Shown here one piece after another: positions 1 through 64,000 of a DNA stretch of 64,000 bases. The notes under the pieces were generated by a model, which saw only the letters and a list, made by a program, of their open reading frames with translations, was not told the origin of the DNA and ran no database searches. Positions within the stretch are counted from its first letter, which is position 1. Each line of letters starts with the position of its first letter. A program made the translations under genes and the position numbers. Source of the stretch: a bacterium (lineage in GTDB: Bacteria > Orphanbacterota > Orphanbacteria > JBJXGV01); the NCBI GenBank assembly GCA_046160485.1, contig JBJXGV010000073.1, forward strand, positions 12,076-76,075, given 5' to 3'.

Positions 1-217
1 AACTGCGCCGTGCGCAAGAATGAGCGAATCGACACGACGGCGTGGCGCGGCGAGAGGCTTCCGGTTCCAGCCTCGACGAGAAGCGGGTAGAAGACGAAGT
101 AGTTGCGGCGGTCGATGAGGAAGATCTCCGCAGCCCCCGGACGGAACGATTTCTCCAAGGCACGCGCGCAGTACGCGCCGCCGAATCCACCGCCCAGAAT
201 GACGACTCGCGCGGACA
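1..217 (-). CDS. ndh: Type II NADH dehydrogenase (NDH-2), N-terminal fragment; the gene continues past the left window edge
   Basis: The reverse-strand translation from the ATG near 217 reads MSARVVILGGGFGGAYCARALEKSF...IDRRNYFVFYPLL. This is the GxGxxG FAD-binding Rossmann start typical of NDH-2 and pyridine-nucleotide-disulfide oxidoreductases. Confidence 0.55.
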
Positions 218-382
218 TAATCGACGCCGATTTTCTTTCTGGGAGGCGCGATTGTCCACCGTCAATCGACTGCGCGATGCGGAGGCGAACGCGGAGTGCA
301 GCACACGACGGGTTGCGGTAGACTCGCCCCACCGTTCCCGCCGGAACGAAACCGGAAGCCAGCGAGCGAAGGGGCAGAACAC

Positions 383-889
383 ATGCGAATCATCGATTCG
401 ATCATCATGGAATTCGACCAGGAAGCCGTCAGCACGGAGAAACTTCTCTCGCGCGTGCCGAGCGAGAAGCTCGGGTGGAAGCCGCATGAGAAATCGATGT
501 CTCTCGGTGAACTCGCATACCACATCGCGACGACGCCGGCGTTTATGGCAAAGATGGCCGCGCCAGACACGTTCGATTTCGCGACCGACGGACCGAAGGA
601 TCGGACCCCGCCGGGATCCACCGCGGAGATCCTCAAGGCCTTCCACGAGTCGATCGCGGCCGCGAAGGATCAGATGCAGCAGTACGACGACGGGCGGGTG
701 ATGAGCAACTGGACGATGCTCCTCGCAGGCAAGACCATCATGACCATTCCACGAATCGTGATCTTCCGGTCGTTTCTGCTCAATCATCTTTACCACCATC
801 GCGGCCAACTCACCGTGTATCTGCGGATGAACGGCGTTTCGTTGCCTGCGATCTACGGCCCGAGCGCGGACGACAATCCTTTCATGTAG
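383..889 (+). CDS. DinB/YfiT-like (DinB_2) family metal-dependent protein
   Basis: The ORF 296..889 has an internal start MRIIDSII preceded by a GAAGGGG RBS. Histidine-rich motifs (HIATTP, HHRGQ) are consistent with the four-helix-bundle DinB fold. Confidence 0.5.
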   Translation: MRIIDSIIMEFDQEAVSTEKLLSRVPSEKLGWKPHEKSMSLGELAYHIATTPAFMAKMAAPDTFDFATDGPKDRTPPGSTAEILKAFHESIAAAKDQMQQYDDGRVMSNWTMLLAGKTIMTIPRIVIFRSFLLNHLYHHRGQLTVYLRMNGVSLPAIYGPSADDNPFM

Positions 890-937
890 TCGGACAGGGT
901 GCCCGATGCGCGAATCGAAACGGAATAGACTAGGCGC

Positions 938-1687
938 GTGACGAAGAGCAAGCCCCACACGGACCGCGCGGCGACGCGCGAAAAGATTGTCGTCGTCGAG
1001 GATGAGGCGGATATCCTCGAGGTGATCGAGTACCACCTCGCGCGCGAAGGGTTTCGCGTTCTCACCTCGCGCGACGGCGAGGCGGGTTACGCGCTTGTCA
1101 AACGCGAGGCGCCTGATCTCGTTCTTCTCGACCTAATGCTCCCTTCGCTCGACGGGATCGAGGTGTGCCGCCTCCTGAAATCGGACCCGGTGACGCGCGG
1201 CATTCCCGTTGTCATGGTCACCGCGAAGGGCGAAGAGAGCGACGCCGTGCTCGGACTCGGACTCGGCGCGGACGACTACATCAAGAAGCCATTCAGTCCG
1301 AAGGAGATGGTGGCGCGCGTGCGCGCGGTGCTGCGTCGCGGGCCGCTCCGCGAGGAACGGCGTCCGCGCGAACGCGTCGAGCACGCCGGGCTTGTTGTCG
1401 ATGCCGCGCGCCACGAAGTGCTGGTCGACGGCGAGCCGATCGTACTGACCGCGACCGGATTCCGGCTCGTTCATTTTCTCGCGTCGCACCCGGGGCGCGT
1501 CTTCACGCGCGACGAACTCCTCTCTCGCGTCATCGGCGACAAGAGCGTCGTCATCGACCGCAACATCGACGTGCACATTGTCGCGGTTCGCAAGAAACTC
1601 GGCCGGTACCGCGATCTCATTGAAACCGTGCGCAGTGTCGGGTATCGCTTCCGCGAAGAGGGCCGCGCGGAGACGCGGGCGCGATGA
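938..1687 (+). CDS. phoB: OmpR/PhoB-family response regulator, likely the phosphate regulon regulator
   Basis: An N-terminal receiver (VVVEDEADI...DLVLLDLMLP, conserved D) is followed by a C-terminal winged-helix domain (RSVGYRF). It is immediately followed by a sensor kinase and sits beside the pst operon. Confidence 0.65.
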   Translation: MTKSKPHTDRAATREKIVVVEDEADILEVIEYHLAREGFRVLTSRDGEAGYALVKREAPDLVLLDLMLPSLDGIEVCRLLKSDPVTRGIPVVMVTAKGEESDAVLGLGLGADDYIKKPFSPKEMVARVRAVLRRGPLREERRPRERVEHAGLVVDAARHEVLVDGEPIVLTATGFRLVHFLASHPGRVFTRDELLSRVIGDKSVVIDRNIDVHIVAVRKKLGRYRDLIETVRSVGYRFREEGRAETRAR

Positions 1688-3483
1688 TCCGCTCGCGTTT
1701 CTTCTGGAAACTCTACGCGGGTTACATCGCGATCATCCTCCTGACGACGGCGTTCGTCGTCGGCCTCAGCGCGTGGCGGCTGCGCCAGAACTGGCTACAT
1801 GAAACGGAGGTCGCCCTTCAAAGCCAGGCGACGATTCTGCGCGAGATCGCAAGACCGACGCTCGTTCCGCGCGACTCGGGCGCCGCGGATCCCGCGCTGC
1901 TGCAGGAGAGCGTTCGCGCGCTCGGCGCGGAAATCGCCGCGCGATTTACGGTCGTTCGCGCCGATGGCGTTGTCATCGCCGATTCGCAGCAGGAGCCGGC
2001 GCAAATGAACAGCCAGCTCGATCGGCCCGAGATACTCGCGGCGCACTCGCACGGCGTCGGGGTGAGCACGCGCCGGAGCGAATCGGTGGACGCGATGATG
2101 CTCCATGTGGCGCTTCGGGTCGAGGACGACGCGCGCATCGCGGGATACGCGCGGGCGGCTTTGCCGCTCGTGAGCTTCGACTCCCAGCTTCGCGAGCTGA
2201 CGCGACCAGTTATTTTCGGCGCCGCGCTGGCCGCATTCCTTGCGCTTCTCCTTGGGCTCTACGCGTCGTGGCGAGTGACCTCGCCGCTAGCTTCGATCAC
2301 TGGCGCCGCGCGCGCGATCGCGCAAGGAAAGTTCGACGAACGCGTCGCGATTTCGGCGCGCGACGAGGTCGGCGATCTGGCACGATCGTTCAGTACGATG
2401 CGTGACGAACTCGAGCGGCGCGTCGAGACGATCACTACGGATCGCAGCCGAGTCCTTGCGATCATTTCGAGCATGGTCGAAGGCGTCGTTGCGGTCGACA
2501 GCGACGAGCGCATCGTCCATATGAACGTGGTTGCGGGAAGCCTTCTGGGAGTACGGCCCGAGGATGCCGTCGGAAAGCGCGTGTGGGAGGCGACGCGCTT
2601 CCACGAGGTGAACGAGGCGCTCGCGCAATCCATGCGTGAAGGGACAAGCGTTCGCGGCGAGGCGCGGCTCGTTGGGGAGAAGCGCGATCGTGTCATCGAG
2701 GTGAATGCGGCGCCCTTGCGCGGCGGCGACGGCGCGACCGCGGGGGCCGTCGTCGTACTCCACGACGTCACGGAGCTGCGGCGCCTCGAAGAAGTCCGGC
2801 GCGAGTTCGTCGCAAACGTTTCGCATGAGTTGAAGACGCCGCTGACCGCGATCCGCGGCATCGTGGAAACGCTCATCGATGACGTCGCGATCGAGCCGGC
2901 GAAGCGGGAGCACTTTCATAGACGCATTCACGACCAGACCCTGCGGCTTTCGGCGCTCGTCACCGATCTGTTGACGCTCTCGCGCGTCGAGTCGCGCGAG
3001 TCGGCGCTCGATCGCGCGATCTGCGACCTGCGCGAGATCGCGGCGGAGTCGGCGCGCGCGGCCGCGCCGGCGATGGAGGACAAAGGGCTTGCCTTCACCG
3101 TCGCGCTCCATGACGCGGCGGTCTTGGTCGTAGGCGACCGCGCCGCGCTCGCGCAAGCGATCAACAACCTGCTCGACAACGCGGTGAAGTACACGCCGGC
3201 GGGAGGCCGGGTGGGATTCTCGCTTTCGGTCGTCGTTGGCATGGCCCACATCAAGGTCCAAGACTCGGGGATTGGGATCGAGTTGCGCGAGCAGGAACGC
3301 ATTTTCGAGCGGTTCTATCGCGTCGACAAGGGCCGGTCGCGCGATCTTGGCGGCACAGGACTCGGACTTTCTATCGTTCGTAACGTCGCGAGCGCGCACG
3401 GCGGACGGGTATCCGTCGAAAGCGCTCCAGGGCAGGGAAGTCTCTTCTCGATCCTTGTTCCGTTGCCGCCAGCACCGGTCTAG
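1684..3483 (+). CDS. phoR: Sensor histidine kinase with TM-HAMP-PAS-HisKA-HATPase architecture, PhoR-like
   Basis: It has two TM segments and a HAMP region. The H-box is VSHELKTPLT and the ATP-lid G-boxes are DSGIGI and GGTGLGLSIV. Its start overlaps the stop of the response regulator by 4 nt. Confidence 0.75.
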   Translation: MIRSRFFWKLYAGYIAIILLTTAFVVGLSAWRLRQNWLHETEVALQSQATILREIARPTLVPRDSGAADPALLQESVRALGAEIAARFTVVRADGVVIADSQQEPAQMNSQLDRPEILAAHSHGVGVSTRRSESVDAMMLHVALRVEDDARIAGYARAALPLVSFDSQLRELTRPVIFGAALAAFLALLLGLYASWRVTSPLASITGAARAIAQGKFDERVAISARDEVGDLARSFSTMRDELERRVETITTDRSRVLAIISSMVEGVVAVDSDERIVHMNVVAGSLLGVRPEDAVGKRVWEATRFHEVNEALAQSMREGTSVRGEARLVGEKRDRVIEVNAAPLRGGDGATAGAVVVLHDVTELRRLEEVRREFVANVSHELKTPLTAIRGIVETLIDDVAIEPAKREHFHRRIHDQTLRLSALVTDLLTLSRVESRESALDRAICDLREIAAESARAAAPAMEDKGLAFTVALHDAAVLVVGDRAALAQAINNLLDNAVKYTPAGGRVGFSLSVVVGMAHIKVQDSGIGIELREQERIFERFYRVDKGRSRDLGGTGLGLSIVRNVASAHGGRVSVESAPGQGSLFSILVPLPPAPV

Positions 3484-3711
3484 CCTCACACGTAGCGTGC
3501 GCGGCACGTGTTCGACATCGCCACGATCATCATCGGGTGTCGCCCGAGCACCCGCGCGGCACTTTTTGCCCTCCCTTAATCCGTTCTTTATTCGCAAGAC
3601 CCAGAGTTGCCACCTGTTCGTCACAGAGGACGGCGCGCGTTTTCGTGGTGATTTCGAATCCACCGGGAAGCGGCTGTCCTTGCACGAGGGACCGGAAGCG
3701 CGGAGGAGACG

Positions 3712-4977
3712 ATGACGGAGAGTAGAGGCGCGAAAGAGGTTCTGGTCGCGGGCATGATCGCGGCGGCCAGCATGATCGCGGCGGCAATGCCGGCGTTCGG
3801 CGACGAAAGCAAGCCCGATCCGAACGCGATGACCGTGCGCTGGAAGGACGGCCTGCGCATCGAGACGGCCGACAAGAAGACACAGGTTCGAATCGGAGGC
3901 AGGATCCAGAGCGATTGGGCGTTCTTCCGCGAGGATGACGAAATCTCCGATGGCTTCGGCGTCATCGAAGACGGCACTGAGTTTCGCCGCGCGCGGCTAT
4001 TCGCCTCGGGTCTCATCAACGGGCTGATCGAGTTCAAGGACGAGTTCGAGTTCTCCGGCGGGCGCGTGCAAACCCGCGACGTCTACATCGGACTGCGCGG
4101 GCTTCCGGCCGTCGGAACTCTCCGCGTCGGCCACTTCAAGGAGCCTCTCAGTCTCGAGGAGTTGACGAGCGATTCCTATGTTGCGCTGCAAGAACGCTCT
4201 CTCGTCTCGACGTTCGTTCCGTCGCGGAATCCAGGAGCCGTCGTGATGAACGCATTCGCGGACGAGCGCGTCACGGCGGCCGCGGGCGTCTTTCGCGACG
4301 CCGACAACACCGGCAATCAATCCGGAGACGGCGAGTACGCCGTGACCGCGCGCGTCACGGGGCTACCCGCGATTCGCGACGACGGCAAGGCGCTCGTTCA
4401 TCTCGGCGCCGCGGCCAGCGTGCGGAGTCCCAACGACGACATGGCGCGGTATCGCGCACGCCCCGAGGCGAACCTCGCGCCGTATCTCGTCGACACCGGA
4501 GAGGATGGGCTGCCCGCGGAGTCGGTGACGATCCTCGCGGGCGAAGCGGCGGTTGTGCGTGGGCCGCTCGCGCTTCAGGCCGAGCATGTCGGCGCGCTCG
4601 TCAGCGGCATAGACGACAACGAGGACCTCGCGTTCTGGGGGACGTACGTTCAAGCGACGTGGTGGCTCACGGGCGAGAGCGCCAACTACCAGCGCGCGGA
4701 AGGCGTGTTCGGCGGCGTCACGCCGGCGAAGAAGTTCTCGCTCGAGGACGACGGGGCCGGCGCGTGGCAACTCGCGGCGCGCTACTCGCATCTTTCGCTC
4801 GAGGACGGCAGTGTGCTCGGCGGAAACCTCTCTGACGTGACGCTCGGTCTCAACTGGTACTTGAGCGCGATCACGCGCGTGACGGCCAACGTCGTCGTAG
4901 CCGAGCGCTCTGACGCAGAGGGCGGGGTCGAGGGCCGCGTGACGAGCATCCTCACGCGTATGCAGGTTGATTTCTAG
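3712..4977 (+). CDS. Phosphate-selective porin, OprO/OprP family
   Basis: A signal peptide is followed by a beta-strand-rich sequence typical of OprO/P (WKDGLRIETADKK...VRIGGRIQSDW). It lies between phoBR and pstSCAB. Confidence 0.6.
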   Translation: MTESRGAKEVLVAGMIAAASMIAAAMPAFGDESKPDPNAMTVRWKDGLRIETADKKTQVRIGGRIQSDWAFFREDDEISDGFGVIEDGTEFRRARLFASGLINGLIEFKDEFEFSGGRVQTRDVYIGLRGLPAVGTLRVGHFKEPLSLEELTSDSYVALQERSLVSTFVPSRNPGAVVMNAFADERVTAAAGVFRDADNTGNQSGDGEYAVTARVTGLPAIRDDGKALVHLGAAASVRSPNDDMARYRARPEANLAPYLVDTGEDGLPAESVTILAGEAAVVRGPLALQAEHVGALVSGIDDNEDLAFWGTYVQATWWLTGESANYQRAEGVFGGVTPAKKFSLEDDGAGAWQLAARYSHLSLEDGSVLGGNLSDVTLGLNWYLSAITRVTANVVVAERSDAEGGVEGRVTSILTRMQVDF

Positions 4978-5054
4978 GGCGAGGGCGGCATCCTTGCGTC
5001 GCCGTGGCGCGGAGACTTCACTGGCTCTTAATCGAATCTTTACGTTTCATCGCG

Positions 5055-5100
5055 ATCATATCGAGCAATCATTCGCCCATAATCACGACGCTGGAATCGA
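5055..5100 (+). promoter_or_regulatory. Candidate Pho-box-like direct repeats upstream of pstS
   Basis: The sequence TTTCATcgcgATCATatcgagcaATCATtcgcccATAATCA has TCAT-containing half-sites at roughly 9-14 bp spacing. It ends about 15 nt before the pstS RBS. Confidence 0.3.
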
Positions 5101-5113
5101 AAGGAGATTCGAA

Positions 5114-6127
5114 ATGCACCGACCCACAACGGGCTCAGGATTCGTGCGCTCCATCGCAAGCGCGCTCTTTCTTACGCTCTCGCCGCTCTTCTTTGGCGCC
5201 TGCCAGGCAGCGCCGCTCTCCGGAGCCGTCAAGGTCGACGGATCGAGCACGGTGTTTCCCGTCACGGAGGCGGTGGCCGAAGAGTTCCAGATCCAAAATC
5301 CGAAGGTGCGCGTAACGGTCGGAATCTCGGGTACGGGAGGAGGCTTCAAGAAGTTTTACGCCGGCGAAATCGACATCAGCAATGCGTCGCGCCCGATCGC
5401 CGCGGCCGAGATCGAAGCCGCAGCGAAGAATGGCATCGAGTACATCGAGCTTCCCGTCGCATACGACGGTCTCTCGATCGTCGTGAATCCGAAGAACGAC
5501 TTTGTTTCGACGCTTACCGTCGAGGAGCTCCGGAAGATTTGGCAACCGGAAAGCACGGTCAAGCTGTGGAGCGATGTTCGGCCCGGCTGGCCCGCGAAGC
5601 CGATCAATCTCTACGGCGCTGGTCACGACTCGGGAACCTTCGACTACTTCACCGAGGCGATCGTGGGGAAAGCGAAGTCGTGCCGTTCCGACTACACCGC
5701 GAGCGAAGACGACAACGTTCTCGTGCAGGGCGTAGAAGGCGATAAGAACGCGCTCGGCTTCTTCGGCTACGCGTACTACGCGGAGAACAAGTCGCGGTTG
5801 AAGCTCGTCTCCGTGGATCCCGGCACGGGTGCGGTCGCGCCGTCGGAAGAAACGATTCGGAACGGCACCTACACGCCGCTCTCGCGGCCAATGTTCATCT
5901 ACGTCAGCGTCGCCGCGGCGAAGCGACCGGAGATACAGTCGTTCGTCAAGTTCTACATCGAGAACGCGCCGTCGCTCGTGACCGAGGTGGGTTACGTCCC
6001 GCTTCCGGCGACGGTGTACGAGTTGGCACTCGCCCGTTTCGATCAACGCACCGCCGGAACTGTCTTCGGGGGCGAGGGTCACAAGGTCGGCTTCAAACTC
6101 GAAGACTTGCTCACCGCGAAGAAGTAA
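5114..6127 (+). CDS. pstS: Phosphate ABC transporter substrate-binding protein PstS
   Basis: The internal start MHRPTT is preceded by an AAGGAG RBS. It carries a signal peptide and a PBP-like sequence ([15 protein letters not shown]), and is followed by pstCAB. Confidence 0.85.
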
Positions 6128-6182
6128 CCCGGAGGCGCCACGGAGGCGCGGCGCACGGGCGCCGCGCCGGGGGCGAACGACG

Positions 6183-7094
6183 ATGCAAGAGCCCGCAGGA
6201 ATACGAAAGGGACACCGCCGCCGCTGGCGCGAAGAAGCGATCTGCGGCGTCTTGTTTCTCTGTGCGCTCCTCTCCGTCGCAACGACGATGGGAATTGTCG
6301 TCGTGCTCGCGAAAGAGGCGTACTCGTTCTTCGCCGAGGTGCCGCTCGGTGATTTTCTCTTTGGAACGCGCTGGGCGCCGCTTTTGGATCCGCGCTCGTA
6401 CGGCGTGCTGCCGCTTGTTTGCGGCACCGCGATCGTCGTGATCGGCGCGGGCCTAATCGCGCTTCCCGTCGGCCTCGCGAGCGGCATCTACCTCAGCGAG
6501 TATGCCGGCTCACGCACGCGTCGAACGATCAAGCCGATCTTGGAAATCCTCGCCGGGATTCCGACGGTCGTGTACGGATTCTTCGCGCTGACGTTCATTA
6601 CGCCGATACTCACGAAAATCTTGCCGCAGACGCAGGTCTTCAACGCGGCGAGCGCGGCGATCGTCGTCGGCATCATGATTCTTCCGATGGTGACGTCGCT
6701 CTGCGACGACTCGCTCCGCGCGGTCCCGGCGTCGGTGCGGCAGGCCGCGTTCGCGGTCGGCGCCACGCCGCACGAGGTCTCGACGCAGGTCGTCGTTCCG
6801 GGCGCGCTCTCGGGCATTCTCGCGTCGTTCGTGCTCGCGCTCTCGCGCGCGCTCGGCGAAACGATGGCCGTCGTCATCGCCGCGGGACAGACGCCTAAGC
6901 TCACGCTCAACCCGCTCGAGAGTATCGAAACGATGACCGCCTACATCGTGCAAGTCAGCCTCGGCGACACGCCCGCGGGCACGATCGAGTACAAAACGAT
7001 CTTCGCGGTCGGCGCGCTTCTCTTCGCCATCACGCTCGGAATGAACCTCCTTGCCCACAGAATTCTCGCGCGCTTCCGCGAGGTGTACGAATGA
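6183..7094 (+). CDS. pstC: Phosphate ABC transporter permease PstC
   Basis: It is a multi-TM permease whose EAA-like loop ([12 protein letters not shown]) matches PstC, and it lies in the pst gene order. Confidence 0.85.
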
Positions 7095-8029
7095 GCACGC
7101 CCGCGACTGGCGCGCCGAACGCGACCGGACCGATCGCGGTGGCCAATCGACTTGGCGCTGGCTTCACGTCGCCGTACGAATCGAATGTTGCCGCGCGCCA
7201 GGCGGTCTCGCGTTCGTTCCGCACGCTCTGCGCCGTGCTGACGTGGCTCGGCGTCGTGCTTCTCGCCGTGCTCCTGTTTCACGTCGCGCGTGCGGGGCTC
7301 GGTTGGCTCGACTGGCAGTTCCTCTCAAGCTTCCCATCGCGGTTCGCCGAGCGGGCCGGGATTAAGTCCGCGCTCATCGGCACGCTCTGGCTGATTTCGT
7401 TGACGGCGATGTTCTCGATTCCGACAGGCATCGCCGCGGCGCTCTATCTCGAGGAGTACGCACGCCCGAGCCGCCTGAACACGTTCATCGAGATCAACAT
7501 TGCGAATCTCGCCGGCGTGCCGTCGATCGTCTACGGAATGCTCGGACTTGCACTCTTCGTTCGCGGATTCGCGCTCGGCCGAAGCGTTCTTGCGGGAAGT
7601 CTTACGATGTCGCTGCTCATCTTGCCGACGATCATCATCGCGTCGCGCGAAGCGATTCGCGCGGTGCCGCAATCGATTCGTCTCGCCTCGTTCGCGCTGG
7701 GCGCGACGCGTTGGGAGACCGTGCGCCACCACACGCTTCCGGCCGCGCTTCCGGGCGTGCTGACGGGCGTCATCCTTGCGCTCTCGCGCGCCATCGGCGA
7801 AACCGCGCCTCTTGTCATGATCGGCGCTCTCGCGTTCGTCGCGTTCATTCCGTCCGGACCGCTCGACGGCTTTACTGCGTTGCCGATTCAGATCTTCAAC
7901 TGGACATCGCGCCCGCAAGAAGAGTTTCACGGCATCGCGGCCGCGGCGATCATCGTCCTGCTCTTCGTTCTGCTTCTCATGAACTCCGTTGCGATCTATA
8001 TTCGGAACCGCCATGAAGGGAATCGGTGA
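7091..8029 (+). CDS. pstA: Phosphate ABC transporter permease PstA
   Basis: It is a multi-TM permease with an EAA motif ([12 protein letters not shown]) and shows 4-nt start/stop overlap with pstC. Confidence 0.85.
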
Positions 8030-8880
8030 TGTCGGTAATGACAACCACGAAGGCCGCGATCGCGACACGAGCGCGCGGCTCGGAGGCGAAGATGTCCGAG
8101 CCTGAGACCACCACGCTTCCGGCGATTCTCGAGACGCGCGATCTCACGTTTCGATACGGGCAGACTGCCGCGGTCAAGAAGATCAGCATTTCGATTTTCG
8201 AGAATCGCATCACGTCGATCATCGGGCCGTCGGGCTGCGGAAAGAGCACGCTCCTGCGGACGTTCAATCGCATGAACGATTTCATCGCCGACGCAACGAT
8301 CGAAGGCGAGGTCCTCTACCACGGCACGAATCTCTATGCGAAAGACATCGACCCCGTGGAGGTGCGGCGGCGGATCGGAATGGTGTTCCAGCGACCGAAC
8401 CCGTTCCCGAAGTCGATCTTTCAGAACGTGGCGTGGGGGCCGACGATCAACGGCTACGGCGGTAAAAACGCCAAGCGGAGCCTCGAGGAACTTGTCGAGC
8501 GCTCGCTTCGCCAGGCTGGATTGTGGGACGAGGTCAAAGATCGCCTCGACAAGGGTGGGCTCGCGCTCTCAGGCGGACAACAGCAGCGGCTCTGCATCGC
8601 GCGCGCGCTCGCGCTGCAGCCCGAGATCATCCTGATGGACGAGCCGTGCTCCGCGCTCGACCCGGCGTCGACGGCGCGCATCGAAGATCTCCTCTTCGAG
8701 CTGGCCGAGCGGTACACGATCGTCATCGTCACGCACAACATGCAGCAGGCGGCGCGCGTCTCCGATTTCACGGCGTTCCTCGACACGGGCACGCTCATCG
8801 AGTTCGGCGTCACCGATCAGGTTTTCACGCGGCCGAAGGAAAAGCGCACCGAGGATTACGTCACGGGGCGGTTCGGGTAA
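8026..8880 (+). CDS. pstB: Phosphate ABC transporter ATP-binding protein PstB
   Basis: It has Walker [10 protein letters not shown], the ABC signature LSGGQQQRL, Walker B ILMDEP and an H-loop. It overlaps the pstA stop. Confidence 0.9.
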
Positions 8881-8919
8881 CATCGACGGGCGCCGATCAC
8901 GGCGGAGGGGTGGATCTGA

Positions 8920-9633
8920 ATGAAGCATCTTCAAAGGGATCTCGACCGGTTGAAGCGAGAGATCCTTCTTATGGGATCGATGGTCGAGGAAGCGACGAAC
9001 AAAGCGCTGTCGGCGTTTCTTTATCGCCGGCCCGAGCTTGCCGAGGCGGTCATGGAAGGCGACGACCGCATCGACCAGAAGGAACTCGACGTCGAAGAGG
9101 AGTGCCTCAAGCTTCTCGCGCTACACCAACCGGTCGCGGCGGACCTGCGTTTCATCATCGCCGTGATGAAGGTGAACAACGATCTCGAGCGGATGGGCGA
9201 CGAGGCGTACAACATCGCCGAGCGGGCGTCTTATCTCTCGGCGCACGATCCGATCGGCGTGCCGGGTGATTTCCCGGCGATGGTCGATCGCGTGAGGATG
9301 ATGGTGCGCGATAGCCTCGACGCGCTCGTCAATCGCGACACGAACCTCGCGCGGAAGGTGTGCCGCGACGACGACCTCGTCGACTCGACGCACCGCGAAA
9401 TGTACATGGCGCTTCAGGAGCGGATGCGCGAAAACCCGCAGACGGTCGAGCGTGCCGTGCGCACGCTCTCGGTTTCGCGTCACCTCGAGCGCATCGCGGA
9501 CCTCGCGACGAACATCGCCGAGGACGTTGTCTTCATGGTCGACGGCGACGTGATCCGCCACAGGACGCCCGGGCTCTCCGGCACACAGCACGCGGGCCTT
9601 CCCGACGCTGCTGACGCCGACAAGGCCCGCTAG
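8920..9633 (+). CDS. phoU: Phosphate signalling complex protein PhoU
   Basis: Two PhoU repeats are present (DLRFIIAVMKVNNDLERMGD and LSVSRHLERIADLATNIAE). It lies immediately downstream of pstB. Confidence 0.9.
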   Translation: MKHLQRDLDRLKREILLMGSMVEEATNKALSAFLYRRPELAEAVMEGDDRIDQKELDVEEECLKLLALHQPVAADLRFIIAVMKVNNDLERMGDEAYNIAERASYLSAHDPIGVPGDFPAMVDRVRMMVRDSLDALVNRDTNLARKVCRDDDLVDSTHREMYMALQERMRENPQTVERAVRTLSVSRHLERIADLATNIAEDVVFMVDGDVIRHRTPGLSGTQHAGLPDAADADKAR

Positions 9634-9655
9634 TTTCCGACGCTCGCGTTCCGAA

Positions 9656-10321
9656 CTAGAAGAAGATCCCCTTAACCTGACCCCACGAACGCTCCTCGTT
9701 CGACGCGATCTCTCGCGCGTCCCCGCCGCCGTTTTTCTCATTGATGGCGATCGGGCCCGGATTCGCCTGATCGTTCTGGCGGAACAGGAGCCAAAGACCC
9801 GTCGAATCGGGGTCCGGCTTCGTGATGAAAATCTGCGGTGAATCGACGGTGTAGACGAGCGGCGTCTCGTTGGTGACCTGGGTCGTGGTGACGCGGAGTA
9901 CGACAGTCGTTTGGAGCTGGCGGCAACCGTCGCAGTCGTCTCCGAGGTACTCCGAGTTCTGCGACACGTTGATATCGAGAAGGACCGAGGTGACGCTGGC
10001 AGCGCCGAACATCGCGGTCGTGCTCTGAAGGTCCTTCGTCCTGTCCCAGAAATTCTCGGGCCCGAGGATTGTCCTAAGGCTCTCGGCGTCGTCGGCTGTG
10101 AAGTGGAACTGGAAGTCGGGGGAGAGCATCTCCGTGTAGAACGAGGGGTTCTGCTCGTTGTAGGCGCGCTCGAACCAGTTCGTGAGCAGCGCGCCGGGCG
10201 TATTGCGGATCGGCGGTTCCGGGTCCATGTCCATCGGATTCCCCCCGCCGTCCCCTCCTCCGCACGATGATACGAGCAAAGCCGCGCTGAATAGGGCGGC
10301 GAGGGCGTGTCGAAACTTCAT
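9656..10321 (-). CDS. Hypothetical secreted lipoprotein
   Basis: The internal start MKFRHALAALFSAALLVSSCGGG gives a signal peptide with lipobox and a glycine-rich linker. A GGAGG RBS precedes it. There is no recognisable catalytic motif. Confidence 0.5.
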   Translation of the reverse strand: MKFRHALAALFSAALLVSSCGGGDGGGNPMDMDPEPPIRNTPGALLTNWFERAYNEQNPSFYTEMLSPDFQFHFTADDAESLRTILGPENFWDRTKDLQSTTAMFGAASVTSVLLDINVSQNSEYLGDDCDGCRQLQTTVVLRVTTTQVTNETPLVYTVDSPQIFITKPDPDSTGLWLLFRQNDQANPGPIAINEKNGGGDAREIASNEERSWGQVKGIFF

Positions 10322-10411
10322 GTCAATAACCTCCGTGGCAGACTTGTCGATGTGCTCGATAACGATGGTTGACGAAAACAGAAAGAAGCGAGGCGAGCCT
10401 AACATAAAAGC

Positions 10412-10450
10412 GAAGAAGCCGGCGATTGCCACCGGCTTCTTCGCTTTTTT
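10412..10450. terminator. Strong GC hairpin flanked by T/A tracts, a probable bidirectional intrinsic terminator
   Basis: The sequence is GAAGAAGCCGG-cgattgcca-CCGGCTTCTTC followed by GCTTTTTTCG on the plus strand. On the minus strand the same hairpin is followed by GCUUUUAUGUU, about 80 nt beyond the HTH gene stop. Confidence 0.5.
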
Positions 10451-10519
10451 CGCGGTTTTCGCTGCCGCGGCTTCAGGAAAGCAGCCCGAGCCGCGTCGAA
10501 TCGAACGTTCCCGCCCTTT

Positions 10520-10717
10520 TTAGCTGTGCTCCCCGCCCTTGCCGGCCGGCCCGGGCGCGCTCGCGAACAGCTCATCGAGCCTGTCCTTGCTGAAGCGCCA
10601 CTGCCCGCCGACCTTCAAGCCGGGCACCTTTCCTTCCTTTGCGAGCTTGTAGAGCGTGGCCCGCGTGATGTTGAGGTACTTTGCTGCGGCGTTGACATCG
10701 AGGATCTCTTTAGACAT
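10520..10717 (-). CDS. Excisionase/AlpA-type helix-turn-helix DNA-binding protein
   Basis: The 65-aa protein reads AAKYLNITRATLYKLAKEGKVPGLKVGGQWRF, the classic excisionase-family HTH_17 signature. Confidence 0.6.
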   Translation of the reverse strand: MSKEILDVNAAAKYLNITRATLYKLAKEGKVPGLKVGGQWRFSKDRLDELFASAPGPAGKGGEHS

Positions 10718-10782
10718 AGGTGCTCACCTCGTCGATCGAAAAATGAGAATGAGAAGCGCGGGCTTCGATGAATTCTCTCCAA

Positions 10783-10798
10783 GGGTGACCGTCACCCT
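10783..10798. promoter_or_regulatory. Perfect palindrome GGGTGACCGTCACCC in the leader of the HTH gene, a candidate operator
   Basis: A 7-bp inverted repeat with a 2-bp spacer lies about 65-80 nt upstream of the HTH gene start. It is not followed by a U-tract on either strand. Confidence 0.25.
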
Positions 10799-10913
10799 TC
10801 GTTCGTTGTATAGATCGGCCGGTCGGGGGTTTTCTTGAGGAGTATTTCGTTGTGGCAGCGAAGAAATTACGGGGTCGCGGCGCAGAGCGCAGGAGCCGCG
10901 GAGGAGACGGCCG

Positions 10914-11963
10914 CTAGAAGTGGTAGCGGAGGCCGCCCGTCACGAGAACGCCCGAGAAGTCGAGCGTGACGGGGTTCCCGGGATCTCCGATCGTTCCGGA
11001 CGATCGCGACTCGAAGTCTGCTTCGAAGTCGACCCACGAGAGGGGCCTGTCGGTTTCGTTGATGGCTTTTATCTCGGAGTCGGCGTCGTACTTGAGGTCC
11101 GTGATTTCGGCCTTTCGGTACTCGGCTTCCAGCGTGAAGGAGATGAAGCGGGTGACGTAGACCTCGCCGCCGCCCTTGAGGTTGTACTGCTGCGACGATC
11201 CGGTCGCGCGGGACGTGGAGAAGTCGGGAACTCCTTCGAACGAGGGCACGAAGAGCTGCGAAGTCAGTGTGCCGCGGATAACGCCGACTCCGCCGCCGGC
11301 ATAGAACCCGAAGCGCCAGACCCGCCAGGGAAGCGTCACGAGCGCCCCGATTGAGCCGTCGATGATCTCGGCGTTTTCGTCGTAGCGGAAACCGGGCTGA
11401 GTGAAATAGCTCTTGGTGCCGGAACGGCCCACCTCGGCCTCGAGAGTGAGGATGGGAATCGGTCTGTAGCGGACGTCGCCGCGAACACGAAACGCGCTAT
11501 TCGGCTCCGAGGCGCCCTCATCACTCCATCCAAAGTCGAAGAGTCCGGCGCCGGCCTGCTCGGCGAATTGGCCGAAGAGTTGGCGGCCGAGCGCCTCCAT
11601 CGTTTGCACGCGCGAACGCACCTGATCTAGGTTCGCGTCGCCCGCGCCGACCGAGAACTGCAGGCTCCAGCGCCGATCCGGCTCGCGCTCCATTTTCTTG
11701 AGGTTCAGCACGACCGAGCCGCCGATCGGGTCGGGCTCGTAGATGTAGTCACGCATATTGACGTCGATCTTCTCGAGATTGATTTCGCGGTTCGGGCGGG
11801 CTTTCGACGCGGCGGGGGCGCTTGCGGCTGCGGATTGTTCAGGCGCGGGTGACGCGGGCGTCTGGGTGTCGGCATCGGCGGAGTCGGCGAGCGCCGGCGG
11901 AACGACAAGGCAAATGAGCGCGAATACGGCAGCGAAGACCTGGTGGCGATCACGACGCGACAC
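10914..11963 (-). CDS. Outer-membrane beta-barrel protein
   Basis: It has a signal peptide, alternating hydrophobic beta-strand patterns, and a C-terminus GGLRYHF whose terminal aromatic residue is an OMP insertion signal. Confidence 0.5.
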   Translation of the reverse strand: MSRRDRHQVFAAVFALICLVVPPALADSADADTQTPASPAPEQSAAASAPAASKARPNREINLEKIDVNMRDYIYEPDPIGGSVVLNLKKMEREPDRRWSLQFSVGAGDANLDQVRSRVQTMEALGRQLFGQFAEQAGAGLFDFGWSDEGASEPNSAFRVRGDVRYRPIPILTLEAEVGRSGTKSYFTQPGFRYDENAEIIDGSIGALVTLPWRVWRFGFYAGGGVGVIRGTLTSQLFVPSFEGVPDFSTSRATGSSQQYNLKGGGEVYVTRFISFTLEAEYRKAEITDLKYDADSEIKAINETDRPLSWVDFEADFESRSSGTIGDPGNPVTLDFSGVLVTGGLRYHF

Positions 11964-12042
11964 GAGTCAACCTCCTAAGAGCATCATTAGGCTGGGAGCG
12001 TGCTGCACTATAACGGAGCCGCGGGGACGCTGTCAATGAAAC

Positions 12043-12065
12043 GGGCGCCCTGCCTGCGGGCGCCC
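12043..12065 (-). terminator. Hairpin formed by two copies of the self-complementary GGGCGCCC, a putative terminator of the Hsp20 gene
   Basis: The sequence is GGGCGCCC-tgcctgc-GGGCGCCC. On the minus strand it is followed by GUUUCAUUG, about 70 nt after the Hsp20 stop. Confidence 0.35.
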
Positions 12066-12126
12066 GTCTTGGAGAATGCGCCGAGCCGAACCTCGTTGTG
12101 CGGAAGCGGCCGGCGTCCGGGTGCGC

Positions 12127-12576
12127 TTACTGGACTCGCACCTCGATTTGCTTGGGCTGCGACTCCTCCGACTTCGGGAGTGTGACGGTCAGGACCCCGT
12201 CCTTGTAGATTGCCTCGATTCTCTTGGCATCGATCGAGTTCGGAATCTGGAACGTCCGGGTGAACGCTCCGAAGCTTCGCTCGACCCGCGAGTAGCCCTT
12301 ATCCGACTCCGCCGTTTCGCGGTCGCGAGACCCGGTCACCGAAAGCGTTTCGTTCTGAACCGAGATCTTGATGTCCTCACGGCGCATCCCGGGAAGATCG
12401 ATCTTCACCGTGAAGTGCGCCGGCGCCTCGAGAACGTCCGTTGCGGGGAGCCAGTTTGCCGCGAGCGCTGGGGCACCGTTCCACGGCGCAGTGAACAGAT
12501 CCTGAATCATCGAGTCGAAGGCATCGTACGCGCGTTCGGTCGGCCTGGTCCGCGGGATCCACTTGACGAGTGTCAT
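12127..12576 (-). CDS. Hsp20/alpha-crystallin family small heat-shock protein
   Basis: It has an alpha-crystallin domain (FTVKIDLPGMRREDIKISVQNETLSVTGSR...GVLTVTLPK). Confidence 0.85.
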   Translation of the reverse strand: MTLVKWIPRTRPTERAYDAFDSMIQDLFTAPWNGAPALAANWLPATDVLEAPAHFTVKIDLPGMRREDIKISVQNETLSVTGSRDRETAESDKGYSRVERSFGAFTRTFQIPNSIDAKRIEAIYKDGVLTVTLPKSEESQPKQIEVRVQ

Positions 12577-12660
12577 TGAAAGCCTCCTTGCCCATCGCGG
12601 GCGTCTGCTTTGTGCTGGATTCGGGGCTCCGGTGGCCCCGGGTTTTCGAATCGCACGGAG

Positions 12661-12682
12661 GGTATAGCAGACGGCGTACCAA
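12661..12682 (-). promoter_or_regulatory. Sigma-54 (-24/-12) type promoter upstream of the Hsp20 gene
   Basis: The minus strand reads CTTGGTACGCCGTCTGCTATACC. GG and GC are spaced exactly as in TGGCACG-N4-TTGC. The 3' half TGCTATACC is shared with the second sigma-54-like promoter at 30245..30260. Confidence 0.45.
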
Positions 12683-12894
12683 GTTGAGGACGCCGCTGGC
12701 GGGGCACGGATAAAACAATAGCAAATAGGCTATTAGGACAACGATGGTCGTTTAGATTCGAAACGGGGGCGGCATGGCCGCTGCGGACACTACGCCGAAA
12801 CGGCGCGAGAAATTGCGGAGTCAAGCGCCGCAATGGCTGAGGTGCGAGCCATGTTTGGCACACGAATCACCCGTCGCAGAGCGGGTGCGACGGG

Positions 12895-14397
12895 TTACTC
12901 GTGCTCGGAGTGTTCGGGGTGCGTCCCCTCGGGATCCGCGCCCGGGAGTTGCCCCATCGCCTCGATGAGCGCAGCGCGGAGTTCGTCCGGCCGGTGGGAA
13001 ACCTCGAAGATGTCCGTCGAGTACTTGAACTCGGGGTCGTGATGATCCCGGTGACACGACCGGCACATCTTCTCTGTAACCGGTTCGAGCGCGAAGTGAG
13101 GCTTCACGGTCCGGTCGCCGCCGCTCGTGATCAGCTCGTAGTGCTCCTTCCCCGGCCCGTGGCAGATCTCGCACTGGACGTTCACGAGCTTCGGTGTCAC
13201 GTCTTTGTGGCGGAAGCCGTTCCAGTGGCCGAAGCCCGTCACGTGGCATCCGACGCACTCGGGGTCGGTATCCACCTCTTCCTTCACCATCGTTTCCCAC
13301 GCGGTTGCGTGGCGCGTCGTCAGCCACTGCTCGTGTTCCTCCGTGTGGCATCCCATGCAGGTCTCGACGCCGAGGTACATTTCCTTGTCCATGTCAGGCC
13401 AGTCCGGGATGATGTTCGCCTTTCGAATCGCGTTTCGATAATCGGTGACGAGCTTCAACATCGATTCATCATCCGGGTACGTGTCGGTGAGCGCGACGAG
13501 AGTTGCGACCGACCCAGTGACCTTCTTCTGCGGCGAGACCTTCGACTCGAGGATAGCGACCATCCGCCCCTGGTCCCCAGGCTGGATGATGCACGTCTTG
13601 CCCACGAAAACCGGCTCCTTGTTTCGGAAGTTCCCATGGCCGACGAGCATGAGGTCGATTCCGCCGACGCTGCGCGCGATCTCCTTCGCGACGTTCATGC
13701 CGGTGTGGGCGATGCAGATGATGATGTCCGTCTTGCCCCGCAACTCTTGCACCGCCGATCGCGCCGCGACGAGCGGGTCTTTGACGATCAACTCGCGATC
13801 GCCGTCTTTCTTCGGGGCGATCTTGGAGCCCTCGTCGAGCATCATGACGCTCGTCACGCCCACGCGTGCTCCTCCCACTGGAATTCCGAGCATGCTGCGC
13901 GCGCCGAGGCGCGTCGTCGCATACGGCTTCGTGAAGAGCTCGCCGCTTTCGGCATCGTGCAGGTTCGCGCAGATGAGATTGAGGCCCTTGCGGTTCGTCA
14001 GATCGAGGATGTAGTTCTGCCCCTGCAGGAGATCGAGTTCGCCGAGGCCGCAGATCTCGTAGCCGAGCTGCTTGAGCCCTTCGTAGTAGTACTCGGCCTT
14101 GATCGAGTCTTGCAGCTTCTCGCCGCTGATGTTGTCGCCCCCGTCGAGCAGCATGACCATTCCGCGCTCGCCGAAGTTTTTTGCCGCGATGTACGCTGCG
14201 CGTCGTGGCAGACCGCCCGACTGAGCGTGGCTTCAACCACAGGGTTCGAGGTAGCCGAGCGCGTCCGATGAAAAGAAGACGCGAAGCTTCGACATGTCGA
14301 CGTCGGAAGTGCCCGAACACGAAGTGATGACGGCGGCCGCTACCACCACGATGAACCCGAACACCGCCGCGGGCGTTCGCCCGTTCCATTTCTTCAT
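12895..14397 (-). CDS. Lipoprotein: 5'-nucleotidase-like metallophosphatase fused to a tetraheme cytochrome c domain. A single in-frame TGA at 14233..14235 interrupts the frame and is a candidate selenocysteine codon
   Basis: From the ATG at 14397 the N-terminus reads MKKWNGRTPAAVFGFIVVVAAAVITSCSGTS...VFFSSDALGYLEPCG-[TGA]-SHAQSGGLPRRAAYIAAKNFGERGMVMLLDGGDNISG. This gives a signal peptide plus lipobox, then a degenerate metallophosphatase motif I, then the canonical 5'-nucleotidase motif II (GGL...LLDGGDN) in the same frame on both sides of the TGA. The C-terminal third carries four CxxCH heme sites (CMGCH, CVGCH, CEICH, CRSCH). A hairpin GUCG-GGC-GGUCU-GCC-A-CGAC begins 11 nt after the UGA. 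Confidence 0.6.
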
Positions 14398-14454
14398 AGC
14401 GTCATCCTACACCGGATCCGATATCTGGTTTCGAGTTCATTCTCGCGAGTTCGC

Positions 14455-16482
14455 CTATGGGATCTCGATGCGGAGGATTCGGTCCTGCTCGGTGATGGCA
14501 TCGACGACATCTTGCCCCGCGAGCACGCGGCCGAAGAGCGTGTAACGCCCCTCGAGATGGTGTTGCGCCGAGTGCGTGATGAAGAACTGGCTCCCGCCCG
14601 TGTCCTTACCCGCGTGCGCCATGCCGACGGCTCCCGCGCTGAAGCGCTCCTCGCCGATCTCGCACCGGATCGTGTAGCCGGCCGAGCCCCAGCCGTCGCC
14701 GCGCGGGCAGCCAGCCTGGATGACGAAACTCGGAACGACACGATGAAAGCGGATGCCGTTGTAGAAACCGCTTCGCGCTAGGGCAAGGAAGTTCGACACG
14801 GTGCTCGGGCATTCGTCGCCGAAGAGTTCGATCTCGATGGCGCCGCGATCCGTGACGATGCGGGCACGCGGCGACCCGAGCGGCAGGCCGAAGTCGGCCG
14901 CGTAACCCGACGCGTCGCGCTCGTCGGGGCGCGCGGCGAGCGGCTCCCCCGTCAGGCTGGCGAGCGCGTCCGCGGCGGCGCGCCGCACGATCACGTCGTC
15001 GTCGTCGAGCGCGGCGCGAAGCGGGCCGAGCGCGGCCTGGTCGCCGATTTGGCCGAGCGCCGCGGCGATCGAGGCTCGCAGTTCGGCGTCGTCCGGTGCG
15101 CGGCGCGCCACGAGGACTCGAGAGAGCGCGGCGACCACGGAGTCGCTGCGACGCTCGCCCAACGCGCCCGCGGCCACCGTCGCGACGACCCAATCCGGAT
15201 CATTGAGCGCCTTGATGATCAGAGCTTCGTCGCGCGGATCGCCGAACGCCGCAAGTGCGTCGACCGCACTGGCGCGCACGGCTCGGCGTTCGTCGCCGCA
15301 GAGGCGGCGCACGAGCGGGTGGAAGCCCTCGTCTTTCGTCGCACCGAATGAACTCACGACCTTCGCGACGACGAAGGGATCGGCGTCGTGCAGAAAGGGA
15401 TCGAGCGCTGCGGGCGCGCCGCGCGTGGCTGGGGCGAGCGCACTCGATCCGGCGCGTTGCGCGAGCGCGATTCCGGCGCGAAACCGAATGCCGGGGGCGG
15501 CGTCGCTCGCAAGACGTGCGAGCGCGGCTTGCAGCGACGCCTCCGATGATGGCGTCACGTTGCGGAGTGCGCCGAGCGCGGAAACTGCCGCTTCGCGAAC
15601 GTTTACCGACGGATCGTTGAGCGCTTGGAGCAGATCGCCCGCGGCAAGGCCGGTTGCCGTGGATTCGGCCGCGCGCGCGGCGACAGCACGCAAACGCCAA
15701 TCCGGATCCGCGAGGCCGGAGGCGATCGCGCGGTGAAGACGCGCATCCCCCGCAAGCCCCTCACCAAGACGGCCAACCGCGCGATATGCGAAGTAGCGAA
15801 CGCTAGGATCGGGGTCGCGCGTCAGGCGGAGCGCGCCGGCGGCACCGCGGCTGTCGGCGAGTCGTTCGAGCGCGTGAAGCGATTGGCCGCGGACGCCCGC
15901 GTGCGGGTCGTCGAGTGCGGCGATCAGCGCAGGAACCGCGGTGGAATCCCCGCTGCGCGACAGCGCGAACGCCGCGGCTTCGCGACGGCGCCCTTCGCCG
16001 TGCCGCAGAAAAGCAGCGACTCGCCCCGTCGTCCCGGCGGCGTGAATTTTTCCGAGCGCGACGAGAGCACGCTCCGCAAGATCGGTGTTCGACGATGCGG
16101 TAGCCAGGAGCAGCGCGGGCGCGGCGTCCGCGGAACCAATCTGCCCGAGCGCGTACGCTGCGGCGCAGGCGACGCGGGCGTCGGGGTCCGCGAGCAGGGG
16201 CGTTAAAAGAGGCGCGCTCTTCGCATCTTGAATTCGGCCGAGTGCGACGACGGCCCTGCGTCGGGTCTCGCCGCCTGCGTTCTTAAGAAACTGAGCAAGC
16301 CGCGGATCGTTGCCGTTCCGCTGGTCTTCGATGATCGCGATCGTTCGCGCTGCGGCGTGCTCGGAGTTCGCGGGGTCCTCGGCGCTCGGCACCGGGGCGG
16401 CACGCGCCACGACGACCATGCCGCAAGCAACAAGACTCGCGGCAACGGTCAATGCGATTGAGGATCGGCGCACGTGGCCCAT
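14455..16482 (-). CDS. Secreted HEAT-repeat (PBS-lyase-like) protein fused to a C-terminal cyclophilin-type peptidyl-prolyl isomerase
   Basis: After a signal peptide come many repeats of ...D.D..VR..A..ALG.IG... (HEAT/PBS-lyase type). The last roughly 170 aa match cyclophilin (GFYNGIRFHRVVPSFVIQAGCP...GSQFFITHS...RYTLFGRV). Confidence 0.7.
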   Translation of the reverse strand: MGHVRRSSIALTVAASLVACGMVVVARAAPVPSAEDPANSEHAAARTIAIIEDQRNGNDPRLAQFLKNAGGETRRRAVVALGRIQDAKSAPLLTPLLADPDARVACAAAYALGQIGSADAAPALLLATASSNTDLAERALVALGKIHAAGTTGRVAAFLRHGEGRRREAAAFALSRSGDSTAVPALIAALDDPHAGVRGQSLHALERLADSRGAAGALRLTRDPDPSVRYFAYRAVGRLGEGLAGDARLHRAIASGLADPDWRLRAVAARAAESTATGLAAGDLLQALNDPSVNVREAAVSALGALRNVTPSSEASLQAALARLASDAAPGIRFRAGIALAQRAGSSALAPATRGAPAALDPFLHDADPFVVAKVVSSFGATKDEGFHPLVRRLCGDERRAVRASAVDALAAFGDPRDEALIIKALNDPDWVVATVAAGALGERRSDSVVAALSRVLVARRAPDDAELRASIAAALGQIGDQAALGPLRAALDDDDVIVRRAAADALASLTGEPLAARPDERDASGYAADFGLPLGSPRARIVTDRGAIEIELFGDECPSTVSNFLALARSGFYNGIRFHRVVPSFVIQAGCPRGDGWGSAGYTIRCEIGEERFSAGAVGMAHAGKDTGGSQFFITHSAQHHLEGRYTLFGRVLAGQDVVDAITEQDRILRIEIP

Positions 16483-16520
16483 GTTATCCGAGTTTCACGG
16501 TCGATACGAGCGCGGCGCGC

Positions 16521-16748
16521 CTAAGCTTTCTTTTCTCGCTCCTCGGCGAGTTTGAGCGCCTCCGTCAGGTTCTGCAGCAGCGTCGCGATGTGGAATCGCA
16601 CAACGCGCGTCTCCTCGGGCGGCGCTTCCTTCAGCCAGCGAGAAAGTTCCGCGAGGCTGTCTTCTCTTTCGAGAACCTTGACGAGGTCTTTGAACGCGGC
16701 GAGGCCGAGTTCCTTGTCGACTTGGCGGTCGTATTTGTCTTCTTTCAT
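16521..16748 (-). CDS. Small charged hypothetical protein (75 aa)
   Basis: The internal start MKEDKYDRQVDKE has a GGAGAAG RBS. The sequence is a predicted helical, lysine/glutamate-rich protein with no recognisable motif. Confidence 0.35.
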   Translation of the reverse strand: MKEDKYDRQVDKELGLAAFKDLVKVLEREDSLAELSRWLKEAPPEETRVVRFHIATLLQNLTEALKLAEEREKKA

Positions 16749-16928
16749 TTGCTTCTCCTCCGCCGGCACACTCGAAGGGGCGTTGCATGAGCCCCGCTCA
16801 TTCACGAAGAACTTTTCAACCAAAAAGACAAACGGGGCCACGATACTAACAATTCGCCGCGAACACGGTCAATCGGTTTCCCTCGCGGTTTCTCTCGCAC
16901 GCACGACGTATCGCGTTGTCGCGGGCGT

Positions 16929-18374
16929 CTAGCCTTTGATGACGATGATCGGTTGCAAGCGAGCGACGCGGCGAGAGATCCCGGCGCCGGCGACGGTATC
17001 GACGACATCGCCAACGTTCTTATACGCGAGCGGCGCTTCTTCGCCCAACGTGGCGCGCTCCTTCGCGCGCACGACGACACCTTGCTCGCGAAGCTCTTTC
17101 TCGAGCGCGCCGATATCGACGCGACGTCTGGCGTCACCGCGGCTTCGCAAGCGCCCAGCGCCGTGACACGACGATCCGAAAGACTCCGCCATCGACTGCT
17201 CTGTGCCGACGAGCACAAACGATCCGCGCCCCATGTCGCCGGGTATGAGAACCGGCTGGCCGGAGTCGCGATACGCGTCCGGAATTTGCGCGTGCCCCGG
17301 CGGGAATGCGCGCGTTGCGCCCTTGCGATGCACGCACACACGTACGTTCTTTCCGCCGACACTGTGCGTTTCGAACTTTGCCATGTTGTGCGACACGTCG
17401 TACACGAGGCGAAGTCCGAGCTGGCCGATTCCGATACCGAAGACACGCGCGATGCTCTCCGCGGCGCGAACCATCAGAAGCTGCCGGTTCGCCCACGCGA
17501 AATTCGCCGCCGCGTTCATGGCGCCGATGTATCGTTCGCCGCTCGACGAGCGGATCGGCGCGCACACGAGCTGCCGGTCGGGAATATCCGGAAATCGCGC
17601 GGTGAATTCGCGCATCATCGCGCGAATCGAGTCGTCGCACACTTGGTGTCCGAGGCCCCGCGAGCCGCAGTGAATCAGGATCGCAGATTGTCCGAGATCC
17701 AAGCCGAATTTACGCGCGACGCCGGCATCGAAGATTTCAGAAACGAAATCGATCTCGAGAAAATGATTTCCGGAACCGAGGCTCCCGAGTTGGTTGCGTC
17801 CGCGCTCCCATGCACGCTCGCTGAGACACTCGGGGTCGGCGCCTGCGATGCATCCGTTCTCTTCGCAGTGATCAAGATCGGACGAGTGACCGATTCCTCT
17901 GCCGACGAGGTAGCGCGCTCCCTTGCGAAGTACCGCGGTTTCGTCGAGACGCGAGAGCGCGATCGACGAACCAGCGCCGACGCCGCACGGAATGTCGCGC
18001 GTGAGCGCGGATGCGACGGCATCGGCGCGCGCGGCGATCTCCTCGCGAGGGATGTTGATCGTCGCGAGACGGACGCCGCAGTTGATGTCGTAGCCGACGC
18101 CGCCTGGCGAGATCACTCCATCATCGACGTCCATCGCGGCGACGCCGCCGATCGGGAAGCCGTAGCCCCAGTGGATGTCGGGCATCGCCATCGAGTAGCG
18201 AAGAATGCCCGGCAGATGCGCCACGTTCGCGACCTGCTGCGGGCTCTGGTCTTTCTCGATGTCGGGAAGCATCGATTCGCGCGCGAAGATGAGTCCCGGT
18301 ACGCGCATCTTGCCGACGCGCGGAATCTCCCACCGGAATGTGTCGAGTTGTTTGTAGTAGATGCCCTTCATCAC
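16929..18374 (-). CDS. rtcB: RNA-splicing ligase RtcB
   Basis: The RtcB signatures GYDINCGVR, the metal-binding HCGSRGLGHQ, and the catalytic His context HNMAKFE are present over the full length. Confidence 0.9.
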   Translation of the reverse strand: MMKGIYYKQLDTFRWEIPRVGKMRVPGLIFARESMLPDIEKDQSPQQVANVAHLPGILRYSMAMPDIHWGYGFPIGGVAAMDVDDGVISPGGVGYDINCGVRLATINIPREEIAARADAVASALTRDIPCGVGAGSSIALSRLDETAVLRKGARYLVGRGIGHSSDLDHCEENGCIAGADPECLSERAWERGRNQLGSLGSGNHFLEIDFVSEIFDAGVARKFGLDLGQSAILIHCGSRGLGHQVCDDSIRAMMREFTARFPDIPDRQLVCAPIRSSSGERYIGAMNAAANFAWANRQLLMVRAAESIARVFGIGIGQLGLRLVYDVSHNMAKFETHSVGGKNVRVCVHRKGATRAFPPGHAQIPDAYRDSGQPVLIPGDMGRGSFVLVGTEQSMAESFGSSCHGAGRLRSRGDARRRVDIGALEKELREQGVVVRAKERATLGEEAPLAYKNVGDVVDTVAGAGISRRVARLQPIIVIKG

Positions 18375-18381
18375 GCGCTCA

Positions 18382-18864
18382 TCAGAGGTCGAGAAGTACG
18401 GTTGCTTCCCACGCGCCCGCGATGTCGCGAATCGAGAGACGATGGTAGGTCGCGGCCTTCACTTCTTTGTGGAGCGCGTGGCGCTTCGTATCGATCGCCT
18501 CGCCCCGCGCCGTCGCCTCGATCGCGGTATCAGAGATGTGCGTGATGTCGAACTCCCGGAAGAAGAGCGCCTCCGCGCTCGCGGCGCCGATGAGTTCGTT
18601 GAGCCACACCGCGAGGAGTTCCTCGCGATTCGGTGCGGCGCATGCGATGGGCCGCGCGGTTCGCAGTTCGACGCGATCCAGATCGGTCATGAGCGCGAAC
18701 GTGGCGCGCGCAGCCGCCGCAAAGAGCGCGCGCATGCCGGTCGCGCGAATCCGCAGCAGAGCGTCACTCGGGTGATCTTCCTCTTCGAACTCGGAACTCA
18801 ATGATTTGCTCACGATCGCCGAAAAGTGGTCGAAGTCCAAGAATGGCTCACCGTCAATTGACAC
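18382..18864 (-). CDS. Archease (RtcB activator)
   Basis: The 160-aa protein has N-terminal FEEEDHPSDALLRIRATGMRALFAAAA (archease H-x-x-D motif) and C-terminal KAATYHRLSI...GAWEATVLLDL. It lies immediately upstream of rtcB, 7 nt away on the same strand. Confidence 0.75.
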   Translation of the reverse strand: MSIDGEPFLDFDHFSAIVSKSLSSEFEEEDHPSDALLRIRATGMRALFAAAARATFALMTDLDRVELRTARPIACAAPNREELLAVWLNELIGAASAEALFFREFDITHISDTAIEATARGEAIDTKRHALHKEVKAATYHRLSIRDIAGAWEATVLLDL

Positions 18865-18917
18865 TCGACGACGGCCGCTGATATTCTCGCAGCCGCTCTC
18901 ACGGAAGGAAAGCCCAG

Positions 18918-20309
18918 ATGACAGAGCCCACGGACTCCGGAAAACCCGTCTACTTCGAAAACGTTCTTGCCGCCGTCGGCAACACGCCGCTCGTGCGCTT
19001 GAACCGCATCGTCGGCAAACACGACTCCCTTCTCCTCGCGAAGATTGAAAGCTTCAATCCCGGCGGCAGCGTCAAGGATCGCATCGGACGCAACATCGTC
19101 GACGAGGCCGAGAAGAGCGGACGGCTCAAGCCCGGCGGAACGATCGTCGAGGCGACGTCCGGCAACACGGGCGTTGGTCTCGCACTCGTCGCGGCGGTGC
19201 GCGGCTACAAACTCGTCTGCGCGATGCCGGACAAGATGAGCAAGGAGAAGATCAATCTGCTGAAGGCGTACGGCACGCGCGTCGTGGTTTGTCCGACGAA
19301 CGTCGCGCCGGACTCGCCGGACTCGTACTACGAAGTGGCGCGGCGCATCGCGCGCGAGACACCGAACGCGATCCTCGCGAACCAGTATCACAATCAGGAG
19401 AACCCGCGCTCGCACTACATCTCGACCGGCCCCGAGATTTGGCGGCAGACGGCGGGAAAGATCACGCACTTCGTCGGCGGAATCGGGACAGGCGGAACGA
19501 TGAGCGGTACCGGGCGCTATCTGAAAGAGATGAATCCGAACGTCAAAGTGATTTGCGCGGATCCGGAAGGATCGATCCTGAAGGAATATTTCCTGACGAA
19601 GAATATCGGTGAAGCGCGGCCTTACCTCATCGAGGGGATCGGCGAGGACATCATTCCGACGACGGTTCACTTTCAGTATTTCGACGAGATTCGCAGTATC
19701 AACGATCGCGAGGCGATCGACATCACGCGGCGACTCTCGCGCGAGGAAGGGATTCTGATCGGAACGAGCGGCGGCGCGGCGGTTGTCGCGGCGTGCCAGG
19801 TTGCGCGCGAAACGTCCGCTGACGCGGTCATCGTCGTCATTCTTCCGGATTCTGGCGAGCGCTACCTCTCGAAGGTTCACAACGACGCTTGGATGCAGGA
19901 CCAGGGACTGCTCTCGGCGAATGCCGTGTCGCTGCGCGAGGTGGTCGCGAGGAAGTCGGCGAGCATTCCGCGGCTCATCACCGCCGATGCCGCGGATACG
20001 ACGCGAATCGCCGTGGCAATCATGGAGCAGCACAACGTCTCGCAGCTTCCGATCGTCGAGGGCGGCGATCTTGTCGGCGCGATGTCGGAGGCTGGCGTGA
20101 TGGGTGCGGCGCTGCGCGATCCGGGGCTGCTCAACAGAGCGTGCCGCGACACGATGGAGCCGCCGTTCCCGCGCGCGCAGGCCGAAGAGAGCGTACAGCG
20201 AGCGATCGATCTGTTCACGAAGGGCGCCCATGCGGTGATTGTCGAAGACGCGCGGTCGCCGGTTGGGATCGTCACGCGCTTCGACGTGCTCGGGATCGCC
20301 GCAAACTGA
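18918..20309 (+). CDS. Cystathionine beta-synthase (PLP fold-type II catalytic domain plus C-terminal CBS pair)
   Basis: It has the PLP-Lys region NPGGSVKDR, the GNTG loop, and a C-terminal Bateman (CBS) domain pair (VSQLPIVEGGDLVGAMSE...). Confidence 0.85.
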   Translation: MTEPTDSGKPVYFENVLAAVGNTPLVRLNRIVGKHDSLLLAKIESFNPGGSVKDRIGRNIVDEAEKSGRLKPGGTIVEATSGNTGVGLALVAAVRGYKLVCAMPDKMSKEKINLLKAYGTRVVVCPTNVAPDSPDSYYEVARRIARETPNAILANQYHNQENPRSHYISTGPEIWRQTAGKITHFVGGIGTGGTMSGTGRYLKEMNPNVKVICADPEGSILKEYFLTKNIGEARPYLIEGIGEDIIPTTVHFQYFDEIRSINDREAIDITRRLSREEGILIGTSGGAAVVAACQVARETSADAVIVVILPDSGERYLSKVHNDAWMQDQGLLSANAVSLREVVARKSASIPRLITADAADTTRIAVAIMEQHNVSQLPIVEGGDLVGAMSEAGVMGAALRDPGLLNRACRDTMEPPFPRAQAEESVQRAIDLFTKGAHAVIVEDARSPVGIVTRFDVLGIAAN

Positions 20310-20394
20310 AATCGCTCACATCGATCCACTCCGGTAGTGCGCGCAGCTCGCGGTCGGCGCGGCATGCCGCTGCCAAACAACAACGCGAGGTGAC

Positions 20395-21564
20395 ATGACG
20401 CACGACGACGACTTCAGCACACGGCGGTTTGCGACGCGCGCTATCCACGCCGGCCAGTCGCCCGACCCCACGACCGGCGCGATCATTCCGCCGATCTACC
20501 AAACATCGACATTCGTCCAGTCCGAGATCGGCGTTCACAAGGGATACGACTACTCGCGCGCGGGGAACCCGACGCGTACGGCGCTCGAGAAGAACGTGGC
20601 GTCGCTCGAGGGCGCGCGTCACGGCGCGGCGTTCGCGTCGGGCATGTCGGCGATCGACGGCATTCTTCGCTCCCTGCGCGCGGGCGATCACGTCGTCTCC
20701 GGCAACAATCTCTACGGCGGCTCGTTCCGGCTTTTCCGTCAGGTCCTCGAGAAGTTCGGTCTCGAATTCTCCTTCGTCAATACGTCGGATTTGGGGGAGA
20801 CGAAGCGCGCGATTCGTAAGAACACGCGCGTGCTCTTCATCGAAACGCCGACGAATCCGATGATGATTGTTTCCGACATCGCCGCGCTGGCGCAGATCGC
20901 ACGCGAAGCGGGGGTGCTGCTCGTCGTCGACAACACGTTTCTCTCGCCCTACTTTCAGCAGCCGATTGCGCTCGGCGCGGACGTCGTCGTCCACTCGTCG
21001 ACCAAGTATCTCGGCGGACACTCCGACATCATCGGCGGCTTCGTCGCGACCAACGACGATGCTATGGCCGAGCACCTCGCGTTCATTCAGAAGGCCGTCG
21101 GTGCCGTGCCCGCGCCATTCGACGCGTGGCTCATCCTGCGCGGCACGAAGACGCTCGCGGTTCGCATGAAGCAGCACGAGGAAAACGCGCGCGCGATCGT
21201 GGGATTCCTCGCGGAGAGCGGCCCCGCGCGGGGCGTACAGAAGGTGCTCTATCCGGGTCTGCCGGGCCACCCGGGTCACGAGATCGCGAAACGCCAAGCG
21301 ACGGGATTCGGCGCGATGATTTCGTTCGTCGTCGAGAGCCGCGCCCGCGCGGCGGAGATCATTGGCAGGATGCGCGTTTTCTCGCTGGCCGAGAGCCTCG
21401 GCGGCGTCGAAAGCCTCGTCTGCCATCCGGGAGAGATGACGCACGCCAGTGTCGCCGCGGCGGAACGCGAGCGAATCGGTATCTCCGATGGAATGATTCG
21501 CCTGTCGGTCGGCATCGAAGACAAGGAAGATCTGCTCGCCGATCTCGCGGAGTCCCTCAGCTAG
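20395..21564 (+). CDS. Cystathionine gamma-lyase / gamma-synthase family (Cys/Met metabolism PLP enzyme)
   Basis: Fold-type I motifs are present: NPTRTALE, the PLP-Lys context HSSTKYLGGHSD, and a C-terminal SLGGVESLV. Confidence 0.85.
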   Translation: MTHDDDFSTRRFATRAIHAGQSPDPTTGAIIPPIYQTSTFVQSEIGVHKGYDYSRAGNPTRTALEKNVASLEGARHGAAFASGMSAIDGILRSLRAGDHVVSGNNLYGGSFRLFRQVLEKFGLEFSFVNTSDLGETKRAIRKNTRVLFIETPTNPMMIVSDIAALAQIAREAGVLLVVDNTFLSPYFQQPIALGADVVVHSSTKYLGGHSDIIGGFVATNDDAMAEHLAFIQKAVGAVPAPFDAWLILRGTKTLAVRMKQHEENARAIVGFLAESGPARGVQKVLYPGLPGHPGHEIAKRQATGFGAMISFVVESRARAAEIIGRMRVFSLAESLGGVESLVCHPGEMTHASVAAAERERIGISDGMIRLSVGIEDKEDLLADLAESLS

Positions 21565-21648
21565 GAGGCGACGCTCACGCTCTCGCGCAAAACGCTCGCG
21601 ATTCTCTTCGCGCTCGCGCTCATCCCACGAATCGCTCTCCTCGCGGAG

Positions 21649-23784
21649 TTGAGGCAGAGCGATTACTTTTCGCACCCATCGGTCGACGAACAAGAGTACG
21701 AGGCATGGGCGGCGAAAATCGCCAGCGGCGATGTCGTGGGCTCCGGCGTGTTCTACGCGTCGCCGGTCTACCCGTACTTTCTCGGCGCGCTGTTCCGAAT
21801 TTTCGGCGAAGATCTCTTCATTCCGCGGGTCGTGCAGGTTGTCATTGGCGCGGCTCGCGCGCCGATCGCCGCCGCGTTTGCCGCCTTGTCATTCGGGCCC
21901 GCGATCGGTGTTGCGACGGGCGTCATCGTCGCGCTCTACCGGACGACGCTGTTCTACGACGTCTTCCTCCTCAAAGAATCGCTCGCGCTTTTCATTCAGG
22001 ACATCGCGCTCTTCGCGCTCGCGCTTGTGCTGTGGCGCGCACGTCGCCGCACCGCGTCGGCGGCCGGCGAGGTGTCGGTGCGCGCGCTCGTCCTGAGCGG
22101 CTTCCTCATGGGGCTTGCGGCTCTCGCGCGCGAGTATCTCGCGCCGCTGATCGCGTGCGGCGCGGCGATTCTCGCGCTGCACGTACGCGCACTCGAACGC
22201 GGCGCGCCTATGAGCGTGCCGGCGGAGAGGGCTACCTCCGGCCTCGCGAGTTGGCGCTCGCCGGCGCGCGCGGCCGCGCTCTTCGCCGCTGGCGCGGCGA
22301 TCGCGCTCTTTCCGGTCGCCATCCGCAACCTTGTCGTCGGCGGCGAATTCGTCCTCCTGTCGGCGCAAGGCGGGCAGAATCTCTATCTCGGCAACAGCCT
22401 CGCGAACCACACGGGGCTCGTGACGTTTCCGGCAAACGTCCGCTCTGACCCGATGACGCTCGAGCAGGATTTTCGCGCACTCGCGTCGCATCGCGTTGGG
22501 CGCGCGCTCGGCCCGACCGAGGCGTCGAACTACTGGCTGCGAGAGTCGCTGCGCGAGATGGGCTCTAATCCCACGCACGCGATCACGCTTCTCGCACGCA
22601 AGGCGCTTTTGTCGATCAGCGCTTTCGAGGTGCCCAACGTACTTTCCATCGGCTACTTCTCGCGCATCTCGCATTCGCTCGCGTGGAATCCTGTTCGCTT
22701 CGGCCTTCTGTTTCCACTCGCGGCGCTCGGCATTGCGGCGGCGCTTCGCGATCGCGAGAGGCGTTCGAGCGCGGCGCCCGCCCTCGCGGCGCTTGCCGTG
22801 GTCTTCTTCGCACTCGTCGCGTTTTACGTCTCCGATCGATACCGTCTGCCGGCTGTGATGCCGCTGGCGATGTTCGCTGCGATCGGCGCCGCGTCGATGT
22901 GGCGCGTCGTCGTCGCGGATCTCGCACGCGCGCCGCGACGAATCGGACGCGCCGCGATCTCCTGCGCCATCGTTGTCGCGTTCGCCGCTCTTTCGAGACT
23001 GCCGCTTCTCCCGGAGGGAAGCCGCGGCGAAGCGATGCCGCCCGCGAATCTCGGGAACTCGCTCGCGAAGGAGGGGCGATACGAAGAAGCGATCGCCCGC
23101 TACAACGAGGCGTTCGCAATCGAGCCCGACACCGACTTCGCGCTCTACGGAATCGCGGTCGTTTACGGCGATCTCGGCCGCCACGCGGAAGCCGTCGACG
23201 CCTTTCGGAAATACATCGCGAAGAATCCCTACAGCGCGCAGGCGTACTACAGTCTTGGCAACACCTACTTCGAGATGGGACGGCCGGACACGGCGCTCAT
23301 GGCGTTCGAAGCCGCGGTGCGGCTCGAACCGTATTACGCGGAAGCGCATTTCAACATGGGCGCCGTACGCCACGGCCTCGGTGAGCTTGGCGGCGCAATC
23401 GATGCGTACGAGGCGGCGACGCGCGCGGCCCCCAATCTTTGGCGTGCGTGGAATAACCTGGGAGTTGCGCTGCTTGCCGTTGGGCGGCGCGAGGAGGGCG
23501 TCGCGGCGTTGGAGCGAGCACTCGCCGACACCGGGTACGTCGAGCCGCGAATGAATCTTGCGGATTGTGTACTGCGCGACGACGCCGCGCGCGCGTCCGA
23601 GCTTTATGGCTGGGTGCTTGCGCGCGAGAAAAATACCGACGCGTTGCTCGGCCTTGCGCGTGCTCGAGCGAGCCTCGGCGATGCCGCCGCCGCGCGAATG
23701 CACCTCGAACTCTTCTTGCGCGTCGCTCCGCCCGACGATGCGCGCCGCGCCGGGGCCGAGGATCTCCTTCGAACGCTCGGCTAG
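21649..23784 (+). CDS. GT-C glycosyltransferase family 39 (PMT/ArnT-like) membrane protein with C-terminal TPR repeats
   Basis: About 450 aa of multi-TM sequence with the PMT_2-like YPYFLGALF motif are followed by TPR repeats (AIEPDTDFALYGIAVVYGDLGRHAEAVDAFRKYIAKNPYSAQAYYSLGNTYF...). The ORF as tracked begins at TTG, and a hydrophobic in-frame stretch upstream suggests the true start may be non-canonical. Confidence 0.65.
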   Translation: MRQSDYFSHPSVDEQEYEAWAAKIASGDVVGSGVFYASPVYPYFLGALFRIFGEDLFIPRVVQVVIGAARAPIAAAFAALSFGPAIGVATGVIVALYRTTLFYDVFLLKESLALFIQDIALFALALVLWRARRRTASAAGEVSVRALVLSGFLMGLAALAREYLAPLIACGAAILALHVRALERGAPMSVPAERATSGLASWRSPARAAALFAAGAAIALFPVAIRNLVVGGEFVLLSAQGGQNLYLGNSLANHTGLVTFPANVRSDPMTLEQDFRALASHRVGRALGPTEASNYWLRESLREMGSNPTHAITLLARKALLSISAFEVPNVLSIGYFSRISHSLAWNPVRFGLLFPLAALGIAAALRDRERRSSAAPALAALAVVFFALVAFYVSDRYRLPAVMPLAMFAAIGAASMWRVVVADLARAPRRIGRAAISCAIVVAFAALSRLPLLPEGSRGEAMPPANLGNSLAKEGRYEEAIARYNEAFAIEPDTDFALYGIAVVYGDLGRHAEAVDAFRKYIAKNPYSAQAYYSLGNTYFEMGRPDTALMAFEAAVRLEPYYAEAHFNMGAVRHGLGELGGAIDAYEAATRAAPNLWRAWNNLGVALLAVGRREEGVAALERALADTGYVEPRMNLADCVLRDDAARASELYGWVLAREKNTDALLGLARARASLGDAAAARMHLELFLRVAPPDDARRAGAEDLLRTLG

Positions 23785-26222
23785 CGCGACGCGCCGGCCG
23801 CGCCCGGCGCGAGAAACGCCAACCGTTGGCGTACAGCGTCGACGCCGGGTGAGAGCGCGAGCGCTTCGCGGTAGGCCGCCACCGCGTCATCGCGTCGGCC
23901 GCGGGCCTCGAGCGCGAGTCCGCGCGCGAAGTGAAGCTCCGCGTAGTGCGGGTACTTCGCCCGCGCGCGCGCGATGATCGATTCCGCGTCATCGAGGCGG
24001 CCCGCTTGAATCTCGATGAGTGCACGGCGAATCAACGCCTCGATCGCGTCGGGCGAGCGCGCGAGCACCGCGTCGTAAGTACGCGCCGCTTCGGCGTAGT
24101 CGCCCGCCGACTCGAATGCAGCCGCGCGCTGCGCCGCGGCGAAGCGTGCGTTGCGCGCGCCGATAACGATCGCGGAGCGCTCATCCGGGAAGACATCGCC
24201 CGCATCGCCGAGAAGCGCGGGATCAAAGATTTCCGAGTAGGGGAGCGCGATCGCGCTCGGCGGCAGCGCGCCGGAGGCCGGCGCGTCGAGTTCAACGCGA
24301 AACAATCGAAAGTACGAGTCTTGATAGACAGGCGTGAAGCGCGTCAATTGTTCGGGATGAAAGTGGAAAAGATACGCGGCGCACGATGTCGAGACGCGCA
24401 TCCGATCCGCCATATAGCGGTACGATTCCTTCGTGGTGTCGAGAAGCAGGTTCGCCTGATAGAGGAAGTACCGCGCGTTCCATTCCGCGCAGAGATTCCA
24501 CATCTCCTCCTCGGTGCCGTAGAGGGCAGCTCGCATGCGCCGTTCCTTTGCGCGCAGAGTGCTCGACTCGAACATCGAGTGAAGTGGAACCGGGTGCTCC
24601 GTGTCGGTGAGCACCATCGGGCCCGTCGGAAACCAGGTGAGAATCGCGTCGCGTTCCGGGATCTGCGATCGGACCCATGCAGCAAGCCGCGGATTCTCTC
24701 CCGGGTTCGTGACGGCCTCCGCGGGTCCCGTCCCAAAGCTCGACTCGACCCAGCGGCGCCACGGATTCTGATCTTGAAAGGCGCGCAGATACGCGATCTC
24801 GCAGTTTCCGAGTAGAGCCAGCGCGAGAAACGCGAAGCGTCGATGCCGCGGAGCCACGCTCTCCACCACGGCGGGTACGAGAATCGCGGCGAAAAAGACG
24901 AGAAAAACGATCATCCGCTCGACAAGAAGAAAACTCGCCGCAAAAAACAGCGCGAGGAGGAGCGCGAACACGCGCGGTGTGTCGATCTGGGTGCGCAGGA
25001 GTACGCGAGCGCCCGCGATGAGTGACGCCGGTCCCCACAACAACATCGTCGACAATGACAGCAGCGCGGTCGCTGCGTTCGGCGAGTTGAACGGGCCGAC
25101 CCAAAAGACGCGTGCCGCATCGGAGAGAAGCGCCGGGTTGTCGGGCTTAGCGCCGAGGAAGCGGAGTTTCGCGAGGATGAGCCCGGAGACGTGCGCGTAC
25201 TCGCCCTCGCCGCTTGGGAGAATGCGAGCCGCCGCCATCGCAACTCCGAACGCCGCGCATATCCATGCGGCGGAGACGACTCGCCCCGGACCACTCTTCC
25301 GCCAGAGCGCGAGCATGATCGCGAGCGCGGCAACCAGGATGAACCCTGTCGAGAGCAGGAACTTCTTCGCAAGCAGAACGGGGACCGCGACGCCGGAAAC
25401 GATGAGCACGAGCGATAACACCGTGAGCGTCCAGCGCAGCGCCGAGGCCTCCGCTGGCGTGCGGTCGGATTCGATCGTGGTGGGCGCGAGTCTCCGCGTT
25501 GCGATAAGCGTTGCCCAAAGTACGAGCGCGAATGCGAGCAGGTAAAATCGCGCAAGATGCCAGGTCGCAAGCCCGAGCGCGAGCGTTACGGCGGCGCCAA
25601 CCGCAAGGCCGCGGCTCCTTCGCCCGCCCCTCCACGCTGCGATGAAGAACGCGAACGACGCGAAGAGAAATGGCAGTGTGAAATCCTCGCGGACGAAATT
25701 CCAGATCGTCCTGCTGATCGATGCGGGTGACAGCGCGTAGGCGAGCGCGGCCACGAGCCCCGCTGCTGACGTTCGCCACAACGCGCGTGCGGCGAAGAAC
25801 GCGGCCGCGATCGAAAGACTGGACCACGCCGCGATGAATCCAGCGAGGTAGACGTGAAAAGGCGCGCCGCCGAGAAGCGGACGCAGTGCGCGGTACGAGA
25901 GTCCCGCGGCGTATTCCATCCCCATCGTGAACTCGCGAAGCGGAGCGACGCCTTCGGGCCATTGTGCGTCGCGATCGATTTCTGGGACAGCGACTCCCTG
26001 CGCGATCATTCGCGCGTAGCGATAGTGGAACGCCGACTCCGACCAGAAGATACCCGTGTCGTCTTGCGAAGCGAAGCGAGGGGATTCGAGGAAAGCTCGG
26101 TACTTGTAGGTCGTGCTCGCGAGAATGATCGCGAGGAGCGCGACGATGACGATAGGCCGGAGTTGCTGGTGTGTCGCCGCGCTCGCGCTCGCGGCGGCGT
26201 TGACATGGGGCGGCACCGTCAT
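23781..26222 (-). CDS. Large polytopic membrane protein (GT-C-like / DUF2723-TMTC-like) with C-terminal TPR repeats
   Basis: At 813 aa it has more than 12 predicted TM helices, a DDTGIFWSESAFHYRYARMIA motif region, and C-terminal TPRs (AGDYAEAARTYDAVLARSP...ELHFARGLALEARGRRDDAVAAYREAL). Confidence 0.55.
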   Translation of the reverse strand: MTVPPHVNAAASASAATHQQLRPIVIVALLAIILASTTYKYRAFLESPRFASQDDTGIFWSESAFHYRYARMIAQGVAVPEIDRDAQWPEGVAPLREFTMGMEYAAGLSYRALRPLLGGAPFHVYLAGFIAAWSSLSIAAAFFAARALWRTSAAGLVAALAYALSPASISRTIWNFVREDFTLPFLFASFAFFIAAWRGGRRSRGLAVGAAVTLALGLATWHLARFYLLAFALVLWATLIATRRLAPTTIESDRTPAEASALRWTLTVLSLVLIVSGVAVPVLLAKKFLLSTGFILVAALAIMLALWRKSGPGRVVSAAWICAAFGVAMAAARILPSGEGEYAHVSGLILAKLRFLGAKPDNPALLSDAARVFWVGPFNSPNAATALLSLSTMLLWGPASLIAGARVLLRTQIDTPRVFALLLALFFAASFLLVERMIVFLVFFAAILVPAVVESVAPRHRRFAFLALALLGNCEIAYLRAFQDQNPWRRWVESSFGTGPAEAVTNPGENPRLAAWVRSQIPERDAILTWFPTGPMVLTDTEHPVPLHSMFESSTLRAKERRMRAALYGTEEEMWNLCAEWNARYFLYQANLLLDTTKESYRYMADRMRVSTSCAAYLFHFHPEQLTRFTPVYQDSYFRLFRVELDAPASGALPPSAIALPYSEIFDPALLGDAGDVFPDERSAIVIGARNARFAAAQRAAAFESAGDYAEAARTYDAVLARSPDAIEALIRRALIEIQAGRLDDAESIIARARAKYPHYAELHFARGLALEARGRRDDAVAAYREALALSPGVDAVRQRLAFLAPGAAGASR

Positions 26223-26274
26223 GCGATGCGACTATACACGCTCGGGATGATGCCTTGTCTTCGAAGGGGCGGTG

Positions 26275-29200
26275 TTACTCGAGACCGTAGCGGGCGATCT
26301 TATTCTTCAGACCGCGGCGCGTAAGGCCGAGCGCGGCGGCGGCGCGGCACTTGTTCCCCTTGTGCGTGCGCAGCGCCTCCCGAACCAAGCGAGTCTCGAT
26401 CTCTTCGACGACATCCGCGAGCCGCTTGCCTCGGCCGCCGGAGACAAGGGTCTCGCTCACGGGATTGCCGACGGTTTCGTCGGAGAGGTCGCGCGCATCG
26501 ACGAGGGCGTCGGATGAATTGAGCGCGACCGCTCGTTCGACTTCATTCTCGAGGTCGCGAATGTTGCCAGGCCAATCGTGGCTCTCGATGCACTCCATCG
26601 CTTCGTCGGAGAAACGAATGCCGGACTTCTTCATCTTCGTTTGGAAGGTGTTGAGGAAATGCTCGACGAGCATCGGAATGTCTTCGCGGCGCTCGCGCAG
26701 CGCGGGCAACGCGATCGCGATGACGCGGAGGCGATAGTAGAGGTCCTTCAAGAACTCGCCCTTTTCGACTTGCCCGCGAAGCTCGCGATTGGCCGCGACT
26801 ATGATGCGGCAGTCGACCTTCTTCACTGTCGTCGAGCCGACAGGCTTGATCTCGCGGCGGTCGACAACCCGCAGCAGTCGTTCTTGGAAATTGCGGCTCG
26901 TCTTGTCGATCTCGTCGATGAAGACCGTGCCGCCGTTGGCGATCTCGAAGAGCCCGCGCTTCTCCGTACCCGCACCGGTGAATGCGTTCCGCGCGTGACC
27001 GAAGAGCTCGCTCTCGAGGATTGTCTCGGAGAGATCGGCGCAGTTGATCGTGACGAACGGCCCGTCGCTCCAGCGGCTGATCTCGTACGCAAGAAGCCCC
27101 TTGCCGGTGCCGGTCTCGCCCTGAAGCAGAATCGTCGACGATGCGCCGGCGACCTTCTTCAGCATTTCAAGGATGTCGAGCATCCGGCGACTGCGCGTGA
27201 CCACCGCAGCGAAGGGCGATTCCGCCGGCGCTTCGGTGCTGGCGAGTGCCGCGTCGTCCGACACCAGGAGTCCGCGAAGGATGGACCCCGCCGCAACCAC
27301 GAAATGAAGTTCGAGCCGGCCGAAAGGCAGCCGGTCGTCGCTGGCGCTCCGGTCGACGTACAACAGCCCGGCCCGGCGGCCCGCCTCCATGATTGGAACG
27401 ATGATGTACGAAAGAACGTCCGCTTCGCCGCCGGAGAACTCGCCGTAGGAGATAACGGCCTCGCCATTCTCCAGTCGCTCGCGATGGCGCTCGGCGATCG
27501 AGCGGCAAAGACCACGCGCAGTCGGAAGGGCGACACCGTGGAGTGCCCGGACGCTTAGGCGCATCCCGTCGGACGCGGCGACGAACGCGCGATCCGCGCG
27601 CGCCGACTCGACGACCAGCGCGAGGACACTGGAAAGATCGGCGCCCGTCGCATGCGCGGAACGCCGGAGGTTCAAGAACTCCAAGTCGAGAGACGCTGTG
27701 TTCTGTGCGGTTTCCGTCTCGAGTTGCCGGCGCAGCGCGTCAATCTCGCGCAGCGCGACGTCGTCCGCTACCTGCGCGTTTGCGCGTTCGGCTTCGCGGA
27801 GCAGGCTGAGCGCCTCGAGATTGTTATGAAGCGACATCTCGACGCGGGCGCGTTCGATGAGAACTCCGCCGGCTTCCTGCGCGAGTCCGAGTCCACGGAA
27901 GAGTGCTTCCGCGCGAATGAGGTGGTTGCGGGCATCTGATGCGGAGCACCAGAGGCCTTCGCGGACGCGGCCCGCTTCGCGGAGAGTGCGCGCGAGTTCG
28001 AGCGGCGCGCCGAGCCTTTCGGCGTGGTGAATCGCGCGCGTGAACGCTGAGCGCGCCCGGTTCTTCTCGCCGCGTGTATGGAAAACGATGCCCAGAACCC
28101 GCAACGCAGCGCCCGCGAGTCTCCGGTCCTCGGTTCGCGCGGCCGCGCCGTACGCACGGCGCGCGGTGTCGAACGCGTCGTCGAGTTGATTGCGATGAAT
28201 GAGAATTTCGGCGACGCGGCGCTGGACGTCGGCATCGTGATCGGTCGGGCCCGACGAGATACTGCGTGAAATGTCGAGCGCCTCCCGGAATCGCAGCATC
28301 GCTCCGTCAAAATCGCCGCGCGCGGCAGCCAGCGCACCCGCTTCCTCGACCGCGGCGGCGGACTCGCGGCGCGCGCCACCCTCGCGGGTCGATGCGATGG
28401 CTTCACGAACGAGTTGCTCTGCTCGGTAGAACGAGCGACACCACCGCTCGATTCGAGCAAGCCCGAGCGATGCCCGCGCGACGCCGATCGCATCGCCAAT
28501 GTTGCGACTCATTTTGAGGCTGCGGTCGAAGAGCGACCTGGCGCTTCCCCAGTCGCCGGTATGCGAGTAGACGATCCCCAGGTTCAAGCAACGACGCGCC
28601 GTCTGGGAGTAGTTGCCGAGCGATTCGTCGATCTCGGCCGCACGGCGCAAGCACGAGATCGCGGACTGCCACTGCCCGAGGTTGTTATACACGACGCCCA
28701 GGCTGTTGAGCGCTTTCGCGGCACCTGCTTGATCTTCCGTCCGGCGGTATGTCGCCAACCCATCTTGGAAGAAGTGCTCGGCATCGCGTAGCCGACCCTC
28801 GCGAAGATACACAGCACCCACGTTCAGTTGGAGAAACGCGACTTCGGATTGCTCGTTCGTGTTCTTGAGTTTCTCGAGCGCGAGAAGCCCATGCTCGAGC
28901 GCATCAGTATGCTCGCCGCGCTTGCGGTGGATCTGCGCGAGAAACGCGTGCGCGTGACCAGCGGCGAGAGGATCAACGCTCGACGCGGCGCGAGTCTCCG
29001 ACAGCGCGCGCGAGCCCGAAGAGAGTGCCCCGTCGAGGTCGCCGAGTCCGGCACGGGCGCGGCCCGTCTTGAGTTCGATGCCGGCACGGCGTGCCGGCTC
29101 GATTGCGGGCCAATCGGGATGTTCAAGGATGCTGGTGAACTGAGCAAGCGCAAGCGCGTAGCTCTCCGACGTGAGGAACAGATCCCCAACGCGTTCTAGG

Positions 29201-29292
29201 GAATCAATTGTCCCTTCTTCCCCAATTTGCCGGGGAATGTCGGCTACTCGCTGGACCTCGTCATGAGGCCCGTGATGATTGGGTCTTTCCAC
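26275..29292 (-). CDS. Sigma-54-dependent transcriptional activator (bEBP) with N-terminal TPR array, GAF domain, AAA+ sigma-54 interaction domain and Fis-type HTH
   Basis: It has Walker A GETGTGKG, the GAFTGA-type loop region ESELFGHARNAFTGA, the arginine finger region DLYYRLRVIAIALPALRERREDIP, and a C-terminal HTH (AAAALGLTRRGLKNKIARYGL). The N-terminal 450 aa are TPR-like. Confidence 0.85.
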   Translation of the reverse strand: MERPNHHGPHDEVQRVADIPRQIGEEGTIDSLERVGDLFLTSESYALALAQFTSILEHPDWPAIEPARRAGIELKTGRARAGLGDLDGALSSGSRALSETRAASSVDPLAAGHAHAFLAQIHRKRGEHTDALEHGLLALEKLKNTNEQSEVAFLQLNVGAVYLREGRLRDAEHFFQDGLATYRRTEDQAGAAKALNSLGVVYNNLGQWQSAISCLRRAAEIDESLGNYSQTARRCLNLGIVYSHTGDWGSARSLFDRSLKMSRNIGDAIGVARASLGLARIERWCRSFYRAEQLVREAIASTREGGARRESAAAVEEAGALAAARGDFDGAMLRFREALDISRSISSGPTDHDADVQRRVAEILIHRNQLDDAFDTARRAYGAAARTEDRRLAGAALRVLGIVFHTRGEKNRARSAFTRAIHHAERLGAPLELARTLREAGRVREGLWCSASDARNHLIRAEALFRGLGLAQEAGGVLIERARVEMSLHNNLEALSLLREAERANAQVADDVALREIDALRRQLETETAQNTASLDLEFLNLRRSAHATGADLSSVLALVVESARADRAFVAASDGMRLSVRALHGVALPTARGLCRSIAERHRERLENGEAVISYGEFSGGEADVLSYIIVPIMEAGRRAGLLYVDRSASDDRLPFGRLELHFVVAAGSILRGLLVSDDAALASTEAPAESPFAAVVTRSRRMLDILEMLKKVAGASSTILLQGETGTGKGLLAYEISRWSDGPFVTINCADLSETILESELFGHARNAFTGAGTEKRGLFEIANGGTVFIDEIDKTSRNFQERLLRVVDRREIKPVGSTTVKKVDCRIIVAANRELRGQVEKGEFLKDLYYRLRVIAIALPALRERREDIPMLVEHFLNTFQTKMKKSGIRFSDEAMECIESHDWPGNIRDLENEVERAVALNSSDALVDARDLSDETVGNPVSETLVSGGRGKRLADVVEEIETRLVREALRTHKGNKCRAAAALGLTRRGLKNKIARYGLE

Positions 29293-29393
29293 GTTCTCCG
29301 CGCTCCCGCTCCGCGGGCATGAGTAACGGACCCGTTTCGATTTTTTGCGCTACGCCCTGTTTCCCGCTCCAAGTCACCCAACACTAACGTGCG

Positions 29394-29666
29394 TTAGAAG
29401 CTGATTCTCCTGAGAAAGTCCTTGAGTAGGAACGACTCGATCCAACGCAGCGCACTGATCTCGGCCGCGTAGCGTTCCATCCCGGAGAGCTTCGACGCGC
29501 GGCTCTCTTTCGGGTTCTCAACAATGGCGTGTCCTCGCAAGTCGAGCCCAGTGGGATCGACGTCTCCGCCAGTCGGCGGCGCAGAGAACGCACTGTGAGT
29601 ACCAGCCCCGATAAAGAGCGATGTGATGGTGATGATGAGGAGCAGGGAGATGATCTTGCGGATCAT
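29394..29666 (-). CDS. Small secreted hypothetical protein (90 aa) in a lower-GC patch
   Basis: An N-terminal signal peptide (MIRKIISLLLIITITSLFIGAG) is present, with a strong RBS GGGAGGAGAA. It lies downstream of a consensus sigma-70 promoter. Confidence 0.5.
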   Translation of the reverse strand: MIRKIISLLLIITITSLFIGAGTHSAFSAPPTGGDVDPTGLDLRGHAIVENPKESRASKLSGMERYAAEISALRWIESFLLKDFLRRISF

Positions 29667-29734
29667 GATTTCTCCTCCCAGCTGAGTGGGGATGAATCAC
29701 TTGGGAAGTCATAGAACTTCCCAAAACGTGGGCG

Positions 29735-29764
29735 ATTATAGGCCGCTGCTCAGAAAAGTGTCAA
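29735..29764 (-). promoter_or_regulatory. Consensus sigma-70 promoter (TTGACA-N18-TATAAT) driving the small secreted protein gene
   Basis: The minus strand reads TTGACActtttctgagcagcggccTATAAT. The predicted transcript begins with a perfect 9-bp hairpin UUGGGAAGU-ucuaug-ACUUCCCAA (29699..29722). Confidence 0.45.
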
Positions 29765-30012
29765 GGAAGCGTTTACGCAACGGTCTTGTGTTTGGCCCAT
29801 TCTGCTAATCGGCATTCAATTCCTTGTACTGAAGCATCTAACGGATTCGCGAACGCCACGGCCCAGTCGGAAATCGAACCGGGGTGGATCGTGTTCCCCG
29901 ATCCACCCCGGCCCCGTCAGGAATCGCGCATGCGTCCCGACGTGCAAACTTGTAACGAGCAGCTATAGGTGTCCTTTCTGTGCCTTCCGGCTTATCCCAA
30001 GCATGATAGTCG

Positions 30013-30195
30013 TTAAGCCTTAAGCGCGACTGGCTTCCTTGCCGGTACGACGCTCGGGATTTCGCGGAAAGGGAAGTCCTCAGGCATGTCGTCCACAGCC
30101 TCTTCCCAACCCCGGTTGACTCCGCAGAAACGGGCGACGACCACGGCAAGGATCACGTAGGCCAAGACGAGCGCGAATGCTACAACGTACATCAT
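30013..30195 (-). CDS. Small single-pass membrane protein (60 aa), paralogous to 38769..38990
   Basis: The sequence MMYVVAFALVLAYVILAVVVARFCGVNRGWEEAVDDMPEDF aligns with the 73-aa protein at 38769..38990 (VIALVYLAIALVVARMCSINSRWEDLVDRIP). A strong RBS GGAGGGAGG precedes it. Confidence 0.5.
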   Translation of the reverse strand: MMYVVAFALVLAYVILAVVVARFCGVNRGWEEAVDDMPEDFPFREIPSVVPARKPVALKA

Positions 30196-30244
30196 GTAAG
30201 TTCACCTCCCTCCAATTGGTAGCCCGTTCTATGCCATGTGGTAT

Positions 30245-30260
30245 AGCACTACGCGTGCCA
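30245..30260 (-). promoter_or_regulatory. Sigma-54 (-24/-12) promoter upstream of the small membrane protein gene
   Basis: The minus strand reads TTGGCACGCGTAGTGCTATACC. This is a perfect -24 TGGCACG with a correctly spaced GC at -12. It sits about 40-50 nt upstream of the ATG and within 1 kb of the sigma-54 activator gene. Confidence 0.5.
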
Positions 30261-30484
30261 ACTCCGAGCGTGCCGATCGTCGCTCCGCGATGATGCCCGC
30301 AATACGAGACCCATGACTAACCCTCAATTTTTGATTCGGTTAAGTGTTGACGATGTTCGGCAGGCGACTCCGGCGGCTTGGTGTCCCCGGCGTGAATTCA
30401 AGCGCGCGAGTGGCCGCTGTAAACCTGATGCTCGACGATGGGAGAGGCAGTACCCATTTCCGATACGAACGGGCGCAAGCCGCG

Positions 30485-31720
30485 CTACGTGCGCGGGTCT
30501 GCTGGTGGTCGGGGAGCGGACGCTGTCTTGAAGCGGACGGCGACCCGATCGACTTGATCCTGAATTAGCCGAACCAAGCGAGCGAGCATTTCAGCGTGGC
30601 CGAGCGACACGGAATGTCCGATCGGCAGATTGACCACGCCAGCAGCCACGGCGCGGGCGACCGGAAAGAGGCCGCGTGCGGCCGCCGAGCCAGGGGCCAT
30701 GAACTTCCGTGCGAGTGGAAGATCGGGGACCGCCGGGGAGAAGTACGCGCCGGTCTCAACGCCTTCGGACTCCAGTACCGATCGCAACGCGTCGCGAGAG
30801 AGGCCGAACTCTTCGGCGTGAACGCGAATCGAAAAATCACGGAACACGGGGAACGTGCCAGGCAGCGACGACTGAAAACCAATTCCGGGGATGTCGTTCA
30901 GAGCGGCTCGATACGTTCTCGCGAGCGCGCCGCGTCGTTCGATCTCCGTTTCGAGACTTTGGAGCGATCTGTCGGCCAGCGCCGCCGAGATCTCAGGCTG
31001 ACGTGCCGACGCGCCACGGCCCGTCCAGTCTCCTGCCACGCTGCGCCCATAGTTTCGCGCGGCCTGAAGTTCGGTCGCAAGACGCGCGTCGGCGGTGGTA
31101 ACCGCCCCACCCTCGCCGCCGCAGACCAGCTTGGACGGAGTAAAAGAGAAGACCTCAGCACTGCCGAGGGCGCCGACGTTTCGATCCGCGGCGCGTGCTC
31201 CGACCGCGTGTGCCGCGTCGAATATCAATCGCAGTCGGCGGCGCGCGGCGATCGACTCGAGGGCTGCAGCCGCCGCAGGGAAACCGGACGTGTGCACCGC
31301 AAGAATCGCAGACGTTCGCGGTCCGACGGCCGCCTCTGTCGCGACGGGATCGAGATTCCACGAATCCGCGTCAATGTCGACGGGGCGCGGGGTCAGACCG
31401 GCCGCCATGATGGCCTGGAGAACAGGCGGGAACACGTAGGCGGGTACGATGACCTCGCCCTCGAGTCGGAGTGCCTGAAGTAAGAGTGTCATCGCCGAGA
31501 GGCCGGAGGAGAATGCGATCGCGTAGGCCGCGCCCGTCTGTGTTGCAAGCGCGCGTTCGAATTGGCGCACGCGTGTTCCCTTCGTGAACTCACCCGACGC
31601 GAGGATTTGAAGAATCTCCGGCGCGAGCCGCTCAGAGTCGACGGACACCGGCCCGTAAAGCGGGAGGCCTGGCGCGAACGCGGGTTCACCGCCGAGAATC
31701 GCGAGTCGTTCAACAGACAT
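30485..31720 (-). CDS. DegT/DnrJ/EryC1/StrS-family PLP-dependent sugar aminotransferase
   Basis: It shows fold-type I aminotransferase features and the DegT-type PLP-Lys context FSFTPSKLVCGGEGG. Confidence 0.85.
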   Translation of the reverse strand: MSVERLAILGGEPAFAPGLPLYGPVSVDSERLAPEILQILASGEFTKGTRVRQFERALATQTGAAYAIAFSSGLSAMTLLLQALRLEGEVIVPAYVFPPVLQAIMAAGLTPRPVDIDADSWNLDPVATEAAVGPRTSAILAVHTSGFPAAAAALESIAARRRLRLIFDAAHAVGARAADRNVGALGSAEVFSFTPSKLVCGGEGGAVTTADARLATELQAARNYGRSVAGDWTGRGASARQPEISAALADRSLQSLETEIERRGALARTYRAALNDIPGIGFQSSLPGTFPVFRDFSIRVHAEEFGLSRDALRSVLESEGVETGAYFSPAVPDLPLARKFMAPGSAAARGLFPVARAVAAGVVNLPIGHSVSLGHAEMLARLVRLIQDQVDRVAVRFKTASAPRPPADPRT

Positions 31721-31729
31721 GACGTCATT

Positions 31730-34700
31730 ATGCCACGCGCGGAGTGTGAACCGTCTCTACGTTGTGCCTCAAATTCGCCGCGTGGTAGACTGCCTTTCGT
31801 GACTGAACCATCGCGAGCACGGGCGGACGACGGCCGCGTCCCAACTTGGCTCCTCGCCGCGTTTTTTGTCTCCGGTGGCGCCGGCCTCGTCTATGAAATC
31901 GTGTGGGCGAAGGTCCTCTCGTACACGCTGGGCAATTCCCTCTTCGCGATCTCGACCGTCATCTCCGCTTTCTTCGGCGGTCTTGCACTCGGCGCGTTCG
32001 TGCTCGGTCCGCCCCTGGCGCGCGCGGGTGCGAACATTCGCCGTTATGCCATCCTCGAGGTCGGAGTTGCGGTGCTCGGCATCCTTTCGGTGCCCGCGCT
32101 GCGAGCGATTGACCCGCTTTTCATCGAAATCCATCGCACGCTCGGCCCCAGTTTCCCTGTGTTTCTCGCGATCCGATTCGTCGTGGTCTCGGCGCTTCTG
32201 CTCGTTCCGACGGCGCTCATGGGCGCCACGCTTCCGCTGCTCGTCGCTCACGCCGAAGGCCGGCGCTTCGGCGGCGCGCTCTCCCGTCTCTATGCGGCGA
32301 ACACGTTTGGCGCGGTGTGCGGAACGCTTCTCGCCGCGCTCGTGCTCATTCCGGCGCTAGGGCTCGTCGGGACCGCGCTTTTCGCGGCGGCATGCAATCT
32401 TGCCGCCGGCGCGCTCGCGTGGATGCGACGCTCGGAGGACCGATCCGTACCCGCCGCCGCCGACCGCGTCTCGGCAGCGTCGGTCGAGCCTGATCCCGCG
32501 CCTCTTGCGCCGACCACCGATCCATCGCGGGTATACCTTCTCGCGCTGATTGCCATTTCCGGGTTCGCGGCACTCCTTCTCGAAGTCAGTTGGACACGCG
32601 TGTTGACGCTCGTAATCGGCTCTTCCGTGATTTCCTTCGCGATGGTGCTCGCGTTCTATCTCCTCGGCATCGCTGGGGGCAGCGCGCTCATCGCATCCCG
32701 GCTTAGCCGTCTCGCGCGCCCGCTCGTCGTCTTCGCGTATCTCGAAATCGCGTTGGCGCTCCTCGTGCTCTCGCACCTCTACCTGTTCCCGCAGCTTCCC
32801 GGGGCGTTTCTGAAGATCATGCTCGACCCGCGGATGAACTTGCCGCTCTACCTTGGGGCTCAGGCGCTACTCATCGCCGCGCTGATCGTCCCGCCGTGTT
32901 TGTTTCTCGGCGCGCTGTTTCCACTCTCGGCGCGACTCCTTTTCACGAACGACGCGGGGCGCGCGACGGGGTTGACGTACGCGGTGAACACGTTCGGCAC
33001 GATTCTCGGTTCTCTCGTCACCGGATTCGTGCTCATCCCGGCGATCGGATCGCGACGCACGATCATCGCGGGCGCGCTTATTTCGCTCGTTGTGGGCCTC
33101 GCGGCGCTTGTGCGATCGAGTTTGGTCTCGTCGCGCCGCGTGATTGTCGGCGCAGGGTCTGTGGCGATCGCGTTGATTCTCATCTTCGCGGCGCCGGAGT
33201 GGGATCTTCGAGTGCTGACGGCCGGCATCTTTCGTCCGGCCGCGGCTGGCGCGATCGCCGGGATAACGGACCCGCGGCGCTCGTCGCAAGACCGCCTCAC
33301 CGAAGCCTTCGCCGTCGACTCGGTTGTCTTCTACAAGGAGGGCGTCAACGCGACGGTCTCGCTCAATCGCACGACGGCAACAGGCGATCTCTTCCTCAAA
33401 ATCGGAGGGAAGACGGACGCCTCATCCGGCGATATCGAGACGCAGCTCCTCTCCGGTCACCTGCCGATGCTTTTCGCGCCGGATAGCGCCAAGGTGATGG
33501 TGATCGGCCAAGGATCGGGCATGACGCTGGCCGGAGTGCTGAAGTATCCGGTGGTGTCGGCTGAGATTGTCGAGATCGAAGATGCAGTGCTGGAAGCGTC
33601 GCGCGCGTTCCATGCAGCCGGTCAAGACCCGCTCAATGATCCGCGGACGCGAATCACCCTCGAGGACGGCCGCACGCGGCTCGCGGTCGAGGAAGGATTG
33701 TTCGACGTCGTTATTTCAGAGCCGTCGAATCCGTGGCTCGCCGGCAACAACAACTTGTTCACGACCGACTTCTACAAGCTCGTGCGATCGCGGCTCGCAC
33801 CTCACGGCGTTTTCGGTCAGTGGATTCAGCTGTACGAGATTTCCCCGGAGACGCTTTCGTCTCTCTTGACTGCGTTTCACTCCGTGTTCTCGAATACCTA
33901 CGCCTTTCTGACGTTCAACGCCGACCTCATCCTAATCGCCGTCCCGGCCGACGTCCCATTTCGCTTCGACCGGCTTCATTCGCCGGAGGTTGTCGCGGAA
34001 CTCGCGCGCATCGGGTTGCGCCCTCCCGAACTGATCCTCTCGTACTACTCCTGTGAACTGGGGGAACTTCCCGCGTCGCTCGTGTCGGGCATCGCGAACA
34101 CCGACAACAACGCGCGCGTCGAGTACCGCGCACCGATCGATCTCTTCAAGGTGGGACGTCAGGATCTGGCCGGCGGGTCGACAGCGTCACTCGCCGAGAT
34201 GATTCCGCGCTCGCGTGAAATCCCATTCGCGAGAACTCTCGATCTTCGGGACGTCGCGATATGGCGCGCTGAGGGCCTCGCGCGGCGGAACCGCTTCGGA
34301 TGGGCCCGCGAGGCCGCCGAGTGGCTGAACGATCTCGGGCGCGTTAGCACCGCGGATTCGCTGAACTACGCAATTTCGCTTCTCGAGGTTGAGGCTCGCT
34401 CCAAGGCGATCACGACGGACGTGGTGCGGATGGCACGCGCCGGCCGGGTCGCTGACGCGGAGCGGGCCCTCCGCGAATTGTTGGCGCGAACCCCGGGCGA
34501 TCCCGTGCTTCTCTTCAACTTGGGATTGTTCTTGATGCAGTCGGACCGCGACATGGAGGCGGATTCGCTCTTTGCGATCGTCGCAGACGTGGGGATCGGC
34601 TCGCCCGTCGTGCGTTCGCGAAACAATCGCGGCATCATCGCGATGCGGCGCGGAGACCCGGCGAGCGCCCTCGCCTTCTTCCGCGATGCGAGAGCCGTGC

Positions 34701-34867
34701 GGCCGGACCTGCCGGAGTCGTACTTCTACGAGGCCAAGGTGCTCAACGGCATCGGCCAGCCGTCAGACGCGCTCATCGTCGTGGATCAGGGACTCGTCGT
34801 ATGCCCGAATGATCCTACGTTGATCGCCGCGCGGGCGGAAATCGCCGCCGGAGCGCCCCGCCAGTAG
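31730..34867 (+). CDS. Fused MFS-like polytopic membrane domain / spermidine-synthase-like (PABS) domain / C-terminal TPR protein
   Basis: At least 12 TM helices are followed by a PABS-like AdoMet fold (VMVIGQGSGMTLAGVL...VISEPSNPW...FYKLVRSRLAPHGVF) and then TPRs. The start is uncertain: the ATG at 31730 is an internal Met of the tracked ORF, and a GTG lies at about 31799. Confidence 0.65.
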   Translation: MPRAECEPSLRCASNSPRGRLPFVTEPSRARADDGRVPTWLLAAFFVSGGAGLVYEIVWAKVLSYTLGNSLFAISTVISAFFGGLALGAFVLGPPLARAGANIRRYAILEVGVAVLGILSVPALRAIDPLFIEIHRTLGPSFPVFLAIRFVVVSALLLVPTALMGATLPLLVAHAEGRRFGGALSRLYAANTFGAVCGTLLAALVLIPALGLVGTALFAAACNLAAGALAWMRRSEDRSVPAAADRVSAASVEPDPAPLAPTTDPSRVYLLALIAISGFAALLLEVSWTRVLTLVIGSSVISFAMVLAFYLLGIAGGSALIASRLSRLARPLVVFAYLEIALALLVLSHLYLFPQLPGAFLKIMLDPRMNLPLYLGAQALLIAALIVPPCLFLGALFPLSARLLFTNDAGRATGLTYAVNTFGTILGSLVTGFVLIPAIGSRRTIIAGALISLVVGLAALVRSSLVSSRRVIVGAGSVAIALILIFAAPEWDLRVLTAGIFRPAAAGAIAGITDPRRSSQDRLTEAFAVDSVVFYKEGVNATVSLNRTTATGDLFLKIGGKTDASSGDIETQLLSGHLPMLFAPDSAKVMVIGQGSGMTLAGVLKYPVVSAEIVEIEDAVLEASRAFHAAGQDPLNDPRTRITLEDGRTRLAVEEGLFDVVISEPSNPWLAGNNNLFTTDFYKLVRSRLAPHGVFGQWIQLYEISPETLSSLLTAFHSVFSNTYAFLTFNADLILIAVPADVPFRFDRLHSPEVVAELARIGLRPPELILSYYSCELGELPASLVSGIANTDNNARVEYRAPIDLFKVGRQDLAGGSTASLAEMIPRSREIPFARTLDLRDVAIWRAEGLARRNRFGWAREAAEWLNDLGRVSTADSLNYAISLLEVEARSKAITTDVVRMARAGRVADAERALRELLARTPGDPVLLFNLGLFLMQSDRDMEADSLFAIVADVGIGSPVVRSRNNRGIIAMRRGDPASALAFFRDARAVRPDLPESYFYEAKVLNGIGQPSDALIVVDQGLVVCPNDPTLIAARAEIAAGAPRQ

Positions 34868-34931
34868 CCAAGCCGGCTTCCGCACGACTGGCATTCCGCG
34901 CGCAAAACACTGCCGAATAATATTTTGTGGG

Positions 34932-35480
34932 CTAGCCTGAGCGAAGTTGCGTCAATATATCCGAGATATTGGATGCTGCCTGATCTTTGGCGGAGACACT
35001 CGGCGATGCGGTCGGCCATTGTATGCCAAGTGTTGGATCACTCCAGAGAATTCCAAACTCGTCGGCCGGATCGTACAGGTCCGTGCACTTGTACACGACC
35101 TCGGCGATCTCGCTCGTGACGCAGAAGCCGTGGGCGAAGCCTGGCGGGATGTAGACGCCCCGGAAGTTCTCGGCGCTCAGCACGACACTCGTCCACTTCA
35201 GAAATGTCGGCGAGCCTCGCCGGATGTCGACCGCGACATCGAAAATCTCGCCTCGAATGACCCGTACGAGTTTGCCTTGCGGACGGGTGCGCTGCGCGTG
35301 GAGGCCCCGCAGAGTCCCGAGGCTGGAGAGGGAGTGATTGTCTTGAACGAAGCGCACATCGATGCCGCCCTCCCGGAACTTCCGCTCGTGATACGTCTCG
35401 AGGAAAAAGCCGCGCGCGTCGCGGTGCACTTGGGGCTCGATGACGACGACGCCCGCGATTTCGGTCGAGACGAACCTCAT
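34932..35480 (-). CDS. rfbC: dTDP-4-dehydrorhamnose 3,5-epimerase
   Basis: The internal start [16 protein letters not shown] is used, and the cupin motifs RGLHAQ and GFAHGF are present. The gene overlaps the rfbA stop by 4 nt. Confidence 0.85.
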
Positions 35481-36355
35481 GGTGCGGAATCCTCGTCGAC
35501 GATTCTGCGCAGGTAGGCCCCGTATTCGTTCTTGTTCATCGTGTCCGCCACGCGAAGAACTTGCGCTGCGTCGATGTACCCCATGTTGTAAGCGACCTCC
35601 TCGACACACGCGACCTTTAGGCCCTGACGTTCCTCGATCGCTTGAATGAAGTTCGACGCTTTCAAGAGGGCCTCGTGCGTGCCGGTATCGAGCCACGCGA
35701 TTCCTCGCCCGAGCCGTTCGACGTTGAGTTCGCCCGCGCGAAGGTACGCGAGATTCACGTCGGTGATCTCGAGTTCTCCGCGCGGCGACGGCTTCAGTGC
35801 CGCGGAGATATCGAGCACGCGATTGTCGAAGAAGTAGAGGCCGGTGACGGCGTAGAACGAGCGCGGGTGCGCGGGCTTTTCTTCGAGGCCGATCGCGCGC
35901 CCCTCCGCGTCGAACTCCACAACCCCGTATCGTTCCGGATCCCGTACGCGGTACCCGAATACGGTCGCACCCGTAACTCGGGCCGCCGCCCGCTGGAGAT
36001 ATTCGGGAAATCCGTGTCCGTAGAAAACGTTGTCGCCCAACGCGAGCGCAACGCGGTCGTCTCCGACAAAGTCCCGGCCAATGATGAACGCTTGCGCGAG
36101 ACCCTCCGGCCGGGGTTGGGCCGCATAGGCGATTCGAACTCCGATACGTTCTCCGTCGCCGAAGAGCCGGCGGAAACTCTCCTGGTCCTCAGGCGTCGTG
36201 ATGATCAAGATGTCGCGGATTCCGGCAAGCATCAACGTCGAGAGCGGGTAGTAAATCATTGGCTTGTCGTAGATCGGAACGAGCTGTTTGCTGACCGCTT
36301 GCGTCAGCGGAAAAAGCCGCGTGCCCGAACCGCCAGCGAGAATGATCCCTTTCAT
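35477..36355 (-). CDS. rfbA: Glucose-1-phosphate thymidylyltransferase
   Basis: The internal start [18 protein letters not shown] gives the canonical G-loop. RfbA-like sequence continues through the C-terminus. Confidence 0.9.
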
Positions 36356-36517
36356 CGGACTCCGAACTCCGTGTTGGCCTCGTGTATTCGGGGCACGGTC
36401 AATGGACGAAGAGCGCAGATCATATATCAAGGTCGCGCGACGCGGGAGTCTCTATCGTCCGCGCGGATCGCGCGTGTGTAGCGCCATCGATCGGGGCGCC
36501 CGTATAATCGCCGGATT

Positions 36518-38758
36518 GTGAAGCAGCGAAAAGCCAAGGCGAAAACGAGCACCGAGACGGGGCGCCGAAGCGCGCCCGCGACTGGCGTCTCTTCCACTGC
36601 CATCGTCGCTGGCTGCGTCGCGATCGCGTTGCTCGTGCGGCTCGTCTATCTCGGAGAGATCCGGGTTCTCCCATTCTTCGAGTTTCCGATCATCGATGGC
36701 GCCGAGTACCTCGCGTGGGCGCGGCGGATTCTCGCGGGCGAGGCGATCTGGCGCGAGGTCCCGATCCACGGGCCCGTCTATCCGTACTTCCTAGCGGCCG
36801 CGCTCGCTCTCTCCGGGAAGAGCATCACGTTTGCCATTTGCATGCAGTTTCTTCTCGGCGCCGCCTCCGTCGTCTTCGTGTACCGCATCGCGCGCCGTGC
36901 GTTCGGCCAGGGCCCAGCGGTCTTGAGCGCGGCGATCGCCGCGGTCTATCCGGCGTTCCTCTATTTCGAAGGACAGCTGCTCGCACCGTCCGTTGTGCTC
37001 CTTCTCAATCTCGCGCTGCTCGACAGGCTCGGTGCTTTGCCGGTCAAGCCGACGCCGACGGCGCTCATCGTCCCTGGGATCTTGCTGGGGCTATCGATAG
37101 CAACGCACCCAAGCGCGCTCGTGCTTGTCCCCGTGATCGCGTGGTGGTTGGTCCGGCGCGCGTCCGGCGCGTCACCGAGCGCGGAACCGCGAGCGCGTCG
37201 CGGCGCGCGCGCAATTCCGGCGCTGGTCTTCGTCGCCGCGACGGTGTGCGTCATCGGTCCGATTGCCCTTCGTAACGCTTCACTCGGAGGAGGCCTGACG
37301 CTTCAGCGAAACGTCGGCAAGAACCTCTACATCGGTTTGGGACCGACCGCCGATGGCACGGCGAACATCGCACCCGGCGCACAGTGGGACCGGCTTCGAC
37401 GGCAGGCGTGGGACGCGGGCGCGCGATCGTCTGCGGAGGAGTCGCGCTACTTTGTTTCGGAGACCGTCGGATTTGCGTTGCGAAACCCCATCCGCGTCGT
37501 CGGGACCGTTATCAAGAAGGCGATGTTCTTCGTCAGCGGAATTCATGTCGACGCGAGCCAAGACTTTCGATACTTCCAGACGCACACTCGTGTGTTGAGT
37601 TTTCCTCTGCCAGGCGCCGCTGTCTTGATCCCGCTCGCGTTGCTCGGAATGCTCCGGTACTTCCGGCGCGCGCCGCTCCTCGTGCTCTACGTCTGCGGCT
37701 ATCTCGCGGCGTCGTTCACCTTCGCGTTCGCTACGCGCTACGCGATCCCGGCGCACCCGGTGTTCCTCGTCTTTGCCGCGGCGGCGCTCACTGATCTGGC
37801 GCGCGCCGCCCGCGCGCGCAAAGTGGAGTCGCGCGAGATCGCACTTCTCTGCGCGTTCTTATTGGTCGCGAATCTCGATCCCTTCGGATTGCGGAAGCGG
37901 CAACTCATTCACGTCCCCGGCTTCATCGCGAAGATTCTCGTCGATACCGGACGGCTCGACGATGGATTGCGCGCGTACGAGCAAGCGGCGCGGGAGTACC
38001 CGACCGATCCCGACATCCGCAACGGGTGGGGCACGGCGCTCGATCGCGCGGGGAGGCGCGACGAGGCTCGCGCGCAGTACGAAGCCGCGTTGGCGGCAGC
38101 CCCCGAGTTGTTCGAAGCGCGCTTCAATCTCGCCGCGCACGCCCACGAGGCGCGATCTTTCGCGGACGCGCTTGCCGGATATGGCGCGGCGATCGAAGCC
38201 GCGCCTTGGCGCGCCGATGCGCGACTCAACCTCGGCGCCGTCTACGCGGAGATGGAGAGCCTCGACCACGCGGCCGCGCAGTTCGACACCGCGCTTCAGC
38301 TCGCGCCCGGTTTCGACGAGGCGCTCGCGAATCTCGCGATGATCGAATCGCGCCGCAAAGATCCTGCCGCCGCGGCCGCGATTCTCAAACGGCTCGCCGC
38401 GAAAGAGCCCACGCCCGAGCGGTTCGTGAGCCTCGGCATCGCGCTCACGGAGTCGCAGGACTACCTCGGCGCGCAAGACATCTTCCGTCAGGCGCTCGCG
38501 CTCGATGACGCTTATCTCCCCGCGCTATTTCATCTCGGAATGAATCTGGCTGGGTTCCAACGTTTCGAAGAGGCGATCGCGATCTGGGAGAGGATCCTCG
38601 CGAAGGAGCCGGCAAACGAGGTCGCGCGCACGGCGATCGCGGAGGCGAACGCACGCATTGCAGCACGCGCCGCCGCGGCGAGCACACCGGCCCAGACTCC
38701 GGATGAAAAAGAAGAAGGCGGCGCGCCCTCGAAGGACACGCCGCCCGGTACTCCTTAG
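36518..38758 (+). CDS. GT-C glycosyltransferase family 39 (PMT/ArnT-like) membrane protein with C-terminal TPR repeats, paralogous to 21649..23784
   Basis: The same architecture is seen, and the motif PVYPYFLAAALAL matches PVYPYFLGALFRI in the first copy. It has C-terminal TPRs and a proline/glutamate-rich tail. Confidence 0.7.
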   Translation: MKQRKAKAKTSTETGRRSAPATGVSSTAIVAGCVAIALLVRLVYLGEIRVLPFFEFPIIDGAEYLAWARRILAGEAIWREVPIHGPVYPYFLAAALALSGKSITFAICMQFLLGAASVVFVYRIARRAFGQGPAVLSAAIAAVYPAFLYFEGQLLAPSVVLLLNLALLDRLGALPVKPTPTALIVPGILLGLSIATHPSALVLVPVIAWWLVRRASGASPSAEPRARRGARAIPALVFVAATVCVIGPIALRNASLGGGLTLQRNVGKNLYIGLGPTADGTANIAPGAQWDRLRRQAWDAGARSSAEESRYFVSETVGFALRNPIRVVGTVIKKAMFFVSGIHVDASQDFRYFQTHTRVLSFPLPGAAVLIPLALLGMLRYFRRAPLLVLYVCGYLAASFTFAFATRYAIPAHPVFLVFAAAALTDLARAARARKVESREIALLCAFLLVANLDPFGLRKRQLIHVPGFIAKILVDTGRLDDGLRAYEQAAREYPTDPDIRNGWGTALDRAGRRDEARAQYEAALAAAPELFEARFNLAAHAHEARSFADALAGYGAAIEAAPWRADARLNLGAVYAEMESLDHAAAQFDTALQLAPGFDEALANLAMIESRRKDPAAAAAILKRLAAKEPTPERFVSLGIALTESQDYLGAQDIFRQALALDDAYLPALFHLGMNLAGFQRFEEAIAIWERILAKEPANEVARTAIAEANARIAARAAAASTPAQTPDEKEEGGAPSKDTPPGTP

Positions 38759-38768
38759 TGTCGCTCGA

Positions 38769-38990
38769 TCATCCTGACGAAGGCTGGGACGCGATATTGC
38801 CTTCGTCGTCGAGCAACTCATCTTTGCTCGGGATCAGAGTCGACCGCACCTTCGCGTTTGGGATCTTCGGGCCTGGGATGCGATCGACCAGGTCTTCCCA
38901 ACGCGAGTTAATCGAGCACATTCGAGCGACAACGAGCGCGATCGCCAAGTAGACAAGCGCAATCACGCCGAGAATCACGGGGAGTACCAT
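38769..38990 (-). CDS. Small single-pass membrane protein (73 aa), paralogous to 30013..30195
   Basis: See the alignment above. It is the last gene of the ParA operon. Confidence 0.5.
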   Translation of the reverse strand: MVLPVILGVIALVYLAIALVVARMCSINSRWEDLVDRIPGPKIPNAKVRSTLIPSKDELLDDEGNIASQPSSG

Positions 38991-39017
38991 TGCTTATCCC
39001 CCGTACGAGCCGGCTCT

Positions 39018-39842
39018 TTATCCGCTCGATCCGTTCCCACCTTCTCGTCCCCCCTTCGGTTCGAGACGTGTCGGAGCGCTTGGCCCCTCGAAAAACTCGG
39101 CGAACTCCTCCTGGGTGAGACCGAGTTCACGCCGGTACGTCTCTTCCCGCGACAGGACCCGCTCCTGCCCTGCGTACCTCACAAATTGTGAGTGTCTGTC
39201 GTGTGTACCTCCTGTGGTTGTGTTCCGTGAGAACACTCGCTCCGCTGGTTGGACCGACAAGCCGAGGGAAGAGATCTCCTCCGGCAAATGCTCCGAGGTA
39301 GGGATGGGAATTGGCGCAGGGTGTTCGACGCGCGTTGGCGCGGATGGCGGCGTTGCGTGCGGCGCGAGTTCGGCGCGCGAGGACAACACGACCGCTGTCC
39401 GCCCGTCGCGCGTGCTGACGATGCGCGCGCAGATAATTTCCACCGCGACCGCATTGCGATACGCGTGAAACTCGTGGCCTTGCGCGTTGATCGATTTCGC
39501 GCGATCGCTCTGGACGACGCCGAGCGCACGAATCGGCTCTTCCCAATTCACGTTCCAGAGTTGATACATGCGCCGCACGATCGGGAGATTCTCCGAGAAC
39601 CACTGGACGTGCGCCGCAAGACGAGTGACGACGTCGTCGGGGGCCGCGCCTTCGACGTCCGCGATCACCAGCCGCCGCCGAACGTCGAGCGCGATCCAGT
39701 CCACGGTGCCCGCATTCGCGATCGGAAGTTCCGAGTCGATGATCGAGAGCGCCGGCTCGACGGCGTCGCCCCGCCCCTTGAGCGTCGCTCGTAGATCGAT
39801 CGCTCCGGGCGATTCGAAGAAAACGTCTATGGTCGGTGTCAT
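39018..39842 (-). CDS. Hypothetical two-domain protein (globular N-domain, Pro-rich linker, short charged C-domain)
   Basis: Its 274 aa show no recognisable catalytic motif. The linker is PHATPPSAPTRVEHPAPIPIPTSEHLP and the C-terminal segment is LSREETYRRELGLTQEEFAEFFEG. It lies 10 nt downstream of the MinD-like gene. Confidence 0.45.
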   Translation of the reverse strand: MTPTIDVFFESPGAIDLRATLKGRGDAVEPALSIIDSELPIANAGTVDWIALDVRRRLVIADVEGAAPDDVVTRLAAHVQWFSENLPIVRRMYQLWNVNWEEPIRALGVVQSDRAKSINAQGHEFHAYRNAVAVEIICARIVSTRDGRTAVVLSSRAELAPHATPPSAPTRVEHPAPIPIPTSEHLPEEISSLGLSVQPAERVFSRNTTTGGTHDRHSQFVRYAGQERVLSREETYRRELGLTQEEFAEFFEGPSAPTRLEPKGGREGGNGSSG

Positions 39843-39851
39843 CCTGTGGCC

Positions 39852-40676
39852 CTATCCGCTGGTCGTCGTCTGGCGCGACCAAACTGCGTCGAAGTAGGAG
39901 TATGGCGGGCGCCCCGCTGCTGTCGGACGCGTCGCGAGCATGCGCGCGATGCGCGAGAAGACCGGATCATTTGCGTGTGTGTCGATTTCGGCCGCCGGTG
40001 TTTCCGGCGGCGTGAACGTCGCGAGCCCGCCGTACGAGCGGACCTGTCGCCCAAGGTAGCGCACGCAGACATCGGAGACTCTGTGGAACGCCTCCTGCGC
40101 CTCCGCGGGCCGCGCCGCTCGGTTGACGAGAATCCGGATGCGGGCATCGGGAAGCGCCGAGTGAATTTCTTTCACGCACGAGTAGCCCTCCGCGGCACCT
40201 TCGCGCCCCGGCAAGACGACGACCAGATACTCCTCGGCCGAGAGCGCATACGGGTCGCTGGTCGAGATCAGCGAGATGGGGCCGTCAAGAATGAGCGCTC
40301 CCGTGTCCGCCCACGATTGCGTGAGCTCATCGAACGACGTGCGGTCGGACGGATGCGGGATGGGAAGCCCGTACTCCGCGTTGCGGCGCGGCACGATCAC
40401 TCCGGCGCCGACCTGCCATTCATGGGCGACACAACCGAGTTGGCGGCAGGCGTGGGCGACGCGGGCCGCGATGAATGTCTTCCCGCTGCCGGGGCGGAAC
40501 GCGGTGATGAAGAGCGTGCGCGGGCGTTGCGGGAGTGGCGCTGGCTTCGAGTTGCGCACCGAGAAAAGCGAGTCGCGTTCAGGCGCCGGCGCGGGGTCCA
40601 CCGCGGCTGGACCCGAGAAGAAGAGCGGGCTAAAGTCGGCGATCGATCGCCCGGGCTTCCTTGTGTCTCTATCCAT
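39852..40676 (-). CDS. Degenerate MinD/ParA-superfamily P-loop protein
   Basis: The internal start MDRDTRKPG is used. The Walker-A-like RTLFITAFRPGSGKTFIAARVA and MinD-like LVVVLPGREGAAEGY and ILVNRAARP segments are present, but the deviant KGGxxK lysine of ParA is lost. The upstream part of the tracked ORF overlaps ParA and is likely untranslated. Confidence 0.45.
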   Translation of the reverse strand: MDRDTRKPGRSIADFSPLFFSGPAAVDPAPAPERDSLFSVRNSKPAPLPQRPRTLFITAFRPGSGKTFIAARVAHACRQLGCVAHEWQVGAGVIVPRRNAEYGLPIPHPSDRTSFDELTQSWADTGALILDGPISLISTSDPYALSAEEYLVVVLPGREGAAEGYSCVKEIHSALPDARIRILVNRAARPAEAQEAFHRVSDVCVRYLGRQVRSYGGLATFTPPETPAAEIDTHANDPVFSRIARMLATRPTAAGRPPYSYFDAVWSRQTTTSG

Positions 40677-41526
40677 GACGCCGCGCTCCCGACGAGGCGA
40701 TCGTTTCCAATGTAATGCCGCGGCGCGCGACCACTCCGCGCGACGCGATCCGGCGCGCCGGGCGTCGGAAGCGTTCCTCGAGTGCGATCTCGTCTGCGAA
40801 GGCGGCGAAGTCGGCGGCGCCGCGTGAGTGTGGCGCGTACTCGAAGATCGTTTGTCCGCGCTGGAACGCCTCCCGGAGTTTGACATTGACACGTATCGCG
40901 GTCGCATACATCTTCGCGCCGAATCGTTGCCGCAACTCAGCGAAAACCTCGCTCGCGAAACGGGTCCGTTGGTCGAACATCGAACACAGCGCGCGAACCT
41001 CCAATGGGCGGTGAGTCTCGTGCCGCACCATGTCGATCATCTCCGAAAGCTGTTCCAGTCCCGGGAGGGCGAACGGCGAAGAGTCGACCGGAACGACGGC
41101 CGCGTCGGCGGCCGCGAGTGCGTTGATGGTCATAAGCCCGCCGGCCGAGGGACAATCGATGACGGCGAAGTCGTAGCGCGGAGCGACACGGGCGAGCTTA
41201 TCGCGCAATCGACTCTCGCGTGCCGGGGCACCGTACAGCGCGAACTCAGCTGCACGCAAGATGACAATGCCCGGCGCGAAATCGAGATTTTTGGAATGCG
41301 TGCGAATGATGTCGTCGAGCGGTACGAACGAATCGATGAGCACATCGTAGATGCTCTTTTCGGAGCCGTCGTCGACAAAGCCGAGAGCGAGCGAAGCGTG
41401 AGCGAGCGGGTCGATATCGACGAGCAGCGATCTCCGGCCGCGAGCGGCCAACGCGGCCGCCAAATTCACGGCCGCCGTAGTCTTACCGCATCCGCCCTTC
41501 TGGTTGACGATCGCGATCGTCTTCAC
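40669..41526 (-). CDS. ParA/Soj-family deviant Walker-A ATPase
   Basis: The sequence MKTIAIVNQKGGCGKTTAAVNLAAALA and the Walker B FAVIDCP are present. No parB or parS is evident nearby. Confidence 0.85.
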   Translation of the reverse strand: MKTIAIVNQKGGCGKTTAAVNLAAALAARGRRSLLVDIDPLAHASLALGFVDDGSEKSIYDVLIDSFVPLDDIIRTHSKNLDFAPGIVILRAAEFALYGAPARESRLRDKLARVAPRYDFAVIDCPSAGGLMTINALAAADAAVVPVDSSPFALPGLEQLSEMIDMVRHETHRPLEVRALCSMFDQRTRFASEVFAELRQRFGAKMYATAIRVNVKLREAFQRGQTIFEYAPHSRGAADFAAFADEIALEERFRRPARRIASRGVVARRGITLETIASSGARRHG

Positions 41527-41631
41527 GGGCTTGCCTCATTCCCCAGTCGCTGCCGGGGATGGAGTTTCGCGGTGCCGATGTCCGGCGAGATTCCTGCGCG
41601 CTCTGCCTCTATTCGTCTCCGATGGCGGCTA

Positions 41632-41676
41632 GCAAAAAAGAAAACGAGACCTGCGCGGCTTTCGTGCCGGGGTCTC
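41632..41676 (-). terminator. Canonical intrinsic terminator located in the 5' leader about 105 nt upstream of the ParA start codon
   Basis: The minus strand reads GAGACCCCGGCACGAAAGCCGCGCAGGUCUC followed by GUUUUCUUUUUUG. No minus-strand ORF lies upstream of it before the divergent LmbE gene. Confidence 0.5.
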
Positions 41677-41846
41677 GCTGGATGCTCGAACTCAAAGTTG
41701 TCGTCCCCGGGGTCGCGGCTCCGCATCGCCGCTGCCCACTCCGCCCCTGCGCTCGAGACGACATCGCCGAGATATGTGCGTCGTATCCGAGGCGCCCAGA
41801 TGGAGATGTAGTGAAACAGCTCGCACGGTAGAAAGGGGCCAGATTC

Positions 41847-42578
41847 TTGTCAACAAGAAAATCGAGTTACGGCATTGATTTGCTCGCGTTCGGCGCACAC
41901 CCGGATGACGTTGAACTGACCGCGGGCGGGACTTTGGCGAAGGCGGTCCGCCAGGGCTACGCGGTCGGGATCGTCGATGCCACGCGAGGCGAGCTCGGTA
42001 CGCGCGGATCCGTCGCGGTCCGCGCACGCGAAGCAGCGAGGGCCGCTAGGTCGCTCGGCGTGAGAGTGCGAGAGAACTTAGGACTTCCCGACGGGCATCT
42101 TTCCGCTGCCCCCGATGGACTGAAGCGGGTCGTCGAAGTGCTGCGCACCCTCCGCCCGCGCGTGGTCATCGCCCCGTATTGGGAGAGTCGTCATCCCGAC
42201 CACCGCGCACTTTCAAACCTTGTTCGGGATGCATGCTTCTTCGCCGGGGTCAAACGCTGGCCTGCGCGAGGTCTCGCCGCCCGTCCGGCGAAACTCATAT
42301 TCGCAATCGCGTATACCGGCGCGGCTCCGAGCTTCTACGTCGACGTCTCCCGGGACTTCTCTAGGAAGCTAAATGCAATTCGCGCATATCGATCTCAAGT
42401 TGTCGGTCAAGACCGCCTCGGGGATGTCTTTCCGTCTGGCCGACCGCTGTTAAATGCCATAACTGTGATTCACGCCGGCTACGGCGCGTCGGCTCAGGTG
42501 GAGTACGCCGAACCGTTCTGGATGCGCGAGGCGATGCGAGTCGACGACGTGACCCGTCTTCCGCTCATCTCGATGTGA
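41847..42578 (+). CDS. LmbE/PIG-L-family N-acetylglucosaminyl deacetylase (BshB-like)
   Basis: The zinc-binding motif AHPDDVE and a downstream HPDH are present. A palindrome TTCTTGTTGACAAGAA abuts the start codon. Confidence 0.75.
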   Translation: MSTRKSSYGIDLLAFGAHPDDVELTAGGTLAKAVRQGYAVGIVDATRGELGTRGSVAVRAREAARAARSLGVRVRENLGLPDGHLSAAPDGLKRVVEVLRTLRPRVVIAPYWESRHPDHRALSNLVRDACFFAGVKRWPARGLAARPAKLIFAIAYTGAAPSFYVDVSRDFSRKLNAIRAYRSQVVGQDRLGDVFPSGRPLLNAITVIHAGYGASAQVEYAEPFWMREAMRVDDVTRLPLISM

Positions 42579-42895
42579 GGCGGGAACTGAACGCAAAGCG
42601 GCGACGGACGCCGCCGTGGGGCGCGTCCGCGACGGCGAGCCTCTTGCTGGCCGCCGAATCCGCCGATCATCGGAGCGTCATGCTTCCGCGCGCCTATCAG
42701 CTTCCGAGCATCAATCTTTGGAGCGAGCCGGCTCGTCCGGAAACCGGGGCGACGATCGTCGCCGCAGTGCCGCGGGGAACGCCCGTCGAGATCCTCGAAG
42801 AGATCGCGGGTGGATGGATCCGCGTGCGTGCTGTCGTCGCGTCAGGGATACGCGAGGGTTGGGTGCACCGGACGTTTCTGAGTCGCGGCTGGTAG
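42575..42895 (+). CDS. Hypothetical secreted protein with SH3b-like C-terminus
   Basis: The GTG start overlaps the LmbE stop (atGTGA). An N-terminal hydrophobic segment is followed by GATIVAAVPRGTPVEILEEIAGGWIRVRA, which is SH3_3-like. Confidence 0.35.
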   Translation: MRRELNAKRRRTPPWGASATASLLLAAESADHRSVMLPRAYQLPSINLWSEPARPETGATIVAAVPRGTPVEILEEIAGGWIRVRAVVASGIREGWVHRTFLSRGW

Positions 42896-42941
42896 TCGCG
42901 GCTGCGCGCGGTCGAAGCTGTGCGCGAACCTTCGCGGCGGA

Positions 42942-43727
42942 TCAAGAGTCGCTGGCTGGCTTGACCGGATCGAGCGGGAAGCGGAACTCGGGATCCGCGG
43001 CTGACAGTTCGGCGGCAACCTGGCGTAGCTTCGACTCGTACGCCTTTTCGTCGCCGGAGCCGAGCGAGCGCTTCCATGCGTTGTAGTGATCGAGAAACTC
43101 ATCGCGCCGCTGACGAAGGTTTTCCTCCCGCGCGAGCCCTTCGATGTCGCGACTGATGTGGAAGATTTCGCCAGGCGAGAGTTCCTTTCGGATGTTGAGG
43201 TACTCGCCGCGCATGTAAGAAAGAATCGAGAGGTACTTTTCGTAGCCCTCGGAGAGCTTCATCAGAACATCCGCCAATGCCCGCCGGTCCTCGCGCATCT
43301 GGCGTGTCAGCGCGCCGGCGATTTGGTAGTACGCCTTGCCGCGTAGGACGGCATCGCGGCCGCGCGAGTCCATCGTCGACAACGCAGTCCGCGGAGCGTC
43401 GAAGATTCCTTGCGAAAGAAGCAGATAGTCCGCGTTCACCTTGTACGTGATGAATTTCACGTAGTGATCGCGCGTGTACTGCAGCCGTTCGTAGATGTCG
43501 CTTTCGTATGCGGAGACGTACTGGTTCATCCAGCTGTGGTATTTCGCGTCGACGAGTGACGAGAGGAGCAACGCGAGATAGACGTTGACGTCTTCGTCGT
43601 AGACGTCGGCGTTCGATTCGAGGCCGGTCGCGATCCGCGAGTTGAGGAGCGAGTCCATGACGAATGAAACGACGGGCTCGGCGTCGCCCTGCTGCTTCGT
43701 CGTATTCACGAACCGCTTGATTTCCAT
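42942..43727 (-). CDS. Hypothetical protein (261 aa), tyrosine/lysine-rich, no recognised domain
   Basis: It is a clean ORF with coding-like composition, and no other ORF of similar quality overlaps it. Confidence 0.45.
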   Translation of the reverse strand: MEIKRFVNTTKQQGDAEPVVSFVMDSLLNSRIATGLESNADVYDEDVNVYLALLLSSLVDAKYHSWMNQYVSAYESDIYERLQYTRDHYVKFITYKVNADYLLLSQGIFDAPRTALSTMDSRGRDAVLRGKAYYQIAGALTRQMREDRRALADVLMKLSEGYEKYLSILSYMRGEYLNIRKELSPGEIFHISRDIEGLAREENLRQRRDEFLDHYNAWKRSLGSGDEKAYESKLRQVAAELSAADPEFRFPLDPVKPASDS

Positions 43728-44375
43728 TTGCTGCCTCCGAGGGCGATCGTGCGCTGCAAATGATCAGGCAATCGAAGTGCCAACCGTTAGCGACGCGTTT
43801 TGTGCGAAATCGCGCGGATCTTAGCAAGATGTTCCTCTCATCTCGCGTCGGGCGGATTTGAATTCGGGCAATGTGCGACGACCGTTCTCGTGCGGCGCGG
43901 TCCCGAACTGCAAAGAGCGGATTCCGGCTGTTCGTGCTCCAGTCGACTTCTGTTGGCTGGGGCGCGCGGGGCGTCGGCTTCGTCGAACGCGAATTCGCGC
44001 TGAACCTACGACGTGCCACCGCGCTACGCGCGATATACGCGCGCATGCAAGCCGCCGATCCCGGCACACCGATTGCCATCGACCCATCGCGCAGGCGACC
44101 CATTCGTAGGAATCATCAATGGGAAGGTCGGGGTCGCAGCGTCGGGGGAGGCCGCGCGAGGCTCGGTAGTTGGCATCGCTCTGGGATGCGCGCTCAGGTG
44201 AGGGAGCATGTCGTCTCGATCGAGCGAGAGCCGGGTCATGGGCCTCCCCTCGGACGAAGCCGGGAGAACTCTGAGGTTCGAGATCGACGGGGGTCGGTCG
44301 TTGGGTGGGGTGGTGTGGTGCGAGTTCCCGGCTTCGCCCGAGGCAACAAACCCGCGCGCTGCGGCGTGCGCGACG

Positions 44376-45122
44376 CTAGTCGTGCGTTCCGAGGAAAACG
44401 CGAAGGTCTGCGAGTAGCTCCGGGGCCGACGCGTAGCTCGTGAGCTTTCCGCGGCGAACGAGCGAGAGTCTGCCTGTTTCCTCGGAGACGACGATCACGA
44501 CCGCGTCGGTTTCTTCCGTGATGCCCAGCGCGGCGCGATGCCGTGTTCCGAGCGTGCGTGCGACAGTCTCCGATTGCGAAAGGGGGAGAATGCAGCCGGC
44601 GGCTACGATTCGATCCTCGATGATGATGGCGGCGCCGTCGTGCAGTGGCCCCTTCGGCAGAAAGATGCTCTGGATCATTTCCGCGGTCACCAATGCCTCG
44701 ATTCGCGTGCCGGTCTCGATGTAATTGCGCAACGCGGCGGATCGTTGCAGCACGATTAGAGCGCCGATTCGTCTCGCCGAGAACTCTTGGGTCGCTCGCA
44801 TGATCTCCGGCAGCGTTTCACGCCTTGGGATTCTGAAAAACTTGCGGTAGAGAGGGCTCTGGCCCGCCTGCGACAAAAACCGGCGAAGCTCTGGCTGGAA
44901 GATGACGACGAACGCGACGATCCACACGGTTTGAAGGCCAGAAAAGAGCCAATTAAGAGCATTGAGTTGCAGGGCGCGCGAGATCACCGACAACACGAAG
45001 ATGACGGCGAGCCCGATAAACATCTGAAACGCTCGTGTCCCTTTGACCATGACGAGGAGCTTGTAGAAGACGAACGCGACGATCGCAATGTCGAGCGCGT
45101 CAAGGAGCCAGAGATACGACAT
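44376..45122 (-). CDS. cdaA: Diadenylate cyclase CdaA (c-di-AMP synthase)
   Basis: Three N-terminal TM helices are followed by a DisA_N/DAC domain with the conserved DGA and RHRAA motifs (PLHDGAAII, GTRHRAALGITEETDAVVIVVSEETG). Confidence 0.85.
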   Translation of the reverse strand: MSYLWLLDALDIAIVAFVFYKLLVMVKGTRAFQMFIGLAVIFVLSVISRALQLNALNWLFSGLQTVWIVAFVVIFQPELRRFLSQAGQSPLYRKFFRIPRRETLPEIMRATQEFSARRIGALIVLQRSAALRNYIETGTRIEALVTAEMIQSIFLPKGPLHDGAAIIIEDRIVAAGCILPLSQSETVARTLGTRHRAALGITEETDAVVIVVSEETGRLSLVRRGKLTSYASAPELLADLRVFLGTHD

Positions 45123-46348
45123 CAGTCGCCCGTCTTAGGATCGGGGTTCGCCCCGAAGATGGCGTCGAGCGTGTCGAGAAACCGCCGCGTTTCCGCGACG
45201 TCGTGCACGCGAATCATCGATGCGCCGCCGAGGCGTGCGGCCTCCGCGGCGGCGAGCGAACCCTCGAGACGTTCGGTCACGCCGCGGCCTAGAATCGTTC
45301 CGAGGAAACTCTTGCGAGACGCGCCGACAAGCACCGGAAGCCCCAAGCTCGAGATCTCGCGGAGCCGTCGAAGAATCTCGAGGTTGTCTTCGAACGACTT
45401 CCCGAATCCGATTCCTGGGTCGATCCAGATCGAGTCGCGTTTCGCGCCGGTGCTCACCGCGAACATCGCACTCTCGATCAACTCTGCTGCGACCTCCGCC
45501 ATGACGTCATGATAGTGCGGATTCGACTGCATTGTCTTGGGGGTTCCACGGATGTGTGAAATGACGATCGGTGCGGCGGCGTCCGCGGCGACCTTCGCGA
45601 TCCTCGGATCGCTGCGAAGCCCAGAGATGTCGTTGATGATATCCGCCCCGGCGTCGAGCGCTCGCTCGGCGACGACGGCTTTCGTTGTGTCGATCGAGAT
45701 TGGCCTCGGAAAGTCTGCGCCAAGGCCTCGGATGACGGGCAGCACCCGATCGAGTTCCGTTTCGACGGGAACAGGCGCGGAGCCGGGGCGCGTCGATTCT
45801 CCGCCGATGTCGATCACGTCGGCGCCCGTCTCGGCGAGGCGCCAAGCACGACGGATGGCGCTTTCAGGCGTGACGTGCTCGCCCCCGTCCGAGAATGAAT
45901 CGGGCGTGACGTTGAGAATGCCCATGATGAGGGGGCGAGAAGAGAGCGCCAGGGACTTGCGGCGGCAAGCGAGGATTCGCGGTACCGGGGGTCCGGATGC
46001 GGCGCGCCGCATGAACGGCGCTGCCGTCTCGCGAAGGTTCGGGTACTCGTCGAGCAGGGAAAGGACATCGTCTATCGATCCGCCGAAATAACACGTCACG
46101 GGGCGTGAGTCCGCCGATGGCTTCTCGGGTGCTTCGACCGGCGAGTGGAGAACCGCGGGCCGGCGTGTAGACGCTGCGATTGCGAGCGCGATTGCCGGTG
46201 TCAGCCCACTCAAAGCGAACAGTTGTCGCGAGGAGTTCGAGGCGAGTTCGAGGAGCGAGCCTGGCGGGACGCGATTGCGCGCCGCTTCCCGCGCGGCATC
46301 GATGGGAAGCGGCAGCGCAATGGCACGAAGCAGCTCGCGAGCGCTCAA
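45122..46348 (-). CDS. folP: Dihydropteroate synthase with an approximately 110-aa N-terminal extension of unknown function
   Basis: The pterin-binding core begins at PLIMGILNVTPDSFSDGG (internal Met at about 46012), followed by DIGGESTRPG and other DHPS motifs. No in-frame stop separates the upstream 110 aa. Confidence 0.8.
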   Translation of the reverse strand: MSARELLRAIALPLPIDAAREAARNRVPPGSLLELASNSSRQLFALSGLTPAIALAIAASTRRPAVLHSPVEAPEKPSADSRPVTCYFGGSIDDVLSLLDEYPNLRETAAPFMRRAASGPPVPRILACRRKSLALSSRPLIMGILNVTPDSFSDGGEHVTPESAIRRAWRLAETGADVIDIGGESTRPGSAPVPVETELDRVLPVIRGLGADFPRPISIDTTKAVVAERALDAGADIINDISGLRSDPRIAKVAADAAAPIVISHIRGTPKTMQSNPHYHDVMAEVAAELIESAMFAVSTGAKRDSIWIDPGIGFGKSFEDNLEILRRLREISSLGLPVLVGASRKSFLGTILGRGVTERLEGSLAAAEAARLGGASMIRVHDVAETRRFLDTLDAIFGANPDPKTGD

Positions 46349-46397
46349 GCCCGGCGCTCTCGCGAGTAACGCCGGCGCCAGCCCAACGGATAGTCTC

Positions 46398-48503
46398 CTA
46401 CGACGGACTTTCGCCGGGAGCGAGATGGGGAGTGCGTCGCTCGACGGGCGGAGCGAGCTTTTCCTCCGCCGCCTTCTGGATCGGTTCTTCGTCTTCGGTC
46501 TTGCGCTTTGGCGGTGTGTCGATGAGTCGCGGTGGAAGCGGCAAACCGTCGAGCACCATCTTGATCTCGTCGCCGTCGAGCGTTTCGCGCTCCAACAGAA
46601 CGCTCGTCAGCGCGTGAAGCTTGTCGATGTGCGCTGAGAGGATCTCGACGGCTCGCCGATACGCGCCGTCGACGAGCGCGCGAAGCTCTGCGTCGATCGC
46701 AATCGCCGTCTGCTCGCTGTAATCGCGGTGCTGCGCGATCTCGCGCCCGAGAAAGATCTGTTCGTCCTTTTGACCGTAAGCGATGGGCCCGAGTTTTTCG
46801 CTCATGCCCCACTCGCAAATCATCTTCCGGGCGAGGTTCGTCGCCTTGTCGATGTCGTCGCGGGCGCCGGTGGAGAGTTCGTTGAAGATGAGCATCTCGG
46901 CCGCGCGTCCGCCCATCGTCATCGCCATCATCGCGAGGCAATACGCCTTCGACCACTTGTGCTTCTCGTCGATTGGCAGAAGCGCCGTAACACCGAGCGC
47001 GCGCCCGCGCGGGATGATCGTCACCTTATGCAGCGGATCCGCCTCGGGCAGGTACGTCGCAACGATGACGTGTCCCGCCTCGTGATAGGCGGTCCCGCGC
47101 TTCTCTTCGTCGGACAAGACGAGGCTTCGGCGCTCGGTCCCGATCATCACTTTGTCGCGCGCGGCCTCGAAATCGAGCACCATCACTTCCTTGTGATTGC
47201 GGCGCGCCGCCAGAAGCGCGGCTTCGTTGACGAGGTTCGCGAGATCGGCGCCAGAGAGCCCTGGGGTTCCGCGCGCGAGCCGCTTCAAGTCGACATCCTT
47301 CGCGACGGGAATCTTCTTCGTGTGGACCTTAAGAATCCCTTCGCGGCCGAGGACGTCCGGCATGTCGACGACGATTTGGCGGTCGAAGCGCCCCGGCCGC
47401 AGGAGCGCCGGGTCGAGCACATCGGGCCGGTTCGTCGCCGCGACGAGGATCACACCGTCGTTCGAATTGAAGCCGTCCATTTCGACGAGGAGCTGGTTGA
47501 GCGTCTGCTCGCGCTCGTCGTGTCCGCCGCCGAGCCCCGCGCCGCGGTGCCGCCCGACCGCATCGATTTCATCGATGAACACGATGCACGGCGCGTGTTT
47601 CTTCCCTTGCTCGAAGAGGTCGCGCACGCGCGACGCACCGACACCGACGAACATCTCGACGAAGTCGGAGCCGCTCATCGAGAAGAACGGTACGCCCGCC
47701 TCGCCTGCGACGGCTTTCGCGAGCAGGGTCTTTCCCGTACCCGGCGCGCCCAAGAGGAGTGCACCCTTCGGAATCTTTCCGCCCAACTTGTTGAATTTCT
47801 GCGGGTCCTTCAGGAAGTCGATAATCTCCTGAAGCTCCATCTTCGCTTCCGTCGCGCCCGCGACATCCTCGAACGTGACCTTCGGGCGGTTCCCGGTCAG
47901 CAACCGCGCGCGGCTCTTTCCGAACGAGAACGCCTTATTTCCGCCGGTCTGCATTTGCCGCATGATGAAGATCCAGAACGCGAGGATGAGCAGGATCGGC
48001 AACCACGAAAACAGCAGCGAAAGCCAGTTCACGCCGGGGGGCTTCGAGGAGATCTCGACGGCGGGGTTGTGCTCCCACACTTTCTCCGGCAGGTCCGGGT
48101 CGACGGCGGGCAGGTAGAGCTTAAAACTGATCGCCTCTTGCGTCGGCATCGGCGGCGCTACGACCGTCGTTGCGACCGTGAACTGCCCATGGACTTCCTT
48201 CTCCATGACGAGGACAGACTTCACGTTCGCCTTCTTCACTTCGGCCATGAACTGCGAATAAGAGATTTCGACCTCGCGCGGCCGGCCGTTGTAGTAGAGC
48301 CGGTGCGCCACGAGCAAGATCAGCATGAGGACGAACCAAATCGAGACCGACTTCATCGCGCGCCCGTAGCGCGCGGGGTCGCGTCGCGGACCCGAGCCTT
48401 TCGATCCGGCGCCACGTCCTGGCTGGCGCGAAGCGCGGCCCTCTTCCCCCGACCCGTCGTCAGATTTCTCGTTGAGATTCCGAAGCTCTCGGCTCTCGTG
48501 CAC
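46398..48503 (-). CDS. ftsH: ATP-dependent zinc metalloprotease FtsH
   Basis: It has two TM helices, AAA+ Walker A GAPGTGKT, the SRH, and the zinc protease motif HEAGH. A possible alternative start lies at Met50 (48356). Confidence 0.9.
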
Positions 48504-48516
48504 GCTCTTCTACCTT

Positions 48517-49095
48517 TTACCTTTCTGCCGGCGCAATCGCCGTCTCGTTCAATGCCACGATGTGTGGAAGGTTGCGATATCGCTCGGCGAAATCAAGGCC
48601 GTAGCCGACGACGAATTTATCCGGAATATCGAAGCCGACGTACTCGACGCGGACGTCCGTCTCGCGCCGCGCCTTCTTGTCGAGCAGCGCGCAGATCCGC
48701 AAGCTCGTCGGCTGCCGTGTCTCGAGAGCCTCGCGTATGTACGCAAGCGTGAGCCCCGTGTCGACGATGTCCTCCACGATGATCACGTCTCGCCCCTCGA
48801 TATTCATCGTGAGGTCCGACTGAATGCGAACGACGCCCGAGCTGCGAGTCTCTTTCCCGTACGACGAAACAGCCATGAAGTCGATCTCGAGGTCGATCTC
48901 GATTGCACGCATCAGATCCGCGAGAAAAAGTACGCCGCCGCGCAATACCGTGACGAGCACGGGGACCTTGCCTGCGTAGTCGCGCGAAATCTCGGCGCCG
49001 AGCTCATGAACACGCCGCTGTATCTCTTCGCCGGAGATGATGATCTCGCCCAGGCGGAGGGAGCGTTCGTGCAGCGCGATCGCATGAGTGCTCAT
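48517..49095 (-). CDS. hpt: Hypoxanthine phosphoribosyltransferase
   Basis: The PRPP-binding motif VIIVEDIVDTGLT is present, and the gene lies between tilS and ftsH. Confidence 0.85.
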   Translation of the reverse strand: MSTHAIALHERSLRLGEIIISGEEIQRRVHELGAEISRDYAGKVPVLVTVLRGGVLFLADLMRAIEIDLEIDFMAVSSYGKETRSSGVVRIQSDLTMNIEGRDVIIVEDIVDTGLTLAYIREALETRQPTSLRICALLDKKARRETDVRVEYVGFDIPDKFVVGYGLDFAERYRNLPHIVALNETAIAPAER

Positions 49096-49114
49096 CATCG
49101 ATGTCCCCAAACTC

Positions 49115-50578
49115 TCATCGGTTTCTCTCTCCCGGCGCTGAAGGCTCGAACGCGAGGACGAGGGCCTCGCGCGTAGTCTCGGAGATTGCGGCTTCGCGGC
49201 TGACGGCGTGCCCGACGACCCAGAGAACGCGCTCTTGATCCGCCACGACGGGGACTTGGTCTCGTTCGGTCCAAGGAACTTTTCGGTCTACGAAGAGATC
49301 TTGAATGGATTTTCTCCCGAGCATTCCGCGAGGTGCGATTCGATCGCCAGGCTTCCGGCTGCGCACTTCGAGAGGGGGGGCGATCCACTCGAGGTCGAAC
49401 TCTACAGCAAATGGGTTCCGAGAGCCATAAGGCCCTCCGACGGCGCGCGGAGCGGCGGCAGGCCGGTGCGAAAGACGTGCGGCGAGCTGCGCCGCGTCGG
49501 GCAATCCGACCGAGCCGGGGATCGCGAGCGGAAAGCAGTAGGGCGAGCGGGACGCGCGGGTGCGCGCGATCTCGAGGCGGTTGCCCGCGCGGCGTGCGAC
49601 GAGCGCATTCGGCAGCTGCAGCGTGCGGCGGCCTGGCGCGCTCGCCGCGAGGGTGACGAGCGCCTCGATGTGCGCCGCGTCGAGCGCGCACGGGGCGCTC
49701 GCGGGCGGCCCAACGCGGAGCGCGGCGAGGCGCAGCACGAACGGTGCGACGGCGGGACCAGCCGCAACGAGCCCCGCGGTGTCGAGCGCGATTTCCTCCG
49801 GGCGCTCGGAGAGCAAGATCTGCTCGAAGACGACCGCCGCTTCCTTCGCGAGCAGTTCGTCGATCGCGCTCTGATGGCGCGCGAAGCGCCCGAGCGCGCG
49901 CACAACGTCCGGGTTCACGAGCGACGCGGCCCGCGGGAGAATCTCCATGCGAACGCGGTTGCGCAGCGGCTCCATCGAGCGATTCGACGAGTCCTCACGG
50001 TGATCGGCGCCGATTCGTTCGAGGTAGCCAAGCAGCTCGTCGCGGCTCCGCTCGAGAAGCGGACGAACGACGCGCAGGTTCGAGCCGTCCGCAAGTGGCC
50101 GCTCGAGTCGAACGCCGGAAAGCCCCGCTGGGCCAGCTCCGCGAAAGAGACGCAACAGCACCGTCTCGGCTTGGTCGTTCGCCGTGTGGCCCGTCGCGAT
50201 CACGCTGCAGCCGGCGTTCGCCGCGGCCTCGCCGAGAAACGCGTACCGGACGCGGCGCGCGGCCGCCTCGAGCGATTCGCCGCGCCGCCGAACGACGCGC
50301 CGGGTCTGGATGCACGCGGGAATCCCAAGATGCGCCGCGGCGTCGCGCACGAACGCCGCGTCCTCCGCGCTCTCGTCGCCGCGCAACGCGTGGTCGAGAT
50401 GCGCGACGGTCAGCGTGAGGCCAAGGTGCGGGGCGACGGCACGAAGGACGTGCAAGAGCGCGATGGAATCGGCGCCGCCAGATACCGCGATCAACACGCC
50501 CTCGCCGTGCGACACGAGGCCCGCGCCGCGCAACGTTCGGAGCACAGCGTGCTCGAAGCGGTCGAGACGTCTTTTCAT
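49115..50578 (-). CDS. tilS: tRNA(Ile)-lysidine synthetase
   Basis: The PP-loop SGGADS sits in LIAVSGGADSIALLHVL. The protein has a long TilS-type C-terminal domain, and the gene lies in the conserved tilS-hpt-ftsH order. Confidence 0.8.
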   Translation of the reverse strand: MKRRLDRFEHAVLRTLRGAGLVSHGEGVLIAVSGGADSIALLHVLRAVAPHLGLTLTVAHLDHALRGDESAEDAAFVRDAAAHLGIPACIQTRRVVRRRGESLEAAARRVRYAFLGEAAANAGCSVIATGHTANDQAETVLLRLFRGAGPAGLSGVRLERPLADGSNLRVVRPLLERSRDELLGYLERIGADHREDSSNRSMEPLRNRVRMEILPRAASLVNPDVVRALGRFARHQSAIDELLAKEAAVVFEQILLSERPEEIALDTAGLVAAGPAVAPFVLRLAALRVGPPASAPCALDAAHIEALVTLAASAPGRRTLQLPNALVARRAGNRLEIARTRASRSPYCFPLAIPGSVGLPDAAQLAARLSHRPAAAPRAVGGPYGSRNPFAVEFDLEWIAPPLEVRSRKPGDRIAPRGMLGRKSIQDLFVDRKVPWTERDQVPVVADQERVLWVVGHAVSREAAISETTREALVLAFEPSAPGERNR

Positions 50579-50605
50579 CGGCGGCACACAGACGGACGAA
50601 AAAGA

Positions 50606-50682
50606 TGGTGGCGGTGCAGGGATTTGAACCCCGGACACAAAGATTATGATTCTTCTGCTCTGACCAGCTGAGCTACACCGCC
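50606..50682 (-). tRNA. tRNA with anticodon CAT (Met elongator or Ile2/lysidine type), CCA encoded
   Basis: The reverse complement GGCGGTGTAGCTCAGCTGGTCAGAGCAGAAGAATCATAATCTTTGTGTCCGGGGTTCAAATCCCTGCACCGCCACCA folds as a cloverleaf. The parts are a 7-bp acceptor stem, a D-arm GCTC/GAGC, an anticodon stem GAAGA/TCTTT with loop ATCATAA, and a T-arm CCGGG-GTTCAAAT-CCCTG. Confidence 0.8.
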
Positions 50683-50800
50683 AAGAAGGTAGCGAATCGA
50701 TGGCTGAAGTCGTGAAGACTGTTGGGGCGCAAAGTGTAGGGAGCGGGCGAAATCATGTCAAGCATGTTGCCGCGCCGGTGCGCGCCGGCGAACTCGACGC

Positions 50801-51214
50801 CTATCGCGACGCGAGGAGGCGCGTGACGAGCCCGATGAACGCGTCGAAGTCGACGATCGGCTTGCCGACGTACTCGTCCGCGCCGCTCGCGGCGAGCAGC
50901 GCCTCGCGATCGCCCTTCATCGTGTGCGCGGTCGCGAGCACGACCGGCACGTCCGCCGATCGCGGATCCGCTTTGATCAGCCGCGTGATCTCGAGGCCGT
51001 CGACGGGTTGCCCCTTGTAGATGCTTCCCGAAAGCGACACGTCCATGATGACAAGCGCGACCTCGCGCGCCGTCACGAGTCGCAGTGCTTCCGCGGGATC
51101 CTCCGTGTGGTGAACGGTGAACCCGCCGCGCCGCTCGAGAACGCGCGTGATCAGCTTCACGTTGCTCGGCTCATCCTCGACGAGAAGAATTCGCGCCGCC
51201 ACTTCGCCGCTCAT
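50801..51214 (-). CDS. Single-domain CheY-like response regulator
   Basis: The receiver fold shows ILLVEDE, the phospho-acceptor D in LVIMDVSL, and a KPI motif. Confidence 0.8.
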   Translation of the reverse strand: MSGEVAARILLVEDEPSNVKLITRVLERRGGFTVHHTEDPAEALRLVTAREVALVIMDVSLSGSIYKGQPVDGLEITRLIKADPRSADVPVVLATAHTMKGDREALLAASGADEYVGKPIVDFDAFIGLVTRLLASR

Positions 51215-53631
51215 ACGTTGCGAGCCTCGTTCGCCATCGCGAACCGCGCTTCCTCGTCCCGCGCGATGCGCGCGAGCGCACGATTGAGAATGCCGGGATC
51301 CTCACCCAGACGCGCCTTCGGAATGACGCCCCACACGTGCCCCGCGCGAAGGAGGCGACCGTTCGCACCGCTGGCGAGTTCCGGGTGGTTCGTGACGATG
51401 AGAATCTCCGGCCGCTCCGACGGCGCCATTCGCGCAACTTCGCGCAGCACGCCGAACCCGTCGAGCTCCGGCATGTCGAGATCCAGAAGCACCAGATCGA
51501 TCGGCGGACTCGCGCTTCGCAGCGCGTCGAGCGCGGCGACGCCGTTTACCGCTCGTGAGACGATCGTTCCTTGCGTGCGCGTGATCCGCTCGACGATCGT
51601 CGCCATCGCCGAGTCGTCGTCGGCGACGAGCACGCGCCGCACGCGGTGAACGCCGCGCGACGGCAACGCGTGGAGGTGGCGCAAAAGCTCCTCGGCGGAG
51701 ACGGGCTTACGAACGATCGGGATCGCGCTGTGGTCGGAGCCTTCCGCGGGAATTCCCTTCCCCGCGCTCTCCGGCGAGCCCGTAACGATGACGATCTTGC
51801 AATCCCAACTGAATTGCGCGGCGCGCGTGACGAGATCGACGCCCGTTTGCACCGCGGCGCCTGGAACCTCGGGCAATCCGAGATCCACCGTCATCGCGAT
51901 CGGGCGCATCTCCTCGGCAAGATGGAGCGCTTCATCGGCGGTACGCGCGACCATCGCGCGGAAACCGCCGGAGCGGATCACGCGGTAGAGATAGCGCGCG
52001 AACGAAGGGTCGTCCTCGACGACGAGTACGAGGGGCGCGGTCGGGTCGCAGTCGGCGAGAATGGCTTGCGCCTCGCCGGCGATGACACCCTCGGTGCGCT
52101 CGGTCTCGCGCGCCGCCGGGAGCGCGAACCAAACGCGCGTGCCGCGGCCTTCGCCATCGCTGGCCAGCTCGATCGTGCCGCCCATGAGTTCGACGAGGCT
52201 CTTCGAGAGAGCGAGCCCAAGGCCCGTTCCGCCATAACGCCGCGTCTGCGATCCGTCGACCTGCGTGAATTTCTTGAAGAGTTCGGGCTGCTTTTCCCTC
52301 GAGATGCCGATTCCCGTGTCGGCGACTTCGACGACCACGGAATCGTCCTCGCCGCGAAACGCGCGCACCGTCACCGAACCCTCGTGCGTGAACTTGATCG
52401 CGTTGCCCACGAGGTTGATCAGAACTTGCCGCACGCGTTCGGAATCGGCGAGCGCTTCGGGGAGCCCCTCCTCGACGTGAAACGAGAGCCGGAGGGAGCG
52501 CGTCTTCGCCTGAACGCCCATGAGCCGCTCGGTCTCGCGAAACTCGGCGTTCATCTCCACCGGTTCGCGCGCAACCTCGAGCCGCCCCGCCTCGATCTTC
52601 GTCAGGTCGAGCAGGTAATTGATCAGCGAGAGAAGATGAAGACTGGAGCGATGGGCGTCGCGCAAGAGGTCCATCCGTTCCTTCTCGTCGTCGCAAATCC
52701 CCTCGAGAATGAGCGACAGAAAGCCAATGATCGACGAGAGGGGCGTGCGCAGTTCGTGCGACATGTTCGCGAGAAATTCGCTTTTGAGGCGGTTGGCCTC
52801 CTCGGCGCGGTGACTCTGCAGAAGCAGCTCTTCGTTCTTTCGCGAAAGTTCGAGCGTGCGCCGCTGCACGAGCGACTCGAGTTGCCCTGTGTTCTGCTCG
52901 ATGAGCCGTCGCGACTCGACGAGATACGCGGTCATGACGTTGAAAGACTCGGTGAGTTCGCCGACCTCATCGCGTGTCTTCGACTCGAGCCGCAGTTCGA
53001 AGTTGCCGGCGCTGATTTTCTGCGCGGCCTTCGTGAGCGAACGCAGCGGCTGCGCGATCTGCCGGCTCACGAGGCCCATCGCGACGCTGTTCGCCGAAAC
53101 GATCAGGAGCGTGAAGAGGAGAATCGCGCGGCGGTTCGCGCTCGATCGTGCGTAGACGCCATCGAGCGAGTAGAGAACGGAAACATGTCCGAGCACGGCG
53201 CCCGCGGGCGAAATGATCGTTTCGGTGATCGTCTCGGTGTGCGCGGCGTTCGCAAGGCGGCTTCGATGGCGCGCCTTCTCCGCGTGATTCTCGACCGGAG
53301 GAAAGCTCGCCGCGACGTCGCCCTGCGCGTCGTAGACCTGCGCCGTCAGCACCTCGGGTACGCTGCCGAATCCGGTGAGGCGCGAGGAAACCGCGTAGAG
53401 GTCTTCGAAATCGAGCGCCGGCGCGAGGCTCGTTCCGATGGCGTTCGTCACGTGCCGGATCTCGCGCCGAAGCGCGGTCAGCGCGTCGCTCTCGTGCTGC
53501 GGCGGGAAATACAGATAAACGAACGTCGCGTTCGCGATCAAGAAGACGATCGCAACGGCGACGAATTTTAGGCCGAGCGAATTCTTGAACAGAGTGATCC
53601 GAAGCGTAGACGCGATCGAGTTGATGGCCAT
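51211..53631 (-). CDS. Hybrid sensor histidine kinase (TM sensor, HAMP, HisKA, HATPase, two receiver domains)
   Basis: The H-box is MSHELRTPLSSI and the ATP lid is DTGIGI and GGTGLGLALS. Two REC domains follow (VLVVEDD... and VLVADDD...). The stop overlaps the downstream response regulator start. Confidence 0.85.
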   Translation of the reverse strand: MAINSIASTLRITLFKNSLGLKFVAVAIVFLIANATFVYLYFPPQHESDALTALRREIRHVTNAIGTSLAPALDFEDLYAVSSRLTGFGSVPEVLTAQVYDAQGDVAASFPPVENHAEKARHRSRLANAAHTETITETIISPAGAVLGHVSVLYSLDGVYARSSANRRAILLFTLLIVSANSVAMGLVSRQIAQPLRSLTKAAQKISAGNFELRLESKTRDEVGELTESFNVMTAYLVESRRLIEQNTGQLESLVQRRTLELSRKNEELLLQSHRAEEANRLKSEFLANMSHELRTPLSSIIGFLSLILEGICDDEKERMDLLRDAHRSSLHLLSLINYLLDLTKIEAGRLEVAREPVEMNAEFRETERLMGVQAKTRSLRLSFHVEEGLPEALADSERVRQVLINLVGNAIKFTHEGSVTVRAFRGEDDSVVVEVADTGIGISREKQPELFKKFTQVDGSQTRRYGGTGLGLALSKSLVELMGGTIELASDGEGRGTRVWFALPAARETERTEGVIAGEAQAILADCDPTAPLVLVVEDDPSFARYLYRVIRSGGFRAMVARTADEALHLAEEMRPIAMTVDLGLPEVPGAAVQTGVDLVTRAAQFSWDCKIVIVTGSPESAGKGIPAEGSDHSAIPIVRKPVSAEELLRHLHALPSRGVHRVRRVLVADDDSAMATIVERITRTQGTIVSRAVNGVAALDALRSASPPIDLVLLDLDMPELDGFGVLREVARMAPSERPEILIVTNHPELASGANGRLLRAGHVWGVIPKARLGEDPGILNRALARIARDEEARFAMANEARNV

Positions 53632-53736
53632 CCCTCCGCAACCGATCCGAAGGACCGACGACGCGCACGCGTGCGCACGTAAGTTTCGGCAGAAACGGAG
53701 ATTGGCTTTATGGGTGGCGGCGCGAAACCGGCGCCG

Positions 53737-56244
53737 CTAGCGCGACGCTTCGACGCGGGGCCGGCCGTCGGCGGAGCGGTCGTGCGGAACGCTCTCGAGG
53801 CCCCAAATCTCTCGTGCGTACTCGCGAACGGCGCGGTCGCTCGAGAACTTGCCGATGCGCGCGACGTTCATGATCGCGCGGCGCATCCACGCCTCGACGT
53901 TTCGAAACTCCGCACCGGCCGCGGCCTGCGTGTCGATGTACGAGGGCATGTCGGCGAGGTGGAAATAGTGGTCACCGTGTTCGACGATCGACTGGAAGAA
54001 ATGGTGGAAGATCCCGGGTTCGTCGGGACAAAAGCGATCGGACTTAAGCGAATCCATCACGCGCGCGAGGTTGGGGTTCGACGAATAGAGGTCGCGCGCC
54101 TTGTACGATCCGGCCTTGCGGCTTGCGGCGATTTCGTCGGCGCGCATTCCGAAGATGAAGATGTTCTCCGCGCCGACCTCTTCGCGAATCTCGATGTTCG
54201 CGCCGTCGAGCGTTCCGATCGTCAATGCGCCGTTCATCGCGAACTTCATGTTTCCCGTCCCGGAAGCCTCGGTTCCCGCTGTGGAGATCTGTTCCGAGAG
54301 ATCCGCCGCCGGGATGATTTTTTCGGCGAGCGACACGCGGTAGTCGGGCAGGAATACGACGCGGATGAGGCCGCGCACCTTCGGGTCGTTATTTACGACG
54401 CTTCCGATGCTGTGCACGAGTTTGACGATGCGCTTGGCAGCCCAGTATCCCGGCGCGGCCTTTCCCGCGATGATGTGCGTGCGCGGGAACGGCGGCTCGA
54501 TTCCGTCTTCGACGAGGGTTAGGTACTCATGAATGATGTGCATGAGATTGAGGAGCTGCCGCTTGTACTCGTGAATGCGCTTTGCCTGAATGTCGAAGAG
54601 CGAGCCGGTGTCGACCTTGATGCCTGTCAGAAGGCGAATCGACTTCGCTAGGCGCTCTTTGTTGGCGCGTTTGATCGCGGCGAACTCGTCGCGGAATCCC
54701 GCGTCGTCGGCGAACGGCTCGAGGCCGCGCAGCGCGTCGAGGTCCGTCACCCACTCGTCGCCGAGCGTCTCGGTGATGAGCCCCGCGAGCGCTGGGTTCG
54801 CCTTCAGCAGCCAACGCCGCTGCGTGACGCCGTTCGTCTTGTTGTTGAAACGCTGCGGCCAGAGTTCGTGGAAGTCGGGCGCGAGCGAGGTCTTCACGAG
54901 TTCGGAATGGATGGCGGCGACGCCGTTTACCGAGTGGCAGCCGACCATCGCGAGGTTCGCCATCCGCACGAGTTTTTCGCCGCCCTCTTCGACGAGGGAC
55001 ATCCGCTTCATTCGGTCGAGATCGCCGGGCCACACGGTCAACACGTGTCGCAGGAACTTGTCGTTGATCTCGTAAATGATCTGGAGGTGTCGCGGGAGAA
55101 CTCGATCGAGGAGCGACACGGGCCACTTCTCGAGCGCCTCCGGCAGAAGCGTGTGGTTCGTGTACGCGAGCGTCTCCTGCGTGATCTTCCAGGCGCGCGC
55201 CCACGGGATTCCCTTCTCGTCGATCAGCACGCGCATCAGCTCTGCGACGGCGAGCGCGGGGTGCGTATCGTTGAGTTGAATCGCCACCTTGTGAGGGAAC
55301 TCGTCCCACGGCTTCTTCGATTTTTCGAAGCGGCGCACGATGTCGGCAATCGCGCAGCCGACGAAGAAGTATTCCTGCAAGAGGCGCAACTCGCGCCCCG
55401 AAGGCAGCGAATCGGAAGGGTAGAGCACCTTCGAGATCGCTTCGCTTGCGATCTTCTGTTCGACCGCGCGAAGGTAGTCGCCCGCGTTGAAGATCTGCAT
55501 GTCGAAGTCTTGCGACGACGTCGCGGAGTAGAGGCGCAGCGAGTTGACCGTGTGTCCGCCATAGCCAACGATCGGAAGGTCGCTCGGAATGCCGACGACG
55601 AGTTTCCAATCCATCCAAATCGGATTCGTCTCGCCGCGGCGATCGGTGTCTTGCACGAGGCGTCCGTACACGGGAATGATGCACGCCTCATCGGGCCGCT
55701 CGATCAACCACGGTTTTCCCTGCGAAAGCCAGTTGTCCGGGCGTTCGCGCTGGTAACCGTTTTCAACCTCCTGCTTGAAGATGCCGAACTCGTAGTTGAT
55801 GCCGTAACCGAAGCCCGGCATGCCGAGCGTCGCGAGCGAATCGAGATAACACGCGGCGAGGCGGCCGAGACCGCCGTTGCCGAGCGCGGCGTCCGCTTCG
55901 CCCTCGCGAATCTCCTCGAGATCGACGCCCATTCGTTCGAGCGCTTGGTGGCACATCTCGTAAATGCCGAGGTTGTAGAGATTGTTGCCGAGCGAGCGGC
56001 CGATCAGAAACTCGATCGAGAGGTAGTAGAGGCGCTTCGCGTCTGCTTCCTGGTAGCGCGCCTCCGTCTCGAGCATGCGATCGACGAGGAGATCGCGTAC
56101 GGTCAGCGCCACCGCGAGGAAAAGGTCGTGGCCCGACAGCTCGCTCCACTCTTTCCCGAGCGAGTAGCGCGCATGCCGGCGCACCGACTCTTGAAACTCG
56201 GCGGTGCGCGTCGCGCGGCTCAAATTTTTCGCAGCAGATGCCAT
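53737..56244 (-). CDS. glgP: Glycogen/alpha-glucan phosphorylase
   Basis: The GT35 motifs are present, including the PLP-Lys region EASGTGNMKFAMNGA, across the full length. The internal start MASAAK is chosen. Confidence 0.9.
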   Translation of the reverse strand: MASAAKNLSRATRTAEFQESVRRHARYSLGKEWSELSGHDLFLAVALTVRDLLVDRMLETEARYQEADAKRLYYLSIEFLIGRSLGNNLYNLGIYEMCHQALERMGVDLEEIREGEADAALGNGGLGRLAACYLDSLATLGMPGFGYGINYEFGIFKQEVENGYQRERPDNWLSQGKPWLIERPDEACIIPVYGRLVQDTDRRGETNPIWMDWKLVVGIPSDLPIVGYGGHTVNSLRLYSATSSQDFDMQIFNAGDYLRAVEQKIASEAISKVLYPSDSLPSGRELRLLQEYFFVGCAIADIVRRFEKSKKPWDEFPHKVAIQLNDTHPALAVAELMRVLIDEKGIPWARAWKITQETLAYTNHTLLPEALEKWPVSLLDRVLPRHLQIIYEINDKFLRHVLTVWPGDLDRMKRMSLVEEGGEKLVRMANLAMVGCHSVNGVAAIHSELVKTSLAPDFHELWPQRFNNKTNGVTQRRWLLKANPALAGLITETLGDEWVTDLDALRGLEPFADDAGFRDEFAAIKRANKERLAKSIRLLTGIKVDTGSLFDIQAKRIHEYKRQLLNLMHIIHEYLTLVEDGIEPPFPRTHIIAGKAAPGYWAAKRIVKLVHSIGSVVNNDPKVRGLIRVVFLPDYRVSLAEKIIPAADLSEQISTAGTEASGTGNMKFAMNGALTIGTLDGANIEIREEVGAENIFIFGMRADEIAASRKAGSYKARDLYSSNPNLARVMDSLKSDRFCPDEPGIFHHFFQSIVEHGDHYFHLADMPSYIDTQAAAGAEFRNVEAWMRRAIMNVARIGKFSSDRAVREYAREIWGLESVPHDRSADGRPRVEASR

Positions 56245-56525
56245 TCGATGTTGTTCTCGCGGAATCCCCGACGCGCCCCGTCGCCGCGAGCGGCGCTCGC
56301 GGCGAACTGGAACAAACGACCCAAAGCGATAACCCATACCGAGGCGTCTTGTCCACACAGTATCGGCGGCTCGGTAAGCCGGCGTGAGATGCATGCGGCG
56401 CGGCGGCGCGAAACAAAGGATGCGAGAGCTTCATTGCACGCGCTCTATCCGGCTGCAATAATGGGCGCTGCCGCGCGCGTGCGGCCGCGTCTCCGACGCA
56501 TCGCGACGCGCCCGCACGAGGAGAG

Positions 56526-57707
56526 ATGACGCCGAATCGAAATCCGGGCACGCCCCAACCTCCCGATAGTCCCGCTCCGACTCCCGGCGAACACGACGCT
56601 GGTGAATCGCGAGTGCCGACGACTCTCGGCGGGAGCGCGTTCTTCTACCTGCTCGACGGCGGCGTGCCGCAAGCGCGCACGATCGCGCCCGAACTCGAGA
56701 CGCAGCGAAAGATTGCGGCCGACCCGGCGCGTTCGCTCGAGGAGCGGCTCGAGGCGTTCGAAGACATCATGGACTCCGAGATCGGCGACACGACGCTTTC
56801 GCGCGCGCGCAACGTGGAGCGGGAGGTCGGCCTGCGCCAGATCTATCTCAAGTTCGACGGCGGAAATCCCACGGGCACGCAGAAGGATCGAATTGCTTTT
56901 GCGCAAGCGATGGACGCGCTCCGCCGCGGCTTCAACGCGATCACGGTGGCGACGTGCGGAAATTTTGGCGCGGCCGTCGCGCTCGCGGCGTCGGTCGCGG
57001 GGCTGCGCTGCATCGTTTACATCCCCGAGGGCTATCACACGAAGCGTGTCGACGAGATGACGGGCTACGGCGCGGAGATCGAGCGCGTGCCTGGAGATTA
57101 CGAGAACGCGGTAATCGCGTCGCGCGCGCGCGCCACGCGCGACGACGTTTACGACGCGAACCCGGGCGGCGCGAACACGGCGCTTCAACTTCGCGCATAC
57201 GGCGAGATCGCCTACGAGATCTACGACGAGTTGCGCGACGCGCCGGCCGCTGTCGCCGCGCCGGTTTCGAACGGCACGACGCTCGCGGGGATCTATCGCG
57301 GATTTCTAAGCCTCTACCGGCGCGGGAAGACATCGCGGATGCCTCGCATCATCGCGGGCTCGTCGCAGGGCAAGAATCCGATCGTCAAGGCGTTCATCAA
57401 AAAGACGCCGCACTGCGAGAATCTCGATCCTGACTTGATTCGCGAGACGGCTGTCAACGAGCCGCTGATCAACTGGCATTCGATCGACGGCAATCACGCT
57501 CTCGACGCGCTTCGCGCGACGGGAGGATGGGCATCGAACGCGACCGACAAGAATTTGCTCGCGACGGCGCGGCTGATTCTCGAGCGCGAAGGGTTGAACG
57601 TCTTGCCGGCGTCGACCGCGGGACTGGTGGCGCTGCTCGAAAAGCATCGCGAGGAAGCGCTTCCGGGCGATCGCTACGTCGTCGTGCTGACGGGGAGGCG
57701 GTCGTGA
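56526..57707 (+). CDS. Threonine-synthase-like fold-type II PLP-dependent enzyme
   Basis: The PLP-Lys motif is GGNPTGTQKDR (compare the threonine synthase NPTGSFKDR). A Gly-rich loop and a Pro-rich N-terminal extension are present, so the start may be downstream of the first ATG. Confidence 0.65.
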   Translation: MTPNRNPGTPQPPDSPAPTPGEHDAGESRVPTTLGGSAFFYLLDGGVPQARTIAPELETQRKIAADPARSLEERLEAFEDIMDSEIGDTTLSRARNVEREVGLRQIYLKFDGGNPTGTQKDRIAFAQAMDALRRGFNAITVATCGNFGAAVALAASVAGLRCIVYIPEGYHTKRVDEMTGYGAEIERVPGDYENAVIASRARATRDDVYDANPGGANTALQLRAYGEIAYEIYDELRDAPAAVAAPVSNGTTLAGIYRGFLSLYRRGKTSRMPRIIAGSSQGKNPIVKAFIKKTPHCENLDPDLIRETAVNEPLINWHSIDGNHALDALRATGGWASNATDKNLLATARLILEREGLNVLPASTAGLVALLEKHREEALPGDRYVVVLTGRRS

Positions 57708-58786
57708 CGGGTGCTCCGCCGCTCGACGGCAACGCGATCGTCTACTGCGAGGGCGCGTTCGCGACGCCGAATGGAAAGACGGCGCACGGGCTGGTGCGGC
57801 GCACGGCGCGCTATCGCGTTCTTGCCGTGATCGATTCGCGCCATTCGGGAAAGGATGCGCGCGAGGTGCTCGACGGAAAGCGCACCGGCATCCCGGTCGT
57901 CTCAAGCGTCGGCGACGCGCTCGATGCGGCGCGTGCGGCCGGCGCGGCGGCAACCCACTTCGTGATCGGGCTCGCGCCCGACGGCGGCCGGCTTCCCGCG
58001 GCGGCGCGCGCGGACGTGTTGCAGGCCGTGCGCGCCGGCCTGCACGTCGACAGCGGTCTGCACGACTTTCTCTCCGACGACGCGGAGATCGCAGCACTCG
58101 CGCGTGAGAACGGCGTGCGAATCCGCGACGTCCGAAAGACGCCGCCGCGCAACGAACTCCACTTCTTCAGCGGGAAGATCGAGCAGGTGACGTCGCTGAC
58201 GGTCGCGCTTCTCGGCACGGACTCGGCGGTCGGAAAGCGGACGACGGCGTGGGTGCTCGTCGAGGCGTTGCGCGCCGCGGGAAAGAGCGCGGAGATGATC
58301 GGCACCGGACAGACCGCGTGGATGCAGGGCGCGCGCTACACGCTCATTCTCGATTCGCTCATCAACGATTTCGTGGCCGGCGAAATCGAGCACGCGGTGT
58401 GGAGCGCGTGGAGCGATCTGCACCCCGACGTGATCGTGATCGAAGGACAAGGGAGCCTCATGAATCCGGCGTACCCGGGAGGCTTCGAGATTCTCGCGGC
58501 GGGACGGCCCGACGTTGTCGTTCTGCAGCACGCGCCCGCGCGCAAGGAGTACGACGGTTTCCCCGGCTACCCGCTTCATCCGATCGATGTGCAGATTCGC
58601 GCGGTCGAACTGCTCTCCGGTAAACCAGTCGTCGCCGTGACCGTCAACCACGAGGACCTCGCGCGCAACGAGATTCCCGCGGCGTGCGAGGCGATTCGAC
58701 GCGCGACGGGGTTGCCCGTATGCGATCCGCTAGTGGACAGCATGGACGAGATCGTCGCCGCGGTGCTCGCGCGCGGGAAACGCTAG
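57704..58786 (+). CDS. DUF1611-family protein (Rossmann-like; the family includes D-glutamate N-acetyltransferase DgcN)
   Basis: The GTG start overlaps the preceding stop (GTGA). The length and conserved blocks (LGTDSAVGKRTT, IVIEGQGSL) match DUF1611. A dipeptide-epimerase gene lies nearby. Confidence 0.6.
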   Translation: MTGAPPLDGNAIVYCEGAFATPNGKTAHGLVRRTARYRVLAVIDSRHSGKDAREVLDGKRTGIPVVSSVGDALDAARAAGAAATHFVIGLAPDGGRLPAAARADVLQAVRAGLHVDSGLHDFLSDDAEIAALARENGVRIRDVRKTPPRNELHFFSGKIEQVTSLTVALLGTDSAVGKRTTAWVLVEALRAAGKSAEMIGTGQTAWMQGARYTLILDSLINDFVAGEIEHAVWSAWSDLHPDVIVIEGQGSLMNPAYPGGFEILAAGRPDVVVLQHAPARKEYDGFPGYPLHPIDVQIRAVELLSGKPVVAVTVNHEDLARNEIPAACEAIRRATGLPVCDPLVDSMDEIVAAVLARGKR

Positions 58787-58791
58787 GCCGC

Positions 58792-61305
58792 GTGGCGACG
58801 CGACGCACGGCACCGCGTGCAAAACCCGCGGCCAAACCGCGCGCTGCGCGTTCGACGGCGCGAGCCAAACCGCGCGCGGCGCGCTCCGCCGATCCGCTCG
58901 CCGTTCTGCAAGTAATCGACCGCCTCGATGTCGGGCCCGTGCGCGTCGAACGCACGCGCCTGATCGCGCCGTACACGGTGACGCGGCGCGGCGCGAGCGA
59001 ATCCTTCGATCTGATCTACCGGTTCGGCGAAGACGTTTTCGAGCCGCACGACGCGGCGTCTCGGAATCTCGCATCGATGATCGCCGCTCAGGTCGCTATC
59101 AACTACGGGCTCTTCTGCGGCGAGATTGCGTTCCGCGGGCCGTTCGACGAAAGCGATCAGCGCTTCATCGAGGAGATGGTCGAGAACACCGCGCGCGAAA
59201 TCTTCGTGAAGAGGTTCCTCGAGCCGAATCTGTTTCTCGTGGGGCCGGCGTCGCTCTTGCCGCCCGTGAAGCGCGAGTCGTATACGCGCGCGAAACTGCT
59301 CTTCGATGCCGGCGCCGCGGAGCCGCGCGCGGAGGTTGCCGGCGCCGACGGACGCGGCGCGCGTTGGCGTGTCGATCCCGCGCGCCACGCGGTTCTCTCG
59401 AGCGGCGGGAAGGACAGCCTCCTCACGTACGGCCTCCTCCGCGAGATCGGGCGTGAGTCGCATCCAATCTTCATCAACGAGTCGGGGCGCCACTGGTTCA
59501 CTGCGCTCAACGCGTACCGGCACCTCGTCGCGGTCGAGCCGAAGACGGCGCGCGTTTGGACGAACGCCGACCGGCTCTTCACGTGGATGAAGCGCCATCT
59601 TCCGTTTGTCCGCGCCGATTTCGATCGCGTGCGCGCCGACTACTACCCGATTCGCCTCTGGACTGTCGCGGTCTTCCTCTTCGGATCACTTCCGCTTCTG
59701 CGCAAGCGCGGTATCGGCCGCCTCGTGATCGGCAACGAGTTCGACACGACGCGGCGCCTCACGTTCGAAGAGATCACGCACTACGACGGTCTCTACGACC
59801 AGAGCCGTTACTTCGACAACGCGCTGACGCGATACTTCGCGCGAAAGGCTTGGGGCGTCGCGCAGTTCTCGATTCTGCGCCCTCTCTCTGAGCTGTTGAT
59901 CCAGAAGATGCTCGTTCAACGCTATCCCGATCTTCAGCGCGACCAAGTGTCGTGCCATATGACGCACAAGGACGGCGATCGCGTGTTGCCGTGCGGCGCG
60001 TGCGAAAAGTGTCGGCGCATCGTGAGCATGCTCGTTGCGTTCGGCGGCGACCCGTCGGCGTGCGGCTACGCGTCCGACCAGATCGCGCAGTCGATCGCTG
60101 CGTTCGCCGAGAAGGGATCGCACACAGAGACTCCGGGCGCACAGCACGTCGCGTTTCTCTTGCGGGAGAAGGGGCTCTTTCCGACGGTCGCGGCCGGCGC
60201 GGGCGCGGTGAGCGCGCGCGAGCGGCCCGAGATCGCGAAGCTGCGATTCGATCCCGAGCGATCGCCGTCGCATGGCATGCCCAACGATCTGCGCGAGCCG
60301 CTCTACCGCATCTACCTCGAGCACTGCGACGGCGCCGTCAAGAAGAGCGGGCGCGTTTGGATTCCGTGCGACCCGCTGCGCGACGAGACGTTTTCGGGGC
60401 CGTATCCGTTCGAGCGTCTCGCGCGCGGGCGCGGCGCGGCTGCGAGCAGTGGCGACCCGACATCGCCCGCGACGCGCGCGCGCGCCGCGGGAGCGCATCC
60501 TCCAGCGACTGCCGAGAGGGGCGCGCGCGACTACCTCCTCGGCGAGTTGACGTGGCCGGAGGCTCGCGCGCGCCTCAAGGAAATGGACGTCGCGCTTCTT
60601 CCCGTCGGCGCTATCGAGCAGCACGGGCCGCACCTGCCGCTCGACACGGACGCATTCGACGCCGAGTATCTCGCGCACCAAGTCGCATCGACATGCACCG
60701 ATCCGAAGCCGCTCGTGCTGCCGCTCATTCCATACGGCGTCTCGTACCACCACGACGACTTCAGCGGAACGATTAGCGTCAGCAACGAAGCGCTCTCACG
60801 CATCGTCTACGAGATCGGCATCAGCGCGGCGCGCAACGGGATCACGAAACTCGTCATCATCAACGGCCACGGCGGCAACGCGCCGACGCTCCAGTTCGCG
60901 GCGCAAATGATCAATCGCGACACGAGCATCTTCACATGCGTCGACACCGGCGAGACGAGCGACGCGGACATCTCCGAGATCGTCGAGACGCCGAACGACG
61001 TTCACGCGGGCGAGGTCGAGACGAGTACATCGCTCGCGAATCGCCCCGGTCTGGTCAAGTTCGACAAGGCACGCAAACTCGTCCCGCGATTCTCGAGCCG
61101 CTTCCTCGATTTCTCCTCGAAGCGGAGCGTCGAGTGGTACGCGCGGACCTCGCGCATCTCGCCGACGGGCGTGCTCGGCGATCCGACGAAGGCGTCGCGC
61201 GAAAAAGGCGAGCGCATCTGGGAGCTCATGGTTCAGCGCCTCGTCGAGTTCGTCGAGCACCTCAAGACGCTGTCGCTCGATGAGATCTACCAGCGGAAAT
61301 ACTAG
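58792..61305 (+). CDS. Fusion protein: N-terminal PP-loop ATP pyrophosphatase (QueC-like, with Cys-cluster) joined to a C-terminal creatininase-family amidohydrolase
   Basis: The PP-loop reads HAVLSSGGKDSLLTYGLL and the zinc-ribbon-like cluster reads CHMTHKDGDRVLPCGACEKCRR. The C-terminal 270 aa carry the creatininase-family metal-binding motifs GAIEQHGPHLPLDTD, IINGHGGN and HAGEVETS. The probable GTG start lies just after the DUF1611 stop. The tracked ORF start at 58684 overlaps the previous gene. Confidence 0.6.
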   Translation: MATRRTAPRAKPAAKPRAARSTARAKPRAARSADPLAVLQVIDRLDVGPVRVERTRLIAPYTVTRRGASESFDLIYRFGEDVFEPHDAASRNLASMIAAQVAINYGLFCGEIAFRGPFDESDQRFIEEMVENTAREIFVKRFLEPNLFLVGPASLLPPVKRESYTRAKLLFDAGAAEPRAEVAGADGRGARWRVDPARHAVLSSGGKDSLLTYGLLREIGRESHPIFINESGRHWFTALNAYRHLVAVEPKTARVWTNADRLFTWMKRHLPFVRADFDRVRADYYPIRLWTVAVFLFGSLPLLRKRGIGRLVIGNEFDTTRRLTFEEITHYDGLYDQSRYFDNALTRYFARKAWGVAQFSILRPLSELLIQKMLVQRYPDLQRDQVSCHMTHKDGDRVLPCGACEKCRRIVSMLVAFGGDPSACGYASDQIAQSIAAFAEKGSHTETPGAQHVAFLLREKGLFPTVAAGAGAVSARERPEIAKLRFDPERSPSHGMPNDLREPLYRIYLEHCDGAVKKSGRVWIPCDPLRDETFSGPYPFERLARGRGAAASSGDPTSPATRARAAGAHPPATAERGARDYLLGELTWPEARARLKEMDVALLPVGAIEQHGPHLPLDTDAFDAEYLAHQVASTCTDPKPLVLPLIPYGVSYHHDDFSGTISVSNEALSRIVYEIGISAARNGITKLVIINGHGGNAPTLQFAAQMINRDTSIFTCVDTGETSDADISEIVETPNDVHAGEVETSTSLANRPGLVKFDKARKLVPRFSSRFLDFSSKRSVEWYARTSRISPTGVLGDPTKASREKGERIWELMVQRLVEFVEHLKTLSLDEIYQRKY

Positions 61306-61551
61306 TGCGGTTCGCGTGAGTCGCGTGTTCTTGCCGCCGTCGTTCTCACCTCTCGCGCTGTTGCGAACCATCCCGCCGCGACGCGGGGTGTCTCCCGCGG
61401 GGCCGTGTCGACGCCGCCGGGTGCCCGCCCGAAGCAGCGCTTTGCGCTGCCTGGCGGGCGGCGCCGCGACCCGGAGGGGAGGCGCGAGAGCGCCGGACCC
61501 GTCCCCGCCGGAGACACTTCGCGTCGCGGCGGCGGCCGGAGCCCCAGACCA

Positions 61552-62619
61552 GTGAAGATCACCGCGGTACACGCCTGGCCAGTAACGATGCGATTGGCGG
61601 AGCCGTATGCGATCGCGTACGAGACGGTCGAGACGACGACGAATGTATTCCTACGAATCGAGACAAACCGGAGCATCGTCGGATTCGGGTGCGCGGCGCC
61701 GGATCGCGAGATCACGGGGGAGACGCCGGAGGGCGTGCTCGCGGCGGTGCGCGACGTGATCGCGCCGGCGTTTAAGGGCGCGGATCCGTTGCGGTCGGCG
61801 CTTCTGCTGCAGCGGTTGTGGGCGCCGCTCGCCGCGCAGCCGTCTGCGATGGCCGCGGCGGACATCGCGCTCTACGACTTGCTCGGGAAAGCGGCGGGTC
61901 TGCCGCTCTGGAAAATTCTCGGCGGCTTCCGCGATCGCATGCGCACGAGCATTACCGTGGGAATCTTGCCCGTCGACGAGACGGTGCGCCGTTCACGCGC
62001 GTGGGTCGACGATGGTTTTCGATGTCTGAAGATCAAAGGCGGGCTCGACCTCGACGAAGACGTGGAGCGCGTGCTGAAGGTGCGCGCCGAAGTCGGCGAT
62101 GGGATCGAGTTGCGCTTCGACGCGAATCAGGGCTACACAGTCGAGCAGTCTCTCACGTTCGTCGAACGTGTGCGCCCGGCGCGGCTCGAGCTGATCGAAC
62201 AGCCGACGCCGAAGGGCGAGCCGGATCTCTTGGGCCGCGTGGCGAGCGGCGTGTCGATTCCCGTGATGGCCGACGAGAGCTTGATGACGCTGCGCGACGC
62301 GTACCGAATCGCGCGAAAAAACTTCGCCGACATGGTGAACGTGAAACTGATGAAGGTCGGCGGCATCTCCGAGTCGCTCAAGATCAACGCTGTTGCGCGC
62401 GCCGCGCGGCTTGAAGTGATGGTGGGCTGCATGGACGAAGCGGCGCTCGGGATCGCCGCGGGGCTCCACTTCGCGCTCGCGCGCCCGAACGTGATGTACG
62501 CCGATCTCGACGGACACATCGGCCTCGTCGGCGACCCCTCCGACGGCGCCGTCATTCTCAAGAACGGAACGCTTTTCCCCAATGACAAGCCGGGGCTCGG
62601 ATTCGATTTCCCGGAATAG
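61552..62619 (+). CDS. Enolase-superfamily dipeptide epimerase (L-Ala-D/L-Glu epimerase-like, MR/MLE subgroup)
   Basis: There is a capping domain, and the barrel carries a KIKGG-type Lys region (CLKIKGG), the metal ligand DANQGY, and a second Lys region NVKLMKVGG. A probable GTG start gives VKITAVHAWPV. Confidence 0.7.
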   Translation: MKITAVHAWPVTMRLAEPYAIAYETVETTTNVFLRIETNRSIVGFGCAAPDREITGETPEGVLAAVRDVIAPAFKGADPLRSALLLQRLWAPLAAQPSAMAAADIALYDLLGKAAGLPLWKILGGFRDRMRTSITVGILPVDETVRRSRAWVDDGFRCLKIKGGLDLDEDVERVLKVRAEVGDGIELRFDANQGYTVEQSLTFVERVRPARLELIEQPTPKGEPDLLGRVASGVSIPVMADESLMTLRDAYRIARKNFADMVNVKLMKVGGISESLKINAVARAARLEVMVGCMDEAALGIAAGLHFALARPNVMYADLDGHIGLVGDPSDGAVILKNGTLFPNDKPGLGFDFPE

Positions 62620-62659
62620 TCCGGTGTTTCCGCACCCGCAGGAGGAGGAAGTCCCGCCC

Positions 62660-63121
62660 ATGCCCGCGATCAACGTCGGCGATGCCGCTCCCGATTTCAC
62701 GCTACGGGATCATATGCGGAACGATGTGACGCTCTCTGCGTTCCGCGGCCAGAAGAAAATCGTGCTCGCGTTCTATGTGTTCGCGTTCACCGGTGGCTGA
62801 ACTCGCGAGCTGCAGGCCTACCAGCAGAACGTAAGCGCGCTGGAAGCGGCCGACACCCAGGTTCTGGGTGTGAGCATGGACAGTCCATTCGCGAACAAGG
62901 CGTTCGCCGAATCGATCGGCGTCACGTTCCCGCTCTTGAGCGATTGGGGAGGCGATGTGACGCGCGCGTACGGCGTCTACAACGAAAAAGAGAAAGCGCC
63001 GCGCCGCGTGACGTATCTCATCGACAAGACCGGCAAGGTGACGTCGATGCAAGTCGACAAGGACGCGGTGGATCCGACAGCGATCGTGACCGAGTGCACG
63101 ATCGGCGCGCCGAAGAAGTAA
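62660..63121 (+). CDS. Peroxiredoxin (Bcp/PrxQ-like) with an in-frame TGA at the peroxidatic-cysteine position, a candidate selenocysteine-containing PrxU-like protein
   Basis: A GGAGGAGGAAG RBS precedes MPAINVGDAAPDFTL...KKIVLAFYVFAFTGG-[TGA 62798..62800]-TRELQAYQQNVSALEAADTQVLGVSMDSPFANKAFAES... The two tracked ORFs 62582..62800 and 62870..63121 are in the same frame and together reconstitute a full-length Prx. Its F-T-x-x-C-T-x-E active-site motif reads F-T-G-G-U-T-R-E. Confidence 0.65.
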
Positions 63122-63126
63122 TTCAC

Positions 63127-63744
63127 TTAGCCGCGACTCTTCTTACCTTCGACGTAGTTGCCAGTGCGTCCGGCATCGGGGGAGCCGTCCGCGTTCCAGA
63201 ATTGCCAGTGGCCGGTGCGCTTGCCGTTGGCGTAGTCCCCCTCGGCTTGGAGCTGTCCATTCGAGTGCCAGTCGCGCGAGTGGCCGTGCCGCTTTCCGGC
63301 GCGGAAGATCGCTTCGCGTTCGATCTGCCCGCTCTTGAGCCAGCGCGTCCGCCGCCCTTCTTCAACGCCGTCGACGTACTCCGTCTCGGCGGCCTTCTGC
63401 CCGTTCGCGTGCCACTCAGTCCAGAGCCCAACGCGCATGCCGAGCCAGTATTCGCCCTCGCTCTTCTTCTGACCGTTGTCATACCACTCGGTCCAGATGC
63501 CGTCGGGAAGAAGCCCGATCTCTTGCGTAAGGATTTGCATGCCCGCGATTTTGAGTTGGCCGTTTGCGTGGTGCATGCGGACTTCGCGGCGCGGCGCGTT
63601 CTTGCGCTGGTTCGCGGCCGCTTCGGATTTGCCGGCGACATTTGCAGCCGTCCGCGTCTCGTCCGCGCGTGCGGTGTGCGCGACGTTCGCGGCGAGGATC
63701 GCGATGAAAGCGGCGGCGATGAAGCGCGAGTCGGCGCGCGGCAT
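63127..63744 (-). CDS. Secreted MORN-repeat / YwqK-like protein
   Basis: A signal peptide is followed by repeated W-x-E-W-x-x-NGQ-x-x-x-EG-x-Y-x-x-G motifs. Confidence 0.55.
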   Translation of the reverse strand: MPRADSRFIAAAFIAILAANVAHTARADETRTAANVAGKSEAAANQRKNAPRREVRMHHANGQLKIAGMQILTQEIGLLPDGIWTEWYDNGQKKSEGEYWLGMRVGLWTEWHANGQKAAETEYVDGVEEGRRTRWLKSGQIEREAIFRAGKRHGHSRDWHSNGQLQAEGDYANGKRTGHWQFWNADGSPDAGRTGNYVEGKKSRG

Positions 63745-63859
63745 GGCGTGAACTCCTGCCCGGGGGGACGAGTAGACGATCTATACCAAGCGCCGACGAG
63801 AGTACGCCTCGCGTGGGCGGCTCACAAGTGCACTTCCGCGTCCGCGGCGTAAAGAGCGC

Positions 63860-64000
63860 CTACGCGTCCTCTTCGTAGCTCGCGTCGACGGCCTCGGCGC
63901 GTTTGTCGCGCGCATCCACGAGGCCGAGCGCGTCGCCGTCGCCGTCGATTTCGCGCCTCCGCAGCGCATCGATCTTGTCGAGCGGGCGGTCGAGCGCGCG
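63860..64000 (-). CDS. 3' end of an unidentified minus-strand gene running off the right window edge
   Basis: The reverse-frame translation ...RALDRPLDKIDALRRREIDGDGDALGLVDARDKRAEAVDASYEEDA stops at about 63857-63859. There are too few residues to name the product. Confidence 0.25.
   Translation of the reverse strand, partial: RALDRPLDKIDALRRREIDGDGDALGLVDARDKRAEAVDASYEEDA

Follow-up and report, generated by a model that had tools for sequence, protein, structure and literature searches.

A single uninterrupted open reading frame (ORF) in the 64,000-nucleotide stretch of DNA analysed here (the window) encodes an 837-residue protein that joins a PP-loop ATP-pyrophosphatase domain to a creatininase-type metallo-amidohydrolase domain. 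Its gene is the third of a conserved four-gene cassette, in which it follows genes for a threonine synthase (ThrC)-like PLP enzyme and a DUF1611 protein and precedes a dipeptide epimerase gene (Table 1). Tentatively, the fusion protein may well be a bifunctional enzyme of a conserved pathway that modifies amino acids or dipeptides. An earlier note on this DNA regarded the fusion as novel, which is true only in part. The fusion is not rare, since no fewer than 578 species genomes carry it. In some JGI annotations, its homologues already bear both names combined ('creatinine amidohydrolase.../7-cyano-7-deazaguanine synthase'). What is new is that the family of the N-terminal domain (N-domain) is modelled by neither Pfam nor NCBIfam, together with the uncharacterised cassette.

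Table 1. Features of the cassette and of the fusion protein, with positions in the window
Feature	Position	Strand	Basis or remark
Gene 1, fold-type II PLP enzyme, threonine-synthase-like (PRK06381 type)	56526..57707	+	Pfam PALP 192 bits; NF004996 421 bits (cut-off 266)
Gene 2, DUF1611 protein, Rossmann-like N domain and P-loop C domain	57704..58786	+	Pfam DUF1611_N, DUF1611
Gene 3, fusion protein, 837 aa	58792..61305	+	Single ORF; 100% identity to P0001
Basic Ala/Lys/Arg/Pro low-complexity tail, aa 1-32	58792..58887	+	Unconserved in alignment; pLDDT 36-40; lineage-specific, predicted disordered
N-terminal extension subdomain, aa ~33-175, beta-sheet and helices	58888..59316	+	AF2 pLDDT >90; NYGLF and NTAREI motifs
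PP-loop ATP-pyrophosphatase core, QueC-type fold, aa ~190-430	59359..60081	+	Foldseek, profile search, weak MurL matches
PP-loop motif SGGKDS, aa 204-209	59401..59418	+	Translation; invariant in 120 homologues
Cys4 cluster C388-x12-C401-x2-C404-x2-C407, presumed Zn site	59953..60012	+	Translation; invariant in 120 full-length homologues
C-terminal extension of N-domain, aa ~431-542, helices and small sheet	60082..60417	+	Conserved RFDPERSP, GRxW
Interdomain linker, Ala/Pro/Arg/Gly-rich, aa ~543-580	60418..60531	+	Mostly gaps in homologues; pLDDT 29-49
Creatininase-family binuclear metallo-amidohydrolase domain, aa 585-821	60544..61254	+	PF02633 match; metal-ligand blocks invariant
GC-rich spacer, 246 nt, long imperfect hairpin	61306..61551	+	Folding z = -3.7; lineage-specific
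Gene 4, enolase-superfamily dipeptide epimerase	61552..62619	+	MR_MLE_N/C

Architecture of the fusion protein

The annotated start codon (GTG 58792) yields a product identical to the NCBI protein 'MAG: creatininase family protein', and the frame (58684..61305, + strand) has no internal stops. An unnoticed frameshift or stop between the two halves was looked for in this frame and none was found; moreover, 78 of the 81 related loci in other genomes have the halves collinear within one ORF, and a frameshift artefact is therefore excluded. The earlier claim of a single polypeptide thus holds. The notion that an assembly or sequencing error joined two separate genes, which has the low-complexity linker as its sole point in favour, is already refuted by these comparative data, since the 78 loci are independent and many assemblies contribute to them, closed MAG chromosomes and that of the cultured strain NaphS2 among them. 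A set of 120 full-length homologues, 61-91% identical to the fusion protein, were used to assess the conservation of its motifs.

The Ala/Lys/Arg/Pro-rich tail that had been described at the N-terminus is real. From codon 2 up to the first residues that are conserved (D34-P-L) there is no further ATG, GTG or TTG codon, and the tail is therefore translated. It is kept in the three closest relatives only, among which its length varies. The interdomain linker resembles it in being lineage-restricted and predicted to be disordered, and the interdomain geometry of the full-length AF2 model is not confident (pTM 0.67). The N-terminal extension subdomain, in comparison, is conserved throughout the family, stand-alone homologues included.

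Motifs and structural modelling assign the N-terminal ~510 residues to a PP-loop ATP-pyrophosphatase family, with a predicted QueC/QatC-type fold and family-specific N- and C-terminal subdomains. The SGGKDS motif and the cysteine cluster (C388-H...P-C401-G-A-C404-E-K-C407), both of which the earlier note had pointed out, are present and conserved as listed in Table 1. SGGK[DE]S is also found in most divergent stand-alone homologues of the domain and all of 26 divergent family members have C388, C401 and C404, with C407 at least 90% conserved. The AF2 model of the domain (pLDDT 88, pTM 0.89) has its best Foldseek matches in the PDB to QatC (9y02_B), Cap9 (9nto_B) and QueC (3bl5 and 2pg3), with TM values of 0.69 to 3bl5_A (target-normalised) and 0.63 to 2pg3. 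Similarly, a profile search of PDB sequences returned PP-loop enzymes alone, with the P-loop as the aligned region, the strand-SGGxDS-helix unit being matched to MnmA, TtuA, Cap9 and MJ0690. By analogy with QueC and QatC, the Cys4 cluster is presumed to be a Zn site; in QatC, Zn is bound by C-x19-C-x2-C-x2-C (PMC13279940).

Membership of the QueC family itself does not follow. The N-terminal half (aa 1-583) has no Pfam match even at E<=10, the QueC model is not among its NCBIfam matches, and phmmer against PDB sequences gave a chance repeat-protein match only. The earlier QueC-like assignment therefore stands for the PP-loop, the Cys4 motif and the predicted fold, but not for the family. The likeness to the QueC family (PF06508 / TIGR00364, with QatC and Cap9) comprises the SGGxDS PP-loop, the C-x(n)-C-x2-C-x2-C zinc motif and a Rossmann-like core, and QatC too has N- and C-terminal extensions, the N-terminal one being alpha/beta. 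However, the domain is only 10-18% identical to the QueC, QatC and Cap9 structures.

The sole NCBIfam family matched repeatedly by the N-domain family is MurL (NF041275), to which 10 of 26 diverse members match. The best of these matches, among the relatives, has an E value of 7e-10 (37.9 bits) over 225 collinear residues, whereas the fusion protein itself scores 20-21.5 bits; all scores (20-38 bits) compare with a family cut-off of 700. The link is based on matches to this HMM and not on profile-profile alignment, and a search seeded with an intermediate sequence (P0249) gave six relatives only, none of them named. Nevertheless, the matches run collinearly through MurL positions ~97-354, a stretch that takes in the PP-loop core and the Cys region, and the sizes are similar (447 aa for MurL and 460-520 aa for stand-alone N-domain homologues). 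These similarities mark the N-domain family as remotely homologous to MurL, its only characterised sequence relative. MurL is an ATP/Mg-dependent, AMP-releasing enzyme that epimerises the C-terminal Glu of a peptide, and adenylation of the alpha-carboxylate of this residue has been proposed (PMC5808125, PMC8788868).

From its sequence, the C-terminal part of ~250 residues can be identified as an intact creatininase/MftE-type binuclear metallo-amidohydrolase, as had been proposed. It matches PF02633 over profile positions 2-238 of 238 (240.4 bits against a gathering score of 31.3, E 2e-71) and contains all three metal-binding blocks: E609-Q-H611...D618/D620 (60616-60654), N691-G-H693-G-G-N and H738-A-G-E741-x-E743. 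All of 120 sequences keep the metal ligands E609, H611, D618/D620, H693, H738, E741 and E743. The family, which includes creatininase, MftE, ArfB and IolN, hydrolyses cyclic amides; ArfB is a pyrimidine formamide hydrolase, and MftE is a peptidase that cuts near the peptide C-terminus. The fusion differs from all of them in its PP-loop domain, and its hydrolase domain misses every named-subfamily cut-off, the closest NCBIfam model being MftE (TIGR03964; 157.5 bits, cut-off 172), followed by creatinine amidohydrolase (TIGR04448; 103.8 bits, cut-off 235), IolN (73 bits, cut-off 245) and ArfB (36 bits, cut-off 180). Radical-SAM, precursor or other mycofactocin genes (mftA/B/C) are not among the conserved neighbours of the related loci.

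Composition and distribution of the cassette

The fusion gene is nearly always next to the DUF1611 gene (71 of 74 loci) and the epimerase gene (65 of 70 loci), an adjacency that the earlier note had singled out for checking, and the PLP enzyme gene lies upstream in 70 of 71 related loci. Each cassette protein is 55-77% identical across phyla, many of which are uncultured, and the genomes concerned are labelled as belonging to about a dozen phyla, including Desulfobacterota, Acidobacteriota, Gemmatimonadota, Planctomycetota, Ignavibacteria and Calditrichota. The fusion also occurs in a cultured organism, delta proteobacterium NaphS2. Plasmid and phage collections contained no homologues. A literature search (DUF1611; creatininase with PP-loop; PF07755/TM0796) found no paper on the fusion or the cassette, and both are absent from a 2026 survey of the QueC family.

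The PLP enzyme keeps the PLP lysine and has lost the ThrC phosphate-binding motifs (STGNT, NSVNPxRxEGQKT and GNAGN). A canonical threonine synthase was therefore rejected, and the reaction of the enzyme is not predictable because these motifs are absent. Gene 2 probably starts at GTG 57704, which overlaps the stop codon of gene 1 (GTGA). Its product scores 157 bits against the DgcN HMM (cut-off 480), as a paralogue of this D-Glu N-acetyltransferase, and has the PDB relatives 2g0t, 2obn and 7xrj, the last of which is a D-glutamate acetyltransferase (10.1101/2024.10.14.618325).

The solved structures closest to the gene 4 product are the L-Ala-D/L-Glu epimerase YkfB (1jpm, E 8e-67) and the dipeptide epimerases 3rit and 3jva. 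Alignment to these three shows that it keeps the KxK motif (LKIKGG), the second Lys (KLMKVGG), the D/E/D metal ligands (FDANQG/IEQP/MADES) and the DxD motif (DLD, in ADLDG), which in dipeptide epimerases reportedly binds the ammonium group of the dipeptide. The 20s loop is acidic (E17, E24, E/D27), a feature that 68 orthologues share. L-Ala-D/L-Glu was rejected as the substrate, since Glu occupies the position of YkfB Arg24. In other genomes the epimerase gene starts ~0-30 nt after the fusion gene. Rfam gave no riboswitch or other RNA match in the cassette, spacer included, and a scan of the cassette for promoters and terminators found nothing above chance.

Divergent relatives retain the PLP enzyme and the PP-loop protein, and either lack the hydrolase or have a GNAT or Ddl-like ATP-grasp protein instead. 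For instance, L019, L026 and L088/L089 are otherwise identical cassettes from which the hydrolase domain is missing, so that the hydrolase is accessory rather than obligatory. The pairing of PLP enzyme and PP-loop protein persists even in very divergent clusters, archaea included (L083, L085, L088 and L091), with DUF1611, Ddl-like ATP-grasp or GNAT proteins as partners; in some remote clusters, the Ddl-like ATP-grasp occupies the place of DUF1611. A TauE sulfite exporter gene adjoins one divergent cluster.

Proposed reactions and alternative explanations

If the fusion protein is bifunctional, its substrate, nucleophile and product, as we infer them, would be as follows. The PLP enzyme would make or modify an amino acid, which the DUF1611 protein would couple or acylate to give a dipeptide-like intermediate with a free N-terminal ammonium group and a non-acidic, possibly cationic, C-terminal residue. 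The enolase-type epimerase would invert this residue, and the N-domain would adenylate the terminal carboxylate. Transfer of the acyl to nitrogen, with ammonia (as in QueC) or an amine of the substrate itself as nucleophile, would then form a C-terminal amide or lactam. The hydrolase domain could then cut an amide in the same scaffold, by opening the ring or by removing a carrier or protecting residue. Sequential chemistry of both domains on one substrate, which the earlier note took the fusion to imply, would be plausible.

This bifunctional role is consistent with the invariant active-site sets in one ORF, the QueC-family fold matches, the MurL HMM matches and the conserved cassette, as well as with the dipeptide-type motif and catalytic residues of the epimerase and the lasting association of PLP enzyme and PP-loop protein in divergent clusters. 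Enzymes of the QueC family form amides from adenylated carboxylates (PMC13279940). On the other hand, a synthetase and a hydrolase of similar bonds could be a futile cycle unless the bonds differ, and the coupling of the two activities is not obligatory, given the cassettes lacking the hydrolase. Additionally, the MurL link is weak for the fusion protein itself, and the DUF1611 relative DgcN is an acetyl-CoA-dependent acetyltransferase, not a ligase.

Known pathways offer partial parallels to such a role. In the DgcN/DgcA D-glutamate pathway, too, a DUF1611 protein is paired with a racemase or epimerase of the enolase superfamily and, as in N-succinyl-amino-acid racemase pathways, the cassette amidohydrolase could complete a logic of acylation, inversion and deacylation. 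However, the DUF1611 protein and epimerase fall below the DgcN and DgcA cut-offs, the dipeptide DxD motif would be unexpected for N-acetyl amino acids, and neither the PLP enzyme nor the PP-loop domain has a counterpart in those pathways. The dipeptide-amide osmolyte NAGGN is made by Ngg (GNAT and ligase) and the PP-loop amidotransferase AsnO (PMC8070244). There, the ligase builds a dipeptide that is N-acylated and whose C-terminal carboxylate is amidated by the adenylating PP-loop enzyme, and the Thorarchaeota cluster L091 has exactly a GNAT, an ATP-grasp and a PP-loop relative (plus the PLP enzyme). The analogy is functional only, as homology to the cassette proteins is limited to the PP-loop superfamily and the fusion has no glutaminase domain.

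Alternatively, the N-domain could use ATP to epimerise the C-terminal residue of a peptide in one direction. Adenylation of the carboxylate would lead to a cyclic or activated intermediate in which the stereochemistry is lost, and stereoselective opening or hydrolysis of this intermediate by the creatininase domain would release the D-form. MurL works so in outline, cyclic amides are substrates of the creatininase family, and the nearest characterised relatives of three cassette proteins (MurL, DgcN and YkfB) handle N-acyl or peptidyl D/L-Glu-type substrates. Still, this is rather improbable: the cofactor-independent dipeptide epimerase in the cassette would make an ATP-driven one redundant, MurL itself requires no separate hydrolase, and archaea (L085 and L091) also have the cassette. 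Neither a MurD2-type or other Mur ligase nor a cell-wall context was found in the neighbourhoods of related loci. The acidic specificity loop of the epimerase also argues against Glu, and Ala-Glu is an unlikely substrate of the fusion.

Considerably less probable is a sulfur-insertion cycle, in which the PP-loop domain would convert the adenylated carboxylate to a thiocarboxylate (LarE/TtuA-like), the ThrC/CysM/MetM-like PLP enzyme would use this to make cysteine, homocysteine or another thiol amino acid, and the hydrolase, in the part played by Mec+, would release the product from the acyl carrier once an S-to-N shift has occurred. Fusing activation and release on one carrier would make sense, the Cys cluster is conserved, TtuA-type sulfurtransferases are among the weaker fold and sequence matches, and the TauE gene noted above would fit. 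In addition, the ThrC-like MetM uses a thiocarboxylate (10.1101/2024.10.14.618325). However, C-x12-C-x2-C-x2-C is the QueC/QatC zinc pattern and not a three-Cys Fe-S pattern, genes for a sulfur-carrier protein, cysteine desulfurase or rhodanese are not conserved nearby, and the epimerase and DUF1611 protein would be left without a role.

It is highly unlikely that the N-domain is a true QueC of 7-deazaguanine (queuosine/archaeosine) metabolism to which a hydrolase of formamides or cyclic amides is joined. The fold, the Cys4 motif, the '7-cyano-7-deazaguanine synthase' label in some JGI annotations and the weak ArfB match would agree with it, but the QueC models of Pfam and NCBIfam are unmatched, queD, queE, queF and GTP cyclohydrolase (folE) genes are absent from 81 neighbourhoods, and the conserved neighbours are amino-acid enzymes. 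Equally hard to credit is a role in anti-phage defence, as an enzyme that modifies proteins in the manner of QatC or Cap9, to which the top structural matches and the three-part architecture shared with QatC could point: PADLOC has no match at E<=0.1 to any of the four cassette proteins, QatA, QatB and QatD partners and a CD-NTase are absent, and the cassette, strictly syntenic, metabolic and highly similar across phyla, is unlike defence islands and missing from plasmid and phage collections.

Implications for the PP-loop family

Overall, strong conservation of both sequence and gene order, as in this cassette, usually marks a physiologically important product, and the occurrence of the fusion in a cultured organism makes the prediction testable. 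A more specific and speculative version of the bifunctional role, which we consider unlikely but conceivable, is that the cassette makes a new small metabolite, a D-residue dipeptide amide or lactam (e.g., a compatible solute or cofactor precursor) that is widely distributed among bacteria of anaerobic sediments and some archaea. In this version, ATP would be spent by the MurL/QueC-like domain on amidation or cyclisation of the C-terminus, the creatininase domain would carry out a hydrolysis that opposes or finishes this step, and one protein would set the pool size.

The N-domain family ties MurL, which was reported without known domains, to the QueC/QatC fold, and suggests a general type of enzyme that activates peptide C-termini. 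If the cassette does make such a metabolite, then MurL would gain a structural home, in a PP-loop family of QueC fold, many of whose members are unexplored.

Reading frame and domains of the fusion gene

The earlier note had described a single polypeptide joining a QueC-like PP-loop ATPase to a creatininase-family hydrolase, behind an Ala/Lys/Arg/Pro-rich tail. Translation of the locus (see table) agrees: the frame has zero internal stops, and the start in the public annotation gives an 837-aa product that matches NCBI protein P0001 ("MAG: creatininase family protein [bacterium]") at every residue. The stretch from codon 2 to the first conserved residues (D34-P-L) contains no alternative start codon, and the basic tail is therefore translated. 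All of the motifs named in that note were found, and the SGGKDS motif, the Cys cluster and the creatininase blocks show no variation across 120 aligned full-length homologues; judged from these residues, both active sites are intact and strongly constrained. The tail (aa 1-32) and the interdomain linker (aa ~543-580) are not conserved in the alignment and are disordered in the predicted structure.

Features of the cassette region and its flanks in the window
Feature	Position	Strand	Basis
Open frame of the fusion gene	58684-61305	+	ORF translation
Annotated GTG start of the fusion gene	58792	+	public annotation
PP-loop motif SGGKDS	59401-59418	+	translation
Cys cluster CH...PCGACEKC	59953-60012	+	translation
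Creatininase block EQHGPHLPLDTD	60616-60654	+	translation
Creatininase blocks NGHGGN and HAGEVE	beyond 60654	+	translation
PLP gene stop overlapping DUF1611 GTG start (GTGA)	57704-57707		
DUF1611 stop to fusion start	58786-58792		
GC-rich spacer, fusion gene to epimerase gene	61306-61551		
Peroxiredoxin-like ORF, 83 aa	62870-63121	+	by eye
Glycogen-phosphorylase-like ORF, 885 aa	53737-56394	-	by eye
Hybrid sensor histidine kinase, 806 aa	51211-53631	-	by eye

The C-terminal half is unambiguously a creatininase-family domain by profile comparison (PF02633, 240 bits, entire profile covered). It reaches none of the curated creatininase subfamily cut-offs, the closest being MftE (157.5 bits versus a cut-off of 172). 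The N-terminal 583 aa gave no Pfam match, even with E ≤ 10, and no meaningful match to PDB sequences. AlphaFold2, run on aa 30-560 with the same 120-sequence alignment, gave a confident model (pLDDT 88, pTM 0.89), and Foldseek comparison of the predicted N-domain with solved structures gave only QueC-family proteins as top matches: QatC (9y02_B, 9y01_B), Cap9 (9nto_B), and QueC of B. subtilis (3bl5) and Erwinia carotovora subsp. atroseptica (2pg3), with TM up to 0.69 on the QueC chain. Weaker matches were to the PP-loop proteins MJ0690, YcfA and TtuA. Similarly, a profile of 26 diverse family members matched only PP-loop enzymes among PDB sequences, always at the strand-SGGxDS-helix unit. The Cys spacing is C-x12-C-x2-C-x2-C, that of the QatC zinc site being C-x19-C-x2-C-x2-C (PMC13279940), and in both proteins a QueC-type core is flanked by additional N- and C-terminal subdomains. 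In its predicted fold and in its motifs, the N-domain matches enzymes that split ATP to AMP and PPi as they activate a carboxylate or carbonyl oxygen. The description "QueC-like PP-loop ATPase" therefore holds for fold and motifs, but no sequence model places the N-domain in the QueC family.

The sole NCBIfam family matching the N-domain is MurL (NF041275, cut-off 700 bits). The window protein matches this HMM weakly (E 7e-5, 21 bits), but the match recurs in 10 of the 26 divergent members; the most divergent, P0249, reaches E 7e-10 over 225 residues (MurL positions 130-354), and P0271 and P0272 reach about 3e-7. The matches are collinear and include the PP-loop core and Cys region. All scores are far under the cut-off, and the similarity points to remote homology, not membership. 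The MurL reaction requires ATP as well as Mg and yields AMP, with adenylation of the terminal Glu at its alpha-carboxylate as the proposed step; its discoverers described MurL as a protein that "lacks known conserved domains" (PMC5808125, PMC8788868). One MurL/N-domain-like PP-loop protein (P0271, L090:2599-3999, E 4e-7 to the MurL HMM) lies on an 11.5 kb contig of phage-like appearance, made up nearly entirely of small same-strand ORFs without Pfam matches.

Distribution and gene context

The full-length fusion architecture is common. The best 120 matches are each 780-870 aa long, with 61-91% identity over at least 95% of the query, and a relative was present in at least 578 of the genomes scanned, one per species. 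By record titles, carriers include Desulfobacterota, Acidobacteriota, Gemmatimonadota, Planctomycetota, Ignavibacteria, Calditrichota, Zixibacteria, Latescibacterota and others, these being labels as written on MAG records, some of which may be mis-binned contigs; a cultured carrier of a relative is delta proteobacterium NaphS2.

Eighty-one distinct loci were compared, with neighbours counted at loci with room and identities given as medians to the window protein. The N-domain is present in all 81 by construction (60%), and the creatininase domain follows in the same frame in 78 (72%). DUF1611 and an epimerase, which the earlier note had raised as possible constant partners, lie directly upstream at 71 of 74 loci (68%) and, for the enolase-type epimerase, directly downstream at 65 of 70 (66%); a ThrC-like PLP enzyme is upstream at 70 of 71 (70%). 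No further neighbour is kept in more than about 12 of the 81 loci. Recurrent variable neighbours are Nif3-like proteins, Ddl-like ATP-grasps, YitT/DUF2179 (12 loci) and DUF5698/DUF2179 (8 loci) membrane proteins, CorA (8 loci) and DHH phosphoesterases. The last four of these, with a mechanosensitive channel, TrkA-domain permeases and CNNM also seen (for example at L001, L002 and L075), tend towards ion or osmotic homeostasis, a trend that is suggestive only and that prompted the idea of a compatible solute.

In the window, the GTGA overlap and a gap of just 5 nt before the fusion gene suggest that the first three genes are translationally coupled. Elsewhere, the epimerase gene lies within about 0-30 nt of the fusion gene, and so the 246-nt spacer is a lineage-specific insertion. 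It is predicted to form a long imperfect hairpin (-153 kcal/mol, z = -3.7; 0 of 200 shuffles fold as well) and is possibly REP/MITE-like; a search of it against Rfam gave no match. Further along, the peroxiredoxin-like ORF resembles the C-terminal part of an AhpC/TSA-type protein, lacks the N-terminal catalytic region and may be a frameshifted or truncated gene. Upstream of the cassette, neither the glycogen-phosphorylase-like ORF nor the histidine kinase is among the recurrent neighbour families of related loci.

The fusion gene belongs to a dipeptide and amino-acid context. The epimerase is nearest to YkfB (L-Ala-D/L-Glu epimerase, 1jpm, E 8e-67) and the dipeptide epimerases 3rit and 3jva, and retains both catalytic lysines, three metal ligands and the DxD motif, which in dipeptide epimerases binds the free ammonium group of the dipeptide. 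In YkfB, Arg24 reportedly holds the Glu side chain (work on 1TKK); here a Glu takes its place, within an acidic loop (E17, E24, E/D27) that is conserved in 68 orthologues. The substrate is probably a dipeptide with a non-acidic C-terminal residue, possibly a cationic one. The DUF1611 protein is a paralogue of DgcN, a D-glutamate N-acetyltransferase (157 bits versus a cut-off of 480) represented by PDB 7XRJ (10.1101/2024.10.14.618325). The PLP enzyme retains the PLP lysine and not the ThrC phosphate-binding motifs.

Variants of the N-domain and its clusters

When 1.84 billion representative proteins were searched with a profile, N-domain relatives were found in 623 clusters. Stand-alone N-domain proteins (460-523 aa) retain SGGK[DE]S together with the Cys motif. 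In contrast, the PP-loop is degenerate (for example VESGTNDLL, YVSGSAESAL or LQDGSSEGLV) in six divergent paralogues of the family alignment A4 (P0130, P0152, P0155, P0183, P0184 and P0219), some with an altered Cys motif, and yet P0152 and P0155 are fused to an intact-looking creatininase domain; these paralogues may be ATP-independent or regulatory versions. In a single cluster, P0124 (855 aa), DUF1611 (aa 44-349) is fused to the N-domain (aa 377-852). This could be a Rosetta-stone link or, given the gap of just 5 nt between these genes in the window, the product of a lost stop codon.

Divergent loci lack parts of the cassette. PLP enzyme, DUF1611 and N-domain are joined by a GNAT at L083 and the P0186 locus, form the set at L085, on a contig with archaeal-type genes, and are followed by the epimerase, without any hydrolase, at L088 and L089. 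The same four genes occur at L019 and L026 (titled Eubacteriales MAGs), where no creatininase domain was found across the whole fetched locus. In a Thorarchaeota MAG (L091:1837-5981), a remote N-domain relative (hhalign probability 97.6% against the N-domain profile) lies beside a GNAT, a PRK06381-type PLP enzyme and a Ddl-like ATP-grasp, the last standing where the bacterial cassette has DUF1611. At bacterial loci L057 and L075 the PLP enzyme and the fusion stand alone, DUF1611 and epimerase being absent; their neighbours, a histone-deacetylase-type amidohydrolase fused to GNAT plus two Ddl-like ATP-grasps (L057:10396-14756) and a RimK-like ATP-grasp with an AstE/AspA-type deacylase (L075:3503-5808), likewise make and cut amino-acid amide bonds. 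What is conserved most deeply is therefore the pairing of PLP enzyme with PP-loop protein, to which DUF1611 or ATP-grasp, epimerase, and hydrolase or GNAT are modular additions.

Proposed chemistry and significance

The inferred scheme starts from a MurL-type substrate: the N-domain would adenylate a dipeptide-like intermediate at its terminal carboxylate. QueC-type chemistry would follow, with ammonia or an internal amine accepting the acyl group to give an amide or lactam. The creatininase domain would then hydrolyse an amide within the same molecule, opening a ring or removing a carrier or protecting residue. This general scheme is tentative, with somewhat less than an even chance of being correct, and the particular products named are guesswork. 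Its chief rival, considerably less probable, is a one-way epimerase in the manner of MurL whose product is released by hydrolysis, and a thiocarboxylate cycle supplying the PLP enzyme, while possible, is less supported and quite improbable. True QueC function, an anti-phage defence role and an assembly artefact are all unlikely, given jointly the missing HMM matches, the genes found alongside, and the lack of any match in PADLOC or in the phage and plasmid collections.

The fusion, called novel in the earlier note, is not categorically new, because both domains come from known superfamilies and automated pipelines already label the protein creatininase, with some JGI annotations also adding QueC. 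What is new is the N-domain family, which has no existing model and is related to QueC/QatC by fold and to MurL by sequence, together with the place of the hydrolase domain as an accessory added to a deeper core that the PLP enzyme and PP-loop protein form. Also new is the four-gene cassette, which is among the more strongly conserved orphan operons of uncultured anaerobes.
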